64,000 bases of DNA from Utricularia gibba (GCA_002189035.1 NEEC01000009.1:1488001-1552000); one strand, 5' to 3'; shown: positions 1 through 64,000, counted from the first letter of the stretch. The notes: generated by a model not told the origin, from the sequence alone. Translations and numbers: made by a program.

Positions 1-643
1 AAAGAAGAAGCGATCTTGTGACCTGTCAGAGGAAATTGTGGGGCCGGGGCAGGGGCGTTGTGGGGCCTATCTGTCGGAAAAAAGAATCTCCAAGTCCACG
101 TGGCGATACACAAAATTGTTACTGCATGTGGAAGGTTTTACTGTTTGCTTGTGACAGTTGTTGATTTTATATATTTCATTTGTGGGACCCCCAAAAAGTA
201 TTTTCGGTTAAAACGCACTCCAACTCTGGGCTGCAGTGCCAATGGGCCGAAATTGGGCCTTGTTTTGATCCGATTAAAACTCATCAATATTTGGATATTT
301 TCGAGCTATAAATATAATTAATTAATTATTGTGAGTTTATGTGAGCTGAAAAATAAAAGATGCCAATTTTTTTACATGATAATTCCTTATTTGAATGATC
401 ATTTTAGTTCCATATTAATGTTGTTGAATTGCAAATTAAATTTAAATAATTATTTTTATTTTCATAATATATTTACTATGAATTAAATATATTGTAAAAA
501 TATATAGGACATGTTTTTTATTTGAATCTTTGATTCAAATTATATAGAATATAATCAATTTTAAGATTATGTGAATATAGTCAGTTTGAAATTATTAAAT
601 TATTTTGTGTGATAAATAAAATTAGAATGTAAAATAATAATAA

Positions 644-648
<5 letters not shown>

Positions 649-698
<50 letters not shown>
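649..698. repeat. (TA)25 microsatellite in an AT-rich intergenic tract
   Basis: Uninterrupted TA dinucleotide run read directly from the sequence. Confidence 0.95.
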
Positions 699-702
<4 letters not shown>

Positions 703-1812
703 TTAATATATTAAGCGATTATGTATTTTAGGGTATATGAAATATCATATATTACATAAATATATGATATAAGTATATTTTTAGAATATATGAAATATGA
801 ATAATATAATTTTTTTAAAGATTAATATCTTATTTAGTATTTGAAATATAGATTTGATAAATTTAATAATTTTTAAAGTTAATGGCGAAATCTGAATTTA
901 AATTTACTGTAGAATAACTAAAAAGTAAATATTCAAAAATTAGTCTGAATCATTACCAAAGATTAAGAAAACAGAACAACCTCATATTCAATTCAAAATG
1001 GGTTGAAATCGATTTTTCAAGTGAGTGCATGAAATCAGCTTCTTTGATTGTGCTATGTTGCACCCTTAGCTTATGATCTCGATCATGTAACATGTACATG
1101 TGCATGGGATGCATGATCAGTCATGAAGTAGCTACCAGCTCGTCGGTGATGAGAAGAGTCTGGATAAGGGAATGATGATGATGGTGTGTATGGGGTGCAT
1201 GTGACAATTAGTTGTGGGTGGGGCCGTCCATGGCCATGCCTCCTTTTGTAAATGATGGGTGGGTGTGGGGACCACGTTTTGTGAATCAAGGTGTCATTAT
1301 TGGGTGGTTCTGTCATCCATTTCAAGACATGAACAGCAGCTACAAGCACCCGTCAACCGCATGACTCGCTGCGACAAATGTTAATGATTTGTGTGTGAAG
1401 CCGCCAAGAAGTTGCAGTCTTTAAGAAAAATGAAGTTATCGGGGAATGGAAATCGTGCATTGAGTTGAATACAGGGTGATTAATTGGAAGGGGCATTCCC
1501 CTACCGTCGCTCTACCTGGGGTCACCGTACCGTGTTCCGGGAGGGTTGTCTGGCACCCCTTCTTGACTTGGGAAGGGCTGCGGCGGCGGAGCTACGGTCA
1601 GTGAAGGGGGTTGCGTGTGGGTGCCGGCGCCATTCCGTAGTGTGTGCAGGGAAAGGAAACTGATTTTGGGGGCGAAAAAGGCGCGCCATTTCTATTTCTT
1701 TAAGTGTAAAGGTAGAGGGAGGTAGGCTGTTCGTTGAAGCAACGCCATGGAATAAGCCGGAGGTTGTTTAAAAAGCAATCCCAGGAGAATTCTGCGGCGG
1801 ATTTGGAGGAAA

Positions 1813-4800
1813 ATGGCTCAAGGGGATAAAATGTCGGCGACTGTATGTGTGATTGTGCTTTTGGGATGTGTTACGCAGTTCTCCGCTGCAGCCAACGTGA
1901 CGTATGACAACCGTGCGGTGGTGGTCGACGGCCGGAGGCGGCTTCTGGTTTCCGGATCCATTCATTACCCTCGCAGCACCCCTGAAGTTAGTCTTTTGTT
2001 GCTATAAAAATGAAAACTTGAGCTTCGATTATTGGTGGGTTCTTGATTCCCAATGTGAAACAGATGTGGCCAGATTTGGTTCGCAAGACCAAGGAAGGAG
2101 GTTTGGATGTGATTCAAACCTATGTTTTCTGGAACTTGCACGAACCTGTTAGAGGCCAGGTTACCATATTCCTTTTATCTTTCCCTTCATCACTAAAGAA
2201 GTCGAATTGAGGGGTTTGTGTTGAAATGCTTTTGGACTAATTCGTGTCATTGTGTAGTACGACTTTGAGGGAAGGAAGGATCTGGTGAGGTTCGTGAAAG
2301 TAGTTCAGGAAGCAGGTCTCCTGGTTAATCTTCGCATTGGACCCTATGTGTGCGCTGAATGGAATTACGGGTTTGAATCTACATGACTCTGTTGCTCTTC
2401 TTTGGTTTCAGCTGTGATGATACTGGGTATGAATCCTGTTTTCCTTTTCTTCTTATGAAGTGGGTTTCCCGTGTGGCTGCATTTGATACCAGGAATCGCA
2501 TTTCGAACTGATAATGAACCATTCAAGGTGGGTGATCATGTTCAATGTCTGCTCACTGAGTCCTGCAATTGAATGCTAGAAATATGGTGTTTCTTCTTGA
2601 CTTACAGGCGGAAATGAAGCGATTTACAGCCAAGATTGTGGACTTGATGAAGCAAGAAGGTCTGTATGCTTCCCAAGGAGGGCCTATAATTCTGTCTCAG
2701 GTGAGGAAGAGTCTTGTAATCCCCTGATTCTTTCAGCATTCTGGTAACCTTGTCTGGATTGTGTCCTTCTACCATTGCCAGATTGAAAACGAGTATGCGG
2801 ACATTTCTTCTCCTTATGGTAGTGCTGCAAAATCATACGTAAACTGGGCTGCATCAATGGCAGTGTCATTGGACACGGGTGTCCCATGGACGATGTGCCA
2901 GCAGCGTGATGCTCCTGATCCTATCGTATGTCAACTCATACTGGTTGTTGCTGAAGTCGATTCAAGGTGGGATGGAACAACTCATCTGCTCTTCTGTTTC
3001 GAATTCCTGCAGATAAATACTTGCAATGGGTTCTACTGCGATCAGTTCACTCCCAATTCCATCAAGAAGCCCAAGCTTTGGACAGAGAACTGGAGTGGAT
3101 GGTATGCATTTTGTGATTCCTTGATTCTGCTCAGAGTTTCTGAACGGCAGCATACCACCAGGTTTTCTTCCTTCGGAAATGCACGGCCATACAGGCCTTC
3201 TGAGGACCTTGCCTTTGCGGTGGCTCGTTTCTACCAACTCGGTGGCACTTTCCAGAACTACTACATGGTAACTAGACTCCCTCCTTTTACCTGTATTGTT
3301 CTGTGCAGCATTGATTCTGTCTTGAGATCCTTAGAAAGCTTTTCAACAGTACCATGGTGGGACTAACTTTGGGAGAACCTCCGGGGGACCTTTCATCACA
3401 ACAACTTATGATTATGATGCTCCAATTGATGAGTATGGTATGGAATTTCACGTCTAGCTTCAAGATTCTTAACCTGACCTGTTCTGTTGGGTTGAAGGCC
3501 TTATCCGACAGCCGAAATGGGGTCACCTTAGAGATGTACACAAGGCCATAAAGCTGTGTGAAGATGCATTACTTGCCACTGAACCAAAAACCACATCTCT
3601 TGGAACAAACTTGGAGGTGCTTGTCACTACGCCATTTTGTGAATCAGGCCATGTTTTTTCCTTTCATACAATATCCTGATTCCTGTTTCAGGCGACAGTT
3701 TATGAGACTGAATCAGGGCAATGTGCTGCTTTTCTTGCAAACACGGGAACAGAATCTGGCACGACTGTGAACTTCAGGGGCAGGTCCTATGACTTGCCTG
3801 CTTGGTCTGTCAGTATTTTACCCGACTGCAAAAATGTTGCTCTAAACACTGCTAGAGTATGCATCTCAAGACCATGAAATATTTCTTGTTTCTGCTCACA
3901 CTCTGCTAACATGCACGCATCATTCGGCAGATCAATGCTGTGTCCACCTTGACCAAGTTCATCTATCATCCTTCGAAAGTTGGCACTACAGCTATAGATG
4001 CAAGCCTCTCTGACTGGAGTTGGATAAAAGAACCTGTTGGAATTTCGACAGACGGATTGTTCACAAAGCATGAATTGCTGGAGCAGATAAAAACCACTGC
4101 GGATCACAGTGACTACCTGTGGTATTCTACGAGGTGAGAAATTCTCCTAAATCATCACTTTATCTACCAAAAAAATACCAGATCCTAAAATTTCTTCACC
4201 AGCTCAGCATTGAGACAGAAGATGGCCATCAGGCATCTCTTCATGTTGACTCCCTTGGCCACGTGCTTCATGCCTTTTTGAATGGGAAATTTGTTGGGAG
4301 CGGGAAAGGAAATCCAGGCAACATCAAAGTTTCGATAGACATTCCTGTGACTCTTGTTGCTGGAAGAAACCAGATAGATCTCTTGAGTGTGACAGTGGGA
4401 TTGCAGGTATAGATTCTGTGAGTGACAGTCTGCCATGTATTCTCTGATTTTTTTTTTTTTTTTTTTTTACTCCAATCTTGTTGATGCAGAACTACGGGTC
4501 ATTCTTTGACATAATCGGAGCAGGTGTTACTGGCCCTGTGCAGCTTAAAGGCCTGCAGAATGGATCAGCCATTGATCTATCCACCCAGGAGTGGTCATAT
4601 CAGGTCATACTCCTCAAGCTGGTTGTGTGCATATTAAACACGTGTCTAGAAGCCATGAATAGCTTTCAACTTTGGAACAACTGTCTTGTTTGATTCCCAG
4701 ATTGGTCTGGAAGGAGAAGAGCAAGGCTTCTCCAATGGAGGCTCCTCATTGTGGACAGCACAATCTGATTTACCAAAGAATCAACCTTTGGTATGGTATA

Positions 4801-5599
4801 AGGTAAGATTTTTCTGCTGGATGTACTTTCAAATGCAGTAAATCATCTGTTGCATCCTGCTCGATAGACTACCTTCGATGCCCCGGTGGAAGCAGCCCTG
4901 TTGCAATAGACTTCACCGGCATGGGAAAAGGCATAGCATGGGTGAATGGGGAAAGCATCGGGCGATACTGGCCAACAAACGTAGCTAGTAATGCTGGCTG
5001 CTCTGATTCTTGCAACTACAGAGGTTCCTATAGCTCCAACAAATGTCTGAAGAACTGTGGAAAGCCTTCTCAGCAGCTGTAAGACCCCAAGTGAATTCCT
5101 GATGATATGTATATATAAAACGATGGTCTTTTTAACTTTGTCTTCATTTCAGCTACCATGTCCCCCGGTCTTGGCTCAAGCCAAATGGAAACATCCTTGT
5201 TCTGTTCGAGGAAACCGGAGGTGATCCCACAAAACTAGCTTTCGCCACACGTGAAACGCAGCGCGTGTGTGCTGTGGTTTCTGAGAGCCACCCTTCCCCA
5301 GTTGAAACATTCATAGAAGAAAGGACAGGAGCAACAGGAGAATCTGGCCCTGTTCTTTCCATTGCCTGCCCTCAACAAAGCAAGTGATATCCAAATTCAA
5401 CTTCGTAAGCTTTGGAACCCCTCAAGGAACTTGTGGGAGCCTGAGCCACGGACAATGCAGCAGCGAAACCGCTCGTCCCATCATTGAGAAGACATGCCTG
5501 GGATTAAGAAATTGCAGCGTTAGAGTCTCTACAAGTCTTTTTGGTAAACCGTGCAGGGGAATCATGCACAGTTTAGCTGTCGATGCTTCATGCACATAA
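1813..5599 (+). CDS. BGAL8: GH35 beta-galactosidase with C-terminal SUEL lectin domain, BGAL8-like; multi-exon; two apparent -1 frameshifts
   Basis: Signal peptide then [31 protein letters not shown]; spliced exons give [58 protein letters not shown] and end [13 protein letters not shown] sites traced for most exons. Frame breaks at ~4881-4884 and ~5382. Confidence 0.93.
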
Positions 5600-6059
5600 G
5601 TCGTGTGTGACAGCAGTAAACAGACAGCAGAATATCAATAAACAAGAAACAAGAGTATGAGAGCAAAACCATGTATTATGAATTTGCTCTTCTTCCGTAC
5701 TGCGGTTTCTTGCTGAAGCACACCATATCAGATGCAAAAGTAGTATCTGATGGTGGTTTTACATCTATATCCGCAGGCCTATTTATCTCTGTGTTCACAA
5801 AAGTCAATCCACATTCCCTCTACATTTTTATGATCCCTGACTTTTGAGTCATTCCTCCAGGGGACCATAAATCTGTGTTTCGATGCAATTTCAACAGGAA
5901 GAAAAATATCAGCTTTCTAGCCTTAGGTGGCTGGAACTTCAACCAAGTTACCAATTTACACTTGAATACTCCTAGAAAATCAATCACTCATAAACGATGA
6001 AAACCAAGATGGATGTGGATAAGGAAACTTGCCGGGATCTGTAGAATACAGTTTTGCCA

Positions 6060-7084
6060 ATGTTTCAGACTTTTCCGGGAGTGTTAGCGGCGGTGGCGCA
6101 TCTCTCTGCTGGTGGTATCGCGGCGGTCCTGGTAGACTTTGACTATACTCACAACCCAACATTTCAGTCCGATAAGCAGCCGCAGTTGACCACTAAGGCT
6201 GTACCCTTCACCCTCCGATTGCGATCGTCTTGGTTGTTGTCGTTGCAGCACTATTTGCCTGCGTAACCTGTTGTATCTGCATCCGTCACCGCCGCAGATC
6301 CAATGTTTCCGTTGCGGATTTGCACACCGCCGCCACGCAGAAGTGTGGGCTGGGTCGGGAAGACATTGACGCGTTCCCAGCATTCTATTACTCTGAAGTC
6401 AAGGATCGTAAGATCGGGATGGGCGCGTTGGAGTGCGCCGTGTGCCTGATCGAGTTCGAGGATGCAGACAAGCTTACATTGTTGCCTAAGTGTGATCATG
6501 TTTTCCATACGGAGTGTATCGGCGATTGGCTAGAGCACCACATCACGTGCCCTGTTTGCCGATCGGATTTGACGGAGGCAGCGACGGACGAGATTACGAA
6601 GAATGATGAGAGCGGTTTTAGGCAAGGTGAGATCGCCTTACAAGTGGATGAAATTCAAATGGCGGACGGCGAAACCGTCGGAAAACAGAAAGCGTTCGAT
6701 ATGTCGAAGTTCAGATCTCACACCACCGGCCATTCTCTTGCGGTTTCCGGGGAGAATTTTGACCGATTCACTCTGAAATTGCCCACCGGAGTGAGGAAGG
6801 AGGTTATGAAGCGCTCTTCAATGAACCGAACCAGAAGCTCCGTCTCCGGGAAATCCGGCTTCAATGGCGAAAGTGATCGCCGCAGCGCAAGCTTTAACCA
6901 ATGGTTCCGGAGGTCGATGAAGTCAGATCGACAGGCCATTTTCACAAGAACGATTTCGATGTTTTCTCCGAAAGCAGAGACCGACGGCGGCGGTGGAAGC
7001 AGCGATTTCCGTGGTGGCGGCCGCGCGACCAGGAGAACTAAATCTCTTAAAATGTTGAACCGCCAAGACGTGAATGAGTTATGA
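6060..7084 (+). CDS. ATL-family RING-H2 E3 ligase (ATL6/ATL31-like), intronless; apparent -1 frameshift at ~6211
   Basis: Hydrophobic [13 protein letters not shown] segment, GLD-like [16 protein letters not shown]2 CAVC...CDHVFHTEC...CPVC, and C-terminal RSHTTGHS / DRFTLKLP motifs. The N-terminal ATG at 6060 is in a different frame from the 6230..7084 ORF. Confidence 0.85.
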
Positions 7085-7273
7085 TCAAGATTTTAAAAAA
7101 TAGTATGTGATATGCCAATAAATTGGAAAATATTTAATATTTCCACACAATTACATTTTTAATGTTTATTTGGTGCATAAAAATCGAAAATAAAATACAT
7201 TATTTTTTAACACGGGTTTGGGGGGCGGTGACTTGAAATTTCCTCGTCAATACACCCTAAAAAATAGTCACCG

Positions 7274-10200
7274 ATGGACACCAACGATGCCGCCGGTTTA
7301 TCGGAAGTCGCCGTAACTTCTGCCTCTGGCGGCGCTGTTGAATTTCCAGAGAAGAGGAAGCGGGAATCGGAGACTGAGCCGAATGCCCAAGCAGATGCGG
7401 CTCCTCAGCCGCGTCATCCACTGTGGAAAACAAGCCTCTGTTCCTACTACCGGAGCAATGGGGGATCATGTCGTCATGGAGACTCATGTAGGTTCGCTCA
7501 CACCGAGGAGGAGCTCCGGGTACGGCCGGATAACACATGGGACCCGACTTCCGAGCGCGCTAAGAAGATGGCAAAGACGGAAGTGAATGAAGCGGAAGAA
7601 GAAGAAGCTGTTATGATGACGGAAGCGTTAGAGGAGGGAGGTAATTTTTCCGGCGGCTTGTCGAGATGTTTTGTCAATTTGCCTATGAAGTGGACTTCGG
7701 ATAACTTGAGGAACTTCCTTAACGAGAAGGTTGCAACTTCGCTTCTAAGAACGCATTTGAATTATGGGCACTTGACAATTTCTGGTGAATTGCTCATGAA
7801 TAGGATTGTTTGAACTATATTCTATCAATAGCCATTGTTATTGCTACAGGCGGTTCCCTTTGTGTCGGCCAAGAAGAAGAAGGGCATGATTGCTGGATTT
7901 GTTGCTTTTGAAACTGCCGAGCAAGCGAAGGCTGCGGCAGAAGTATGTATCTTCAATCACATTTTATTTCTAGGATTCACAAAATTGAGAAGTAGCTTTT
8001 TATCTCGTTGAATGTTCAGGAGCTGAATGGGACATCCATTGGCAATAACAGAACTTTGAAGGTTGCGGATGTTCTTCCACGATCATTCGAGAAAAATAAC
8101 AAAGTTACATTACCTCAGATGTCCAACCAGACCATAGAAGATCCATTGCCAGACAGCGATCCTGCTAGTTTAAAGAAGGATACCAACAATGATGAAGCTG
8201 AGTTCGATGATCTTAGTTTGGCTGGAAATTGTTCCATCTTAAAGGGTAGAACCGCCCGTGCTGTTGTGACTCCTCTTGCTGACATGCCCTACCCTGATCA
8301 ATTGGAACACAAGAAAAATTCTCTAGCACAATTGCTTAAAAAACTTGTTAGTAACTCCTCTGCATTTGATGAACCGATTTTACTTCTTTTACTCATTAAA
8401 TCTTGCACATAGTCTATTGGAATCATTACTTATGCTTTGCATTTATAGACTAGAAATGCTCGAAAGGCTTGTGGAAATGGTATCATACTTCCCGAGTGGA
8501 TCCAGAAATCTAGAGAAAGAGGTAACAGAGCTGAGTATGGAGCAATTTTATTATTTCTTGAATATTTAAACATGGTAAAGAAGCTGAAATGTCTAATAAT
8601 TTTTTCACCTGACTTGACTGCTGACATGTAGGCGGTCTTCCTTGTAACTTTGAGGGTATAATTGAATCACCTATTGTTTTTGGATACCGCAACAAGTGTG
8701 AGTTCTCAGTTGGACATTCTTTGGATGGAAAATGCACAGTTGGTTTTTTGTTGGGAAACTTCAGGTGATCTGTGGCTAACAAGAGTTTATGTTATTTAAG
8801 TTGTCTTCTAAAACCGAGAAATATGAGTATATGTTGTGCAGGGAGGGTGTCACAGCTGTTGAGGAACCAGTGAACTGTCCAAATGTTTCCCAAATTGCCT
8901 GCAAATATGCCCGCCTCTTTCAAGAATTTTTACAGAATTCCTGCTTTCCTATTTGGAACAGATTGAACAATACTGGATTCTGGCGCCAACTTACGGTACA
9001 TTTCATGAAATTGTAACAAAGTTGCAATATTGTCAAGTTTCTTCTTACACTATGGATTTTTCAGAATAAATGTTTGTGCGCTTTTAACTAGGTTCGTGAA
9101 GGCAGGAAACCATATAGCAACGTTGTAGATGGAGAACCTGTCATCTCAGAGGTCATGCTCATAGTTCAGGTATGCCTGCATTTTTTGCTTTGTTAAACAG
9201 CTGTCCAGTAGACTCACTCCAGGTATCATAGTTCTTTGCTTTGGGATAATCTCTGTGCACCATGTGCTTGCCGTTCAAAGATCTTCTTTGCTTTCTGAAT
9301 CCTATTCCGTTCCATCCAAAAAAAATCGTTCGGATATAGGTGTGCACAGTTGGCTTTGAGGAGACACAAGTAAAGGATGAAATCGAGCGCTTGAAAAATG
9401 CATTCTCTTTGGGATCTGCGGAAGAAACTCCTCATTTGCCTCTTTCAAAACTTGTGATTCAGGTGAGAATTTGAAAGCCGATAAGTTTAGGATTAAGATA
9501 CGTGTTATTTTTGTGCTACTACACTCTGCTGCTTCATCTCACCCTTTAGCTCCGCATTAGATTGTAGTCCCTTGATTGAATGAATCACAACAATTTAATT
9601 TCTTTCATAATTGTGCAGGATCATACTGGAATATCAAATGTGGCACCTTCTGACGCCAATCTCAGATACGTGTTCATCTCCAGAGAAGGAGACTCTGGAC
9701 TCAGTCTTGCTGATGATAGTGTTGAACCAAGAATTCATGATCATATTAGCAAACTGAGATTTTCCATCTCCCCATCTGCTTTCTTTCAGGTAAATCACAT
9801 AATCATATTTTTTAGAATTCGGGTAGTGTTGTCTTTCCCCAATAGCAATGAAAAAAAGATGGTTTCCTTGAATCACTCTATATTAATGCCTTTCGCCACC
9901 TCTCAGGTTAACACACTTGCTGCCGAGAAATTGTATTCTCTTGCTGGGGACTGGGTTGGCTTAGGGCCGGACACATTGCTCTTTGACATTTGCTGTGGCA
10001 CTGGGACAATTGGTGTTACGTTAGCCCATCGTGTTGGTATGGTAATGATTGAATGCTCACTTTGGGATCTTCCTTCACCCTCTTGCCCATTCTTCTTTGT
10101 CTACTGTGAATCTGATCGCTAAGATGATCCCACAGGTCGTTGGTATTGAAATGAACGCCTCTGCAGTTCTGGACGCTCAAAGAAACGCAGAGATCAACGG

Positions 10201-11000
10201 CACGAAAAACTGCAGATTTGTCTGTGGGAAGGTTGGCTTTCCTTCCCGGAGAATTGGAACATGTGTTAGGTCCCTTAATGTTTTCTCTCGTGTTACAGGC
10301 TGAGGATGTTATCGGTCAGCTGATGAAGCAGTATCATGTATCCCCTGCTCAAAATCCCGACAATGAACCGCGGGACTCCGGTGAGGCGGTTGACGGTGCT
10401 CCTGAGTCGGAGGCTAGCAGCCGCACCATCAATGGCTCGGAAAAGAATAGCAAGAGCGCGGAGGACGAAACCTGTTCGCCCCAGCAATTCAAAAACGTCG
10501 TAGCTATAGTGGATCCGCCTCGTGCGGGACTGCACCCCACTGTGAGTACCATTCTGTACCGTTTCGGTTTCATATCCCCCGGCATGACTAATCCTCGGAC
10601 GCTGCGATCCGAGTGCAGGTGATCAAGGTCTTGCGGACGCAGTCTCAGCTGAAGCAGCTCGTGTAAGTTGATCATTCTCATCCAATACACAATCTCTCCT
10701 CGCTCCAACACCCCATTGAAGCCATTCTTATGATCCAGCTACATTTCCTGTAACCCGGAAAGTCTGGTCGCAAACGCCATCGAGCTCTGCACGCCATCCC
10801 CGCCCGTCGACGACGGGGGCAATGACAAGAAGAAGAACAACAGGATGCGTGGATGGAAGAACATGACTGCTGCAAGTCTAGCCAGGCACCGTGCCAAGTC
10901 CATGCCCAACTCCGAGCCGTTCACCCCGGTGAAAGCCATGGCGGTGGATCTTTTCCCCCACACCCCACACTGCGAACTAGTCATGCTTCTCCAAAGGTAA
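7274..11000 (+). CDS. CCCH zinc-finger / TrmA-family tRNA (uracil-5-)-methyltransferase (TRM2-like)
   Basis: WKTSLCSYY...CRHGDSCRFAH CCCH finger; SAM-binding LFDICCGTGTIG; IVDPPRAGLH; catalytic YISCNP; ends DLFPHTPHCELVMLLQR*. The exons traced splice in phase. Confidence 0.92.
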
Positions 11001-11411
11001 CCAACCAATCCCTTCTACTCTGATGGATTCAGATAATCTACTTGTGCCCTTATTTAGATTCCTTTGAAATAAAGGGCTGTGGTGAAATTTGTGCTAGAGG
11101 GGCCTATACTTCTGAATATTTTCAAAACAGGCCTGTAGCATGGGCCTATTCATTGAAAAAAAAATTCCGAAAAAAAGTGTTGTATTAATAAAAAATGGAA
11201 GAATGCAACTCCTATAGCATCACTGAATTGCATCTCAGAAGTCTGAACCGACACGCAAAAAACATGAAGTAGGATATATGGGAATGTAAAATCTAACCGG
11301 CGGATCGGAAAGCGGACGGGAGTAAAATATGAATGATGTCATGTGTGTAGTAGTAGTGGTGTGAATCGAGAATCGAGCGACCTGCGTTGTGTCCTTGTTC
11401 TAGATGATGAC

Positions 11412-11848
11412 TCACCGACCGCCGTAAGTGTACTGCGACCGCCGGATATTCTCGCGTCTCCTGCGGTAAATCAAGAATCCTCCGACGATAACTCCCGCGG
11501 CTAGGATGACACCGAGACCTATCCCTGCCTTGCTCCCCGCGCTCATCTCATGACCGGAATCTGTATCATCCGCATTCGTGGAAGCGGAGCGGTTGAAGTT
11601 CCCGGCGTCGCAGACGGTGGGGGCGTTGGAGTCGGCGAGCCACTGTTGGCGTCAGATGGAGACAGAGAAAGCGGATCTGGCTGGGGATTGGGCGGGGAGT
11701 AAGGGATACGGCTTGGGGAAGGGGATTGGAGCGGCGCCGGGGACGGGGACGGAGAAGTTGGCACCGGCGGCGAATCCGCGGTGACAGCGAGAAGAAGGAG
11801 CGCGGAGAAGAGAAGTCCAACGAGCAGAGAGGCGGAGCGCGATGCCAT
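11412..11848 (-). CDS. Small Pro/Ser-rich (AGP-like) single-pass membrane protein; apparent -1 frameshift at ~11600-11625
   Basis: MASRSASLLVGLLFSALLLLAVTA signal peptide and SP/AP repeats. A second frame gives MSAGSKAGIGLGVILAAGVIVGGFLIYRRRRENIRRSQYTYGGR*, a TM helix plus the basic tail recalled for the At2g28440-type family. Confidence 0.8.
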
Positions 11849-12401
11849 CGGATGCGAAACGAAGAAAATGTGAAGACGCAGCAGATTCGGTTGCGAAAAC
11901 CTGGAAGACACAAAATGCTCGCTCCACTTCCCTTCACCATTACGGCACACGTATATTTATCTTAAACTCGGTTGAAAAAAAAATACGAATCTTTTATTAT
12001 TTACAGTTTAACCACAATTCTTATTATTATTATTTTCTGGTCCTCATCCGACATCCATTAACCATTTTTTTACACTAATTTACTGAAAATGGTGAACAGT
12101 ATCTGAGGGTTGACTTGGGTCTTCTTAGTTAAGACATGAACAAGGTCAACTGAAGTGCCTAAATATCTGGGAATGAGAACATGCATTGAAAATTTGGGAG
12201 ATTCGAATCTGTAGGGGGTGGGTTTTCTTTGAACACGTGATCCAGGTCATAAGGAATGCCAGCAAGTTCCACCTTCATCCAACCGCCATCTCAAATCCAC
12301 AGTTATTTTTTTTTACTACTGTGATTAAGGAAAAAAAAACTAGGAGGTATGATCTTGAAACATCAGTGAACACAGTTAGATTCTCTTGGCTGCTTCCTTG
12401 T

Positions 12402-15341
12402 TCAGAGCTCATCCTTGGGAACGGGAGCTTCTCTGGGTTTCTCTCGTTGCAGTTTAAATGGGATTGAAGCGTGCTTCTTCAAGAACTTGTAGAGTTCCAC
12501 CACGGTTCGGTCTGTATCTACCGTGATCTACAGGTGAATATCCTCAGGGTGAGAGATCAAAACATCTGGAAAATAAGTATTCTTCTGAAGGGTGATGAAT
12601 ATGCTTACTGGATCAGAGCTTTTCTTTCCGGCGGGGAAGAACAAAATAGTGGGGAATCCATCAGGCTGCGTTGAAAACGCTCATTTTGAGATTGAAAACA
12701 GATGGCATGCCAAAAAGTATGCAAGTATGAAAGGCAGGAATGTGGGTACCTTGGCTCTTGGGTGTTCATTCGTTGTTCCGTCCATTTTTGCTATCACTAG
12801 GGATTCAATGCCATGAAGGTGTTTGGCTAGTTTATTGTAAGTTGGTTCCAGAGCTTGGCAATGTGAACACCAGGGTGCATATAACTAAAATTGGAGAAAA
12901 CAAGGGGTTCAAGAGATATACAGTGTTCCTTGTTTTCGCCAGATGATGGCATTGGTACCTCAAGAAGAACATCTTTGGACTCATCCAGCACAATGTCATC
13001 AAAATTATTGCCCACAACTACCTTGACATCATCATCATTCTACGTCCAATGGAAAAGGAGGAAATCAAGATGACTACCTTGATAGTTATCCTTGTAAAAA
13101 AAAAAAAACTGTATTACTCACTGTCTCAGGTATTGGATCTGATTTGTAAAAGGGCTTTAGACTATCTTCCAGGAAAGCATCTCCGAATGCCTGAACAAAA
13201 TTAAAAAAACAAAAAACGTATTTTTTCAAGGAAAGGTGACCTCATCCACACAAAAGGTGCAAATAAAGAACGATTCCAAATAAAAGGAGACAAAGGAGTT
13301 GTGGAACAAAAAAGTAGGCAACTAAGACATTTAAAGGAATCGATATGCTAAAGGAATGAGCTCAGAAATTCAAAATGTAACTCCACCTTGATTTTCTCCA
13401 CTGTAATATCTCCTTCCAGGAAGTACTTTTTGGTATCATCACCTGCCTCAAACCCCAAAATCTAGAAAAAAGTATTCAACGCTGGGATATCAGAAATCAG
13501 TTCTATGCAGTAGTTAATGAAAGGAAGTAAGTTGACTAGGAAGGTGAATGAATACTTTGGGATCATCTCCACTGACTCCAAAAAAATCAGCCACAGGCTT
13601 TCCTACTTCTTCATTGTCTACTTCAATATATACAAATATAAGCTGCAATAAAAAAAAAAAAAAACAGTGTTAGAGTTGTATAACCATGCTCCAGGGAACT
13701 TCAGCAAAAACTAATTCACATTTAAGTAAATGATGGCAGCAATGCATATGGCATTAGCGCAAAGCATGTGATGCAGCAATGTAACAGGGTTAAGCAAAAT
13801 CAGTTGCATTAGCATCCTTCTAGAAAATAGGCATAGTTACTCTACCTTTCCCTTAAAAGGCTTTGCTGCTTCTTGAAATGTCGTAAAGACTGGCTTTGAG
13901 TTATTTGATGAAGCAAACAGCAAAATCTGATGATAAAAGCATGAAGTGCTATAGATGTCACCATAAAAAAACATGTATAAAAATGTCCTACGCAACAAAA
14001 CACACAAAACATGAGTAAGAGAATGAAAATAAATTAGCCGTTAACCTGCTTCTTAATTGAGCTACCAAATATCAAAGCTGAACTTTCTCGAGTGAAAGTG
14101 GTCACTAAGGGAAGCTTGTTTGCAGAAACAAACTCAGCAATCAAAGCCTTCTTGAACAACCCATCTACACAAGCATATCAAAAGCAATCACCAAAATGTA
14201 AAACATTACCTAAAAGCATGAACTGGTAATACCACTCACCGAAGTAATTCACTTTCTCAGCCTCCTTCTTCAACAAGACCAAAGCTGGGCGTTTGACATC
14301 AGCTTCAAAGTGAAACATCTTTGCCACATTGAGGTTATCAGTTTGGTAAAATGTGACATCATTATCAAGCTTAGATGCAGCTGATAACTCGTCTGAATCA
14401 CGACCTGCAATAATTTTACATATTTACATGACTTACAGACAATTGCTCAATGAAAGAGTGCCCACCCCACACCATGTAGCATCAAGTTTTGGATTTCAAC
14501 ACATCGTGCAAGGAATTCGGATACTTACATACAGTATCTCGAGGAAGCCCAAAACAACTGTCGTTTCAGATGTCAACACTCTTTCTGCTTCCTCCGTAGT
14601 TGTTAAGTTCGATACGCCTGGCCCGATTTTCTTCCGAATCCAGGCTGTGATGGCATCTCTGCGTTTCCGATTAAAAAGAAAAAATCTCGAATTTAACTTA
14701 AATCAGACAAAACTGAAACTTTTCAGCATCTTTCAGCAGAAATGAGACCCCATTTAACACAAGGAAACAGCTCACTTGGTGCGTTGACCAGAATACGGCC
14801 TATGATCTCCATCAACGAAGAAGAACAGAGTAGGAAATCCCTGAACCTCATACTCATCAGAAAGCTCACTCTCTTCCGTGGCATCTACCTTAGCCAGTTT
14901 CACATTCTCCTCTTTCAGCTCCGTAGCAGCGCCTGCAAACTCCGGAGCCAAGGCCTGGCAATGCCCACACCATGGAGCATAAAACTCCACCAGTACATAC
15001 TTATTCTCGTCGACAAAATCGCTAAAATTACCGCTAGTCAGAACAACGACATCCTTCTCATCGATTTCCGGAACACCATCCGTATCCTCGGATCCGATAT
15101 CCGAATGGGCCTCGAGATCCTCGTAATTCTCATACTCATCATCATCCCCATCCTCAAAATCAGATTCCACACCGTCTTCATCACCGCCAGGTACGGCGCC
15201 CTGCGGCTCCGCCTCTTCGAGGAACCTGAGATCCTCGTCATCATCCTCTATTACTGCGCTCCCGCCGTGAGTGTGGTAAGGAATGAGGGAAAACACGAGC
15301 AGGAAGGCGAGTGTGAAGAGAATCAGACGAGCAGCCGCCAT
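12402..15341 (-). CDS. PDIL1-4: Protein disulfide isomerase, PDIL1-3/1-4 type; one splice-phase inconsistency near 14404
   Basis: Signal peptide, acidic N-terminal extension, [18 protein letters not shown] thioredoxin site; last exon [41 protein letters not shown] with an ER-retention KDEL. Confidence 0.92.
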
Positions 15342-15931
15342 GCTCACTGAAGGAAAGCCGAGATCCGCCACCGGGAAGACCTCAGAATTTTCTCCATTTA
15401 TAATTTAAATCTAATTTCCCGAAATGTACAATTTTTTACATTAAATTACTTTTTCCACAGTAAGAAAATGGAAAGGACACGACAACATTGTCACTTGATT
15501 TATGGTCAGAAATAAATTTGTAAACTTTAACATTGTAATAACACATTTTAATGCTTTTTAGAGATTTTTTTTTTATTTTCGATAACGAAAAATCACATAA
15601 GATCAATGCAACCGACAGGGTCATAGGACCAATGCAAGTATAATTAACTTTCTGTAACAAAAATTTAATGTATCAAGGGCGTGGGTACGCAGATCGGCAT
15701 TATTGCAAGTGGGCGCTAATTGCTAGGGTTGAAACCATCGGCGTCGTTTAATCAGAAGTCAATAACGCCGCCGCGCCGGCCACCGCGCTACATTTAAGGG
15801 ACCTCACTCGGCTATTAAAGAAAGTGTACTGCCAAGGTCTAGGCGAAAATTTCAACTTGGGAAGTCTAGAAAAAGGTATGAGAAACCAGGATACCGGTGA
15901 GTAGAATTGGGAAGTTTGAAAGCGTTCACGT

Positions 15932-16432
15932 TCAATCTTGAGGGATTTCAACGTCTCCGTCACTGATCTCTTGCTGCAAGTCCTTGGGATCCTTTCCGTC
16001 GACGGTGCATCCAACGGAAACACAAGTGCCAAGAATCTCCTTCACGGTGCCGCCCAAATCCTTGGCCATAGAACGGGGCCTCATCACCCTAGCGATGTCG
16101 ATCACGTCGTCGAGTGAAATATTGCCGTTGTGCTTGATATTCTTCGTTTTCTTACGATCGCGCTCGGGCTCCTTCAGCGCCTTGATTACTAGCGCGGCGG
16201 CAGAAGGAACCACGGTGACCTTGGCCTGACGATTTTGAACTGTGAGCTTGACGGTGACGCGAAGCCCCTTCCAGTCCTTGGCGGTTTCCTTAGCGATATC
16301 CTCCCCGATTTTTTTAGGGGAAAGACCTAGAGGGCCGATTTTTGGAGCGAGAGAACTGGCGGCGCCGACCTCACCTCCGGTCACACGAACAAAGACGTCG
16401 ACCACCTGCGTTGGATCGAATTTTGGCGGCAT
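15932..16432 (-). CDS. RPL12: 60S ribosomal protein L12 (uL11), intronless
   Basis: Complete 166-aa ORF MPPKFDP...[25 protein letters not shown]...[15 protein letters not shown]. Confidence 0.98.
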
Positions 16433-16500
16433 TATTGAGGGTGGCGGAGGCCTGGGATTGTGAGAGTGGGAGGAAAATTGGCAGCCAGAGACCAGAGCGG

Positions 16501-16594
16501 ATTAGGGTTTGGTAAAAAGCTTGATCTCAAGCATGAGAGCTGGGCCGTATCAATGGGCCACACCGTTGGGTTACCATTTCTTCTTGAGGGCCCA
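16501..16594. promoter_or_regulatory. Telo-box plus site II motifs upstream of RPL12
   Basis: ATTAGGGTTT at 16501-16510 and TGGGCC/GGGCCC motifs at ~16541, ~16554 and ~16588; the standard plant ribosomal-protein promoter combination. Confidence 0.7.
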
Positions 16595-16801
16595 ACTTCA
16601 CAGTTTTAGTTATGGATACAATGGACAATTAAAAAAAAAGAAATCAGGGGAAATTGAAGTTGGTCATCGTCGTGCTGTCGTGAAGGCTAAGATGGAATTA
16701 AAGCGGAGTGAGGCGGAGGCGCAAACCAAAAAAAGACGAAAGACTTGAGAGAAGTGAGAACTACAAAACCGATGAAGCCACCGTTGGTCCATAACAAGTC
16801 A

Positions 16802-17169
16802 ATGGCATTCGATGTAGACGATTCCGACGTCGTCCTCTTTAGCAGCGCCACCGCGGCCGCCAAATTGGTGATACATAAGCCAGTGATCAAGAATCAGCCA
16901 GCTTCGCTGCCGAGTAACGTACCGGACTCGTCGAAGATCCTGAGGCAAGAGGAAGAAGGAGAAGCGGCGGAGGAGTGAGAATGGATTTGAGGATTTAGAG
17001 GTGGTGGCGCAGGATGACCGGATTCCGCCGCATGAGTTTTTGGCTAGGGCTAGAAGTAGATTCGGACTGCCTCATCTTTGATGCAGGATGGCATTGGGAG
17101 GACGCACAATAGAAGGGATCTCAGCCGGCTTCGAAACGCGGTTTGGCAGAAAACCGGGTCGAGGACTAG
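16802..17169 (+). pseudogene. S40/DUF584 senescence-regulator homolog broken by three frameshifts
   Basis: Family motifs lie in three frames: MAFDVDDSDVVLF...PASLPSNVPDSSKIL; DRIPPHEFLAR; MQDGIGRTHNRRDLSRLRNAVWQKTG. The conserved PDWSKIL Trp is Ser here. Confidence 0.7.
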
Positions 17170-17659
17170 CATTGGCCGGCCATATTATTTCGCTTTACAT
17201 TTTCAGCTGAATGACAAGGGAGAAAAGTATATAGAAGCATGAAAATGTAGTAGGGCCTTTTGAAATTAAGAAAATTATATTCAATCGCCGCTTTTTAATG
17301 ATTTTTTTGTAATTTCATAGTGAGGTGGTCCCCAAATTTACCAGAGGGTGAAGCCCATTAAATTCCAGCCCAATAGAAGTTGGGCGTCATTAAAGGGCTT
17401 TTATTAGCGCGGTTCAGTATTGGGTGCGGTTAAGAGGCCCATTACATGGAGAGATGATGACAGTTGACACGTCAACGGAGCTACGGTTAGCAGGTAAACG
17501 TCGTCGTTTTGTTGTTGGCTCTCTTGCACGGCCGGCCGAAGCTGACACATGGTGTGGTGTCGCCTGTAAACCTAGCTCAGTTTTTCTCTTCCTTGGAGGG
17601 GCATTTAGTTGATGAAACGCAGTTTCTCCGTACTCGTCGTGTGATCATCGGATTTTGGA

Positions 17660-20600
17660 ATGCTCCCTCGCTCGCCTTCAACGTCGGGATCGTTGAACGG
17701 CGATGATCGGGGCTGCCTCGACGATATGGATAGGGAACGTAACCCCGATCCAATTGACCTTTCTCTGGACGCCATCGAGAACCAGCTGGCATCAATTTCG
17801 ATGTCTTCTCGTTCAAATGGAGAAAAGGTAGAACCCCCGGTGGAGCAATTGACCATTGGAAAAGCGTTGGCAAATGAAGAATTTGATCTGGATCGAGCGG
17901 ACGGCTATTACGCGGAAGAGGATGTGGATAGTGACTGTAATACCGAGCCTTCGCAGATGATCAAGGAAGCCTCCTCGTCTGTGAGAAACAATTTTGATGT
18001 TGATGAAGTTGATCCGCGGTGGAGCCCCAGCAGCAGTGGTTATGCTGCGGAGAGAGGGAGCACAAGCGGCGGCGATGAGATCAATGAGGACGAGGGGAGC
18101 CGAAGTGAGATCCGCCAGGTAGAAAAGGGAGAAGTTTATCGGCCACCCGAACAGTGGCTTTCTGGAAAACGCGGCGGCGATCAGGTTAGCTTGAAAAGGT
18201 TTTAAGATCGAGATTTAGCACAAATTTATGAAGTTTACTGATGACATATTTTATCGGATTGTGGAAAACTGAAAGGGGATTTTTAGAAAAGCTATCTGCC
18301 AGTGTTAAAGAAACAACGCAATCTAAATGTCCTGTAGAATGATGTCTGCATGTTAGCTGTTTTACATGTATTGATTTGAGTTATTACTGAGCTGCAGGAC
18401 GATGCTTCAATTGCGTGGAGGAAGAGAAAGAAGCACTTTTTTATCTTGAGTCATTCTGGGAAACCTGTATATTCCAGGTTCATATCCATCAATTTTTAAT
18501 TTATCAGGAAGGACACCATTGTTGTGTGAGAACTATATGAAGTGAAGATCTGTGTGAACTCTTTATTTAGATATGGAGACGAGCACAAGCTAGCTGGATT
18601 TTCTGCAACTTTGCAAGCTATCATCTCCTTTGTTGAAAATAAGTAGGCTGCCTCTATCTGCTATATGCATTGAGCGTTTCATTGCATGCAGTGTTATGTA
18701 GCTTACAAATAAACATATAAATTTCTAGGGGAGACAGGGTGAAATTGGTTAGAGCTGGTAAACATCAGGTGAATATCTATCTATTCGTTTGAGACTTTAT
18801 ATTTCATCATTCTTCCACTATTTATTCCTTAGGTGACTTTTTATTATTTAGTGTTGTCACATCCTAGTAAGGTATGAAAGATCATCTATCGACATTTCTT
18901 TGATGGAAAAGGTTTCAAACCGAATATGGAAGTTTAAAATGAGGAACATAATTTTAAAGATTCATGCTGATAATCTTTTTGTAACTTCTTTTTGCTTAAT
19001 TTTATTATTTGAACCTTATGTTCCAGATTGTTTTTCTCGTAAAGGGGCCATTATATTTGGTCTGCATAAGTTGTACTGGAGAAAATTTTGAAGCATTAAA
19101 GGGGCAGCTAGAGCTCCTCTATAGTCAGGTATATTGTCCCATATGTGGTTAAGACATAGATCCTGGTTCATTAATTGTATCAGGAATCCGTGCGTTGTCT
19201 ATTTTTCCTAGTTCAATATCAATCGCTTGTTGAAGGGATTCCTTTATCCTTTATTTTTTGAATGCAGATGATAGTGATTCTGACAAAGTCTGTGAATCGA
19301 TGTTTTGAGAAGAATCCAAAGTTCGATATGACTTCTCTACTTGGAGGGACTGATGTTGTCTTCTCTTCTCTCATCCATTCTTTCAGTTGGTATTTCCTTT
19401 GCTGCAGTGTTCATACTAAAGTAACGTAGGTTCACATCAGTTGTCTTCCTGACGATGGTGTTTTATCATTGTCCATTTTTGTTTTTGATATAGGAATCCT
19501 GCTACTTTTCTGCATGCATACTCTTGTATTCGCGTTCCCTTAGCAATACGCCAAGCTGCTAGTTCTATTCTTCTAGATGTTGCTAGTTCAGGAGTCTTGT
19601 TTGCACTCTTGATGTGTAAAGACAAGGTAATTGCTTACTTCTGCTCCTGTATTGAAAGTTAAGTCTTGGAATTTCTGAATAACTAGATTCATGAACTAAA
19701 TCGCATTATAGGTCATCAGTCTTGTTGGTGCCCAAAAAGCATCCCTTCATCCCGATGATATACTCCTGTTGGCTAACTTTATCACCTCTTCTGAGTCTTT
19801 CAGGTTAGTTGATTTTTCTTTCTTACAACTCTTGTGTGCTTCATTTGTGAACAGGGATTGAAAATGTGAATTCATATGTTAGAATTTACATTGAAACATG
19901 AGAGAGAATTAAGAAAGCATCTAGTATCCACCTTATGTTCATTGATATAATTTCGGAAAACATCTTTAATGTTCTTATCGGTGCATGCAGGACATTTGAA
20001 TCTTTCTCTCCAATTTGCCTTCCAAAATATAATCCCATGGCATTTCTATATGCTTATGTCCATTACTTTGATGTAAGTTGCAGTAAGTTCTAAGATGTGT
20101 CCTCTAGATTTTCATGGAATCAGTGCTCCACCAAATTGGCGGAGCAGTTGATCTTTATGTATTATTAGTTATTTCCTTTATTTCACTTTATATGATATTC
20201 ATTATACATCAGCTGACTGTGAACATTATATCTGATGGCAGATTGACACGTACCTGATTCTGCTCACTACTAGGTCAGATGACTTTTATCATCTCAAAGA
20301 CAGCAGGTACTGAGTTATTTTATCAGGAGAGGAATCGGAAATGAATCTGTCTACAAATAGAATATTTGTGAAATCTAGGGGTGAGGAATAAATTGACTTT
20401 GCTGCTCCTGCAATAGTTTTAAATATCAGATTGAATCCTGCTTTCACTTGCATCTTTAAGCGCCATTGGTGTTTTGGAAATATGATGCTTGTTTGATAGA
20501 AAGCCCCCTTTTGAGTTTCTTCTGCCAACCTGACCAGCATAGCTTATTGCCATGATTTATCATCAAAAGGAGACGTGTGCTGCATCTTACAGGATTCAAA

Positions 20601-21396
20601 TTGAGAGCGTTCTTCAGAAGTCAAATGTTCTGAGTGAAGTTCAGAGGTCATTGGTAGATGGTGGCTTGCATATTGAAGATTTGCCTGATGGCCCCTCTTC
20701 TAGTGGTGTAGCCACAACTTCAGTTCAACCAAGGGCTTCCGTGGATTCTGTTAGGGCAACTGCAGAAGCGTTTATTGGAATCGGTGGACCAGCTGGGCTA
20801 TGGCATTTCATGTACAAGAGCATTTATCTTGACCAGTATGTGTCTTCTGAGTTCTCATCACCAATCAACAGCCTGAAGCAGCAGAAGAGGTAACTGAGGT
20901 GCAGTTGTTTTGGAACTCTATATATTTCTCAACCTCATTGAGGCACTTCGATTTGTAGATTGTATCGAGCATACCAAAATATTTATATGACAATGCACAG
21001 TAAGGATGTTGGACCTCATAAAACCCAATTCAGAAGAGATAACAGTTACGGTAAGTTTGCTTTCCTGTATTGCAAGGTTGCATTTATTTTCCTTAATAAC
21101 TTCCTTGTACTTAGTTCCAGTCGGTTCACTCCCCTTATTTCCTGCTCTTTCATTCTCAGTTCTGCTATGTTGGGTCACACCAGATTTTGAACTGTATGCT
21201 GCCTTTGATCCCCTTGCTGACAAGGTTTAGATTACTTCTCCCACTTCTCTTTTCGACTGGTAATCCCGAGATGATCATGGATTCTTCCCATTTGTTGCAG
21301 GCACATGCTATAAAAGTATGCAACCGGATCTGTCAATGGGTCAAGGATCTGGAAAAAGAAGTTTTCCTTCAGGGAGCCAGCCCTTTCTCATGGTGA
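17660..21396 (+). CDS. MON1: MON1/SAND vacuolar fusion protein (Rab7 GEF subunit)
   Basis: Exons give [67 protein letters not shown], and end [11 protein letters not shown]. Confidence 0.93.
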
Positions 21397-23373
21397 TGGT
21401 AGTAGTAGTCACACACATTTTGTCCGGGGTGCGCCTATACATATCATTCTCCTATTTCCCCTCCTTTTTTTTTTCTTTTTCATAGTCCGGCTGTACTTTT
21501 CGCATGATGCATTTTCTAGCTGTTTACTTAACTGAGCTCTAGGGTACCGTACCACCTCCCCTCATCAAGCAGGCGCACTAGAAACTTTTGTACTACAATA
21601 TCTGGTCCGATCTCTCTACAGATCTTCACCACCAGTTGGGTGCATTCGTGTATTTTTGCATGTGATTTTTCTAGGGCTCAGGCATTGGCTCCAAGCAACG
21701 GCCACCCACCTCGCAGTGCCTCAGCTTTTCCAATACAATTGAAAAGACAGAGGGCGTGCAGATGTGTGGAAAAAAAAGGTGTTTCGTGTTCCAGCAGCTT
21801 CTGTCTGCACGTGTACCCAACAAGTAAAGTAACTTCACCCATCCCTCCTCCCCCCACCCCACATACTGTCTTCCATTCTATTCATCCCCCTCGGGAAAAA
21901 AGTAGACATTTTACTGCTAGTTTTTGTCCCAACAGCACCCCAACCCTCTCTGGGTCGGGTCACTAGGCACCCGGGTCACCCTGTTCTATGGAAATGTTGT
22001 CTTACTCTTTCCCCAGGTTTCAATTTTTGCATTATTTATGTATTGTTTTGATCGAAATTGGTATAAAATGCTACCTTGGAGGTATGTCGCGTAAAAGAAT
22101 GTAATTATTCTTGGTGCGTAGAAGGACATAATAATTATGTGATAAGTGTGATGGGCATTTATGGTATTGGTTGCGGATGCACCGTTTTACGAATGCCAAC
22201 AATATAATGCTTTTCATAGACAAGCAGAGGGGGTGACGAGGCCTTTAATTGTGGGGCCGGACAATAATGCCCCTCCTATTCCTCATGAAAGATCCAGGGG
22301 GAGTTTTAAGGAGGCAATAAGCATCTTCTTCTTCTTCTTTTATAGTTTTCATTTCAAATCCTGTCCCCCTGCGCTGCAAAAACGCACCCACTCATACACA
22401 AAGTACGTGGAAAGGGCGTCCCCTGATTCCCTGTAAAGGTGTATGACGTGCAACTAAATTTGAAAGTGAAAGTGAAATACTCGAGGGATGGTCTCATGAA
22501 TGGGAGCAGTGCAGGGGGTAAGTGATGTTGGGGGAGAGGATTTGAACAAACTTCCCTGTTCTCATGATAAAAGAGAGAATTTGACTAGCCTTGAATGTGA
22601 TGACGACTTCACAAGCAAAAGGGGTATGGGCTGGTTGAGAGGTACAACCATGTCTGCATTATTGTATGTATAGCTACATTGTCACCAATCTTTCGTACAC
22701 AGTGCCTCATCTCCTCCCCTGAACTGAATTGCTACCGTCTTGTAACTGGAGCAAGTATTATGCATTCATCAAGAATCATGATAATATTGCAGACTTGTGA
22801 AGACCTCCCTTCACTTCCCACTTCATGAGTTACTATTACCCTTCTTTGATCCTCTACTCGTCTGTATATTTTTAGAGTTAAATGTGGAGGATGAGATCAG
22901 GCAGAGGGAGAATGTTTGTAATAATGATGGTTCATGTGGTGGTGGGGATGAGATGTGAATGTGATTTGACAAAAGCTTAAGACGAAGAAGATTTACATGT
23001 AGAATGATGGGAAATGTGTGGGTGTGAGTTGTGGGCTGGGAGAAAGGGTAGCTTTGTTGTCACGGTACAACTTCTGTATGCAAGCAAAAATATGCGTTAT
23101 GTATTATACTATTGAACTTCATTAGACACCAGCATGCCATCTCCGAGCTCGATGGTTGGAATGATTCTTAGTGCGCAGTAAAGAAGGTTGCTGTTAGTGT
23201 GTTTTATGGTTTAGTGGGTGGGAAGTGGGAAAAGTGGAAAGTTGGTATTCACGCCACGGTGATGGTGCAGTGCAGGGGCGCTGTATGTGCACAGCGATTA
23301 GATTAGATGCAGCGGCCGGGCAGCCAGCCCAGCTCCTGGCTTTTGCCAGCTCCAGCAGCAGCAGCAGGGGTAG

Positions 23374-23380
23374 TATAAAA
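23374..23380 (+). promoter_or_regulatory. Candidate TATA box of the HD-ZIP III gene
   Basis: TATAAAA followed by a pyrimidine-rich leader, ~870 nt upstream of the ATG at 24253. Confidence 0.45.
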
Positions 23381-24252
23381 TAACATAAAAAAGATGTCGA
23401 TTTCGGAGCTTTATACATCATTGAATGCGAAAGTTTTCCATTCCGTAGCTTGTGAATCCAACAGAAAAAAGAAAAGGCGCTTTCTTCCTTCTTTTCACTT
23501 CACTTGCTCCGCAACTTCAATCTTGTTCTACCTTTGTGTTTTCTGCTTTCGTTTTCCTGTCTTCACTTCAACTCTTGCAGATCCTCTTCAAGGGCGTCTC
23601 TTTTTTCCGAGAAATCATATGTTCGGTCATTGACTCTGCATAAGCTTCCCCATCACCCTCTTTTATGTGATCTTTGGGGTCTCCTTTTGTGGAAACTCAA
23701 ACCTGTGTGTCGATTTGAGGGAAAAAAACAGGGTAACCGAAGTACCGAGGAACGCTTGAAGCGAGTGTGGTGCTGGGTTACATCAAACAGGAAATCTGTA
23801 TTTAGATGGTTAGAGCAGTGTAAGGAATGAATTTAGTAGCTTTTGGAAGCAGTGGGCCTTTCGCGTGGTTTTTTGAGTGGTAGATTTTGTTCCCTCATTG
23901 GGTGAAAATTTGAAGCTTTGAGTGGATACTCAAAGGTTGTCTCTTGTGTGAGAAGAAGGGATAAAATGGGAGGCGAAAAAGGAGCAAATATCATTTTGTC
24001 AGTATGCATGCAAAGCTGCAGAGCTTTTGTTAAGCTTCCCTGTCTGCTCCCTTCTTGAAATACTCCAAGTTGGAGTTCATTTCTCAGCCATCCATCAAAA
24101 CCCTGAACGAAAATCTGCCTTATTTTCCGAATACTTCCATCTGATCCTTCTGGTTCGGCCGCGAGTTCTTTAGAAATAAGTGAACTTCATTCTGTATTTG
24201 CTGGTTTTCTGACCGAGAGTTTTGGAGGAATTTCTTTTCGGCTTCTGGAAAA

Positions 24253-27200
24253 ATGGCCATGGTGGCTCAGCAGCGCAGGGATGGCAGCAGTAGGAGCATT
24301 GATAAAAACATGGAAGCCGGAAAGTATGCCCGTTACACGGCGGAGCAGGTGGAGGCGCTTGAGAGAGTATACGCCGAGTGCCCAAAACCCAGTTCACTGC
24401 GCAGGCAGCAACTTATTCGTGAATGCCCAATTCTTGCAAACATTGAATCTAAGCAGATCAAAGTTTGGTTTCAGAACCGGAGGTGCTGGGAATATTTCCT
24501 TTTTTCTCCCGAAACCTTTTGGCTGTTGCTTTTCCCGACTCGTTTGTTCTGCATTTCAGTTAGTTTTTCTATTCACTTGTGGTTGCTTAGGCTGCATATA
24601 CTCTTCGAAACCCAAATTTCCATAATACATTGAGGAAATTTACGGTTTGCAACAAATGCAGGTGCCGGGAGAAGCAGAGAAAGGAATCTGGAAGACTTCA
24701 AACTGTAAACAGAAAGTTGTCCGCCATGAATAAACTATTGATGGAGGAAAATGACCGCCTACAGAAGCAGGTCTCGCAGCTTGTTTCAGAGAATGGACAT
24801 ATGAGGCAGCAACTGCACACCGTATGTCATGAAATGTTTTTCCTCAAAACATATTCTTTTACAGAAAGTCTCCATAACTGTTCCTGTTCCTGCTTTCTTA
24901 TCTTGAGTGCTATAGTTTCATCTGAAGGTTTCATTGGCTTAGTTCTGTATCAACTTCAATAAAATGGATAGATTTGCTTGAGTGTTACTCTCTTCGGAGT
25001 CCTTTTTCCCATCTTTGTAATATGTTGCTTAGCTTAGTTTGCCAGACTCAATGCCTTTACCTCAATGTTGCTGTTGAATTACCGCTACATTGGTTTTTCT
25101 GATTCTCAAGCCAGTCTTGATTTTTCTTCCTTAATTTTTCAAAAACGTGATTCACATATTCTAGTACCATCAGGCTTCTGGACCTGCTGGGGATGCAAGT
25201 TGCGAGTCTGCTGTAACTACACCTCAGCGTTCTATCAGAGATGCTAGTAATCCTGCTGGGTATTTCTCATCTCGTCTATTCCACTTGTTACCAAAAGTAT
25301 AATCCATATCAATGTAAATTCAGATGTTGAGGTTAACATTACATGGCGATTCCTTCTTTTGTAGACTTCTTTCTATTGCAGAGGGGACCCTGGCTGAGTT
25401 CCTTTCAAAGGCAACGGGAACGGCTGTTGATTGGGTCCAGATGCCTGGGATGAAGGTTTGATTATATAAAAATATGCAGCTCTGGACGAAGAGATGCAAT
25501 CTTTGAAATTTAACTAGTGCTGATAAATTTACAGCCTGGTCCGGGATCAGTTGGCATATTTGCCATTTCACAACATTGTGGTGGTGTGGCAGCTCGAGCC
25601 TGCAGTCTTGTTAGCTTGGAGCCGACCAAGGTTTACATAACTGAGGGTTCATAATTCATTGCCAGCTTGTTTGTTAGTTTGTTTACTGTTCAATTATGTG
25701 TGATGAACAGATCGTGGAGATTCTTAAAGATCGCCCTTCTTGGTATCGTGATTGTAGAAGCCTGGATGTCTTCACCATGTTTCCTGCTGGAAATGGTGGA
25801 ACAATTGAACTGTTGTATATGCAGGTTATTGATTAGGAAATTGTTTTTGGCTTAGGGATGGTTTTTTTTTCTCCATCTCTGAGGATTTCAAACTCCTTAT
25901 TTTCTTAGACATATGCTCCAACAACGTTGGTTCCAGCTCATGATTTCTGGACCCTGAGATACACAACCACCTTAGACAATGGCAGCCTTGTGGTACAGTT
26001 ATCTTCCAATTGCATTTTTGTTGTCCATGCTCTTTAAGGGCATTCTGCTGTGAAGTTGAAATGGCCTACATTTAATAACTCAATTCTGGTGTCCCAAGGT
26101 ATGCGAACGATCTCTTTCAGGCTCAGGAGCTGCACCAAATGGTGCTGCAGCTTCACAGTTCATAAGGGCTGAAATGCTTCCATCTGGTTATCTAATCCGG
26201 CCATGCGATGGTGGGGGATCCATCATTCACATTGTCGATCACCTTAACCTCGAGGTATTGCCAAGTCACAGGCTAATGTTTTAACTTTTTAACTCTAATC
26301 TTACTGACATCCTGTTTCAAGGCATGGAATGTTCCAGAGGTTTTGCGTCCTCTCTATGAATCATCAAAGTTCTTGGCTCAGAAAATGACAATTGCAGTGA
26401 GTACACTATGCATTCTTTCTAGTAAACGAAGTGCAGTAACATCCTTTAACTCGATGGGTTGCATAAAAAAATGAAGCTTGTTATGAAAATGTGCTCACTA
26501 GGCCCTGAGATATATACGGCAGATAGCCCATGATTTAAGTGGTGAGATAGTCCATACCATCTCCAGGCAGCCAGCGGTTTTAAGAACTTTCAGCCACAGA
26601 CTAAGCAGGTAGTTTTGCCTCACTTCCAAGCACCTAGTTCTGAAAAAATGTTTCAATGATGTTTATTTCATATCTTGGTTTTGTTCTACAGAGGTTTTAA
26701 TGATGCGGTGAATGGGTTTAACGATGATGGCTGGTCCTTGCTTACCTGTGCGGACACTGAAGATGTTGTGCTTGCCATTGGGCCAATGAAGAATCTATCG
26801 GCAACACAAAGGAGGATCTCACTTGTTGGTAGTGTTCTCTGTGCAAAAGCCTCTATGCTCCTTCAGGTGATTATCAACATTTCCTTTACTTATCTTTTCC
26901 ATTACTTTTCATCCATAGTCTGTTTGTGTATGCACAGAATGTCCCTCCAGCAATGCTAGTTCGATTTCTAAGAGAGCATCGATCTGAGTGGGCTGACTTC
27001 AGTATTGATGCTTACGTTGCTTCTGCTCTTAAAAACACATATGCCTATCCGGGTATGAGGCAGACTAGGTTCACCGGGAGCCACATTGCAATGCAGCTTG
27101 GTCATACAATGGAACATGAAGAGGTATATTTGCATCCCCTTTTGTCCCAGGTTCACAATTTATGCCGATGGCTAGTTAGTCAATATTTCTCTGGTTTTTT

Positions 27201-28522
27201 CATGCCATAGATGCTCGAAGTTGTTAGGCTGGAGGGACAACTGGTCAGTCATGAAGATGCATTTGTGTCAAGAGACATCCATCTCTTGCAGGTGTTCATG
27301 TAGTCAAATGGTTTTGCTGACACCTTATGCTATGAAACTCATAAAATTCTGTGGTTCCTGAGCTTTCACAGATGTGCAGCGGCATCGATGAGGATGGTGT
27401 TGGAGCTTGTGCTGAGCTCATTTTTGCACCTATTGATGAAATGTTTCCAGATGATGTGCATCTGCTCCCATCTGGTTTTCGTATTATCCCTCTTCATAAG
27501 AAATCAGTTCAGCTCCCTGCTCTGCTTTTCTCTCCTCCCTTGTTGCATTATCTTCCATAACTAATCATCTTTCATGCGTGGTATCTTTAGGATCTGTTCG
27601 TGCCTGATGAAACATTTGATTCGGCATCACGTTTGAAAGCAGGCTTAACCATGAGTAGCAACAGCACAAGCCCCTCCAATCGTTGCAGCTCCCGGTCTGT
27701 GCTGACAATCGCATTCCAGTTCCCATTTGAGAGCAGTTTGCAGGAAAACGTAGCTACAATGGCACGACAATACGTTCGTAGTGTGATTTCCTCGGTGCAG
27801 AGAGTTGCCATGGCTATATCACCAGCAGCCACCCGAACCAAGCTTTGTTTGGCCTCCCCAGAAGATGAAACACTTGCTCACTGGGTTTGCCAAAGCTACA
27901 GGTACCATTAAAACTGAATTGAAACAAGCGCTTTTTCTCTTCTTTCTTAGGTTAATCTGTTTCCTTGTCAGCTACCACATTGGTGCTGAGCTGCTGAAAC
28001 CTGAATCCGAGAGCAGTGATGCTGTTCTGAAAGCACTATGGCAGCACCCAGATGCAATTCTCTGCTGCTCTTTAAAGGTGCGATCTTTGCTTTTTCCTAA
28101 AACCACTAGATTTCAGTCACTAACCGTATGAATTCCTGTTGCCTGTCATACAGGCAGCCCCTGTCTACAAGTTTGCCAACCAGTCGGGATTGGACTTGCT
28201 GGAGACGACCCTCGCCTCCCTTCAGGACATCAAGATAGACAAGATATTCGATGATCTGGGGCGAAAGGCATTGTTCTCTGAGTTCCCCACGATCATGCAA
28301 CAGGTACTGAAACAAACTTGATCATGCATGCATCTGTTGGCTCATTTCAGCTAAACTCCCGGATGCTTTCAGGGATTTGCGAACCTGCCAGGAGGCATAT
28401 GTATATCAACGATGGGGCGGCATGCTTCATACGAGCATGCCCTTGTCTGGAAAGTCTTCACTGAAGAAGAAAATGAGGTTCATTGCCTAGCCTTCTCCTT
28501 CGTCAACTGGTGCTTTGTGTAA
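24253..28522 (+). CDS. REV: Class III HD-ZIP transcription factor, REVOLUTA-like (homeodomain, leucine zipper, START, MEKHLA)
   Basis: GKYARYTAEQVEALERVYAECPKPSSLRRQQL...KVWFQNRRCREKQRKE; WVQMPGMKPGPGS; CSSRSVLTIAFQFPFE; ends HCLAFSFVNWCFV*. The exons traced are in phase. Confidence 0.95.
25445..25544 (+). promoter_or_regulatory. miR165/166 target site split by an intron
   Basis: CTGGGATGAAG (25445-25455) spliced to CCTGGTCCGG (25535-25544) gives the canonical HD-ZIP III site complementary to miR166. Confidence 0.9.
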
Positions 28523-29048
28523 ATTCTGCAATCCTGAATTTGTGTTTGGCTCCTGTTTCGGTTTTGATCCTGTAGTAGTTGGCTTGGTTTTGTTCACACA
28601 GGTTTTGTATCTGTTGTATGTCATGTAAACGAACACAAATGCAATGGCACATGAGACTTGGTTTCAGATCGTCATAATTCTCATCATCCATTACCAACAG
28701 CAATCAGAATCAATAAGAGAAAACAAACCACACAACCTGCAGGAGTCTCAAGCTTACTCAGCTCTCTAAGTGCATGACAAGGCAAGACTAAGTTTCGAAA
28801 TGGGGTTTGAAAGAAAAGATACCTGGATGGTACAGTTAGCAGTGAGCTAAAGCTGCACAGATCTGCATGTCGAAAGGCTTGTGCTAAACAAATGCAGCCA
28901 TGATAGGCTTCACAGAAGTTCAAGTTCTCACCTGAATGGTTCGCCTCGTTCTGATCTGTGACCATTGGTTGCAATACCAACACATCATGTTAAACATCTG
29001 ACCTATCTGTTGCACACATTTCTGCAGCCTTTTGTACATCTACTTAAA

Positions 29049-30793
29049 CTATTCGGATCTAGATGAATCAAGACCCTGGCTTTCATCTCTCTGCGCTTCT
29101 AGAAGTTGATCAGATCCAAGTGCAGATGCAGGCGCCCGCATGAGCTCTGCTCTTGGTGAGCTTGTAGTAACTCCGAAATTTGACACTGTTGTGATGCTTC
29201 CATACGCTGCATTGGCATCTATATCTTCATTAGACTCGTGCACCTCAGCAAAGATTGGCTGCCCAAAAAGCAGAAACTGTGGAGTCCTCTGTTCACAGGG
29301 TTTCTCTTGCACCTTCCTAGAACTTCCGATGCTCAAGTTGCATGATACATTTTCCTTGTCATCCAACGTGGTCTTACTCACAATATCAACATTAGGACAA
29401 GGATGAAGATCAGCGCAGTTACTGGGGAACAACCCCATCTGGAATTTGTTACCATAACCGAGATCTGCAAGCATGGCTTGACCTTGCCTGGCTCCCTGTT
29501 TGCCAGAATGCATGTCATCTTCCGGAACGAACAGTGGATTGTTTGGCACCAACGGCATCCTTGCAAAAGAGGGTATTGGAATATCATGCTCAAATGGGAA
29601 ATCCAAACCAAAGGATGCTCGCAGCTTCTTCCTTTTCTCACAAAAGAGTGACAGAGGGGGAAACTGCACCCCTGATTTGATCTCCACTGACCAGGGGTTC
29701 ACACACTTCACATTCTGCAGACGTTTAGGCTCGTCCCAAGTAACCTACAGAAGCATGATTTAGAATGATCATTGCAAAAAGATTGAAAGAGGCTTAGTTC
29801 AGCTACCTGAAGGGATTTCCATGGCGAATCAGGCCATCTATGCGGGTCCTTGATTTCAAATGAGTTTACAGTTCCAGTAAACCAACTAACTTTAGATGTC
29901 TCATCAGTTTCCAATGCCATCTGGAACGTCATCCCACTACACCATTGAATCCTCATTGCAGCTGCCACAGACGAAGCACTAACACAAAACTCAGATGTGT
30001 TCGAGCGTGGATAGTATTCTACCTCAAATGGTTGGGAGCTAGCAGCCAAGTATGCGGCCTCAAGAACAGACTCAGGCCTCACTTTCCTGTCAGCAGTAAG
30101 GAGTTTACTATTTCTTTCATCAAACGATCCACCAAGACTGAAACTTTTTTTGGCCTTTCGAACTCCGATGAAAAGCTCTCCATTTTCTGCCCTGATGAAA
30201 ACTACGGAATCGCCAGCAATGAGACGCTTTTGGTTCACAAAATTGCTCCACCCTGTTGTCAGCAAGTGTCGCAGTGGCGTCCCACGATGAATGTGCCTAA
30301 ACTTCCAAGTCCCGCCATGCACATCTTTGCAGAAGATATCCTGAACTGGAGGATTAGCACTGTAATCCAGAGGAGGCAAAATTGTTTCAGCCAAGTTTCT
30401 GGGAACTGATAATCCTCCACCATTGTTGGCATCAGATTGTGTCAGTATCTTCTCAGAAGACATGCATTTGGTCATGTCACCACTTTGCATATCATTTGAA
30501 CCAAAATCAATGTTTTTTTCCAATAAGGGATCAAGGCGAATTATTGCATAAATCTCATCGCTTTCAGGGTTCACCAAATATCTTGCTGCGATGATTCTAC
30601 ATGGAATCATAGATGGAATATTTGGAAAACATCCAAAATCTACATCAGTAAGAGTATGTTCACCATGCCCTTGTGGAAAATAAAATACTTGCAAATTCTT
30701 GTGAGGAATCTTTATAATGCTGCCAGCTAAAACATGCCATATATCTCGATCTATATTTGTTTCTCTTCTTTTCATGCCTTCTCCGTTCTCCAT
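29049..30793 (-). CDS. Auxin response factor, ARF10/16/17 clade; divergent; PB1 domain truncated
   Basis: FYFPQGHGEH; B3 domain KILTQSDANNGGGLSVPR...WKFRHIHRGTPLRHLLTTGWSNFVN; conserved LQ|VTWDEP intron; FLLFGQPI repression-type motif; miR160 site. Confidence 0.9.
29485..29505 (-). promoter_or_regulatory. miR160 target site in the ARF coding sequence
   Basis: Plus strand reads TGCCTGGCTCCCTGTTTGCCA, matching miR160 (UGCCUGGCUCCCUGUAUGCCA) except at position 16. Confidence 0.92.
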
Positions 30794-31978
30794 CAGATAT
30801 GTTTTCCCCTAAAAAATCAAACAAAAATCCCATTGAGAGAATAGCATTCAAAAGCATGTATGAACCACCAAAGAATTGAATTACTAAAGAAGAATTGAAT
30901 TGATAATGAAAATCACCCAAAACCAATAAAGATAAACCCTTTTTTAGGTCATCTTTTTAGAATCCTAACATAAGAGATTTTGGAGTTTACCTTGTGAAAG
31001 TAGCTTATGAGAAGTGGGCGGTTATGAGAATTCAAATCTATCAAAATCTTATATTGTGTATAAAACATAATAATTCATCATTAGTTAAAGTATGATAAAA
31101 AATAAAACAGAAAAGACAAAATACATAATATGGATAATAATTAGAATTTAATTATTTAAATGAGAATACTAATTCCAAAAATCCATAAGAATGTTATATC
31201 ATACTTTAAAACAAAATATTTTCTCCCTAAGCAAAGTACGAGAGAGAGAGAGAAATCTGCTCGTGTTGTGTCTCTCTCTATTGGCAGTTGCGACAATCTT
31301 GGAAGCTGACGTTGTAACAGTGAGAAAAGATGATAGAGGCAACCAGGTGATGTGGTAACAGGAACTCGGACACTAGCTTTTGGTATGCTTTTCAGTGTCT
31401 TGCATGAGCCACTGGTTTCAAGAACTGAGTCTGGAAAAATCTGGACTCACAGAACCCCTCGGGATTAATATGCTGGAGGACATTTTTAGCTGGTAGTTCT
31501 TGACAACAGTCTGAAAACTTCACTAATCTTCAAAGGCTGGTTTAGCTACGGGAAAGATGATCAGAACAAAGCAGATAAAATCAATAATGATCACATAATT
31601 CTTCACACAAGCATGTAAGGTAGCATCCAGACATATCCCTCCGGAATCATTTTAGTGGGAGGAGCAGTATGCCCGACACGGCGGAGCAGGGGGAAACAGA
31701 AAACTACAGAAGAAGAGGGGTGGCCGCAATGGCAAGACAGGCGATGTAGAAATTTCATTTCATTTCATTTTCATCCTTTGTTTTTTCAAATTTTTTGTAA
31801 TCTTAAATTTAATATGTATGCATGTAACATTGCATTGTTTTGATCATACACTATAGGGAAAGCTGATGGTTCATGTTTCTAAAGAGAGAGAATGGCATCA
31901 TACATCCCATGGTACGCAGCTCTGTACTGCTGAAAACTAGCAATGCTTGTGGTTCACAGGAAACCGTTGTAGGGAAAG

Positions 31979-33384
31979 CTAGAACCAGGGGTGTCCAGAG
32001 CGAATCAGGTTGGATGTTAACCTGGAAAGATCGCTCAGGAAGCCTTTTTTCAGCTTACTTGGAGATGGGTCTTCACAGGCTGATGGGACTGAGCTTCCCT
32101 TGTAAGCGTTGCAGATGTATGTTATGAAGTTTGTGTAGTCCTGTTGCACAAGACAATGAAATCATCAAAGCTCGATATTGACCCTATCCTGCTCATATGC
32201 AGGCTAACTTTCATTAGCTTCATCAAGGGATCAGCAACTTGATAGCAAGTTTTCAAATTGAGGCTGCTTGCTTCTGAAGGAACATGCATACTTACTTCAT
32301 ACAGTGGTTGCCCGTCTACAACCACCCAAGGCACATATTTATGGGGTGGTTGGAGTGCGTTTGTTTCTGCTGCATATTTGAGTTCAAGCTGCACAGAAAC
32401 GACTCGACTGAACATGTATCTGGTGAATTAATGTGAATCTGAAGGTGATTTGGGTAAGAGGTAGAGAAACAAACCTCTGTTCCTTGCCCACTTTTGTAAC
32501 AATCAGCAACAGAAGATGCATCCAGGCCAAGTTGCTCGAAACATGTCTCCCAGTAGGTGTAGTTGTGGTGATATACGAGGCTTTCCACACAGTAAATAAA
32601 TGGAAAATGCACATTCTGTAGAATTTGACACCAAGCAGTGTCAGCAATGACCTTTTACAGCGAAAGAAAACATCATTATCCAGAAAATGCTAACCACATC
32701 AGGCCAGGCATCAATGGCACAGGCCTCAACAGTATTCAAAAGGCATTCATTTGCTCCATGCTGCCAATAACAAGACATTAATATTCAGTTGAAAGCGAAA
32801 TATGTAGTGCAAACGCAACAAGGAAGAGACACCAAGCGAAATATAACATCCATGATGGTTTGCCTTTTAGAAAGTGACCAAGGAACGTAAATGAAAAGAC
32901 CACAACAAAACAGTGATCGATAAATAGACAAACGAATGAAGTTTGAACACATTTTTGCTTCTACTATTCAAAGAGAAAGTGCAGTTCGGCTAGCTCTCAC
33001 AAGATCCGTGATGGCTGTCAGCAATAAACATTAACTTCCCCTTTGTCCCAGGGCACCAAAATATATAACAAGTTTAAACAGAGCTGACCGCTCACAAAAA
33101 CTAACATAGAGGGTTAACTATAAAAAGACCTGGCACTTGAACTCATGGCTGCCAAGAAGTTTCGCATTGCCCCAGGGCACAAGATTCAGATCAACAACGT
33201 CAATCAACCCATTAGTGAACAACAAAGCTAAAGAATCGACAATAAATCCAGCACTGTAAGGACAAAGGCTTTCATAGTATAAACCAACAGAGACTCTACT
33301 GCATGAAATAGAAGAAACTAGTGATGCCAGAAGCAGCAACTGAAGATTCTTTAGGGAGCGAGAGCAAGCCATAGCAGAAGGCAT
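31979..33384 (-). CDS. GILT: GILT (gamma-interferon-inducible lysosomal thiol reductase)-like protein using first exon B (CPYS)
   Basis: Exon B 33384/33372-33130 (LYYESLCPYSAGFI...VPWGNAK...FKCQ); exon 2 32760-32695 HGANECLLNTVEACAIDAWPDV; exon 3 32615-32475; exon 4 32388-32296 PPHKYVPWVVVDGQPLYE; exon 5 DYTNFITYICNAYKG. The 3' end is less certain. Confidence 0.88.
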
Positions 33385-33618
33385 GGAAGTGGGAGTTCCA
33401 AGAATCGAAGATGAAGATATTTGGGAAAAATGGGTTCCAAGAAAACCCCCCAAAAATGCTCACATGTGTATCTTGTTAGCTCATCGTGGCAATTTTAATG
33501 TGTGCCACTAGTTCATATCCCATTGGTTGATTTCCCTAGAGCCAGCCATATCTTCCCAACTAAATCACGGAAAAGCAAGACAAACAGCTATGGACTATGA
33601 AATGAAACAGAGGAGTAC

Positions 33619-33855
33619 CTGACATTTGATGGTGCCGTCGGCAGCGATTTTTGCGTTTCCGTAAGGTAGTAGCTTCAGATCAGTGATTGGTGCGAGCCCG
33701 GAATCAAAGAGCTTGTTGAGGTAATTGGCGATGAAGTTGGAGCAATACGGGCACAGAGTCTCGTAGTAGAGCTCGAGGGTTACTTTGTCGCCGGTTTCTA
33801 CGGCGGCAGAAGAAACGACGATTGAGATAATGAAGAAGGCCCGAAAAACATTCAT
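33619..33855 (-). CDS. Second GILT first exon (exon A): signal peptide plus CPYC active site; alternative first exon or orphan
   Basis: 79 codons MNVFRAFFIISIVVSSAAVE...LYYETLCPYCSNFI...LLPYGNAK...IKCQ followed by a GT donor at phase 0, the same position as exon B. Confidence 0.8.
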
Positions 33856-33896
33856 GGCGCAAAAGCTCCACCTGTCCTTTCCTTCTTCACAGTCAG

Positions 33897-33903
33897 TTAT
33901 ATA
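33897..33903 (-). promoter_or_regulatory. TATA box upstream of GILT exon A
   Basis: TATATAA on the minus strand ~42 nt upstream of the ATG at 33855; an ACGTG motif lies at ~33946-33950. Confidence 0.55.
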
Positions 33904-34043
33904 GGCAATTTTTTCTACTAATTAAACGCGTTGGAGGCTAGGAATCCACGTAAACCAGAAAAATGTTTCGATGAAGAGAAAGTACAGACAGCTTCAAACA
34001 TAAAACCAGAACAAAAGAATGAAAGCACTTCTGTGGGATCCCT

Positions 34044-36007
34044 TTACACAGCAGAAACCTTGGATTCTTTCTCGGACAGAAGCGGTGTAGTATCTCTTTC
34101 TTTAGTCTGCAAGACAAACTAATGTGAATCAAAATCGCATCTTTTTCCATGTGTGTGGTGTTTGAAGTGTGGTGTATGAAAGTACTTATTCGTACATGAG
34201 CTAAAGATGAAATGTCAACGATCTGCTTCTTCTTTGCCTCGTTGGTGCAAAAATACGAGTACATTCCCATGCCAACAATGGCGATGAGAATCCCCATGAT
34301 GTTTCTTGCAGTGAAGGGATCATGGAGAAGAGTGTATCCAAATGCAAGAACAAGACATGTTTTCAGATGACCCAGAACCTGGTAAGTAACTGGGGAAGTC
34401 TTCCCGATCACTAAGAACGTGCTGAAGTTGACAAACACGGCGATCAAGCATGAAAGTATGATGAATCCCTGAATAAGGAAAACAGGAAAATCTTCATCTT
34501 TGAGTGACAAAGGAGCTCGCAAAGGCTAAAAGAAGGGGCTTTTTACCAAAACAACTGGAGAGTAGGTGAAGCCAAAGACGTTTTGTTTCGTGAGGCATTG
34601 ATCCACAACAGGGCCTGTCAAGAAGAGAATGGCAGCCTGAAATGGGGCTGATTGGTATAGCAGCTGTGTCGAGGAGACGCTGAGTTTCTTCTGTATCGTG
34701 TTGGTTAGCTAAAGCAGGGAAAAGAGCAAACGTAATGAGTGAGTCTAGTTGAGCAAACGACTGGCTTAACCTATAGGAATGATGCTTACGATTTGGCCAA
34801 CACAAGTTGTTATAATCGCAAGAAGGGATAAAACTGTTCCGACGAAGTTTAGCTGAAGATCGGTGACTGAAGCTATCCCAACTCCAAGAAGTAGGACAAA
34901 CAGAGAAAACTTGATCTTCTGGCTGCATCATTACCAGAAAAACAGATATCAGTCGTAAGCATGTTTCTTGAAGCAGAAAAGTAGGCATCTTAGTGACCTG
35001 AATTGTTTATTCAAGAAGAGTGTCTCCAGCAGAACTGTGAAGGGTATAATGGCGAGTTTCGTCATCTGAAAGGGAGAACAAAAACATCAAGAAAGATACA
35101 GTTGCTGCATCCAGCTCTCTAAGGAACAAAAAGTTATATTAGATCACGAACAAGGAAAATGATACAGCACTAGCAATCCGAAGTGCACCTTATCCCAACA
35201 CTTCTACTATTGGGATCTGGTATGAGAGTGCACCTGATAGAATCCGATGGAGTTAAATCCCAAGCTGAGGTTGAGAAGTCCTATTGAAACACCATTCAGA
35301 ATACCAAAAAGGAAGACTGTCCTCCTTTCGATCGGTTTATTTTCAAAGAAGTTCAAGCGCAACGCCACATGAAGGCTGCAGTACGTCACCATCAAGTGCC
35401 AACTAGTGAGCGTCGTTGCTGAGAGTCATAGTGCAAATTCCAATCAGCAAGCAGAGTAGCATACATGAGCATTTTCATTTCATACAGAATCAAAATCAAC
35501 AACCAGGTGTGATCAACTCTATCCAATAGTTAATTAATTTCTTCGACTGAAGTCTCTGATATTTCTCACTGAAAAATCAAAGATTTCTCCAACATACAAA
35601 TGATCCTCTAAAACAACAATTCCATAGAAGAAGATGATTCAAGATACTAAGGAACAGGTATGAAATAAAACTCTTATTATGAATACCAGCAGAATGACGG
35701 CTGATAATGAAACTAAATGAAGCGACCAGCGCGAAATCAGGTGAAAAGAAGCAAGCACTGTGTCTATACGGTTTCGAATTGGACGTTCTACGAACACGTT
35801 GTGAATGAAATGAGCAAGATTCATTACTTTTAAGACAAAATCAATGCTTTAGGAAGAAGACAGGAAAAGGATCAATAACGATTTACCAAACTGAAAGCCG
35901 AGATTACTCATGAGTGCTTTGTTGCAGATGACTATGGATACAGAAGACGCCACCGAAAGAAACAATGCCCCAACAACTCCCAACTGGAATCCCGACGTCT
36001 CTCCCAT
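34044..36007 (-). CDS. Nucleotide-sugar transporter, UDP-xylose transporter (UXT)-like, TPT family
   Basis: MGETSGFQLGVVGALFLSVASSVSIVICNKALMSNLGF; ATTLTSWHL; LNLSLGFNSIGFYQMTKLAIIP; FSTFLVIGKTSPVTYQVLGHLKTCLVL. Confidence 0.92.
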
Positions 36008-37316
36008 CTTTTCCAAAACATCGAAACAAAAACAAGCAAAATAAGATAAATCACTCCTCAAAATCAATCTTTCCTTCATGGGATGGACCAATCACCCTAT
36101 CAAACATGGCGTTTACCATCAAAGCACAAAACCCACATACACAAACACGAACCACGATCACCATCATTTCATCGAACACACAACAACACAAGAAAATGCC
36201 CACCTTGTGCTGACCCACGAAAAATCCTGTGATCTCTCCCTCCCTCAGACAAAGAAATTGGAGGAGGAGATTCTACAAAAGGATTTGCCAGCCAGACGCC
36301 ACGGCGGCGGCAGTGGTGCAGATGGCGGGAGCGGAGCACGCCTAGTTGGCCATATATATCGGTGATAAAGAAACAAAGTCTTCTTATTGAAAAAGAAGGA
36401 CCACAAAGTGGAATCCTTTTTACGACCAAGTTGTTGAGGGTAAAACAACGTTCATCCTCCATCATCATCCAAAACTCCTTGCTACTACCGCCCCTTGCTT
36501 CTACAAAAAAAAAAACAAAAAAGAAAAGGTTAACGGCTACATCAAGCAACGCCCGTTTCTCACCAACCAAGATTTCATCACCTCATCAACTCAAACAGCG
36601 GGTGTTGTAGTGATTCACACGTTACAATGACTTCCAAAAAACAAAAAAAGACAAGTTATCATTGCATTTAATGTTGCCTTCATCATGTCTTCTGATGTAT
36701 GCCATAGAAATCTCGTCGTGAAACTCATCACCTCACATTGGCAAACACGAAACAGAAAGTGCTTTCTGCTTAGAGAGATTTCCAAAAGTGATTTTCTTCT
36801 CATAATTATCCGATTCATCAGAATTGACTTATAAGGATGAAATGTTGGTCGCTGTACTGGGTAGAGTGACTGGACGAGCCCGGCTTTCAACTTGGGCGGT
36901 CGGACCATTACTGTAGGAAGAGACTAGATCAGACCGCCCATGTTCTCGTCTCTTCCCCTTTCACTAGAACAAGGATGGCATCAAACATGTTTACATTCAT
37001 ACGCAAACAGACAGTGACCGAGATCTAAACCAGACTGCATAAGCAGACTGTTTATATATGAATGTTTGCATGCTCGAGTAGTTCTGCCGATGATTGGTTC
37101 AGAAAAAAAAGAATGATTAGCAGCTGATCACGAATCAGTAACCAGGAACTTGCATCTACATTCTGCACAACACCACGGTACGTACTCAAGATAGAGGATA
37201 CATGTGATCATATTGCTAACGAAGATGCTACACTGAGGGAACCAGAGAATCCTCCCTGCCAGTGCAACGGAGGATAAAGCAGGTGACAAGAGAATATAGT
37301 GTCAAGACTGGGGGGT

Positions 37317-40300
37317 TTACGGTCTCCTCTGTAGCTGAGAGATGTATGCCTTATCTGCACTCGCAAGGCGATCCTGGAAAAGGCCCCACTCGTGTTTGCA
37401 CCTGTCTCGTACCTGCACGGATGTGGAATACAATCAGCCAAATTGACGTGTGTATGGTGCATTGGATGAGAAGAAGCATCGAGTATTCACATACCCCTTG
37501 CCATGGGGGCCGTCCATTCTCAGTCTCACCCTGAAAAATTATCAACGAGAGGTGCAAGGGAACATGAGCCTGATAGAAATGAGTATTAATAGAAAGCAAG
37601 TCGATGATGCTGGCCGGACCTGGTTTCCCAAAGATGGAATTACTTGGTGAATGATCCACTGGGAATCCACTACGCCTATCTTTTCATGAGCAGGCTGCAG
37701 ATGAGTTATTTTTAATCGGCATAATGCTTGAATTCTTTTACCTAAAGTTAAGAGAGGGAAGCACGTGGAAAATGGTAAGTAGCCTGACCTCCACACATCT
37801 CCTCAATGCAAAATCCAATCCCCATCCGTGAACCAAGTCATTCTGTAGAATGAAATATGGCCAGAGTCATGTCCACAATCACGGGAAAAGATAAAGTCAA
37901 AAGAATAAAATGATGAGAAGTCATCATTTAATCGACAAGAACCACAATGGGAAATGTGAGAAGACGATCAACATGAACAACCTACCTGAATCATATGCCA
38001 CACACATCTCCAAGCATCCCGAGAAAACACGGGAGCCATAATTTCAACGAATCTGAACAGAAAAGGAAATACAAATCACAAAATTGCTGGTGAAAGAAAA
38101 GATGTGAAGCATTCAGCACGCAATCATAGGGATCGGTGCACCATAAGATTTCTCTGCTGAAGCTGTTGCATTGCTAACAAGAAATAAGGTGATTCTTTTT
38201 TTACTGCTCTACTCTTGTGCTTTTTACTTATGGAGACTAGAATTTTCCCGCACAAATGAGTAATGATACTCAACTAGGAGTAACCACATCTAGTGATCAC
38301 AAACTAACACTAACCCACAAAGATCAATTAATTCCAGTCAACTGCAATGGGAACATGAATACACATCTTTGAGAAAATGCCTAGAATAAAAGTAAGTGTA
38401 ACATGGGAGAGAGCAATACGCTGCACACGGTGGCAAATGTGGATCACTGCACCAGCCTGGTTTCTCCTCCGTTTCCCTGAGATAGATCAATTATGTAACT
38501 TACTCACAGGGAGGGAAGACGAAGACAATCCAAAATTAAATTACACAGCTTACTTGTGAACTTCCTTGTCCCCAAGCCTCTTTGTCATTTGCCATGTCAG
38601 CCCATTGTTCGGTTCGAGCCCTGGTTGAGATATCTCCAAACCATGTTTCCTTACTAATTCAATGTACCTAGCATCAAAAAGTGCAACACTCAGTTCAACA
38701 ACAACGTGATCAATCTTGAAAACATCGGATAGGGTAAAAGATGATAAGTACTTCTCAGCATTGAAATGCTCCACTCCAAGATCTTCATCCCAAATAAAAA
38801 TGTAATCATAAGCCGCTACAATATCTGGATGAAGAAATCGCTTTGCATACCACCTATAGGAAAAAAATGGATTAACCTTCAACTATATATGACAATTAAA
38901 AGGAGATGCAAGTGTTGTCAGTGTGGTCATAGGTCATTCAAAACCACCAAAACCTTTACCACTTTGTTTGCTTTCTAGCACTGACATGAACGGCATGTTG
39001 TGACCACTCAAATTCATCCCATTCACTCGTTTTCCCATCATAATGGAATAGTAGTATCTGAAAATCCTTTGAAAACTGGAACATAATGAAATCTCAGTAT
39101 TTGTAAAGGGTTAAAAGTAACAATAAACCAACTCCTGAAAATTTTCAAAAAATATGCATTACCTTCTTTACAGCCTCATTAATATTCCTCTTTTGTTCTA
39201 CACCCACGGTAAACGTCACTAGGTACTTAGGCTTATTCTTCAGATCCTGAACGTTCCAAAATATATTATCATCCAAAGTGAGCTTTTTTAATTAGAAAGA
39301 ACAACCATAAGGGGAGGAGCTTTAAAAGATATGTGAAACTAAAAGCACTGCTCCTATAACCCATGTTCTGCACTTCTTACCTGACTTGGCTCACCCCATA
39401 ACCTTCTTAAATAAAAATCGGATTCTGAGACAACAATTCCTGGAGGTAAAGACTCTGCACCACGTGGATTGGTAGGAACGAAAATCTGAAAAGACATCAT
39501 GTGTGAAGATCAAAAGCAAGGCTCGAACATTAGGATTGACGAAAAATCATCAGGTTGAGAGGTGCCACGCATTGGGAATCCGAAAATATAATCAAATTTC
39601 ATCCCATACCCCAATTTCTGCATAAAATATGGCAACTGACACTACGACACTGACATGGAAAACAGAACCAGAACAACAAAATGCCTTATACCATCAAAGA
39701 AACTGGGAAGAAACAAACAATTAATTAATTTATACATACTCAAAACAAATACGATACTAAGAACAAACTTGAGGACCAAAAAGGACAAAAGGAATAATCC
39801 ATCTTTGGCTAAACTTATTCAAGAACTACCATACCTGCACAAAACAAGGTGTTAAACACCTGCAAAACGTTACTCAAAAACTAGAGAGGGTCAAAGCACT
39901 GAAAGAGGCATGGTAATAAAAAAGCAATGAATAAGGCCACTGCAAGAGGTATAAGACAACATAGATTACCTTCGGTGTTGCAGGAGTGCTACCCGACCCA
40001 AGATTTTCAGGAAAACTGCGTCTAACATTGCGAGTCTCATCAGTGAAGGCCATGTCCAAAGATGACATTAGCCTTGAGGGTAGAGTAATCTGCACAATAA
40101 TAAAGAAATATAAATAAGAATGAACACATTGGAGGGAATCATACAAAATTTGCAACGCACATATGATATTGTCGCTTACCTTACTTAAAGTAACAGAAGG
40201 AAACGAGACCCCAACAAAGTACCCAAACACCATTCCCATAATAGTCGTAATCATGAGACGCACACCATCGTTTGACTTCTTAAATACCCCACTGCAGCAC

Positions 40301-40380
40301 ATAAAACGTTAATCCACGGTAAGGTGGCAAAATGGATTCCAGAATGTAAGCTGAACAAACCTGCGATGGGTGGTTCCCAT
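37317..40380 (-). CDS. DUF707 family protein (type II membrane, putative glycosyltransferase-like)
   Basis: Exons give NPRGAESLPPGIV, LFHYDG...W, KRFLHPDIVAAYDYIFIWDEDLG, GLEISQPGL, WCSDPHLPPCAAFVEIMAPVFSRDAWRCVWHMIQ, and end DKAYISQLQRRP*. Confidence 0.9.
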
Positions 40381-41421
40381 TTTCATGAGGAAAACTGCTC
40401 AACTAAACCAAATTTGTGAGGCTCTGCCAAAGAATATATTGCATCTCTCACCTTCGCGCGCTTGTATCGATACTAAAACCTACGGAATCAAGTCTAGAGA
40501 CAATAAAATTTTAATAGGTTGTCCTGTTGGTGAGTTAAATCCAGCATCCGCATTCATTATTGTCGGTGGAAACCAACCATCGTGAAAAAAACAAGAGATT
40601 CAAATCCAAAAACAGCAGAAACAAAACTACACCGTAACCTAGTGGGAGTGAAATGACGAAAGACAGAAGAACCTCACCTTTGGATCTGCAACCCAGTACA
40701 GCCCAAATGATCTTAAGGTAAGGCGCAAGATGATCTGGGCCGACTTGGAACTCTGCAAAATAGTACTCCCTCAACAACACCCATCCAAATAGACAAATCA
40801 CAAGCAAAGAAACACAACTCGATTACAAATCACACAAAAACCCACGTTCCCATACCGCTTCTTGACCTTCTCAAAATACCATTGCAGTCATTCCCAGAGA
40901 AGCGCGTATGGATTCCCAAGAAATTCACCGCGTCGAAAGATGTAGAAGATCGTAAAACTCCCTGAAAATGATTAGCTGGGTAGGTTCCCCTGAAAAGAAA
41001 AAGAAAAAGAAAATTCCTTGTAGATATGACCGCATTATTTCTAGGGTTAAGGCCCGCTATCCTACATTTACCATTCAACCCTCAGTTTTATTACCAATTA
41101 AAATTGAAAAATAATAAACAACTCGTTTAAAATACATTTTTAATCTCAAATACATTTTATTACCATTTTTTACCTTCAGCTGACACGACGTTGAACTCCG
41201 GAGAAAACAAACCCCAAGGCGCATTTATGATTCATTTATTTGGTAGGTTTAGAATTTATATGATGGTGTATTACCCCCAACTATTTGAACATCGCACGTG
41301 TTTCATGCATAGAAATTAATATACAATAATTTAAATAAGGATTAAATTCATTAATAATATTAATTTCAATTCTACAAAAAATAATAAATAAATTAAAGTA
41401 TCGGAATCCCAAAAAGAATCC

Positions 41422-42668
41422 TCAGGAATGTAATTGGATTCGGCGGTCATGAAGTGGCTGGGTGGGTCTCGCGTTGGTCCCAGATTCCTAGATTAATAAA
41501 AAAACATTCAATAAATACAATTAATCGAATGTAATCAAAAACCCAAAAAGGTAATTAAAAAGGAGCTTACGTCATGGACTGCGTCACGAATCAAGCGAAC
41601 TTGTTCTCTTGTGACTGAACGTACCTGTGTTAAGAAATTAGAGTATTACTGTAAATTCTAATAATGATGACGTGGATAATGTGGAATGATGGGGCCCACC
41701 CTTCTCGAGATTGTCCAGAGGATATTCTGCGTGCATGGCGGGATGGTGAGGGATCCCAGGTATCGATAGTATCCTCGGCTTTCGAAGCGTATGGAATTAG
41801 GGTTTATTGTTTCTACGCCCCTTTCTGAGTTCATGGTGTCTCTCATCTCCTCCAAATCGCGCCTCATCTGAAGAGGATGGAATCCCTGAATGAGGTCATG
41901 AAGGAAGATTTTGCAGGGGAAAGTAGTGTTCTTGTTCTAGGAGTACCGTCCATAAGAATGGGTCGGGTTGTTCTCCGATGGCGTACAGGATTCCGATCAC
42001 GGCGGTGCGGTTGTTGTCGTCTTGATGCACCAAGTGGGCTTCCATATCGAACCTGGAAACCCAAGGTGTAAGTCTCATGAAAGTGTACACCGGTGCGTTT
42101 TGCTTTCATTTTTAGTTTTCAAGGGCGGATTTGTGTGTTTACCTACGGCCATTGATGGTGTGCTCGGAAGGGGAGTGCCAGTGGCACTGTTGCAGATGGA
42201 ACTCAGTCCCGTTGATATGAATATGCCCCGCGTCGCCAATCCATCGCACCTGGTTCGCATGCTCTGTTCATTTAGATAAGTTGCATGAGAAGAAAAGAAA
42301 AGTGGAAGATGAGTTACCATCATATCATGCCCTCTGTTGATGAAGGTAGCATTGCAGGCTCGATAGTCCCTGTTGATCCAAATAGGGACGGTTGTGTTAT
42401 CCACCCTCGGATCAATCAGATCGATCGGAGACTGCATCCGGCCGGAGTCACACGCCTTCCAATCCGGTTGAATCCTCCCCCAGTTCAACGGCCCATTTTC
42501 GCTTCTCATATCGTAGCTAAACCCCCTCTCGTCGTCTGTGGGATTTAAATTGGTTCACACTATACAATACTTGATTACCAAACAGGGAAAAAGCTTACCA
42601 ACTTCCTGAGCCATGGCGCAGCAGACGGAAACCAAGAAAACAAAGGCGAAAGTGCTCGACCTCATCAT
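41422..42668 (-). CDS. Alpha-carbonic anhydrase, secreted (ACA2/ACA7-like)
   Basis: Signal peptide...AQEV; QSPIDL; Zn ligands in [11 protein letters not shown] and EAHLVH; [12 protein letters not shown]; TNARPTQPL. Confidence 0.9.
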
Positions 42669-43208
42669 GCAGAAAAGGCGTTTCTGTTCTTCCCTTGGAA
42701 CAACCGAACTCACCTGAACTGCGACGATGATTATGCGGCGATGCTGCCTTCACAGAGACGCCTTCGTTTATATAGAGAAACTCGTACGTACGGGCATACT
42801 TTTCAGGGAATGATGGAAGGGTCTGGATCACCGGAATCGCCTTTCCTGATGCTGATGGGCGCTGCCTGGGCTTGACCCTTCCTGCTGCTTTCAAAATGAT
42901 CGTTCACACTGAGCCATCAAAATTGGGATGCGGATGCAACTCGTCTCGTTTATATTATGAAAACAAAAGAATGAAAAAAACTAAGGAAACTATTCATTTG
43001 TTTTAAAATAATATATTTTGAATTAAGTCAAATTGATGTGGGAAATGACTTTTTTGACCAGTGAAATAAAGAAACGTGGTAAATGGTGGGGACAACAGCT
43101 AATATTCAAATGTCAAAAAAGATTTTGAATCGTTTTGATGTCCCTGATGTCACGGCTAGCGTCATAGTGGGTCCTGCTCCAACTATTTCATGATATTCTT
43201 GTTTTTTT

Positions 43209-45778
43209 TTACACAAGCACTAAATACTGAAAATCGAAATTATAAGGTATCTTCTGTATGCGCCGGCGGTGGTGTCCGTCCAAGCATTTAACCATGGATC
43301 TCCGGAGAGATCCGGATGCCGGCAGCTGTTGCACCACCCAGTTAACCAAAGACTCCTCGTTGCCGGAGAAATCGGGCATGTTCCGCCACAGGAGCTCGGG
43401 TAGGCCGATTCGCTTTTCCTCGGTTACAATTACGGCCGCTTGCAGGTAGTCGAGCTTTGATCTCTCCAGCTCTGCTGCGATACCTTCGGCTGTGTATACC
43501 CGAACTGCCGGAGATGAATGTGTACCGCAGCACAAGGCGAATTTGACGTTCGGTTCCAGTTTTTCAATTGCATGAAATCCGTGAACGTTTTTCTCTTGGT
43601 TCTTATTTCATAAAACCGACAGGGTAGTGATCAGTCAAAATGCTGTTGTTTATTCTTACCAGGAAGTGGGTTTTTTAACATTTGGACTCACCTTATCTTG
43701 ATGATTCTTTAAGATGATATGCTCGATTTCGGCAGCGTTAATGGTTTTTCCGCCTATGTTTATGGTTGCCTGAAATCGGTAGAAAAGGAGGAATGAAGAG
43801 TTGAAGTTGGATTCGTAGAAGTGAATAATAAGTATACTGTTGGAATTCTGCCTTCTGCATTGTAGCTTGCAGATCCTCCTGGCTGAAACCTGAGGGAGCT
43901 CCGTGTTGAAGGTATTCCTTCATGAAAAACAAATTCGTTTGGTGACAGATGAGTACAGCTAATCCTTTTATCATGGGGCAATTTAAAATGCCTCAGCAGA
44001 ATGAAAGAAATGCTGTACTTAGAAGGGCAAACTTGGCTTACATTCATGAGGCAAGCGTTGTAAATGTTGATCCAGAAGGCTAACTTCTTTTGATGATTCA
44101 ACGATCTTAAATCCAATTTCTGAAGCGCATCCATCGACATTCTGAAAATATAAGGTTCAAGAAGGATGACTTTCTGTAACTATAAAATGATGAAAGCTGC
44201 GGTGCACTGTCTACTTCGTTGGTACTCACCTTAATTTTTGTAGTAACAGTATTGAGCCGGAGTCCCCTATCCATTTCATGTCCAATGAGCTGGCTGTGTG
44301 TATCACCAAGTTTTTGTAAGGGCCAATATCCCTCAGTATTGATCTTTTCGAGTTGAAGGTTCCATACGGATCCTGCTGACTGGAGCTAGTACTTGAGTTC
44401 AATGGTGTGTCAAACCTGACGCTGGATGAGAATTTGGTGCTTCTGGTAATCTGGTGAGGCTTTTCCAACTCCGCAATCTTTGATCTCCGCAGAAGTCTTA
44501 CATAGATTAAGATCAGGAACTTCATTATGCTCTCAGATAACATGTTCGGAGTATATCTGCCAATGTTTTTCTCTTGAAAATTTTCCCTGGGAACCTGCAC
44601 CTGGGGAGAGAGTTCCATCATTCGTTCTCTCTGCGAAAACAAAGACCATCACAGATAAAGTTGAATATTTACTGTGCTATCCATATTCCAAAAGCTAGAC
44701 TCCATACACTGGATGTTGAATTCCTCCTTCCCTGCAACTCTGATGGTTGAGTAGAATTTATACTACTACTCGATGCGTTCTCATGATGAACTCCCTGTCG
44801 ATGAAACAAGCCACTCTTGTAGCGCAGGTCAGTTGATTTCACCACTTTTTTATCCTTCATGAAGTCGTTGATCCTGTATTCACCCTTGATGGCTTTGTCA
44901 ATGAAATGCAAGGCCTTGGTGTCGAACATCACATTGTTTTGACGCTGTATGCTGGGTCTGGATTCTTGTTCTTGTTCCACATGGCGTTGCAGCTGCTTGA
45001 TATGAATCTCTAACCTCGATATCTCACTCTCCACCTCAGCTAACTCTTCCAGTATTTTTCTCACCTGCTAATCACGATGAATCAAATTCTCCTCAGCTTT
45101 TTTTTCCTTAAGTTAGTGAAACATACTTTAAAGGTACTTACGTTTGTTGGGAGAAAGCTTGGTATGACAAAAGCACTGAAGTGGTTGCCTTGAAGTCTAT
45201 GGAGGAAATCTTTCACATACGTTTGAACTCTCTTTTCATTCCCAGACGATTGTTGTAGCTCTAAAACCTTTTGGTTTTTTTTCGTCTGTTCATCATGAGT
45301 TAGAATACAGCATCCCACCTTCTTTGCCTTGTATGCTTAAAAAAAATAAAGGGAAACTTGCCTCTATCTCAAGATCCTCCTTTTCCTTATGAACACTTGC
45401 TATCATGTTCCTTTCCTGCAGCGTCGAATCTTCGGGATCAACATATGATGGTACCTGCGGCAGTATATCTTCATTGTGTTCAACGCCTAGTGACAATATC
45501 CTGAAGTTTTGACTTTTGAAACTACTGACCATGTCATGATTTGCAATTCCAGTAGGACCACCAACAGGAGGCCTGCGCCAGAAATTGAATCTCCTCCGCA
45601 GTTTCTGAGGGATGGTGAGGTAGCTCCTGCTGCTGGTGGATCTTTTGAAATTACCTTTGGAGACCGATGATGACTTGGCACTTTCCGTGTCATCTATAAA
45701 CATGAGAGTGTTGGTGGGAGAGGAATGATGAGGAGAGGACGAGATGTATCCATCAATCCGAATTGCCATCGTCTCCAT
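43209..45778 (-). CDS. DUF547 / Lzipper-MIP1 domain protein
   Basis: ILEELAEVESEISRLE zipper; TKALHFIDKAIKG; PNMLSESIMKFL; KKLAFWINIYNA; FALCCGTHSSPAVRVYTA; ends IPYNFDFQYLVLV*. The model needs two GC-AG introns; start codon uncertain. Confidence 0.82.
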
Positions 45779-46435
45779 GTCATCTGGTGGGTTGTTCTCT
45801 TCGCTTGCACTTGCAGCCTAGTATTAGGTGATGGATGTTGTTGCTCCTTGCGTTTGGTGACTTAAATAAGTTTTCTCATGTCTCATGGTTTACGATAACT
45901 TATTCAGGAAACAAGAAATCTGATTGGCGGCGGTGGTCAAAAGGAAAACTGGGAAAATAATATTGCTGATTCCGGATTTGGGTAATTAAAAAGTGATTAT
46001 ATTTAGTTGAATATTTTCCATGGTCTAACCTTCCATTACTCTGATACAACAATATGCTTTTGGCCCCTTTTTTTTTGCATCAAATTATATTTAATTGAAT
46101 TTTTTTAAAAGAAAGGCATTGAAGTTTAACAAACATACAAGAAAATAATGAAATTCGGACTCTGTGCAGTGCCTAGCCATCGGGTACTTCTAGAAATTTC
46201 TGGTAAGCACATCCTGGGAAATGTCTGAACTTTTTTTTCGCTGCCCACACAGTGTGTGCGAGCGTGACATGCTGTGCTACAGAAACACGTCGTCTGCGGA
46301 TGATTGGTTCGCCTATTGTTGTTGTTAAGTGGGTTGCCTCAGAAACTTCATACAGACAAAAGAGAGGCTATGTGCAATCGCTACTCAGTTCTAGAAGGAA
46401 AAAACTGCCTGGTTGGTTAAACTCTTTCTTCCTAT

Positions 46436-49400
46436 TCACTTCTTTTGGAATGTGACGAGACAGAAGAAGGCAACCGCTCGGCTAGCTACTCCCATAGCAA
46501 CAAGGTACGCCATGCATGGGTAATAGTGTGTTAGGTTGTAGCTTCTTTGTTTTAGCGCGCCACATCTCTGTATTAGCCACACACCTGAGTACCTGAGGGG
46601 AAAAAAATCGGATGCATCTTGAGGCAATACTTAGGTAGCTCAGAGGTCCAAACCTTAGGGATTGGTGTAACTGTCTATTTAAAGCATAGTGAAAGCAACG
46701 TTCTAACCTTTCTGCATTGGACAGTAGGAATGCTTCTAAAGCCCATTTTGTGTAGCAGAAGTCACCTAATTTGGTTATGAATGAATCCCCTTCTTGGTTG
46801 GCGATGAGAGTCAACACGACTGGTAGTAGTACTGACCACTGCAGGCAGAAACCAGAAGCATGTAAGCTTGCCTTTTTGTATAATTGGAGTTGTAAGGAGA
46901 TGGCTAAACAGAGCTACTGCATACCAGCTGTGCAGGCCCTGGCTCGAAGTAGATTGCAAGGACGTAAGCAATGCCGGTGACGCAGTACACAAGGCACAGG
47001 AGGACCAGGTAATTGTCGAAAATGGTGGAGCGGGGATTGTTGAAGAAGTAGAACATGGATAGATATACTGCTGGTTTTATGATGGTGTTGAAATGATCAA
47101 TAGTGTCTTTTGATAGGAAGTACGCCAAGCTGCTCATCCCGGACGCACTTTCTCTCCAGTAGTGCAACTTATCCAAGGAAAATGACCTTAAAGCAGATAT
47201 CTTGCAGAGCAGAGCTGTTTGTGATGTATAGACAACAAAAAGGGAACTTTGATTAGCACCAGACAGTACTACGGAATTGAAAGTGAATGTAGAAGTGCTA
47301 GATTGTAAGAGTCAAGACTTCTTCTACTTACAAACTGCGATCACAGTGTACATGTATCCTGTTGATCCAAAGGTTTCGTCGCTCACTTTTGCAAGCGTGC
47401 CAAGACAGATTCCAGCCAGTAGTAAGATCAAATAATCCATCGCTTGTACCCTTGCTTCTCGTAGTCTTTGCTTGCCCACCCTGCAGAAGAATGAGGAAAA
47501 GATGAGAATGATGAAAACATGAACAGGGAAACATATTTACCCACAACTGGTACAATTTATGTTCAGTGTCTTAAATTCCTGCGCAGGTTCCCACTTCTGT
47601 GAGATGACCGTACAGTTTCAAATGTCTTTACTTGGGTGAAATGGCTTGGAAGAGCAATGCATACCATAGAGAGTATGATGTTCTTCTACTTACTAAGTCA
47701 CATATCATGCTCAGGGACCTCTCAGAGACGCCTACCTTCCAACAAAATACTTGTATTGATGTGAGATTCCGGCGGTCTCTCGATTAGACAAGTCCGTTGA
47801 TTTGTGGAAGTTAAGCCGTAGGAGGTCTTTCTTTTGCCCAACATTAAACTTGACATCTCGCCAGAGATCACCAGCAAAAGATTTGCTAGTTTCTGAGGCA
47901 GCACCTGGGATGCCTCCAAGGGTTGAATCACCAGTGGAAGAAGATGCCACACCAGCAGAATCTAGCATGTCTGGTGGGACGGCATAGCCGTTATGAAGCA
48001 TCCATCGGAGAGGAAGCTCCTGGTATTTCACAGCAGAGGTTGAAGTAGGTTTCATAATTCCTTCCAAAATGTCAATGAAGTAATCTGGTGGATTAACCCT
48101 CTCAGGGACTGTGATCCCAAGGCCTGCAAAGTACTCCTCAACTTTCTTAACTGGTCCATGGTATACTGTCAAGCCACCTTTAGCCAGAAGTATCAAGTCA
48201 TCAAACATCTTGAACAAGGTGTAGCTACACACAAATCATGAACATCAGCGTGATGCAGCAAACATCATATTTTGGATGAAGATTCATATTTTATTGCAAG
48301 GTAATAGATACCTTGGCTGGTGGACAACCATGCATATGTTTACCCCTTCCAGAGCTTCACGACGAAGTGCTCTGAGTAGCAGAAGAGAAGAAGAACTGTC
48401 TAAGCCAGATGTGGGCTCGTCTAAGATCAACAGTGATGGCTCCATCACCATTTCTAGACCAACATTTACTCTCTTTCTCTGGCCTCCAGAGATTCCTCTC
48501 TTTTCAACTGTTCCTACCAGAGAGTCTCTTACATTCTGCAACCCCAATGCTTCGATTACTCGTTCCACCACCAACACTTTCTCTGGTTTGTCGAGCTCCG
48601 CTGAAAGTCTTGAAACATATAAAACAGTTTCAATGATGCAGATAAACCCTACAACTGAAACAACAAACCTCGTACCTGCATCTTGCACTGAACCACAGAT
48701 TCTCCTCAACTGTCAAGTTCCCATGCACTATGTCATCTTGAGGAACATAGCCGATGATCTTTTTATAGGATTGCATTGGCTCATCTTTCCCATTGATGAG
48801 GATTCTTCCAGTGATGTAGCATCCAGTTGCTTTTCCTAACAATGCAGAGAGAAAAGTCGTCTTTCCAGCTCCTGAGGGGCCCATTACAGCAGAAACATGG
48901 CCAGGTACCAATTTTCCGGTTACACATCTTAAAAGATGCTTGTTTTTACCCCTCAAAGTAAGAGTCAAGTCCTGGAAGAAAACTTCTATGGGCGGCCGGC
49001 TACAAATCTCCATGTCTGAAGCCATTGATATCACACCAGAGAAGGTCAAATTCTTGTGCTGTTCCTGAAGAGCCTTTTCCTTCTCAATTTGACCATATGC
49101 ATACTTGAAGATTTGGCTGCGTGTGTGAAGTTGTTTCCCCTTTGGGGCATTCTTCCTGAGATTCTTATCCCCTATCTCCAAATTGAACCCGTCTTCATTC
49201 TCTGGATTCTCCTCAAGATCACGCATCATTTTGGTTAAGTTGCTTTCCCTTTTTTTCTTCCCTTTAGGATCAGGCACTGGTGGTAATGCAGCATCTGATC
49301 CAGGCTTAGCTTGTCCAGTGTTCTTTGCTGTATCGTGTTTTAACGATTTTTTCCGGGAGAAAGTCCTTGAAAGCTGTGACTGAAGGCCACTTGCACCTTT

Positions 49401-51016
49401 CTTCGCAATATCCTTTGCAGATTTCCATCTCTCACGTGCCTGTGCTGTCTCCCTTGCACTTCGTGCAGCAGCTTCTCTTGATTTCGCTTGCCTCTTTTCT
49501 CTGGTACTCAGAACTTGGCCAGAGCAGTTGTATATAATCACCAGCACAAGAGTTATCCCAGCCTAGACCACAAGCTTATACTCAGTCTCATCCTTTCCTA
49601 ACATCAGACAAAACAAAGAAACGGCTGCAACTTACAAAAAACATGCCTCCATAGGCTGTGATGTTCTGATTTTCTGTTTGAGGCTCGCAGGTAGCTAACT
49701 GATAGCAACCTATAAAAGTGCAGCAAGTAAAAAATCCATAGAAGAAAAGACAGGAGCAGATATGCATATCCAACTTATCATGGAAAGCAAAGATAAGTAG
49801 AAGTAGACTGACTTGTTTGTTTAGTAGAACCAGCCCTGCAAAAATGTCTGCAACAAAATGTAAAGTTAGTTTTTTTTTTCTTTTTGCAGGTTCAAATGAA
49901 AAGAAATTTCAGCAATCCTTATACCCTTTTGTGCAGGGAATCTTCAGGGTGTTTGTGGGGCAATAAAATCCTGCAGAGCAAAATAACTCATTTCCACCCA
50001 AGAAATCAGCCCAAATGTCAGCACTTCCACATGTATGATTTGGTTGACCAGGTGGTAGCTGATACCGATACCTTGACACATGTAGAGTATCAAGCGCGGA
50101 GGATAAAATATCCATCAAAGATTCAAATTTGCTTACGGATCACAAACTCCGGTCGTCTTGTTTAGCTCGGACATCGGGCAGTATGATCCCAAGGGACAAG
50201 CTGAAAGAAGCAACAGATGAAAAGAGTGGAAACTGAAGTAGAGAAAGCAGAAGAAACTTACGTATCATGCAGGTGAGACCAGGAGGGCAGAAGAAACCGG
50301 CGCAACAGGGGCGACATTTCTGATCTCTAAGGGGGATATCCTTAGAGTTTTTAAGATCTACTTTGGTGTTTTCTTCAACACTACAAGCCCATCCAGGTTC
50401 ACATCCTGGCGGCCATTTAGATAAGTTGCAATTCTTGTTGGGTCTAACGAAAGCTTGACTCTTTGCACCCCCTGTTCCCGAATTGCTGATCATACTTGCC
50501 CCGTAGGACTTCACTTCTGCAGCAGTGCAGAGGCGCTGCACGGCGTCTGGGAGAAGACGAAGCAGACTGCTGTTAATGGGATAATAATATAACGTAACGA
50601 GAAGGCCATTTGTACCTCCATTGTCCTTGAGGCATTCTGACAAAAACTGGGTGTTCTTGGAGAAATTGAAAGCTTTATCCCATTCAGCATCCCTGGGGAA
50701 CGAAATCAATTAACCAATTTGACGGAACAAGAAATGAGGATTGGGATTTACATTTTACTTACACATCCCGGATGCAGAACCCCAGATGCTTCCTGATATC
50801 AGGGCCGAAGAAAACGGAAACATTACTGAAACGGTTGAAGAGCGCCTGCGAGAGAAGCTGTGCAGCGGCGGAATTCGCAGCGGCAGCCGCCGGCACTCTC
50901 GGGGGCCCAGTATCGTCTTCTTCATCCCCAATGTCATCGTCGGTAGCGGCATCGGTCTCCGACGCGGCAGCGATCACAAGAATCATGATCAACGGGAAAC
51001 TCCATGACAATTTCAT
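46436..51016 (-). CDS. ABCG28: ABCG half-transporter with long Cys-rich extracellular N-terminus (ABCG24/28 type)
   Basis: Signal peptide; CCAGFFCP and CPLGSYCP repeats; Walker [10 protein letters not shown]; signature ISGGQRKRV; Walker [13 protein letters not shown]; ends [11 protein letters not shown]. Confidence 0.9.
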
Positions 51017-51418
51017 GGCATTTCTTTCGATTTTCTTCTTCATCTTTTCTGAACGAAAAGGAAAACTCCATTTTTTTCTTCTTTCGCCTTTCAATTGTCT
51101 CCAATGGCGAGGAGATTTTCATGGGGATGCAAAATTCGGACCGTTGGAACTGATTGTGTTTTCAGCTACTTCGCCGCCCAACGTCGACGACTGGTTTCGT
51201 TCTTCTTTTTTTTTCTTTTTTTTTTAAAATTTTACGTCATTATAGTTTTATATTAAAAAAATTGCGTCTTGGGGAGGGCTTTTCTAGAATCGTTGGAATC
51301 TTCTGGAAAACCCTCGCGCTTTATTACCCTACTTCTCCCACCATCTAATTGTCACTCTTTTGCCCGCATTCCGCTCCTTATCCGAAACCTCCGAGACCGC
51401 CCCTTCGCAGCAGCAACG

Positions 51419-53968
51419 ATGGCTTCTGCAAATGCTATTTCCACTGCCTACGTTCTTCCTTCCCCTCTGAAGCGGGTAAGCATCCGGGTTTTCGTCAATT
51501 TTTTGGACATGTATTGCGAGTTTGTGGTTTTAGCTGATGGAATTGTGGGTTTTGGTGTAGGGTGGTTCGAGGAGTCGGGAAGTGAGTAGGTTTCAGCAAA
51601 GACGGACCTTTGACAGGAAGCAACCGAAAAATCAGTTCTCAGTGAGGGCTAGTGCAAAGGATATCGCGTTTGATCAGAAATCAAGGTCGGCAATGCAGTC
51701 GGGAATTGATAAGCTAGCAGATGCCGTTGGTCTGACTCTTGGCCCTAGGGGTAATTGTTCATCACCTTTGTTCCTTTTTTTTAATTTCTTTTTGTGCTCC
51801 CTAGCGCTTCAACCTGTGTTAAAAAATGATGTCGTTTGATTGTTCAGAGTTTTCGTTTACATTCCTTCAATCTGAAAAGGCTTCACGTCTAATGAATGTG
51901 ATTCGTTGTTCATCGACGGATGTGTGCAATTCTATGCAGGAAGAAACGTCGTCTTAGATGAATTTGGCACTCCCAAGGTTGTTAACGATGGGGTTACAAT
52001 TGCCAGGGCTATCGAATTGCCGGATGCAATGGAAAACGCTGGTGCTGCCTTGATTCGGGAGGTGAGTTGCTAAATGCTGTTTGAATACTGGACTGATTTT
52101 TTATGCTTCAAAGTAAGCACCTAAATGTGGAATTTTTATTCAGGTTGCTAGCAAGACCAATGATTCTGCCGGTGATGGTACCACTACAGCATCTGTGCTT
52201 GCCCGTGAAATCATCAAACTTGGACTCCTAAGTGTTACGTCAGGTGCCAATCCTGTTTCTGTGAAGAAGGGCATCGACAAAACAGTGCAGGGTTTGGTTG
52301 ACGAACTTGAGAAGAAGTCAAGGCCCATAAAGGGTCGCGATGATATCCAAGGTGCAGTGATCGCACACCGTTTCTATGTTACACCATTGTTACAGATCAA
52401 CTTGTTATGCATATTAAAGAAACTCTGTTATTTTACAGCCATTTCCACAATCTCTGCTGGGAATGATGAGAGCATTGGTGTAATGATTGCGGATGCTGTT
52501 GACAAGGTTGGGCCTGATGGTGTTCTATCCATTGAATCATCCTCCTCCTTTGAGACAACCATTGATGTAGAAGAAGGCATGGAGGTCTGTCTACATAATT
52601 TTTGTTCTTAGTACTATACGCTTGGCAGTCAGGGTATTTGGCGTGGCCTTTGATTGAAGTTTTTTTATTTTATTTCGATATTACAAATTATTTATAACGT
52701 GTTTCATGATATCTGTTCCTGCTTACAGATAGATAGAGGATACATATCCCCCCAGTTTGTTACAAACCCTGAAAAGCTGCTTGTCGAGTTTGAGAATGCA
52801 AGAGTACTGATTACAGACCAGAAAATTTCAGCTATCAAGGACATCATTCCATTGCTAGAGAAGACCACTCAGCTAAGAGCACCACTGCTCATTATTGCTG
52901 AAGATGTGACTGGAGAGGCCTTGGCTACACTTGTTGTGAACAAGCTCAGGGGTGTCCTGAATGTAGCTGCTATCAAAGCACCCGGCTTTGGAGAACGAAG
53001 GAAAGCTCTTCTTCAGGACATTGCCATATTGACTGGTAAGTTTAATGTTTCCTGACTGATTGTTTGAAGTTTCTGGATCCTTTATCATTGGAGTGAACTT
53101 TTTCAGGTGCTGAGTACCAAGCTGCTGATCTCGGTTTGCTGATTGAGCACACTGATATCGATCAGTTGGGAGTGGCAAGAAAGATAACTATCAGCAAGGA
53201 CTCAACTACAATCATCGCTGATGCTGCAACGAAGGATGAGCTTCACTCTAGGATTGCTCAGCTCAAGAAGGAGTTGTCTGAGACAGACTCTGTTTATGAC
53301 TCTGAAAAACTTGCTGAGAGAATTGCAAAATTATCTGGTGGGGTTGCTGTAATCAAAGTTGGGGCTGCCACAGAAACCGAACTAGAAGATCGCAAGCTAC
53401 GCATTGAGGATGCCAAAAATGCAACTTTTGCTGCTATCGAGGAAGGCATTGTCCCTGGTGGAGGTGCGGCTCTAGTTCACCTCTCAACTTACGTCCCTGC
53501 AATAAAAGAGAAACTTGAAGATTCTGATGAGCGACTTGGCGCTGATATTATCCAAAAGGTAGAGAGTTTCTTTCGGATTGATCAAATTTTCATTGCACAA
53601 CGGTGCTCATCTCCTATTCCTTTCGTGTGTTACCATATCTATAGCTCACGCAAACACTTCCTTTACAGGCGTTGATTGCTCCGGCCGCACTTATTGCCCA
53701 GAACGCGGGTGTAGAAGGCGAGGTGGTGGTGGAGAAGGTAAAAGCAGGGGAATGGGAATTTGGTTACAACGCCATGACTGACAAGTATGAGAACTTGGTG
53801 GAAGCTGGAGTCATCGACCCAGCCAAGGTGACCCGATGTGCTCTTCAAAACGCAGCTTCTGTCGCCGGAATGGTGCTCACAACACAGGCAATCGTGGTAG
53901 AGAAGCCCAAGCCGAAAACAGCCGCTGCTGCAGCTGCGGCTGCTGCTGCGGGCAGCTACTCTGTGTAG
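51419..53968 (+). CDS. CPN60A: Chloroplast chaperonin 60 subunit alpha
   Basis: Transit peptide then [13 protein letters not shown]...[13 protein letters not shown]; [14 protein letters not shown]; [12 protein letters not shown]; [10 protein letters not shown]. Confidence 0.96.
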
Positions 53969-55242
53969 GCTCGTAGTCTTGGAGGATTTGAACATTTGAG
54001 TAGCAGTTTTGTATGGATTTTAACATTAGTGGGCTGGTGGTGCAACCTCCCGTTCCAGTTTCCCCTAGTAATAATTGATGCCTTCTCCTCTAGAGCATTA
54101 TCAACTCCACAGCACAGGCACCAAAAACTCATTCTCATGAAACTACTGCATGCTGACCCTTGATGAACCTCTGTAGGCAGTGAGGACACTGAGCAGAGGA
54201 GCTTGTCATGATGATGTTTTTGAAGGTTTTTGTTTGGAATCACTGAGCCACAGGTGGGATAAGAGTTTTGTCACTACAAAAAAGTGAATCAGAATCAATT
54301 TCATTTGTATTCGTTCATGTGGAGTTTATTTTGAACAGAAGCCAGAGGCATTCAATTACTAGTCCTTGTGTGCAGTCTGTGGGGCTCCTTATAGTACTGG
54401 TGTTTCAATCAGACTGCTTTCCTTCTTTCTTGCTTTTATGCACATTCTCCCTGCAAATGATGCTTCTCCTGGTTTCCTTTACTGAAGTCTCTAAAGTCTG
54501 GTGCAACGACTGTACGGAAAAGAAGAGCATCACAGAGGGAGGAAGATGATACCGAAAAGATCAGATCAAACCACAGCTTAACAGGCATCGCATTCATATT
54601 ACACACACAGTCATGATAATCAAGGCTCATGTCCCTTTTCTTTAACCTGTCCGACTGAAAGACTTTTGGCCTCAATAGGTGCACTTTGAGCAAAAAAGAA
54701 AAAGACAAAAAGCTCAATGCACGAAAATGACTATCTTTTAGTCCAAAGGGAATGTGAAACTCACTCAACACTGAGTTTTTGAACCCCCTTATTTCTCATA
54801 TAATTTGTGATTTCAAAACCAGAACTGTGTAGCTCATCTCACTCATGGGGTTCAAACGGATTTTCTCTCCCTACAAAGAAGCAGAAATACCAATAACCTA
54901 CAGATGCCCTGCCTGTGTTGCAGACTTCCAGTAATGAAAAGAAGCATCCTTTTGTCCCGAACCAGGTCAAAAACTTACTGGAGACATGTGATCTGCTTTT
55001 GGTAGACAACTGCATGAAGTCACGAGAACTAAATAGCAGTTCCAAACCAACAGGAGATCTGAAGATGGGAAGATTTCAAGGTAAGAAAACTGAAAAATAT
55101 GAGGAAAATGTGTACGCAGTAGCAACCATAACATCACAGAGACCTGACAGAAGAAACCATGATACCCAACATGGGGTTGAAGTTCGAGCTTCAGATCTCC
55201 CAAGAAAACATATGCACTGGGTCTCGACGGCTCGTGTAGGTA

Positions 55243-55366
55243 GCCGTTGATTGCTGATGCAGCATCATCAAGATTCTCACGATCTAACGGCTGCTTCTGA
55301 TCAGCATCGTCATCAGCCGTCTCCGGTTGTGTGAATCTTGAAGATGCTGCACCCGAAAGCAACGGC
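55243..55366 (-). ncRNA. MIR172: MIR172 precursor hairpin
   Basis: Mature AGAATCTTGATGATGCTGCAT at 55277-55257 (minus); star GCAGCATCTTCAAGATTCACA at 55350-55330; lower stem GCCGTTG/CAACGGC and inner stem ACGGCTG/CAGCCGT. Confidence 0.95.
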
Positions 55367-56342
55367 TTGCTCTTTCTGCTTCTTCATCCTCCTGAAAACT
55401 CACACACAGCAACAAGAAAGCAAAAAGGAAACATAAAAAGCAAGGATCTGACTCCATTCTCATTCTTTTTGCATGAACGAGACTTGAAAGTTTCTGATAT
55501 AAGCAAAAACTAGAAGAAGAACTCAACAGAAAAAACAAAAAAAAAAAATCAGAACCGGAAGAAGAGCAAGGAAGTAGGGTTCGGAAGCTCACACACCCAC
55601 ACCCACCCCCTGCACAAACTCCAATATATCCTTTTTCCTTACGAGGGCTCCATTTTTTTTAAGCTCTGTGACGTGATCTTTTTAGGTTAAATGGACACGT
55701 CAACTTGACAGTTAGATCTCTCGAGAGAATGGGATTTTTGCTTTTCTACACATTTTAATGACCCTTTTAATTCATATTTAGAATTTAGTATAAATCATTA
55801 ATAAACTCGACTTATTTTGATAATTTACGTAATTAATTCGTGAAAAAAAAATATTTGATAGTGTTTATAAACTCATGCGTGAATCACTAGCTAAATCAGC
55901 TAAACTTGCTACTCGAATAACTCTAATAATTTCAAAGCTAATACGTGCAACATCCCCCAACTTCACTTTTCCGTACATACGAACATCTAATCATATGATT
56001 TCAATATACTTATTCGAGTCTCCAAATATGAACATTGAGAACTAAGTATGTTTTATAATATAACCTATGGTCGTAATAAACACGTATATTAAACATAATA
56101 ATATTTTAAACATAAATTTGAAAAACGAATCTAGGAAATATCTTTTAATTATAACCATATACATTACATAAAAATAAATATTATAGCACATGCACACCTA
56201 ATGTGTGAGGTTTCTATTTTAGTGAGTGTGTAGCCCAGGATTTCCCCTTCTTTTATGGTAAATAGTCTATTCATAGAGTCGCCCCAGCCTTGGAAACCCT
56301 AATTGAGCCTACATTTCCTCCCCGTGGTCCAACCCTTTCCTC

Positions 56343-56366
56343 GATCCGATCCGATCCGATCCGATC
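56343..56366. repeat. (GATCC)4 plus GATC short tandem repeat
   Basis: GATCCGATCCGATCCGATCCGATC read directly. Confidence 0.85.
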
Positions 56367-58547
56367 GGCGCCTCGCGTCGAGAAGTTGAGCTCTGCGCCT
56401 GCTTCCGTTTCAGTGCTTCTTGCTCATAAACCCTCCGATCTCGGAATCAACCGCGAGATGCCAATGCAATGCGTCGAACTCCGACGCGAATCGAATTCAG
56501 AATTCGAGCCACAGTTTGTACCTTTTTTACCCCCGCCGTGAAATCCAGGTAGTTGGGATGTCACGCTTCCGTCAACCTCACAACTCACATCCTTTTGGGC
56601 CCATAAATCTTTATTATTATTATTATCATTATTTTTTGAAATTTTTGAATTTTCGTGCATTAGAATTGGAATTTTTTTTCTTTTTGTTTTAAGGAAGAAA
56701 TCGAATTTCGTTTTCTGTGTAGAAAAATAATTTTAATTGTATGATCCTACTGAGAGAAGGACGGGGAATCTGTCGCCATCAGGTGGGCCCCAGTAATTAG
56801 GGCTTGGGGGGTTAATGGGGTAAAAGAAATTTCTTTTTCATGGGAAATGTCTTATCTCGTTTTTGGACCCGGGAAACAGTGATTATTGGATTCACCTGAG
56901 AGGGTAGAAACTAGAAGGCCTGGGGATTGTGGAAGATAATGGGCCAATGGGCCGGGCCGTTCGTGTAAGTGAATAGTGGGCTGGGCTCTGGATGTAGTTG
57001 TCCAACTGTCACGAGGCCCGTTTGTTCCCACCGACCGCCTTTGGGTACATGCGTATATTTCTGAGAATCTGATGGCGGATTCGCGTAGGTGGAAAGTTGT
57101 AATGGTTGGAAGTTTCCGAAATTATTCTTTGTTTGTTGTCAGCAGCTGTTGAGGTAACGGCGCTTGTGGGTTCGGGCTCTCTGCTTTTGGTGGTTTATTC
57201 GTTGGCTTTCTATTTGGGGAGTTCCATTGCCGTATTCGAAGTGTGCGCTGAAGTTGGTTTTTGATGCTCTGTTGGTTGTTTCGTCAGTTTATTTATAAGA
57301 GTTGTTCTTCCTGTTACTGTGCATTTTCATTTACTGAGTTTCTTTTTTGTGGAGTTATGATGATGTTTGTGATACTGGCGGTAAAGAATGCGTTTCTGTT
57401 TTTTGAGATGAAACTATGGGATTCACTATGGGGGTTCATTTCTTGATTTCTTCACAAGTCGCATTCAATTCTGGCGATTCATTCATTTATTTTGGCATAT
57501 ATATCACCTGATGATTTTAATGGCGGCAATCTTTTTAGTTGGGATACATTAATGACTAAATCTTTGATCTCCCTGAGCATTAGTGGTACACGGTTTTCAC
57601 GTTGTTCTTGTGTGTCACCCATGTGCCTGTGTTTTCTGTTTATAGTCCAGGTAAGACGTGTTTTCTCAGGTCTTTCTGTCCAGTCTACCTAAGATGTGTC
57701 TTCAAATCCGAAATATGACTAAGGCTTCGACAAACTGGATAAGTTGCTGCATTTCAGCATGTATTGATAGCTGAAACACGGGATACTGGTGCCTAGACAA
57801 TTGCATGTATCATACATTACATTCAATGCGGGTGCGACGTATCCCGGGTGATGATGGTTGGAATTGTTGTCTACCCAATTCCTCTGTGAATTTGGGTGGG
57901 GGTCTTACTGTGAAAAATCCAAATTTCCATTTTGCACATTCGACCTCGAAAGGCCGAGTAATATTTGATTTGCACTTGTATATAGATACAAAGTTCCATT
58001 TTTTTAATGAATTCTAATGACAAAATTAATTGTCCACTTTATCATCGCAAACTCTTTTATGTTAGAGAATAGGGTTCTTTTTTCGAAGGGCTCCCAAGTT
58101 TTTTCGATTGCTCAATAGGTACTTGTGTTAAGTAAAACTTGAAGTTGATCCTTGAGGAATTTGTTGATATTGTAGGCCATATCGGTACCAGGTAGTTAAT
58201 CCCCTGATTTGTGAAGATTGAACTTCGTCATGTTTTGTTTTTGGATGGGTGGGTGTTGCACTGGCTGCAGTCTGAACTCCTGATGTAGTTCATCTAATAG
58301 TTTAACATCGGTTGCTACTAAATGAACATTGATCATTTCAGGTTATGAGATGTCCAGTTCTTGAATCTTGTTAGTGCCTATATGAATGATTTTTTCCCCT
58401 GAATGTTAGTTCTGAATCGATTCTTCTTATCTGTATTTTTTGTTGTTATCAACATCTTATGTCACTTCCCTTCTCCTGACGAAAAAAATATGGGGTCATA
58501 TATGTTTTTATTTTATGTCTCAGACTCTCGGTTCTCAGAATCCTGCA

Positions 58548-58960
58548 ATGAACCACCAATATGGTGAGAGCCAAGTAAGTCACGAGACAAGGCGATCAAT
58601 ATTCTTTCTTTCTTAAGAATCATTCTGACTAGCTTCTCTTGTTATTAGGATCAAGTGAGTGTTGTTGGGTTCGATGTTCCAAATTCACCTGAAGCAAGTT
58701 ACAACAATATGTATCCAGCAACTGATGACGATGGCAGAGAGCCCCCAGCTCTTCCCCCACATCTGGGTCACACGTTGTTGAACCTTCCTATTCCCAGTGA
58801 TCCGTGTGGACCACTCCCATCTCCTCCATATGTGAACATAAACCATCTCTATATCGAGAACAGAGAACCTCCAAGATCTGTGGTGTCACTCGGTGTCACA
58901 CATCGCTTTCGATCCAAGTATGTCACTGTTGTTCTCTATAAGCCCGTCACAAGACACTGA
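58548..58960 (+). CDS. KINB3: SnRK1 regulatory subunit beta-3 (ASC domain only)
   Basis: MNHQYGESQ|DQVSVVGFDVPNSPEASYNN...PPALPPHL...NHLYIENREPPRSVVSLGVTHRFRSKYVTVVLYKPV; long leader intron upstream. Confidence 0.92.
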
Positions 58961-59224
58961 AACACTTATCTGTAGCAGGTGATTATTAGCTCATGACAAA
59001 CCATGTTATGTTAGTGAAAGATGATTGTTCTGTGCAGTTCTGGTTCAGTAGTAGAAACTAGCCATAAAAAATACTGAAGTGATATGAATGCTGCTTCTAC
59101 TTGGTTATCTTCTTCAGACTTCAGCAGGGTGTTCCAATTTCAGGTCTCTAGCTTATGCCTTAGGTTGGGCATCAAGATCAAAACTTGAAAACTTGTGCGG
59201 TGTTCAACTGAACATGAAATCGCA

Positions 59225-60625
59225 TCACATAACACTACAGGAATTAGGGTTTTCGTCGCTGAACATCTGGGGAGCATGCAGGGAGTAAGGGTAATAGTAA
59301 TAGAACTGGTCTGCAGCGAAGCCTGACCCGTTAAGGATCGGGTGCGGGTGCGGGTGCGGGTGCGGGTGCGGGTAGATGAGATGCGGACCCGGGTGGTTCA
59401 ACGCCGGCTGGGGCGTAATCGGGTTGTGTTGATTCGGAGGCGCTCCTTTGGGCTCCACCGCTCCCCTGGCGACGTCTTTGCCTTCGCTGTTCGCCGGCCG
59501 CATTTGGTCTCCGCCGTTCTTCTTCGCTTTCTCCGCGCCGCCTCCTTTCTCCTTCTTTTCTGGTGCCTTTGGCGGCGGTAATATCTCGACGCTTTTCTTC
59601 ATGTGCTTCTTTAGGGACTCGGCCAATGCGTCCATGTCCATGGCGCCAATTACCGTCACCAGCTCTTTCTGCCGGTCGATTTTCATGTCCTTGAACCCTT
59701 TGCTTTTCATTATTTTCCGGCGGATTTTCTGGACACAGCCTTCGCAGTGTAGGTTCATCTTCATCACCGCTGTCGTCACCAGCTGAAAAATTTCAGAACA
59801 GTAAGTAGCGGTAATGTAAGCCAGATCTGTGAGGTAACCAGGGAATTACGTGCAGTGAGCGGAAATTGGAATTCGACAAAGACCGCCATTATTGCGTTTG
59901 CGAATATAGTACTACCAAACAGAGGCGCAGGATAAGGAAGAAGACGGAGCACGATAACAGAGGAAAATGGGCGTTCAATTGTAGTATGTACCTCCTTTTC
60001 TTCGACCTTGTTGCTGCTTTTGCTCTTCTTTACAACTTCGTTCTTACTTTTGCTATCGTTTTTCTGTTTCCCGGAGGTTGAAGAAGGTGTGAGTAGTTGG
60101 AATTTGATGTGGGTTTTCTCCTCCACGCACCGCCGGAGCTCCTCCGGTTCAACTTTTCCCATCACTGTGATCTTCTGGCCGCCAATGGCGGCTGAATCTA
60201 CACCTACAAATCCACCAAAATCACGCCACCCCAACTTCAGAAACCATGAAAATTACGAGCAAGAAACGCAGGAAAAGCTCTTCACCATCCAAAGTTCGAA
60301 CGAAGTTCAAGACATTGGAGCCACAGGCGTCGCAGTGGAAATCTGCCTTCATAACCACGGTAATGCTGCTGCTCTTGCACTCTCTTTTCATGCCATCTTC
60401 CTCCTTGGTTCCTCCACTGCTCTTCTTGATCTTCTGTAAGACCTAAACCCCATCCAAAACCCAGAACACAAAAGGCTTCACTTTCAACTCACCGCAAAAG
60501 TAAAAAAGAACGAAACCACTCACCGGCTTTTCTGCAACTTCCATGAACAAAGCTCTGAGCTTCGAAATGCACAGATTTAATTTATCAGGATCTGAAACCA
60601 AACGCTTCTTGGCGGTGGTTGGCAT
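59225..60625 (-). CDS. Heavy-metal-associated isoprenylated plant protein (HIPP) with two HMA domains
   Basis: MKADFHCDAC and MKMNLHCEGC HMA motifs; C-terminal FSDENPNSCSVM CaaX. Start is either 60625 or 60544. Confidence 0.9.
59339..59374. repeat. (CGGGTG)n hexamer encoding a His-Pro repeat in the HIPP
   Basis: Five perfect units plus one imperfect unit; translates as YPHPHPHPHPHP on the minus strand. Confidence 0.9.
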
Positions 60626-61424
60626 TGCAGGAGGAGGAGAACGGTAAAAGAACTTCCGGCGTCGCGGGCTTATCGATAACTTACAGTCGTGGCCTCGGTA
60701 GTGGGGTGGCTGTAAAAAAAAACCTCCCTTTAAATCTAAATACCTACGTGGCTTTTAGTTGGGCCTGGACTACCTTTTTGGGCCTCCAAATACATACATG
60801 CCTTTCTTTTTTTATTATTTCTTTAGTTTGAAAAATGTTTATTTCTAATTTTAAAGTTTTAAAATAAAATATTCCTATAAAACTCAATATTCATTAAAAT
60901 CAAGAATATTGGGCCGATTGCAAAGAGAATTTGGCTTTAAATGAGTCGATAAGCATTAAACGTGATTTGAGAATTAAAAACGTAATCAATGATGTTTTAA
61001 ACTAAAATCCATCAAAAGTGAAATATTCGGTGCTAATCTATCATTAATAAATTTTTATTTTCATACGTAAAATTTGGGAATTAAATATAATAATGAGGGA
61101 CTATTTATGTTATCTTTATTAAATATTAAAAACTAACCGTGTCAATTTTAAAAATGTTAGGGGTTGATATGATCAAGTACACACATTAAAACCTTTATTT
61201 GGCATAATTTCTTAAAAAAATCAATTTTCTAGAATTGGATATAAAAAATACAAATTGAAATTCTGCAAATTACAAATATTTCTAAATTTTTAAATTTTTT
61301 ATACCAATATAATAATACACTGTTCAAGCCGCAGACTCAGAGTGACTCTGCAAGGTACAGGTGACCGAAGTCACCGGCGTCAACGGCAGCACTAAACGGA
61401 ACCGGTTGCAGGGGTTGTTTTGCG

Positions 61425-63679
61425 TCACATCTTCGATAGAACCTTTTCGATGAGTTCCCTTCTGAGTATCTTCCCTGATGCTGATTTGGGGACGGAGTTT
61501 ATAAACGACACCCTCTTCAGTCTCTTGTACGGCGCCACCTGATTGATACCAAGGAAATTTCAGAGATGGTCGCCGGCGTAGAACATGTCAAAACACAGTT
61601 CATGGCAGAATAGAAGGTAGTGATGGCGAATGTCCTCAAGTGCAAAACACAGTCTTTGGCATGTTAATGAAGCTTTGAGGACATGGGTTGTGGTGTTTCT
61701 GTTTAAAAATCTGGTCTTGGTTCTCGGGAACATTACCTGTTCTGCAATGAACCCCTTGACGCCTTCTTCGGTCAATGAACTTGCCGGGGAACGCACGACG
61801 TACGCGATGGGGACTTCACCCGCTTCTTCATCAGGAAACCTGCAAAGAATGATTGTGGTTTCAGGTCATTGGAATTGCCAATAGCCTCCAAGCTCGATTA
61901 TCGATCATGGCATCAGTTACTTGGGAAGCTATAGCAAAAGCCATTCACATGGAAAAACGCTGACGACTCACGGGATGACAACAGCGTCGAGTATCTCCGG
62001 GTGGGAGATGAGCAGCCCTTCAAGCTCCGCTGGAGCAACCTGAGGAGAAACCAGTTGAGTTTTGTGTGTGTAAACAGATAAATGGAATATTGAATCTGAA
62101 CTATCTTTCTCGTGCTTCCAACTTACCTGGAAACCTTTGTATTTTATGAGCTCCTTTATGCGGTCAACAACATAAAGCTGACCTTCGTCATCGAAGTATC
62201 CCAGATCTCCTGTATGAACCCATCCATGCTTATCTATCATGAGTTTAGTCGCCTGTTCATTGTTAAAATAACCTGCAGAAAGATGTTGGCATTCAAGTTT
62301 TCTTGCCAGGTGATACTTCAAATGGCTCATTTGCTCTTTGCAAGATTTGATTTTTACAGGATATAGTTAGAGAACAGATGGAGGTTTACCTGACAACATA
62401 TTTGGGCCACGCACACATATTTCTCCGACCTGGCCAGGAGGAAGGGGCTTCAGCTTGTCAATGCTCAATATTCTGCATTCCACTCCAGGAACAAGCGTCC
62501 CTGCAGAACCTGAAAATCGAGTCCCCATGTGTGGATTCTCAAGTGAGATGATACCACAGGTTTCAGTCATTCCATAGCCCTGAAAGATGGAGATCCTTAG
62601 GCTCAGAGAATGGTAAGCACATTGTACCATCATAGGAAGTTCATCTTATAGCTAAGCCTAGCTACCTGGCAAACAACAGCTTGAGGGAAGTTCTTTGCAC
62701 ACTCAATCATCAGTTCTCTTCCAAGTGGTGCAGCCCCTGATCCAATCATCTTCAAGGAAGACAGATTATACTTCTTGACTACGCTATTCTTAGCCAGTGC
62801 CAGTATAATCGGGGCACAACGAAGAGATGAGTCACCCTGTGTGCTTCCACTGCCTTTAACATGAGTTCTAAGTCGAACTTCGACATGGAGACAATTGCGT
62901 TGCCACGCTGCAGTTGTGCATACAGGATAACAGAGGCGCCAAAAACATGAAACATAGGCAAAGCACAAAGTAGAACGTTGTGCTTTTCCCCTGCTAGTTC
63001 TTGATCTACAGTAGCCATCAATGAGGAAGAAATGAAATTTCTGTGCGTAAGGATAACACCTTTGCTTTCCCCTGTGGTTCCAGAAGAGTACAATAACACG
63101 GCGGTGTCATCCTGCTTGATTCCATGAGAATTATCTATCAAATCAGCAGACCCTTCATTGTTTACAAGCTTGTGGAACGTAGTGATCCAAGGAATTTTCC
63201 CGATGGGCAGAATCGAATCCTTTCTGGAGCCCAGAATAATCACAGGCAAACCCAAATCTTTGACCTTAGGAAGTAAATTCTCTACAGTAATGACAAGCGT
63301 AGGCTTCGAGTTTTGAACCTGTTTCGATATCTCACCGACGGTATACATGGGGTTAACCGTGGAAACGATAGCCCCAATTGCAACAACGCCATAAAAACAG
63401 ATAGGAAACTGGGCAGAATTGGGGAGAAAAGAAGAAGAACATCATTTTTTTTGACGCCCAGTTGCAGCAATCCAACGGAAGCTCTGGCGACAACAGATTT
63501 GAACTGGGAGAAGGAAAAAACTTCACCAGTATCAAAATCTATAATGGCTGGCTTATCCGAGTAAGAGGATGAGTTTCTGAATAGAAACGAAGCCATTGAA
63601 AGATGGGAGTCCTTGGGGAACAAGACCGGCGGCCTCAACGATCTGTATACCCATCACGACCATACCCAGATTTCTCCAT
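61425..63679 (-). CDS. Peroxisomal 4-coumarate-CoA-ligase-like acyl-activating enzyme (4CLL7/At4g05160-type); three apparent -1 frameshifts
   Basis: [17 protein letters not shown] start; AMP-binding [14 protein letters not shown]; QGYGMTE; HTGDLGYFD; [13 protein letters not shown]; PTS1 SKM*. Confidence 0.9.
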
Positions 63680-64000
63680 ATTCTTGGTTTCCCCGCCCCC
63701 CCCCTGGGAACTTCGTCGGGACTCCCCACAAGGAAGGTGAAGAGATTGGATTGGACTTCTCCACACAAGCAGAAGTTCCTCTCAGAAGGGAATTAAAAAA
63801 TAGTAATGCGAAAACTCCAGATTGATAGCATTAGGCCATTGACCCTTCCCCAGCCACTCAGTAATATGATTTACAATGCACAATGGTTGACCAACATAAT
63901 CTTACAGTCTCAAGAAGGATTTTTTATGTGATTATTACACGATACTCGTTCAACAACAATTGTAGAGTCTCGACCACACACTCGTGTACACATTTTCTGC

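What the first reader, a model, noticed from the sequence alone, without database searches (positions are those of the whole stretch)
32695..33903. GILT locus with two first exons (CxxC vs CxxS) and only one set of downstream exons
Exon A (33855-33619) and exon B (33384/33372-33130) each encode a signal peptide plus the N-terminal active-site block, and each ends at KCQ|GT in phase 0. A carries CPYC and B carries CPYS. No exon 2-5 sequence lies in the ~235 nt between them, so both can only join the single exon 2 at 32760. Exon A has an intact frame and its own TATATAA and ACGTG motifs, although it sits under 200 nt from the UXT stop. Established: the GILT CxxC is the thiol-reductase site, and CxxS variants lack the resolving Cys. 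Inference: a tandem duplication may have been compacted into promoter-switched catalytic modules on a shared body, giving two redox chemistries from one gene.
Basis: partly seen in the sequence, partly recalled or inferred. Interest (0 to 1): 0.8.

Follow-up and report, generated by a model that had tools for sequence, protein, structure and literature searches.

The report
GILT gene with CxxC/CxxS first exons
A plant thiol-reductase (GILT) gene has two alternative first exons, one with the full two-cysteine active site and one with a cysteine-serine site; RNA shows both spliced to one shared gene body, and the same layout occurs across flowering plants.

Summary
On the minus strand, exon 1A (33619-33855, CPYC) and exon 1B (33130-33384, CPYS) each encode a start codon, a hydrophobic N-terminus and the GILT active-site block. 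Each ends ...KCQ|GT in phase 0. The window holds only one set of exons 2-5.

RNA-derived contigs from three studies carry both joints, 1A->exon 2 and 1B->exon 2. The 1A form is about 4-fold deeper, so exon A is not an orphan. An RNA contig identical to the window spans the A-B spacer, so this is not a misassembly.

The layout is not a product of compaction in this genome. The same order (CPYC exon, CPYS exon, one body) is found in a Lamiales relative, grapevine, tea, Magnolia and Panicum. At least eight other species have annotated protein pairs with identical bodies and CPYC or CPYS N-termini.

Eudicot A exons and B exons form separate orthologous clades. Both window exons are under purifying selection (dN/dS 0.10 and 0.20). 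Grasses and Magnolia show younger duplication or gene conversion.

Whether exon 1B has its own promoter in this species is not shown. I found no paper describing this arrangement, although RefSeq isoform X1/X2 models already imply it.

The parts
33897..33903 (-). TATATAA box of the exon 1A promoter
   Evidence: Read. The longest exon A RNA contig ends at 33873, 24-30 nt downstream (X6 record 18).
33619..33873 (-). Exon 1A. CDS 33619-33855 (79 codons: hydrophobic N-terminus plus active-site block), CPYC at 33742-33753, donor at 33619|GT.
   Evidence: Joint 32760<->33619 has depth 60.9 (X1), 180.5 (X5) and 10.8 (X10). dN/dS is 0.10 against the Lamiales relative L002.
33385..33618 (-). A-B spacer. 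It is an intron for the 1A form and the putative promoter and 5'UTR for the 1B form. It holds CCAAT at about -142 and TTAAAAT at about -114 from the B ATG. The exon A frame read through its donor stops at 33595-33597.
   Evidence: It is covered without a break by RNA contigs X1 record 3 and X5 record 13.
33130..33384 (-). Exon 1B CDS (85 codons; second ATG at 33372), CPYS at 33253-33264, donor at 33130|GT. Its 5' end is unknown.
   Evidence: Joint 32760<->33130 has depth 16.1 (X1), 49.1 (X5) and 2.7 (X10). dN/dS is 0.20 against L002. It groups with Lamiales CPYS exons at 99/95 support.
32695..32760 (-). Shared exon 2 (HGANECLLNTVEACAIDAWPDV). It completes the CQHGx2ECx2Nx4C signature begun by either first exon.
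32475..32615 (-). Shared exon 3
   Evidence: Joints 32615->32695 and 32388->32475 appear in all four runs.
32296..32388 (-). Shared exon 4
   Evidence: Joints in all four runs.
31791..32140 (-). Shared exon 5: CDS to the stop at 31979-31981, then the 3'UTR; poly(A) site near 31791.
   Evidence: Contigs run 31791/31812/31838..32139. X10 has a loose end of T's before 31791, which is a poly(A) tail on the minus strand.
33942..34106 (-). Last exon and 3'UTR of the upstream TPT/EamA-type transporter gene (stop at 34044-34046)

Best explanation
This is one GILT-family gene (PF03227, a thioredoxin-fold thiol reductase of the secretory/vacuolar route) with two alternative coding first exons and a shared body of four exons.

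Exon 1A supplies an N-terminal hydrophobic leader and a dithiol CPYC active site. Exon 1B supplies a different leader and a monothiol CPYS site, which keeps the nucleophilic Cys and lacks the resolving Cys. Each first exon ends at the same phase-0 position, inside the CQ|HG signature, and splices to the same acceptor. The locus therefore makes two proteins that are identical from residue HG onward.

Shown: both splice joints exist in RNA, and the 1A form is the major one. The layout is conserved across angiosperms. Both exons evolve under purifying selection.

Inferred: exon 1B is transcribed from its own start site in the spacer. Also inferred: the CPYS form works by monothiol chemistry, such as stable or glutathione-resolved mixed disulfides or substrate holding, and not as a self-resolving reductase.

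The arrangement most likely arose by tandem duplication of the 5' end of the gene (promoter plus exon 1). It has since been kept, re-created or homogenised repeatedly.
For: RNA evidence:
- Joints 32760->33619 and 32760->33130 are both GT..AG. They occur in contigs of three of four RNA runs from three studies.
- In X1 the body depth of 77.5 roughly equals 60.9 (A joint) plus 16.1 (B joint).
- No A-donor-to-B joint was seen.

Conservation of the layout:
- tblastn finds a CPYC exon, then a CPYS exon, then one set of body exons in the Lamiales relative L002, tea L001, Vitis L003 and Magnolia L005, and Panicum L013.
- Protein pairs with a 100% identical body but CPYC or CPYS N-termini occur in Vitis, Escallonia, Sarracenia, Davidia, Melia, Pistacia, Camellia and Xanthoceras. 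Several are named isoform X1/X2.
- Fused gene models with two modules and one CQHG occur in Leersia, Panicum and Melastoma.

Phylogeny and selection:
- The module tree gives a eudicot B clade at 97/96 and a eudicot A clade at 94/81. Window A sits with Lamiales A exons and window B with Lamiales B exons at 99/95.
- Window against L002: dN/dS is 0.10 for exon A and 0.20 for exon B.
- Variants between runs are mostly synonymous in A (4 of 6) and all synonymous in B (2 of 2).

Evidence bearing on B's own start site:
- CPYS mRNA contigs of other species have short non-coding leaders without exon A.
- L002 has CTATAAATA 60 nt upstream of the B ATG.

Family assignment:
- Orthologues hit mouse GILT 6NWX at E 8e-31, with LCPYC aligned to the LCGAC active site.
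Against: - The exon B contigs in X1 and X5 run unbroken from 33130 to 33648, through the spacer into the last 30 nt of exon A. At least some B-containing RNA therefore starts at the A promoter. On such RNA the A frame stops at 33595-33597, upstream of the B ATG.
- Contig depths cannot separate a B start site from read-through.
- The window's spacer has only a weak TATA-like TTAAAAT.
- In one other species (L006) an A-like exon is spliced directly in front of exon B.
- No protein-level or activity evidence exists here for either form.
- Only assembled contigs were available, not raw reads.
Confidence: 0.8

Rival explanations
1. Exon 1B is not an independent first exon. Transcripts start only at the exon A promoter. 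When the A donor is skipped, the next donor at 33130 is used. The resulting RNA carries a terminated A frame upstream of B and is non-productive (NMD-type), or B is translated only weakly by reinitiation.
For: Contigs X1 record 3 and X5 record 13 are continuous from exon B through the spacer into exon A. The A frame stops 21 nt past its donor. In L006 an A-like exon is joined 8 nt upstream of the B ATG, with the stop and start overlapping as TAATG. The window has no strong TATA box before B.
Against: - The B frame, with its own ATG and hydrophobic leader, is intact. Its dN/dS is 0.20.
- It belongs to a eudicot-wide clade of CPYS first exons.
- CPYS forms are annotated as separate isoforms in many genomes.
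- CPYS forms are found as mRNA contigs with short leaders lacking exon A.
- The Lamiales relative has a canonical TATA box 60 nt before its B ATG.
- In X1 the exon A depth (58.1) matches the A joint alone (60.9) and not A plus B. This is weak evidence, since 5' ends are often under-covered.
Confidence: 0.15
2. Exon A is an orphan remnant of a lost tandem paralogue and is not part of the gene.
For: Its closeness to the upstream gene (188 nt from that gene's stop) first suggested this.
Against: The A->exon 2 joint is the dominant one in three runs. One X10 contig carries exon A plus exons 2-3 (record 9). Exon A has dN/dS 0.10 and clear orthologues.
Confidence: 0.01
3. Assembly artefact: a collapsed tandem pair of full GILT genes, with exons 2-5 missing between A and B.
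For: None found.
Against: An RNA contig with 0 differences spans 33130-33648 exactly as in the window (X1 record 3). The same layout occurs in five independent genome or contig assemblies of other plants.
Confidence: 0.01

Closest known systems
Mammalian GILT (IFI30; mouse structure PDB 6NWX)
   Same: Same family (PF03227). It has a thioredoxin-like active site at the start of the domain, a CQHGx2ECx2Nx4C signature and an N-terminal leader. The orthologue P0244 aligns over 179 residues at E 8e-31.
   Different: As far as I know, the mammalian gene has a single CxxC-encoding 5' end. Here two alternative first exons give a CxxC or a CxxS form.
Plant GILT/OSH1 proteins (PtOSH1, AT1G07080, AT5G01580; PMC7017176)
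   Same: Same family and motifs. PtOSH1 was reported to reduce disulfides and is described with CXXC and CQHGX2ECX2NX4C motifs.
   Different: That paper treats plant GILTs as CXXC proteins. It mentions neither CxxS forms nor alternative first exons.
RefSeq/GenBank isoform pairs of plant GILT (e.g. Davidia X1/X2, Vitis riparia X2, Pistacia vera X2, Magnolia sinica X2)
   Same: Identical bodies with CPYC or CPYS N-termini. The genomic layout is the same in Vitis and Magnolia.
   Different: These are automatic annotations without comment. Several genomes instead carry wrong fused models holding both modules (P0001, P0151, P0152, P0155, P0280, P0301).
Insect monothiol GILT-like proteins (mosGILT, Drosophila GILTs; PMC10775533)
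   Same: CXXS replaces CXXC. The paper discusses more stable mixed disulfides and reduced but possibly retained activity.
   Different: These are stand-alone genes. They are not an alternative exon paired with a CxxC exon on one body.
Variable-first-exon loci (UGT1A, clustered protocadherins) and TXNRD1 alternative N-terminal exons (from my own knowledge)
   Same: Several first exons, each normally with its own promoter, are spliced to common downstream exons. This yields proteins with alternative N-terminal functional modules.
   Different: Here there are only two exons, and the swapped module holds the catalytic redox motif itself. Separate promoters are not yet shown.

Membership tests
GILT family (Pfam PF03227) | Significant match to the GILT profile | tested here: met
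   Exon A peptide scores 46.7 bits and exon B peptide 42.3 bits against a cutoff of 22.4. Full-length orthologues score 110 and 107 bits.
GILT family (Pfam PF03227) | CxxC active-site motif | tested here: met
   This row is for the 1A form: CPYC at 33742-33753, aligned to the LCGAC site of 6NWX through the orthologue. The 1B form has CPYS at 33253-33264, so it does NOT meet this feature. It is a monothiol variant.
GILT family (Pfam PF03227) | Signature CQHGx2ECx2Nx4C | tested here: met
   KCQ|HGANECLLNTVEAC is formed across the exon 1/exon 2 joint for both forms.
GILT family (Pfam PF03227) | N-terminal signal peptide for the secretory/lysosomal-vacuolar route | tested here: inconclusive
   Both first exons begin with a hydrophobic stretch behind the ATG. 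No signal-peptide predictor was available.
GILT family (Pfam PF03227) | Thiol reductase activity | not testable with these tools
   This needs recombinant protein assays.
Alternative-first-exon gene | Two or more first exons, each spliced to one common downstream acceptor and not to each other | tested here: met
   Joints 33619->32760 and 33130->32760 are present. No joint from the A donor into B was seen in four runs.
Alternative-first-exon gene | A separate transcription start for each first exon | tested here: inconclusive
   For A, the TATA box at 33897-33903 and the contig end at 33873 fit a start site. For B, the contigs run on into exon A. Only indirect support comes from relatives.
Conserved (orthologous) exon pair | Same order and type of exons in other species, with each exon grouping with its counterpart | tested here: met
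   Layouts are shown, and the clades. In grasses and Magnolia the two exons are closer to each other than to the eudicot types.

The most novel reading that the evidence does not exclude
Flowering plants are under strong, recurrent selection to make both a dithiol (CPYC) and a monothiol (CPYS) GILT from a single locus. Under this reading, the first-exon pair arose independently, or was re-homogenised while sparing the Cys/Ser codon, in eudicots, grasses and Magnolia. The monothiol form would have a distinct, required role on the same body, for example trapping or handing over substrates, or glutathione-dependent chemistry.
Probability: 0.35. Interest if true: 0.7.

Novelty: new member of a known kind. 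Interest (0 to 1): 0.55.

Why it matters
Plant GILT/OSH1 proteins are little studied and are described in the literature as CxxC reductases. This locus shows that one gene supplies both a CxxC and a CxxS enzyme on an identical scaffold, and does so across angiosperms.

That gives a natural, matched pair for asking what the resolving cysteine does in vivo. It also corrects fused or single-isoform gene models in several genomes. Finally, it offers a clear case of an alternative first exon that switches the catalytic motif itself and not a targeting signal.

Tried and rejected
- The bacterial-type promoter/terminator scan is not meaningful for a plant gene and was ignored.
- I looked for the window's own full-length proteins in the protein collections, to fetch their transcripts. 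Two searches and a BLAST of all fetched proteins found none closer than about 75%. Spliced proteins could not be handed to the tools by reference, and I did not type them in.
- P0003 (a 723-aa grass-like fused model) is not on record for a locus look-up. Panicum P0301 was used instead.
- I tried to decide B's start site from contig depths. Both the 'own start' and the 'read-through' models miss one of the observed depths by 7-25%, so I left it open.
- blastn of the A-B spacer against the spacer of L002 found no conserved block.
- Orphan-exon and misassembly readings were rejected on the RNA joints and the spanning contig.
- Literature searches for GILT with CXXS in plants, with 'alternative first exon', or with CPYS found nothing relevant.

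Full report
**What is there**

On the minus strand the window holds a five-exon GILT-family gene with two candidate first exons.
- Exon 1A: 33619-33855, 79 codons, CPYC at 33742-33753.
- Exon 1B: 33130-33384, 85 codons, second in-frame ATG at 33372, CPYS at 33253-33264.

Each starts with ATG and a hydrophobic stretch. Each ends ...KCQ followed by GT in phase 0. Both peptides match Pfam GILT PF03227 over profile positions 2-57 (E 4.4e-12 and 1e-10).

The shared body is exon 2 (32695-32760), exon 3 (32475-32615), exon 4 (32296-32388) and exon 5 (32140 to the stop at 31979-31981). Exon 2 begins HGANECLLNTVEAC, so either first exon completes the family signature CQHGx2ECx2Nx4C.

tblastn of both spliced proteins against the whole window finds no further GILT-like sequence, and none in the 234-nt spacer between A and B. 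The A and B peptides are 47-48% identical. Their third codon positions are saturated (28% identity) while second positions are 65% identical. They are therefore old, constrained homologues.

TATATAA lies at 33897-33903 and ACGTG at 33947-33951. The stop of the upstream gene (34044-34046) is 188 nt from the A start codon. That upstream gene belongs to the TPT/EamA transporter families.

**Are both exons used?**

Two run searches showed that RNA runs of the same organism hold the locus, exon A included.

All introns of the body appear as GT..AG joints in all four runs. The two diagnostic joints are both present:

| Joint | X1 | X5 | X10 |
|---|---|---|---|
| 32760->33619 (1A to exon 2) | 60.9 | 180.5 | 10.8 |
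| 32760->33130 (1B to exon 2) | 16.1 | 49.1 | 2.7 |

- In X10 one contig carries exon A with exons 2 and 3.
- In X6 the exon A contig ends 16 nt past the donor in exon-2-like letters.
- No joint from the A donor into exon B was reported.
- In X1 the body depth (77.5) roughly equals the sum of the two joints.

Exon A gives the major form.

An RNA contig with no differences from the window spans 33130-33648. This also rules out missing exons between A and B.

The 3' end is marked by a poly(A) loose end at about 31791. The longest exon A contig ends at 33873, 24-30 nt downstream of the TATA box, as expected for a start site.

**Is the layout special to this genome?**

It is not. A full HMMER search with the exon B peptide found 475 relatives. 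CPxS N-termini are common among plant hits, and several gene models carry a CPYC module, then a CPYS module, then only one CQHG body.

Fetching the loci and running tblastn shows the same order in five other assemblies:

| Assembly | CPYC exon | CPYS exon | Exon 2 |
|---|---|---|---|
| Lamiales relative L002 | 272-517 | 1111-1365 | 1526-1594 |
| Tea L001 | 6121-6288 | 14925-15104 | 15563-15655 |
| Grapevine L003 | 3091-3333 | 4278-4472 | 5152-5220 |
| Magnolia sinica L005 | 10040-10258 | 15505-15750 | 20307-20375 |
| Panicum miliaceum L013 | 3082-3276 | 4418-4588 | 4789-4863 |

Among 268 fetched proteins, eight species have pairs with a 100% identical body (110 residues from CQHG) but CPYC or CPYS N-termini. 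These are Vitis, Escallonia, Sarracenia, Davidia, Melia, Pistacia, Camellia and Xanthoceras. Several are labelled isoform X1/X2 by their sources. Leersia, Panicum and Melastoma have fused two-module models. A Brassica locus has only one first exon.

The window's proteins are closest to Lamiales proteins. The A form is 75% identical to Phtheirospermum, and the B form is 74% identical to Paulownia, with Sesamum and Rehmannia also close. The window therefore comes from a Lamiales plant. I did not determine the species.

**History**

A tree of the 56-column N-terminal module has limited resolution. It still separates a eudicot CPYS clade (support 97/96) from a eudicot CPYC clade (94/81).
- Window A sits with Lamiales A exons (Olea, Erythranthe, Phtheirospermum, L002).
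- Window B sits with Lamiales B exons (99/95).
- Grass A and B modules form their own clade (100/90).
- The tree needs at least five Cys/Ser changes. These include CPYC 'revertants' inside the B clade (Brassica, Nicotiana).

Within-locus A-versus-B synonymous divergence varies widely:

| Locus | dS, A vs B |
|---|---|
| Window | saturated |
| L002 | 4.3 |
| Tea | 1.23 |
| Vitis | 0.89 |
| Panicum | 0.27 |
| Magnolia | 0.155 |

In Magnolia the similarity extends about 700 nt upstream and about 230 nt into the intron at 80-83% identity. The duplicated unit there is the promoter-proximal region plus exon 1.

So the eudicot pair is old. Grasses and Magnolia show either younger independent 5'-end duplications or gene conversion that spared the Cys/Ser codon. 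The origin is a partial (5') duplication. I found no evidence for a full tandem gene later stripped of exons 2-5, and the arrangement has nothing to do with compaction in this genome.

**Constraint**

Between the window and L002, dN/dS values are:

| Exon | dN/dS |
|---|---|
| Exon A core | 0.10 |
| Exon B core | 0.20 |
| Exon 2 | 0.06 |
| Exon 3 | 0.04 |

Differences between runs are 4 synonymous and 2 conservative changes in exon A, and 2 synonymous changes in exon B, one of them in the active-site Cys codon. Exon 3 has 2 synonymous changes, and the C-terminal tail has 4 replacements. Both first exons behave as coding sequence.

**How it most likely works**

Shown: one locus yields two mRNAs that differ only in the first coding exon.

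From established knowledge of thioredoxin-fold enzymes: the first Cys of CxxC attacks the substrate disulfide, and the second resolves the mixed disulfide. CxxS forms keep the attack but need an external thiol, or they hold the substrate. For GILT-like proteins of insects this is discussed in PMC10775533.

Inferred: the 1A product is the conventional reductase. An orthologue aligns to mouse GILT 6NWX, with LCPYC on the LCGAC site. The 1B product is a monothiol variant on the same scaffold. The mature part of exon 1B has no additional Cys compared with exon 1A, so nothing in it replaces the resolving Cys (alignment).

**Open point: the promoter of 1B**

The exon B contigs of X1 and X5 continue through the spacer into the last 30 nt of exon A. 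Some B-containing RNA therefore begins at the A promoter. On that RNA the A frame stops at 33595-33597, and B would be a downstream frame.

Contig depths do not decide between this and a B start in the spacer. Each model misses one observed depth.

Indirect support for a separate start:
- B has a conserved ATG and leader.
- Three other plants have CPYS mRNA contigs with 60-176-nt non-coding leaders lacking any exon A sequence.
- L002 has CTATAAATA 60 nt upstream of its B ATG. The window has only TTAAAAT at -114 and CCAAT at -142.

Evidence pointing the other way: in one rosid-like transcript contig (L006), an A-like exon (CPDS) is spliced 8 nt upstream of the B ATG, with the stop and start overlapping as TAATG.

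I put about 0.65 on a separate B start site in this species.

**Comparison with what is known, and novelty**

The family is known, and so is the architecture (alternative first exons on a common body). The isoform pairs are already implicit in automatic annotations of other plants.

I found no paper that describes CxxC/CxxS alternative first exons in GILT. The one plant GILT paper I read describes the family as CXXC proteins (PMC7017176).

I therefore file this as a new member of a known kind. It is real, conserved and of moderate interest. Two notes of this scan on the same genome report other tandem first exons, in an aldo-keto reductase and in NAGS. I did not test them.

**Limits**

Only assembled contigs could be laid, not raw reads, and only once. 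No start-site, protein or activity data were available. The module tree rests on 56 columns.

Noticed in passing
window 33603-33619 (X6 contig end): In run X6 the exon A contig carries 16 loose letters past the donor. They match exon 2 for 13 nt and then read CTG instead of AAT. This could be a contig-end artefact or a variant junction; it is unexplained.
   Followed up: no
window 33740-34106: X5 record 16 is one contig running from the upstream transporter gene's last exon through its 3'UTR into exon A. It has an AT insertion at 33894 and an 8-nt deletion at 33907, right beside the TATA box. This suggests read-through or overlapping transcripts, and a promoter polymorphism between strains.
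   Followed up: no
window 33619-33769: Run X5 holds a second, minor exon A contig (depth 43.4 against 186.5) with 6-7 differences in 151 nt (4 synonymous, 2 conservative). It may be a divergent allele, strain or close paralogue.
   Followed up: partly
L006 1-215 (Logan SRR19790907 contig): In another plant, an A-like first exon with CPDS is spliced to a site 8 nt before the ATG of the CPYS exon. The upstream frame's TAA overlaps the B ATG (TAATG). P0002 is the unspliced in-frame version.
   Followed up: partly
L001 15563-15655 and 16974-17066 (tea): Exon 2 is duplicated in this tea assembly. The gene model P0001 includes both copies and both first exons, giving a repeated HGPLECLLNTVEACAISVWPDL.
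   Followed up: no
L014 5097-5279 (Brassica carinata); P0278 (Nicotiana): Here a single first exon of B-type ancestry (PWG-type, inside the eudicot CPYS clade) carries CPYC. The Ser/Cys position has therefore flipped back in some lineages, and Brassica has lost the two-exon layout at this locus.
   Followed up: partly
window 31982-32100 (exon 5 tail): All four coding differences between runs in the C-terminal tail are replacements (S>P, F>I, D>E, S>P). Those in exons 1B and 3 are synonymous, so the tail looks weakly constrained.
   Followed up: no
same genome, outside this window: Earlier first-reader notes of this scan report tandem, mutually exclusive first exons in an aldo-keto reductase and in NAGS in the same genome. 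This is a possible recurring theme and was not checked.
   Followed up: no
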